Positions 1 to 33,375 of a stretch of 33,375 nt of DNA are shown here, piece after piece; position 1 is the stretch's first letter; each line of letters starts with the position of its first letter. The DNA comes from Klebsormidium nitens (lineage: Eukaryota > Plantae > Klebsormidiophyceae). The translations under genes were made by a program, and so were the position numbers. The notes beneath the pieces are model-generated. The model had not been told where the DNA came from. It was given only the letters and a program-made list of their open reading frames with translations, and did not search any database. The stretch is taken from the NCBI GenBank assembly GCA_000708835.1, contig DF237730.1, forward strand, positions 1 to 33,375, read 5' to 3'.

Positions 1-497
1 TTGCTGTAGCTACGAAGGCCCATCAATGTTGAGGGCCCTTGCCACCAGATGCATCAGCAACCAGATCATGCAGACGTAGCTGGATGTGGCAGTGGATCTG
101 TGTCCAGAACCTTCTCATGCTGCTTTCTCATCGATCAAGGGACGGAGAATCTGAAGAAAAAAATCTGGCAGCTGCCACTGGCTTTTGCGCAGCCACGTTT
201 GCTCAAATCAAAGCCCACAAGGAATCTGTGACTCTGAGCTTCTGACATACGGTACAGTATGCAGTGATGCGGCGCACCCGTTTGAGCTGGAGCGGCGCCC
301 TTGCTCAGCCTGATCGAGCCTGGGCCAGGCCGCGGCCTGCAGTGCCAGTCACGGTGCGCCGTGGGCCCGGCCCGGCCGCGCCTCAGGATCAGGGCCGGCC
401 GCGCGGCCGCTCGCGGCCGACACTGAGCTGTCGACAGTGAGTCATTGAATTGAACAGGATCGAAATTCTGGAGCAAACAACCATCGTCCATAGGCTA

Positions 498-669
498 GCT
501 ACGGATGCTACTGGGGTCAAAATTTCGGTAGCTTTTCTGCCCCGTAGCACATTCCGTAGCGTCCGTAGCGTCCGTTGCTCTGAAATTGGCGATCTGTCGG
601 TCACATCCTTAGCACCTGCCACGTCGGATCCGAAGCGTCCGTAGCTCTCCGTAGCACCCAAAAAGCTAC
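498..669. repeat. Array of CCGTAGC/GCTACGG heptamers with internal inverted repeats
   Basis: CCGTAGC at 542, 554, 563, 639, 649; one-mismatch variants at 572 and 630; inverted copy at 498; gtagctttt 528-536 is the reverse complement of aaaagctac 661-669. Confidence 0.7.
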
Positions 670-1128
670 GCATGTGAACACAGCATTAGAAGGCTACAAT
701 TTTCTCCCTATTTTCTCTGCGTGGTGAGGTCAACTTGCAAGCAGAGCGGGTTGAACAAGTGGTTAAGCGTTGCTTGGTTAAGAGATCAGGGCGCCACATG
801 GTCTCGAGGACCGTCAACAAAGCCGGCAGGAGGGTCCGTCCGCTCCGTTGACCGTATGAATAGCTGCGCCCTCCTTTTTTTTTCACAAAAAAAGGATGTC
901 CGACACCCAGCTCGGGAAACCGGCGCTTGGAATCGAAACGTTGAGCGGCCTCTGACTAACCACTAACTATTGATGTGGGTTAGAACCTCCATCCAAGTAG
1001 AACCACCATTGTTCAGCAGAAGGCTGAACAATCTGTGTTCAGAATCGGAGAAGACGCCAAGCAAGAGAGCTTAGACTGCTAAGTAGCGCCAGTGCGGGTA
1101 GACGGACGGTTGACTTGCCATCGGGCTG

Positions 1129-4100
1129 ATGGCTGCCCCGGAGCTCCCTGCGGACCTGCTGCCAGCAGAAGAGGACCTGCTGTATGAGGAGGAAATTTTG
1201 CGTGATCCTTTTTCCCTGAAATTGTGGTGGCGCTACCTCCAGGCAAGGAAGGATGCACCTGCAAGGAAGCGGAGGCTACTTTTTGAAAGAGCAATCAAAG
1301 CTCTGCCAGGTATGGCCTCCAGCTGCCTGCCTCTGACTTTGGGCAGCCTTTGCTGGTAATGATGGCGGGGAACAACGCCGATTGCTTTCTTCAATTCTAT
1401 CTGCCTAGTGCAAGCCGGCATGATGCCATGAATGTTTTCCGGCTGCATTCGTTTCTTGCCGCCTGTGTTCAGTGCTGTAAAGAACCTGCTTATTTCTATG
1501 AATGGCAAGAGATTACCTTGGCATTCAGGCTTTATTTCTGTGGTCCTGATCATCTCAGTTTGTCAAGCTGCTAGCTATCGTGGAAGTTCGTATTTCCAAT
1601 CTGTTAGTGCTTGCTAGTCCGATGCTTCTATCGAATTCAAGATTAGAAGCTCAGCCAGCTGCGAGTCATTGTCTGTCGCAACAGTTACAGTGAGGTCACA
1701 GTTGAAGCCATGTATCAAGGGGGGCCCATGCTGAGCCTCTAGGGGGTGTGTGGCTGCAGGTAGCTACAAGCTGTGGCATGCCTACTTGAGCGAGCGCAAG
1801 GCTGCGATGCGCGGGCAGCCGCTGGCGCACCCTGGGTACGAGGCGCTGAACAACACGTTTGAGCGCGCCCTGGTGACGATGCACAAGATGCCGCGCATCT
1901 GGCTGGACTACCTGGGCCTGCTGCTGGAGCAGCGCCGCATCACGCGCGCGCGCCACACCTTTGACCGCGCGCTCTGCAGCCTGCCCGTCACGCAGCACGA
2001 CCGCGTGTGGGAGCTGTACGTGCGCTTCATCCGCCAGGACGCAGTGCCCGTGGAGACGGCGCTGCGCGTCTACCGCCGCTACCTCAAGTTTGACCCCACG
2101 CAAGCAGAGGACTTTATCACTTTCCTCCAAGAGGTGAGTGCCTCAGCATCAAGACGCAGGTCACGATGCTTCAAGGCCATGTTTGAAAGTACTTCTGTTG
2201 TAAGGTTGAGAAAGTCTGGTTTTTGTCACGACTGAAGGATGTATTCTTGTCTTGGCAGCTTCTTTCATGCCTTTTCCCAGCCTCTCATCTGTTTCTATGT
2301 TGACCGATCTTTGCTTTGCAGAAGGGACACTGGCAGGAGGCTGCTGTCCGGTTGGCGGACTGCGTGAACGACCCCGACTTCCAGAGCGTGAAGGGCAAGA
2401 CGAAGCACCAGCTGTGGCTGGAGCTGTGCGACCTGGTGACCAAGCACGCGCAGCAGGTGACGGGCCTCAAGGTGGACGCCATCATCCGCGGCGGCATCCG
2501 CCGCTTCACCGACGAAGTGGGCCGCCTCTGGACGTCGCTCGCGGACTTCTACATCCGCAAGGGCCTGTTTGAGCGCGCTCGCGATGTGTACGAGGAGGGC
2601 ATGGCCAGCGTGCTCACCGTGCGCGACTTCAGCCTCGTGTTCGATGCCTACTCCCAGTTCGAGGAAAGCATGCTCGCGGCTAAGATGGAGGCGCAGGTAT
2701 TGCCACACTCTGTTGGCTTTTCATGTTTGTTGCCCGAAGAAACCACCAAGAGGCCTCTGATTGTTATGAGTGTTGAAATGAAGGAAGTCTTTGTTCGCCT
2801 GATATGCAATCCTGTATTGCATATTTTTCTCTTGCAACATATGGACTTTGACGATATAGGACTTGCAGTATTGTGGATACCACGTTTCGCTATGTGTTGG
2901 TTCAGATTCTTCACGAAACCAGCTGCAAGCAAAGATTCATCTTGCGCAAGGAATGGTTTGTCAAACGTGTTTTCCTTGTTACAGGAGGATCTTGAACCAG
3001 AGGGCGAGAGCCCTGACGTGGACCTGCGCATTGCCCGGCTGGAGGCGCTGATGGAGCGGCGGCCGGAGCTGGTGAGCAGCGTGCTCCTGCGGCAGAACCC
3101 GCACAACGTGCACGAGTGGCACAAGCGCGTCAAGCTGTTTGCGGGGGACCCCACCCGCCAGATCCTGACCTACACGGAGGCGGTCAAGACGGTGGACCCG
3201 CTCAAGGCGCTGGGCAAGCCGCACACGCTCTGGGTGGACTTCGCCAAGCTGTACGAGAAGCACGGGGACCTGCCCAACGCGCGCGTCATCCTGGACAAGG
3301 CCACGCAGGTCAGCCGCGCAACGTTGTGGGACCCGGCCGAGATCAAGCGTCCTGGACTTAACTCTGTCGGCTCGTCTGGTCGTGTACTTCTGTGTAAGCC
3401 CTTCTCTTATTGGACTTTATCGATCTCGATATCGACAGTAGCACTCCGGGATGTGAACTAGCCTGGACGAATAAGAGCACCCGCTGTTGCAGCCTTTGCA
3501 CAGCGGGCATGCGCTGAGTGCGTGCTGTGCGTGTGTGCCACAGGTGGGGTACAAGGCGGTGGAGGACCTGGCGGCGGTGTGGTGCGAGTGGGCCGAGATG
3601 GAGATCCGCGCACAGAACTTCAAGCAGGCGCTGGCGTTGTGTCGGCGCGCCACGCAGCAGCCGCCAGAGACCCTCGGCAGACTCCCCGACGGTGAGGCCT
3701 CACTGCATGCCGCTGGCAAATCCAACATGTACTCTGAAAGCGGCTGCTGATTAGGTGTTAATGTATGAGACATTCGACCCCTAGGTATAGCCAAGTCAGG
3801 TCCAAGGTTGTGCAACGTCGTCTCGAAGTGGCTCTTCCACTGATTGCCATGCTTGCTTGGCAGTGTGAGGGGCGACTCTTGGTCCCGCCGAGTGTAGAAC
3901 CCTTGCGTGAGGCCCTCTGACTCGTGCGTGGCTGTTGCAGGTGGGGCGGACGTGCCGGTGCAGCTGCGGCTGTACAAGAGCCTGAAGCTGTGGTCCTTCT
4001 ACTGCGACCTGGAGGAGAGCCTGGGCGACCTAGCCAGCACGCGCCGCGTGTACGAGAGGATCCTGGAGCTGCGCATCGCCACGCCCCAGATCATCATCAA

Positions 4101-6688
4101 CTACGCCGCGCTGCTCGAGGTGCGCCGCCTCCACCCCAGCCACCCGCACTGCAGTCCTGCGTACTGGAGCTCCTTCACATCTACTTGCACGTCTGTTTCG
4201 CTCCTCTGAAATCTTACATGCAGGCCGCTTGAGAGGAGAGGTTGAGAAGGCACAGTGTTCGTGGAACTGACTAATTCGTTAGATGCGTAGCACATTCAAG
4301 GGCTGCCAGGCCCGCCCCTGCAGTGTATTGACCGTGCTGCTGTCGGGCACTGTCTGCGTGCAGGAGGCGAAGTACTTCGAGGACGCGTTCCAGGTGTACG
4401 AGCGCGGCATTGCGGTGTTCAAGTACCCGCACGTCAAGGACATCTGGACCACCTACCTCACCAAATTCGTGGCGCGCTATGGCGGCAAGAAGCTCGAGCG
4501 CGCCCGCGACCTCTTCGAGCAGGCCGTCGAAAAGGTGGGCACCGTTGCTTGCGGAGTCTGGCCAGGTTCGGAGAGTCGCTTTCAATTTTCGTCGAGTTTC
4601 CCGCTGCAAAAGGGCGCTTGTTGCGAAGAGTGCGGCTAGTCACCTTGACAATGTCTTCTTATATGGCGATGAGTTCCTTCAAGCAGGTTTCTCTCCCGAC
4701 GTTGCTCAGGGCATGAAGCTAAGACGAGTCTGGACTTTGTACGGCATGTGTGCTCGTACATTGCTGTCCTCTCCCATCTCGAATTCTGCATTGAGCTACT
4801 GGTGCTGCCCACCGTCTCATGAAGATAACCCGTGAGCCAGCGAAATAACTCTTGAAACGAACAGCAAGAACGCCGTCGATTGCCATCAGCCGGTATGCAG
4901 TGAGCCTCGAGGTCTCGTCAGCAAGCAACTTCGTGTGCAACTGTGATGGATCCGAAGGCCCAATTGTCCGAGTGTCTGGCTGCTACCTCCTATGCGAGTT
5001 TCTAGAGGTGTTGAATTGTGCTTGTGTGCGCAGGCTCCCCCGGATGCGGCTCTGCCGCTCTATTTGGCATACGCGAAGCTGGAGGAGGACTACGGGCTGG
5101 CGCGGCACGCGATGGCGGTGTACGAGCGAGCGGTCAAGGCGGTGGCGGACACGGCCCGGATGCAGGTGTACGAGATCTACATCGCGCGCGCAGCAGAGTT
5201 CTTTGGGGCCACCCGCACGCGCGACATCTACGAGGTAAGGCTCACGCCCTTGGCAGAGGGGACGCCAACCAATCTTGAGGTCTCTGTGCCTGAGCACGTC
5301 TGCTGATGTTGGTATCCTGTCTGCTCTGCTGCTACTCGCGCCTGGCTGATTCTTCATGGAGCGGCTGTGCGTGCAGGCTGCCATCGAGTCGGGGCTGCCG
5401 GACAAGGACGTGAAGGCGATGTGCCTCAAGTACGCGGCGCTGGAGAAGAAGCTGCAGGAGATCGACCGCGCGCGCGCCATCTATGTGCACGCCAGCCAGC
5501 TCGCGGACCCGCGCACCGACCCCGCCTTCTGGCAGGAGTGGAACGACTTTGAGGTACGGAGAGCCCCGCAATAAGGCCGGATAGTTGCACGACTGCTTAG
5601 CAACGGTCACCGTGCTTCTGGTCACCGTCCTATTTCCCAGCTGATGGGTCAACGCATGCCCATGTGTCTGGTCGGTTGGACAGGCGTGTCTGGAGCGGGT
5701 CGGGCTCGAGGAGCTGCGCTGACCGTCGAATTGGCTTGAAAGGACGGGTTCGCATCGATAAGAATCAAATTGTGATCGATACCCGATGGATGCAATAGCT
5801 CTAGACTGTGGGTCATATCTAAGTCCTACCGTTACACGTCAAACAATTCATACAACCGCGCAGCATGGAGACCCAGACTGGTGCCTCACTGCTTATCTTT
5901 CTTCATATGTAGAGACTGTTCAGTGGCGCTGCTGGTTCCTTCTGGTTGCCTGGAAGTTGCTCTGTGAGTGGACCCACGTTCGAAACGGTATGTGTGCAGG
6001 TGCAATACGGAAACGAGGACACTTTCCGGGAGATGCTGCGGATCAAGCGCAGTGTGTCCGCTAGCTACAGCCAGGTGAGCCGCCGTTTGGGCAAGCGTCG
6101 CAGGATGGGGCACGCCTGTTGTTCCCGACGCATGCACGCGCGTATATTCGATCCAGTCCACCTTCCAAGGAGCATGTTTGAACTCAAGGTCAAAATGTGT
6201 GCCGTATGTGGCCTGTCATTCGGATCCAAACAGGCTGACCGTTGCTGGTTCGCTGCGTGCAGATGCACTTCCGCATCCCTGAGCATTTGTTGGTCAAGAA
6301 CCAGCCAGTGGAAGGGCAGGAGGCAGCCGCCCGGCCTGCGGTGGACGGCATGGCGGCGCTGGAGCAGCAAGCGCAGCCGAGCACGAGCCCCGGGGTGAGC
6401 AGGGCGCCGCAGTTTGTGAGCAGCGCGAGGGCCACCGCAGAGATGGCGCAGGCCATGGGGGTGGACGGGGGCACGACGGAAGTGCCGCTGAATCCGGACG
6501 AGATCGAGTTGAAGGACGAAGACGAGGAGGAGGGGGGGAGCGACGAGGAGGATGGCGTGCATCTGGCACAGAAGGAGGTGCCGGCGAGCGTTTATGGGGA
6601 GCTGGCAGACAAGGCGAAGAAGCAAGGGGAAACCAGGGAGGAGCCAGTAGGAGCATTAGAAAGGATCAAGCGACAAAGACGACAATAA
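1129..6688 (+). CDS. SYF1: Pre-mRNA splicing factor SYF1/XAB2 (HAT/TPR-repeat NineTeen-complex protein), 11 exons, about 876 aa
   Basis: Exons 1129-1309, 1760-2133, 2322-2696, 2985-3308, 3544-3691, 3941-4119, 4364-4534, 5034-5234, 5377-5553, 6000-6074, 6263-6688 (2631 nt; all introns GT-AG; phases consistent). Recognisable SYF1 motifs: YEEEILRDPFSLKLWWRYL, ALPGSYKLW, NNTFERALVTMHKMPRIW, VLLRQNPHNVHEW, RLYKSLKLWSFYCDLEES, FKYPHVKDIW, YGGKKLERARDLFEQA, EIDRARAIY, GNEDTFREMLRIKRSV, and an acidic tail NPDEIEL. Confidence 0.97.
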
Positions 6689-8165
6689 AACGGGTCTGAA
6701 GGTTGACCAGTAGTTTGCGTCTGTGTACTTGTGCTACCTTTTGCTATCCTCATCAACATCACTGAGTTCTAGTTCTAGTCGTTGAGCAAGCTTGCTCTGT
6801 GTATATTTCTTGATGTTTGCAACATGTGTCGACACCACGTTGGATGAATTAAGCTGGCATTCTTCAAGCAGAATACGACTCGGTGTGCAACGCTGTCATG
6901 GAGGGCAATATTTCGATCGTGCCTGACTTGTTTGGCCAGATCTGTCAAGTCCGTTTCTCTTTCATGTGTTCCCGCGGATGCATTCATGTGTTCCCTAGTC
7001 CATGCTCACATTCACAATCAAGTGTTGCAAGTTGAAGAGCTCATGCATGCACTTGAGTGCAGATTGCATCTGCACTCAACGTTATGATGCATGCACTGAG
7101 ATCCGCCCCCAGTGCAATGCAGACTCAACAGGTTCTGTCCAAAATTCGATCACGTGCCAGAGTATCTGTCCAATACCGTATTCCTAGGTACTTCCGACTC
7201 TCACGCGTTTTGACATCCGATCCGGGCGGAGCTCAGCCGCCGCCGCGGCCGCCCCCTATAGGCCCACACATTCAATTGAAGCCAATGATTATTACATCAT
7301 GGTTATCCACGTGTCGAATGCTGGGGCTTGTTGAAGTCTGACTCTGCCGTGGCACGTGCGCAGACACGTGTTGCAACTTGCAAGACTTACCCAAGACTCG
7401 AGTTCGCCGTTCACCCGGTCGGTGCTACCGTACCGGTACCGGTCTATTTTACCGTATTGTCATGCAGGGCGCTGGCCTGCCCGGGCGGTGGCCCCTCCAG
7501 GGGCCCGGGCCCCGCGCGGCCTTCAAGTTGGCATGTGCCCACATGCTATCGGAGCGCAGCGATGCGTTGGGGGTCCGGCGGCCAATCAGGGTTCAGTAAG
7601 TTCGTGAACTCTCTGAACCCTGGTTTCGCGATGAGACCTGTGAAGGAACCCTGAGACGTCCGATGAAAGAACTCTCTGAACCCTCAGTGGCCAATTTTGA
7701 ATTGACTGAGCTCATCCTGTTCATCCAGTCAGTAGCTGCCTACCTAACGGACGGCTCGGATTGCTTCTAAAGCGCGGGATGTGGATAGGGACGACGGCAT
7801 ACACTGATACTGTTACAACACTGGCAGGGTGCATGCAAGTCCAACTTGCATGCCACCTGCATGAGCTGCACTGTGACTGTACCCTACTGTCTTCTTACGT
7901 CAGAGTCAGCAATGGCGCTCATGTAGGTTTGTTGCTAGTGCTCTTCTGGCTGCTGCTTAGCTTAGTTGAGGGTTCCTTCAGCAACCTGCTTCCTGTCTTT
8001 GGGGGTGCTCAGTTGCTTAAGTTTAGCTGCTAGTTCATCTACTAGAGCCTGTAGATACTGAGTAGGTTGAGCAAGTGCTGTAGCAAGGCTGGTGACAATT
8101 GAGGCTGGTTCCCTATTGGCCACTGGCCACAGCTTGTGCCATCCAGGCTCCTGAGAGAAGCCATC

Positions 8166-11100
8166 ATGGCAGCAGTTGCGGGGACAGGCACTGATGATCC
8201 AGAGCTGCTGGGTGTCCCTGTAAAGCATGAGTATCTCTTGAAACGTGCCAAGCAGCGCATTTCGACGCTGCCCGTCTGGAATAACAAGGGAATCCTGGTC
8301 CAGAGATCAAAGAAGAAAGATGGGAAGAGCCTTGAGGTTCCAGTGATGGGGCCTGATCCTGATGTCTGGCCGCATTGGATCATTCCTGGAGCAAATCCTT
8401 CCTTCCGGAAAGATAGCATTTTGGAAGACTGGTACCTCAAGAACTGCAAGATTGCTTTCTGGCACCCAAAGCTCTTCTGGTACGTGTTTTTCCCGGGGCC
8501 CAACAAGCTCAAGTGCCCGGACTGCGGCTCAGCAGAGAGGGTGATTGGAGATGGGTGGTCTCCAAGACTGCGGGCGGTGTGCGAGCTGGACGGCACGCTG
8601 TTCATCATAGACTATCGCTACCGATGTGTGGGCTGCCCAAGTGAGTAATGATAATGAGCTGCTTTGCTAAATCAGGTACACTTAGTTTGTAGACCTGTCT
8701 ACGTTCTTTGGAAATTTGTTGCTGGGTGCCTGCAAAGCGTTTACCAGCTTGCGCGTGCTTGACTTCTCCAAGCAAGGGCTTACCAGGACCACATGTATAT
8801 GATGTGTCTGCAGATGCCAAGGAAGTTTAGTTGAGGCTATGTATTGCAGCTTGCATAATTCCAACACAGGCTTTGCAGTCAGTCTCATTACAGTTTGTAA
8901 TTTTGCCTTTGGTTATGATTGCGTTCCATGAGCGGTACAGATTCTGAGCTGCTTTCTTTCCATATGCAGAGACCACGGGTCAGGGGAAGGACCGTTGCTT
9001 TTCCAGCATGCACCCCACTGTGGTGGCTGGGCTCCTTGCTTTCATCCAGCGGGAGTTCGAAGAGGCTTTTCTGTTAACGCACAGAGCTGGCCTGAACAGA
9101 GGGCTTCTCCACTTTGTTGGTGCTCTTGCTGTCGAGGGAGTTGGGTTCTCAAAGTCTGAGAAACTTATTGAGGAGAGTCATGCTCGGGTGTTCTTTTCCA
9201 CTGAGGAGCAGTACTACCTCTATCGGGAAGCGGTTGAGCGGTCGGAGAGGGGCAGTTTGGGGAGTTTCTTTGGGGCTGCCAGTTCTAGCAAGGCCCCTGC
9301 GTTCGGGGGCTTTCGTGCGCCCGATGGCTACCGGGTATACTTACCCAGTTCTGGCTACTTAACGACCGCCTACTTGGCGGAGTTCAAGCGGCGGGAGAGG
9401 TGGCTGCAGCAGCAGCTAGAGCGCGTTGACGGGAAGTATCAACGCTTTGACCATACTTTCAAGGTGAGGTGCAAAAGGTCTACCAGCAAAGCACTTGGAA
9501 GCGGAAGTTTGGCAGTTACACGTTGCTCTTCTGGATATTGCGGTGGGGTATGCAATTGCCAAGTAATGCAACCTAAGAAAGCCCGTAGGATGCTTGTTTT
9601 TTGCGGCTGAAATTGCCTTCACCCTAGCAGGTTTTGCCGCAGCCAAATGAAAGTGACGCTCATATAAGCATCAAGTAGCATGAAGAATAATGATCCTACG
9701 ACCCTGATGCGTTGTGCAGGTAGCGAAGCAGGTGCGCGCTGCTGATGGGAGTAAAGCCGGGCTCAGTCTTTTCACGGGGATGAACAGCTACGGCGAGATT
9801 ACTTGCCAGGTGTCGACGCAGACGACGTCCATCGACGAGGTGGTGCCAGTGCTGGAGGGGCTGTCCTTACGCCCTGAGCGTTTTGGATTTTCTGTGAGTT
9901 GCTCTTTTGATCTTCTATCCTTTCTCCATGAAGACTTGTTCAATTTCTGAGTGTGACTTGCTTCTTGAATGCTGCTTCCTTGCAAGGTTTCTTGTAGCTC
10001 TGGCTTTCATGCATTGAGCGCCGTCTTGCACATTGCATACTCACAGACTCTTGCACGCTGCGCACTTACAGAGCAAAAATCCTCCCCTGATTGCTTGTTG
10101 CCTAATTGCAGCCAATTGAGAAGGTATGGGTGGACAATCCTCAGACCTCCAAGCACAAGATTTCCCGACCCCTGAAGTTGGACCCCAGTGACATCTTGCT
10201 TGACGCTCTTCATGGCATGATGGTGGTGGCGCGGACCGTCCCTGACGATCATTCTATGAAAGGTAAGAAGCCCTCCTATTTTGGCATATGCGGAGTCAAG
10301 TGACATTCAATCACGGTGTTGCAACCGTCCAACATTGCAAACGCCAGATTGGAAAAGTGTCCAGTTGTCTGCCGGCATTGCAAAGTTCCTTAGTTGTCCG
10401 CTTATACCAAGCATGCTGCCCGCTTATGACCAGGATCAGCCAGCTTATGGTGTCCTTTTGGTGTATGGTGAACAATTTGAGTCGCAAAATGTGTTGCGTT
10501 GTTGAGAAACTTTACTTATTCAGGTCATCTGCTGTACTGTGCTATTCTGTTGACCGGCTTTTGCCTCCATCTCTCTCCGCGGCTGGCCGCTTATGTCTTA
10601 TAATTGGACGATTTAGGCTCAGTGCTCCGCGGCGCCTGCATGAGGTGCCGCTGAAAACCAGGATCGCTCAAGTGTTGTTCTCACTTGAGATGGTCGTTTA
10701 CCATTCATATCAGGTGCCCTAACGCCTTGGTGTTTTTCACAGGTCCGCTCATGACCCGGATGAGCGAGGCAGTCTTTGACGTCGTTGAGGGCGACAAGGA
10801 CCTCGTGGTGAACTACCTCCGGGGCCAAGGGCTGTCCAACTCGGAGATAAGCGCCAAACCCGCGTCATACTTCAAGAAGCACTGTCGACGGTTCATCCCC
10901 GGTCCCATGGTGCTCGCGCAACGCCTGAGGAGGGTGTACGAGACCTACCGCTGCTCCATCGACGCTGCGACTGGAGCACCTCTGTTCAACAAAGCGACTG
11001 AGAAGGCTTTCCACAACCTGATCCGGTACTCTGAAGAGGGTTTGCTCAGCGGTGAGAAAGCTACAAATATTCTGTGCCTCTTTGAAATTATCTGATTGGA

Positions 11101-14052
11101 GTGGTTCCCCAGATTCTGGTCAGGTTTTGGTTCCCTGGTTTTCTTTACACAGAGCAGACCTGTCGTCATTTGAGAGGTTTAACCTCTTACAGAAAAGCGT
11201 CAAAGTATTGGGCTAATATAAGCGTGCTTCGACTTCAGGTATCATGAGAATGAATGTTTGGAGTCAAGCATCCTTCAGTTGGGCAGCTTTGTGGTCAAGT
11301 TCGAAGATGACATCTGATGCACGTTCACGCAGTTGGGACTCGCCTGAAAGGCCCTTTAACCGAGATGACCTGAATGTGGCACCTCTGAGATGCACATTTT
11401 CTGGTCCGATGCAGATCCCTTTGGAGTGGACCAGATGTACGTGCAGGTCGGGACGTGGGGGAACGGCATCCCGAAATATGCTGCCATACGGGGCTCGAGC
11501 CCTCTGGAGGGGTACCACAAGCACATTGCGCGAGTCCTCTCGGGGGCCAACAATTCTGCCGAGCTGGGACATGCCCTATTGCTCGACAAGAACCACCGTT
11601 GGAACACAAACGCTCGAGTTGCAAAGCGGGGCCAGAGGGATTTCAGCATGTACGACTTCAGGTACATCGAGAAAACAAAGCGAGCGTGCCAGCGCCTTGG
11701 AATGGCTGACCCCTATCCCGAATACGTGATCCAGGACTTCGAGCCGCGTGAGCGCTTTGGCTTCGACGTGTTGCCCCCCGGCTCCGAGCTGCTGGCGGGA
11801 GCTTCGGGGCCGCTCCCTACGGAGTTGCCGGTGGTCGAGGACGACGGGGGGGCGTCCTTCTTCGAGCAGGATCTCGAGCCGCGTGGTAAGTAGTCGTTGT
11901 GCAACTTTCACCTTATGTGGTCATTCCAGCTTGCTGCAAAGAGAAAACTAGAAATGCGCAAATCCATCTTTTTGGTTCCGTTCATTTGTGTTGGGCGCGG
12001 AGCCTGTTCTTTTTCAACTCAAGATTCTGTTGAAGCGGCGCTTGCCTGGACAAGTCCACTCATTCTCTGGTGCGTCACTGCTGATCCGGCACCTGAAACT
12101 CTGCCCTCGAAAAATGTCAAATGTTCGTATGTTCTTGTCACAGATCAAGCTCCGCCCATTGCGCCCATCCGAGACCGGATTCCAACGGCAGCGCCAGCGC
12201 CGGCGCTATCCGGAGGCAGCTTCCGTCCCGTTGTGCCGTCAAGCACAACCTATCCGAACGTTGAACCGGAGGGTGTATCTGCACGGCGATCCCAGTTGCC
12301 AACTCCTCTTGAAGGTACGATTCACAGGTCTCGTTTCTGCTTGCGGCCAGCCATGCTTGCACAGCGTCCGTCTTTTGACGTTATATCGAGAGATTTTCTA
12401 GGCCTTCGTGACGAGATTTCAACTTGCCGTGGACTTGCTCATTGATCAGCGTTTGCTTCCAAGTGAATCGCAACGGGGCCTCACGGCCGGCCGCGCTCGC
12501 TTGTTGTTTCAGGGCCAGGAACGGCTGCAGACGTCGCAGCGCATGGACAGCCCGCTCAGCCCGCTTCGCACATCTCTGGTTCTCACGGGGGTTCTCAAGG
12601 TGAGTAGAGGAGCACAACCGACTTTCGTCCATCTTCTATTGTCCCTATCTTACTGAAAGCATCACCTTGCAGCTGCTTTTGTGTCCACATCGAAGCTTGC
12701 AGATTGACTCCGCTTCGACATGCAAGCATGCCCAACCATCTAGGTGTGCTTGGGCTCAAAGCCCACTTCAATCAGATGAGCGTTTGAACAATCCGTTCTC
12801 AACCCCGTCCCGGTTACCTTGTGCAACAGGGAGAATCTTCTCCTTCCCGGTTCTCCCGTCCTCGCATGGAGCACGAGACCAGACCCCTGTCTTTCAGCAA
12901 CAAGGTAATCGACGGAGCAGAATCCTAGTTCTGATCATCATTTTTATGTTCGAAGCCGGGACTTAGCTTTGTGCATCTCAATCAAACTTGACTGTGAGCA
13001 AGTGCGACCTTTATCTGTTCAGCTGAACAACCATACTCATGCGTACTTGTGCAGGTGCATACCTTCCGCACCAGAATCCGCAGTCACAGGGCCCGCTCGG
13101 GGGTGCTCCCCAGTTCTCGTCATCAGGGTTCGGGCAGCCGTGGTTGCCTCACGCCCATCCAGGTGACCTCAACACGTATGCTCAGCCCTAGCCCATTCGA
13201 AAGCTGTGTTTGCTTTCGGGCAAGGCTATCAACACCTTATTGAGTCCAGATCTGAAATCTGGTAGCCTAAGTGGTTGAAGCAGCTCAATAGGGCGGTTCG
13301 AAGCTGACGTCACTCGTCGTTCAATGGATTGTGTTTTCTTGTATGCAGTCGGGCTCCAGTCTGCTCACAGTCGAGCCACGTTGGAATCGACAGTGGGCCT
13401 GTCTAGATTCCGAGGGTTTCCCATGGGAGGTGAGCAGCGGAAAAAGTCTGGGGCACGAAGGAAGCGCCTTGTCGACTTGGCCACGTCCCAGTTCTCGCCG
13501 ACGGAGGTGGAGTGGTTTGTTAGGCTGCAAAGCAAGCATCGCAAAGGAGCCTCAACAAACTGGCAGGCTATGTTATATGATTGGAATACTTCTCTGATCC
13601 AGCTGAAACTAGATCCTAACAAGGCTGCCCTATGCGAGGGTGTCAATCCAAAGTTGGTAGGGCAGTTGCAGGGGTTCGAGAAGAAAGCATACGACGCAAT
13701 CAATCAGCAAGCTTCCCAGCTCTCACGTGTCGCACTCAATCCGGCAAACGCCCAGCGCCACCCTCTGACACACTACACCGCCTCACGTTTTACAACGCCA
13801 GTCGCTACGTCATCTCCTAAAGCATATGCCGCTGGCGCTCACTTCTACTTCTCAGGTCATCCATCCCTTGCGCCTGTCCACAATCCTGTCTCTCAGGTCG
13901 TTGGGGTCAAAAGGCCACTCGAGGTAGGTCCCCCTAACAGGGGCGGTAAGAATACTCCGAAAACGTGCTTGAAGTGCTCTGAGGCGAGCGGACAACCAGT
14001 CTACAGAAAGGAGCACATTTGTCCATATAAAGCAGCGCAGGGGCCTTCATGA
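8166..14052 (+). CDS. DDE transposase of the C/DxxH class, most like Dada/DUF6729-type proteins; 11 exons, about 1072 aa, no internal stop
   Basis: Exons 8166-8640, 8970-9463, 9720-9893, 10112-10262, 10743-11051, 11415-11885, 12144-12314, 12513-12599, 12830-12904, 13055-13162, 13349-14052 (3219 nt; all introns GT-AG; phases consistent). Motifs: LKCPDCG..GWSPRLRAV..YRYRCVGC (C4 zinc finger), DHTFK (D at 9449), GMNSYGEI, VWVDN (D at 10133), DALH (10202-10213), HCRRFIPG, DPFGVDQMY, RGSSPLEGYH (E at 11507), HRWN, and C-terminal TCLKC..H.CP. The family assignment is from recalled motif patterns, not a database search. The small exons 7-10 are inferred from splice sites and phase. Confidence 0.85.
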
Positions 14053-14651
14053 GGTGTGGATAAGATGTTGATTAGAAAAGAGCCTCGAGGACAGGTTAGC
14101 AATTGTTGTAGACCTTGTGTTTTAAGACGCTTGGCTCTTCGTTTTTAACAGTATTTGTTTATTGTATCTATTTCGGCAAGTTGACATAGTGGACAATTTG
14201 CAGTGATGCTCCTACTGTCCGACATAGTAAACTGGAAGGATTGACCTTACAAAGCGAAATGCGGATATCAACATCCAGTAAGTGTATTAGCCGTGTGTCG
14301 ACTTCGCAATGGAAATCTGCTTGATCCAAATCGATTCCTGGTTCATGATATGCCTAGCTTCATTGGCATGATGCACATAGTACATGCGTAGTATGTATAA
14401 CATTCATTTGTGACAATATGCGGAGGACGCGTGCATGTTTTTGTATGTCGGCATATTTGATCGAAATACCTCAAAGTCCGCATATGAAATACAATGATCA
14501 CCTCATAAAGTCTGTACCAAAGCACATGGAGCTTATAGCATGCATGACTAGCTATTGTAAGCAATCAAACTTGATTTGTGGCAGCGCCGTTGCAGTACTT
14601 GTTGCTGCATCGATTTGCATCTTTTTAGTGCGCACACAGCTAGCAATCAAG

Positions 14652-14935
14652 CTATAGCGCGCGGCCGCTCAGCTGGGCCGAAATAGGGTTTTAGGCTCCA
14701 TAGGGTTTTTTAACGGTGTCGATTCGGACCGGGCGGCCGGGGGATTTGTCGAAGCACAAAGATGGGGGTCGAGAACCGCGTCGTGACTCTCCCGGGGGGC
14801 TCCAACGGGCATTTCAAATCTGTTGTAAGGACAATAATTACCAGCATTTTGGGGGGCTGCGCCCCCCAAAACAGGCCCTTCGGGCCTCAAAATGCCCCCC
14901 AACACACCGAATTTTTGCCCATGCTGAGCACTATA
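14652..14935. repeat. MITE-like or terminal structure: imperfect inverted repeats enclosing two perfect hairpins
   Basis: gctcagctgggccgaaat (14667-14684) is an imperfect inverted match to atttttgcccatgctgagc (14911-14929). Hairpins ttttggggggc-tgc-gccccccaaaa (14847-14871) and aggccc-ttc-gggcct (14873-14887). Confidence 0.55.
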
Positions 14936-15360
14936 CGGTATTCTGGGGATCAACTTTCAAGCCGCAATGCATGGATGATGGCGCTAGAGAGCAAGGGAAG
15001 GCAGGGAAGGTGTGTTGCGAGCGCTACGATCCGGGTTGGTCTCCCTGCTCCTTTTCCATTACTATTGCGAGGCACCGACCTGCAAGAGGAAAAAGGGGGT
15101 CCTCTACTAAAATCCAGCGCAGTCTTGGTGCAGCATCATGGACAGCCTGGTGCCTCCCGCTTTGAGCTAATGACGCCCGCACGGTGGGCTGAGGTAGAGT
15201 GGTCACCAAAGCACTCACGTTGAGGGGGATTTTGAAAGATGTGGTGGATTGTTCTCTAATGGAGGAGTCAGCATGTGACCATCTGGTACAAGCTCACGGA
15301 CCAGGAGTTTTTGCTGCAAGGACTGCCGTCTGGGTTCAGGTAGTATCGTGCAAAGTTGAG

Positions 15361-15387
15361 GTTCTGTAGGTTCTGTAGGTTCTGTAG
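15361..15387. repeat. 9-bp tandem repeat x3 (gttctgtag) upstream of the hybrid kinase start codon
   Basis: gttctgtag gttctgtag gttctgtag read directly. Confidence 0.9.
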
Positions 15388-15458
15388 GTTTAATGTATCA
15401 TTGCCGGTTACAGAGTAGTTGAGGACTCTCCTTGGGTGCCCCCCCTGAGGTTGCGACC

Positions 15459-31674
<16,216 letters not shown>

Positions 31675-32871
31675 CCTAGATTGTCGGGCGTCTGCTGATA
31701 CCAGCTACTTCAGCCAAAAGTAGCTGCGGAGTAGCTGCTTTGCAAACCCGATTTCGTAAGTAATGTGGCGGCCACTTGCAAGTGTTGGGGTACAGGATAC
31801 AAATCTGTGACTGCAGATTTGATTTGGGCTTTATTGTTGGATACCCCTCACACGCAACAGCTTGAGCTGGTCTTTGATCGAAGTGATTCCGTTTTGATCA
31901 AGACTAGGAAAGCGTACTTGTGTAAAACAGTTTCTAGGGTTGATGCGCGCTACGCTCGCCTAAGTGGGACACACCATTCTTAGCAGTAATGGTACGGATA
32001 AGCTTAGTTGACATAGACAAGTCAAGGCGCCATTTGGGATCGACAAATCCAGCTAATCGAAGCCTGAGACATGCACTTAACCCATGTAGTAACCCTTCCG
32101 ACATTATCATCGGATCGTGCCATTGATCATATAGCCGATTCAATCTGAGATTGATCGTTACTTACAATTGCGTTGGTCGACCCAAGCGCACAAGGTTTCA
32201 ACTTCACGGTTACTGTGTCAACATATGCGGACCGGGGCTATACTATAGCTCTACGTACTAGGCTAAGGCTAGGATGCATGAACCCGGCCAGTAACTGAGC
32301 ATGCAAGCTCAGTCCAAGTTTGCTTATATATGAGCTTGCTTAGTATATCTCACTTAGTATATATGTACGGTGACTGTGGAGTGCATGAGTTGACAGGCAA
32401 TCATAAAGACGGAATCTTGGACTATATATATGATCCGAGTCAACCAAATTGACTTTTACTGCACAAATAGCTGGCATGCATATATCAATAATAAATGGAT
32501 CGATTGCATGCGCATGCCCGGCCATATGATGGCAATATGTGACTCAGTGATGCAAGGCATCGTGTCAAAACATATGTGCAGTGGCGTCCGGACCTCCGCT
32601 TTTCTGAATTTCCTTGGGGGGGTTGGTGGCCGGTTCTCGGAGCTCCGTGGCCAAGAGTTGAGGGGGCTGGTGGCCGGTGCCCGGTTGATCACTTTCATGG
32701 CATTTTAAAAGTCACGTATCTCAAAAACTTTCGCGTATACATATATAGTGGACTTCGTATACATGTACCTGCCCTCGCCAGCCCCCTGCAGAAAATCAGG
32801 CCACACCAACCGACGAGGGTTGGGCTTTTGGTTCTTTTAACGGCGAGTTTTATTTGTTTTGTTCTTTTATA

Positions 32872-32957
32872 TGACGTCAAAGCTCCTTTAGCTGACGCCA
32901 GACACTCGTTTTGCTGACGTCACGCTTTTTGAAAGCTCGTTTTGATGACGTCATCAA
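32872..32957. promoter_or_regulatory. Cluster of TGACGTCA palindromes (CRE/C-box-like) in a degenerate tandem repeat
   Basis: TGACGTCA at 32872, 32915 and 32946 (the last inside the 16-bp palindrome ttgatgacgtcatcaa, 32942-32957), plus TGACGCCA at 32893. Regulatory function is not shown. Confidence 0.4.
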
Positions 32958-33375
32958 TTTTGTCACCTGTGCTTCCACTCAATTCAAATTCGGCTACACC
33001 TTATTCAATATGGTGCTTCAGGGCTAGCAAGATAGCAAAAGTGATGATCCGACGGTCACCATGTGTACATGTGCAAGATTCATGTATACCAAATCTCGCG
33101 GTTTGCTGAGTCAAGCCAGCAAGCGGTTCTGGACGATGAGTTGAATAATCCTAGACATCTATAGTCGGACGCAGGTCCTAGACCATTTTGTTGAAGCCTC
33201 CTAACTAACGTATCGAGTTCCAATCCTCAATCACTCAATATGCCGATTTAGCATAAGATGCAGTTCAAAAAAGTGCAGCCGGGCTCCATTTTTCACGTTT
33301 GAAGGCCCACCGTCTCTCATGTCTCCAAGTTCCAACCATAACAATGCTTGGCGGCTTTGTGTCATGCGATATAGT

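What the first reader, a model, noticed from the sequence alone, without database searches (positions are those of the whole stretch)
8166..14052. Intact, 10-intron Dada/DUF6729-like transposase gene in an algal-type genome
Seen in sequence: an uninterrupted spliced ORF of about 1072 aa with a C4 zinc finger, D (DHTFK), D (WVDN), DxxH (DALH) and, after a long insertion, E (RGSSPLEGYH), followed by HRWN. Established knowledge: a C/DxxH motif after the second Asp characterises the hAT/P/MuDR/Kolobok/Dada group of DDE transposases, and Dada elements are described as TIR-less and often specific for small-RNA gene targets. Inference: the spacing and the HCRR, DP.G..MY, RGS..LE..H and RWN motifs match what I recall of Dada/DUF6729 proteins. 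An intact catalytic triad with host-style introns means either a potentially active intron-containing element or a domesticated transposase. Either would be notable in a green-lineage genome.
Basis: partly seen in the sequence, partly recalled or inferred. Interest (0 to 1): 0.8.

Follow-up and report, generated by a model that had tools for sequence, protein, structure and literature searches.

The report
Intact expressed Dada transposon in alga
This is a real, transcribed 11-exon gene for a Dada-type cut-and-paste transposase. It still sits inside its own roughly 7.4-kb transposon in a Klebsormidium-like green alga, so it is a well-preserved new member of a known transposon superfamily and not a domesticated host gene.

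Summary
There are eleven + strand exons (8166-14052) and ten GT..AG introns. The reading frame is 3219 nt (1072 aa) with one terminal stop. Every junction appears in spliced contigs from public runs of three studies.

The protein belongs to the Dada superfamily (Kojima & Jurka 2013):
- Its exons hit an Ectocarpus protein that closely matches published Dada-1_ES.
- Its exon-6 profile also hits a Lottia protein with the Dada-U6 motif.
- D319/D389/E566 plus DALH have Dada spacing (70/177 against 68/176).
- It has the N-terminal CCCC and C-terminal CCHC zinc motifs.
- A 1161-aa homologue folds as an RNase H-like DDE core, nearest the IS256-family ISCth4 transposase (Z 14.4) and then Hermes.

The new result is that the gene lies in a bounded element, about 7548-14919. 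Multi-copy relatives in Klebsormidium-like metagenome contigs have sharp ends, and the window keeps both terminal blocks (z 14 and 16). It also keeps an inverted G-rich subterminal motif and a candidate 6-bp duplication, CATGCT.

It is not inserted in a small-RNA gene. It lies between a SYF1 splicing-factor gene and a histidine-kinase gene. Dada was already reported in a green alga (Chlorella variabilis), so this is a new member of a known kind. Current mobility and copy number are untested. The same scan earlier noted related elements elsewhere in this genome.

The parts
7548..14919 (+). Proposed whole element, about 7372 bp: 5' terminal block, 11-exon transposase gene, 3' terminal block
   Evidence: The ends are inferred from homology to the sharp ends of multi-copy relatives. 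GC is 0.52 against 0.57-0.58 in the flanks.
7542..7547 (.). Candidate target-site duplication, left copy (CATGCT)
   Evidence: The same hexamer abuts the other end. Chance is about 2% for a shared 6-mer between two 14-nt windows.
14920..14925 (.). Candidate target-site duplication, right copy (CATGCT)
   Evidence: The alternative reading is an imperfect 8-mer, CACATGCT/CCCATGCT, matching 7 of 8.
7548..7641 (+). 5' terminal block, with the subterminal motif GTTGGGGG (7566-7573) and a conserved CCAAT box (7582-7586)
   Evidence: Window 7569-7641 aligns to L002 343-419, directly inside that element's 5' end, at z 14 against shuffles.
14846..14919 (+). 3' terminal block, with a G6/C6 hairpin (14848-14870) and an inverted GTTGGGGG (14896-14903, minus strand)
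   Evidence: It aligns to L004 9264-9333, which ends 2-3 nt before that element's 3' end, at z 16.
8166..8640 (+). Exon 1 (aa 1-159), with the CCCC zinc finger C117/C120/C154/C157 (nt 8514-8636)
   Evidence: The W.P...CPxC...RYxCxxC pattern is shared with relatives and with published Dada proteins.
8970..9463 (+). Exon 2 (aa 159-323), ending in DHTFK; first catalytic Asp D319 at nt 9449-9451
   Evidence: It aligns to D307 of P0016, which lies on strand beta-1 of the model.
9720..9893 (+). Exon 3 (aa 324-381)
10112..10262 (+). Exon 4 (aa 382-432): second catalytic Asp D389 (10133-10135) and DxxH D412..H415 (10202-10213)
10743..11051 (+). Exon 5 (aa 432-535): helical insertion domain with HCRR
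11415..11885 (+). Exon 6 (aa 535-692): RGSSPLEGYH with catalytic E566 (11507-11509), and HRWN
12144..12314 (+). Exon 7 (aa 692-749), start of a Pro/Gly/Ser/Ala-rich linker
12513..12599 (+). Exon 8 (aa 749-778), linker
12830..12904 (+). Exon 9 (aa 778-803), linker
13055..13162 (+). Exon 10 (aa 803-839), linker
   Evidence: This junction was seen in one run only (X4).
13349..14052 (+). Exon 11 (aa 839-1072): conserved C-terminal motif (P..E...F ... WN) and CCHC knuckle C1045..C1063 (13966-14022), then the stop codon

Best explanation
Window 7548-14919 is one structurally complete copy of a Dada-superfamily cut-and-paste DNA transposon in a Klebsormidium (K. nitens-like) genome. Its single gene is transcribed and spliced from 11 exons into a 1072-aa DDE transposase.

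Shown:
- the gene model and its expression;
- homology to recognised Dada transposases;
- an intact D319/D389/E566 triad with DxxH;
- the CCCC and CCHC zinc motifs;
- an RNase H-like fold with a helical insertion domain in a homologue;
- conservation of both terminal blocks relative to relatives whose ends are defined by multiple copies with different flanks.

Inferred:
- The transposase binds the G-rich subterminal motif (GTTGGGGG or TTTCGGGGGG). The motif occurs once near the 5' end, and in inverted orientation near the 3' end, where extra copies form a hairpin.
- The DDE site cuts and rejoins the ends, and integration makes a short staggered cut, giving a 6-bp duplication (CATGCT here).
- This lineage inserts outside small-RNA genes, unlike the classic fish, Daphnia and Perkinsus Dada families.

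Whether this copy can still move is not known.
For: Gene and expression:
- Ten GT..AG joints are seen in 100%-identical spliced contigs of four runs from three studies.
- The frame is open for 1072 aa.

Family:
- The exon-6 profile found 291 proteins at E<=1e-3 among 1.84 billion. These include Ectocarpus P0110 (E 1.6e-7) and Lottia P0108 (E 1.3e-7).
- P0110 matches published Dada-1_ES, and P0108 carries the Dada-U6 motif.
- Pairwise BLASTP of exons 6 and 5 against P0110 gives 7e-14 and 2e-9.
- The motifs LDxxH, HCRR, DPxGV..Y, RGS..LE..H and xWN are collinear with Dataset S1.
- Ten distant relatives carry the 3'-5' exonuclease insert described for some Dada families.

Fold:
- The model of P0016:40-660 has pLDDT 80-98 over its core.
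- It matches ISCth4 at Z 14.4, Hermes at 10.6 and the P element transposase at 8.3.
- The catalytic columns are conserved in the family alignment.

Element:
- L001, L002 and L003 share a sharp 5' end with unrelated flanks.
- L004 and L005 share a sharp 3' end.
- L004 has a 14-nt subterminal inverted repeat.
- The best non-coding alignments between the window and these elements fall exactly on those termini, at z 14 and 16.
- GTTGGGGG occurs only twice in the 33 kb, inverted, 19 and 17 nt from the proposed ends.
- CATGCT flanks both ends.
Against: - Only one copy is visible, so the window's own ends rest on homology to elements about 50% identical in protein, and not on copy comparison in this genome.
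- The hexamer duplication has about a 2% chance expectation. Its boundaries are offset by 1 and 3 nt from those suggested by a second candidate (CGGCAG, L002 5' flank against L005 3' flank).
- The conserved 5' block contains a CCAAT box, so part of its conservation could be promoter function.
- No small-RNA gene lies at the insertion site, which departs from the feature that gave Dada its fame.
- The fold evidence comes from a homologue with 26-41% identity, because the joined protein was not folded.
- The runs are labelled RNA only by guess, although intron-skipping contigs can hardly be anything else.
- The species name rests on earlier notes of this scan and on the K. nitens paralogue; I did not verify it independently.
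Confidence: 0.75

Rival explanations
1. It is a domesticated Dada-derived host gene. On this reading it is an immobile single-copy gene that kept its catalytic residues and serves a cellular function, as dDada does in cyprinid fish.
For: Only one copy is seen. It sits in a gene-dense spot between a SYF1 gene and a histidine-kinase gene. It has host-type introns, is steadily but weakly expressed in several studies, and has an intact frame. Its nearest relatives L001 and L002/L003 carry stop codons. Domestication of Dada is documented (PMC8869645).
Against: Both terminal blocks and the inverted subterminal motif are retained at the positions expected from mobile relatives. A candidate target duplication flanks them. 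GC and GC3 are lower than in neighbouring host genes. In the documented dDada case the catalytic residues are mutated; here they are intact.
Confidence: 0.15
2. It belongs to a superfamily other than Dada, such as a Mutator/IS256-like or hAT-like lineage, and resembles Dada only through the shared C/DxxH group.
For: The nearest solved fold is the IS256-family ISCth4 transposase, followed by hAT Hermes. An 8-mer reading of the duplication (7 of 8) is possible. There is no small-RNA target.
Against: There is direct, significant and collinear sequence similarity to proteins matching published Dada-1_ES and Dada-U6. The Dada-specific CCCC and CCHC fingers and the C-terminal motif are present. No Pfam MULE, hAT or IS256 domain appears in any exon or in 34 long relatives. 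No solved Dada structure exists, so an IS256 best hit is what the 2013 paper's proposed relationship predicts.
Confidence: 0.07
3. It is a structurally intact but immobile relic. On this reading the copy looks complete, but its ends or its protein no longer support transposition, and its transcription is incidental.
For: The subterminal inverted repeat is weaker here (8 exact nt) than in L004 (14 nt). Only low-depth contigs are seen. No second copy was found with the tools at hand.
Against: There is no lesion in 3219 nt of coding sequence, and all conserved family residues are present. The sibling copies in the metagenome have already acquired stops.
Confidence: 0.3

Closest known systems
Dada-1_ES (Ectocarpus siliculosus) and its database look-alike P0110 (Ectocarpus sp., CAN0051384.1)
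   Same: The DxxH-to-xWN region is collinear (LDxFH, CRR, DP.GV..Y, RG(S/T)..(L/V)EGYH, RWN..., NRG). BLASTP of exons 5 and 6 is significant. The C-terminal P..E...F...WN motif is shared.
   Different: The Ectocarpus proteins carry a DEDDy 3'-5' exonuclease inserted between the second Asp and DxxH. The window protein has no such insert. Identity is only 27-38%.
Dada-U6/U1/tRNA families of fish, Daphnia, molluscs and Perkinsus (Kojima & Jurka 2013; Kojima 2022)
   Same: - DDE plus DxxH with near-identical spacing.
- CCCC and CCHC fingers.
- Many introns (11 exons in Dada-U6_DR).
- No terminal inverted repeats, but short subterminal inverted repeats.
- 6-7 bp duplications.

   Different: Those families insert at fixed sites inside U6, U1, 5S or tRNA genes. 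This element and five related flanks show no small-RNA gene.
Dada-1_CV (Chlorella variabilis), the previously reported green-algal Dada
   Same: It is from the green lineage. It has the same CPxC...C..C finger, the DHTF first-Asp motif and WVD second-Asp motif.
   Different: It is much more divergent in the E region (RSSSQLEC, with no EGYH or RWN). No ends or target are described for it in the text read.
K. nitens hypothetical protein GAQ92967.1 (P0012) on scaffold DF238177.1, and the 9.4-kb element noted earlier in this scan (s1-305465)
   Same: Same genome and same protein family (33-38% identity over exons 2, 3, 5 and 6).
   Different: It is a different family-level lineage. There is no DNA similarity and no shared terminal motif.
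ISCth4 (IS256 family) and Hermes (hAT) transposases
   Same: An RNase H-like DDE core interrupted by an all-helical insertion domain. In a homologue's model Z is 14.4 (251 residues, rmsd 4.5) for ISCth4 and 10.6 for Hermes.
   Different: About 10% identity and no profile-level sequence match. The zinc fingers, ends and host range differ.

Membership tests
Dada superfamily of DNA transposons (Kojima & Jurka 2013) | Significant sequence similarity to recognised Dada transposases | tested here: met
   The exon-6 profile hits P0110 (E 1.6e-7) and P0108 (E 1.3e-7) in a 1.84-billion-protein library. BLASTP against P0110 gives 7e-14 and 2e-9. P0110 matches Dada-1_ES of Dataset S1, and P0108 matches the Dada-U6 motif, both by eye. 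A direct alignment to Repbase sequences could not be run.
Dada superfamily of DNA transposons (Kojima & Jurka 2013) | DDE triad with a DxxH motif after the second Asp | tested here: met
   D319, D389, D412-x-x-H415 and E566 give spacing 70/177, against 68/176 in Dada-U6_DR. D389, D412, H415 and E566 fall in conserved columns of the family alignment. D319 aligns to D307 of P0016 in the pairwise BLASTP of exon 2.
Dada superfamily of DNA transposons (Kojima & Jurka 2013) | N-terminal CCCC and C-terminal CCHC zinc fingers | tested here: met
   C117/C120/C154/C157 and C1045/C1048/H1061/C1063. Both are aligned with relatives and fit the published pattern.
Dada superfamily of DNA transposons (Kojima & Jurka 2013) | No terminal inverted repeats; short subterminal inverted repeats | tested here: met
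   No inverted repeat of 25 nt or more in the window. GTTGGGGG lies inverted 19 and 17 nt from the proposed ends. L004 has a 14-nt subterminal inverted repeat.
Dada superfamily of DNA transposons (Kojima & Jurka 2013) | Target-site duplication of 6-7 bp | tested here: inconclusive
   CATGCT lies on both sides, with about 2% chance expectation. An imperfect 8-mer is also possible. There is no second copy or empty site to confirm it.
Dada superfamily of DNA transposons (Kojima & Jurka 2013) | Insertion inside multicopy small-RNA genes (true of the families with defined ends, not of all named Dada families) | tested here: not met
   No tRNA or Rfam family in the window, in its flanks at a permissive threshold, or in the rebuilt empty site (tRNA scan only). 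None near the related copies either.
Dada superfamily of DNA transposons (Kojima & Jurka 2013) | RNase H-like catalytic fold | tested here: inconclusive
   This is shown only for the homologue P0016. The window's joined protein was not folded, by the rule on spliced models.
Pfam DUF6729 (PF20499) | Score above the gathering threshold | tested here: inconclusive
   No hit for exon 1 or exon 2 taken apart, even at E<=1. The domain would straddle the exon 1/2 junction. The homologue P0016 scores 32.6 bits against a cutoff of 27, and one other relative passes.
hAT, Mutator/MULE and IS256 transposases | Match to their Pfam or NCBIfam transposase domains | tested here: not met
   None in any exon or in 34 long relatives. 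Only fold-level similarity was found.
Domesticated transposase gene | Loss of transposon ends, and a single orthologous syntenic locus across species | tested here: not met
   Both terminal blocks are retained. Synteny across species could not be tested with the collections available.

The most novel reading that the evidence does not exclude
This could be a currently active copy of a streptophyte-algal Dada lineage that has given up small-RNA-gene targeting. It would be the first Dada lineage with defined ends outside such genes, recognised through G-rich subterminal repeats. It could serve as a native transposon-tagging tool in Klebsormidium, a model for the origin of land plants.
Probability: 0.25. 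Interest if true: 0.55.

Novelty: new member of a known kind. Interest (0 to 1): 0.4.

Why it matters
Dada is one of the least studied DDE superfamilies. No member has been shown to move, no structure exists, and ends are known only for families lodged in small-RNA genes. This copy, together with its Klebsormidium-like relatives, gives three things:
- an intact, expressed transposase with both ends preserved;
- a candidate binding motif;
- evidence that one algal lineage inserts in ordinary intergenic DNA.

That makes the family testable at the bench, for example by expressing the protein and supplying a donor with the two terminal blocks. It also names a large set of algal, chytrid and brown-algal "hypothetical proteins". 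It does not change what is known about transposon biology in kind.

Tried and rejected
- Exon-wise Pfam and NCBIfam scans gave only chance zinc-ribbon hits.
- The peptide-pattern scan of metagenome contigs with the exon-6 alignment found no relative.
- A DNA scan for the 3' hairpin motif returned more than 120 loci. None had the transposase or the extended terminal block, so they are unrelated G6/C6 hairpins.
- The word search with the 41-row alignment A7 returned only P0016 itself.
- Exact look-ups of the window's exon-6 and exon-11 ORFs found nothing on record, so they gave no copy count.
- Exon 11 found no significant match among the session's proteins by jackhmmer. Its kinship rests on tblastn to L002, L005 and L009 and on an alignment of conserved motifs.
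- Target duplications could not be settled in the metagenome copies, because the 5' and 3' flanks lie on different and possibly chimeric contigs. L002's own two flanks do not match, whereas the L002 5' flank and the L005 3' flank share CGGCAG.
- Searches of the papers library for DUF6729, and for Dada together with Klebsormidium or Chlamydomonas, found nothing relevant. The hits were for the DADA2 software.
- The ESM Atlas feature search gave only unnamed eukaryotic clusters.
- Considered and rejected: a KDZ/Zisupton-type or CACTA-type transposase, because there was no supporting hit of any kind.
- Not done, by rule: searching or folding the joined 1072-aa model.

Full report
**Observation**

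The + strand between 8166 and 14052 carries a series of long open frames separated by short stretches with stops. I placed splice sites by eye and then tested them with public reads.

Contigs from four runs of three studies lie on the stretch at 100% identity. They skip ten segments, each bounded by GT..AG:
- 8641-8969
- 9464-9719
- 9894-10111
- 10263-10742
- 11052-11414
- 11886-12143
- 12315-12512
- 12600-12829
- 12905-13054
- 13163-13348

The runs are labelled RNA only by guess, but contigs that skip introns at exact splice sites must come from spliced RNA. One contig lies inside intron 5 (11100-11366), so some unspliced material is present.

Joined inside a script, the eleven exons give 3219 nt (1072 aa) with a single stop at the end.

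Each exon was searched by reference, and the joined frame was used only to count length, stops and motif positions.

**Family**

Taken one by one, the exons hit nothing in Pfam or NCBIfam. A word search with exon 6 found ORF fragments of 57-65% identity on metagenome contigs. It also found a Klebsormidium subtile transcript that joins the homologous exons 4, 5 and 6 exactly as modelled here.

Because the family was still open, I ran the exhaustive search with a profile of exon 6. It found 291 proteins at E<=1e-3 and 43 at E<=1e-10. Named sources among the long hits are:
- Klebsormidium nitens (GAQ92967.1, 33-38% identical)
- Pleodorina starrii
- Nephroselmis pyriformis
- Ectocarpus sp.
- two chytrids
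- the limpet Lottia gigantea

All are labelled hypothetical. One 1161-aa relative, P0016, is collinear with exons 1, 2, 3, 5 and 6 and passes Pfam DUF6729. Ten more distant relatives carry a 3'-5' exonuclease domain upstream of the exon-5/6-like part.

**The link to Dada**

Kojima and Jurka (PMC3706591) define Dada by these features:
- a DDE triad with DxxH after the second Asp;
- an N-terminal CCCC finger and a C-terminal CCHC finger;
- many introns;
- absence of terminal inverted repeats, with short subterminal ones instead;
- 6-7 bp duplications;
- in some families, a DEDDy exonuclease between the second Asp and DxxH.

Their Dataset S1 is held as text. The Ectocarpus hit P0110 matches Dada-1_ES closely over about 200 residues. 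The Lottia hit P0108 carries the Dada-U6 signature around the catalytic Glu. Exons 6 and 5 of the window align to P0110 collinearly, at E 7e-14 and 2e-9.

The window protein has Asp-Asp-Glu spacing of 70 and 177 residues, against 68 and 176 in Dada-U6_DR. The N-terminal pattern W.P...CPxC...RYxCxxC, the C-terminal P..E...F...WN motif and the final CxxC...H.C knuckle are all shared with relatives and with the published sequences.

That link therefore rests on database proteins that match the published ones by eye.

**Fold**

The joined model could not be folded under the rules, so I folded P0016:40-660 with a 41-row alignment that included the window's exons as separate rows. The N-terminal 240 residues are poorly predicted. 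The core (model residues 250-590) has pLDDT of roughly 75-98.

The core shows the expected order of strands and helices. The first Asp lies on the first strand, the second Asp just after the fourth strand, then comes a long helical insertion, and the Glu lies on the following helix.

Foldseek ranks the IS256-family ISCth4 transposase first, followed by foamy-virus integrase, Hermes and the P element transposase. The second-look aligner gives Z 14.4 for ISCth4 (251 residues, rmsd 4.5), 10.6 for Hermes and 8.3 for the P element. It is evidence about a homologue, not about the window protein itself.

**Transposon or domesticated gene**

The metagenome relatives settle what the family is.
- L001, L002 and L003 are 84-99.9% identical in DNA across exons and introns. 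Their similarity begins at the same nucleotide, and upstream of it the three sequences are unrelated.
- L004 (the same contig as L002) and L005 are 97.8% identical over 3.08 kb and diverge at one point downstream of the gene.

That element is about 9.0 kb. It has no terminal inverted repeat, but it has a 14-nt inverted repeat, GGTGTTTCGGGGGG, lying 16 and 14 nt inside its ends. The K. subtile transcript is 76-100% identical to its exons, so the host is Klebsormidium-like.

I then compared the window's non-coding flanks with these elements. The best local alignments fall on exactly those termini:
- window 7569-7641 against L002 343-419, z 14 against shuffles;
- window 14846-14916 against L004 9264-9333, z 16.

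This holds although the proteins are only 40-65% identical and the introns do not align.

GTTGGGGG occurs only twice in the 33-kb window. The two copies are in inverted orientation, 19 and 17 nt inside the ends inferred from the alignment. The 3' block also holds a G6/C6 hairpin.

The hexamer CATGCT abuts both inferred ends. Chance expectation for this is about 2%. An imperfect 8-mer is an alternative reading.

The segment has lower GC (0.52) than its flanks (0.57-0.58), and lower GC3 (0.65) than the neighbouring SYF1 exon (0.76).

Together these points favour a transposon copy with both ends preserved, spanning about 7548-14919. The sibling copies L001 and L002/L003 have in-frame stops in exon 1; the window copy has none.

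**Target**

Classic Dada families sit inside U6, U1, 5S or tRNA genes. Here there is no tRNA and no Rfam family:
- in the window at gathering threshold;
- in the flanks at a permissive threshold, where only chance-level rows appeared;
- in the rebuilt empty site, which was scanned for tRNA genes only;
- in any of the related loci.

The element lies between a SYF1-type splicing-factor gene and the hybrid histidine-kinase gene described by another report of this scan. Two relatives lie next to LTR-retrotransposon genes. This lineage therefore does not show the small-RNA targeting of the fish, Daphnia and Perkinsus families. The 2013 paper also lists families, including Dada-1_CV of Chlorella variabilis, that are not named after a target.

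**Mechanism**

Shown:
- an intact, expressed DDE transposase gene of the Dada superfamily;
- conserved terminal blocks with an inverted G-rich motif;
- a candidate 6-bp duplication.

Inferred from the family and the fold class:
- The N-terminal zinc finger and adjacent region recognise the subterminal motifs.
- The RNase H-like site with D319, D389 and E566 cleaves the ends and joins them to a target cut with a 6-bp stagger.
- The Pro/Gly/Ser-rich linker (exons 7-10) tethers a conserved C-terminal module with a CCHC knuckle whose role is unknown.

Whether excision goes through hairpins as in hAT, or through circles as in IS256, cannot be said.

**What remains open**

- Copy number in this genome could not be measured. 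Exact look-ups of two exon ORFs found nothing. The word search with a family alignment returned only its own first row. Two metagenome scans gave nothing usable.
- Synteny and selection across species could not be tested.
- The species name comes from earlier notes and from the K. nitens paralogue.

**Novelty and verdict**

Dada is a described superfamily and was already reported from a green alga in 2013. The searchable library holds no paper that mentions it in Klebsormidium or that mentions DUF6729. This scan had already noted related elements elsewhere in the same genome.

What this case adds:
- an intact and expressed copy;
- a direct link of the algal "hypothetical protein" family to Dada;
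- defined ends and a candidate binding motif for a lineage that inserts outside small-RNA genes.

I rate it a new member of a known kind, of moderate interest.

Noticed in passing
window 1750-6690 (+): A SYF1/XAB2-type pre-mRNA splicing factor gene lies here. Its HAT-repeat N, M and C domains are spread over several exons, directly upstream of the element.
   Followed up: partly
L009 (K. nitens scaffold DF238177.1) 759-9452: The public model of the paralogue GAQ92967.1 ends at 5569. An exon-11-like C-terminal piece lies at 6557-7237, inside the next annotated gene, which also hits the Plant_tran and DDE_Tnp_4 (Harbinger-type) domains. The two models probably mix two transposases.
   Followed up: partly
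L001:5946, L002:1111, L003:5200: The related metagenome copies carry an in-frame stop in the exon-1 homologue, so they look decayed. The window copy is intact.
   Followed up: partly
L002 3720-4483: In the Klebsormidium-like relatives, exon 5 is split by an extra intron. Its second half matches twice (4087-4236 and 4316-4483), which suggests an internal duplication.
   Followed up: no
L056, L061, L022, L025, L032, L069, L081 (samples Ga0187892/Ga0187893): The G6/C6 hairpin TTYGGGGGGCTNNGCCCCCCRAA recurs on long metagenome contigs, sometimes in tandem at about 128-nt spacing. No Dada transposase is nearby. It is unexplained and probably unrelated to this element.
   Followed up: partly
window 11100-11366: One contig of run X3 lies wholly inside intron 5. 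This could be a retained intron, pre-mRNA or DNA carry-over.
   Followed up: no
window 7542-7549 and 14920-14925: The candidate duplication CATGCT(A) resembles ATGCTA, the tRNA-Ala target of fish Dada-tA (PMC8869645). No tRNA is present here, so this is probably coincidence.
   Followed up: partly
window 31445-31526: Two tandem copies of a 41-nt unit (95% identical) lie near the far end of the neighbouring kinase gene region.
   Followed up: no
L003 2179-2949 and L006 433-1929: LTR-retrotransposon genes lie next to related Dada copies: reverse transcriptase in L003, and integrase with a chromodomain in L006. This suggests insertion into repeat-rich DNA in those genomes.
   Followed up: no
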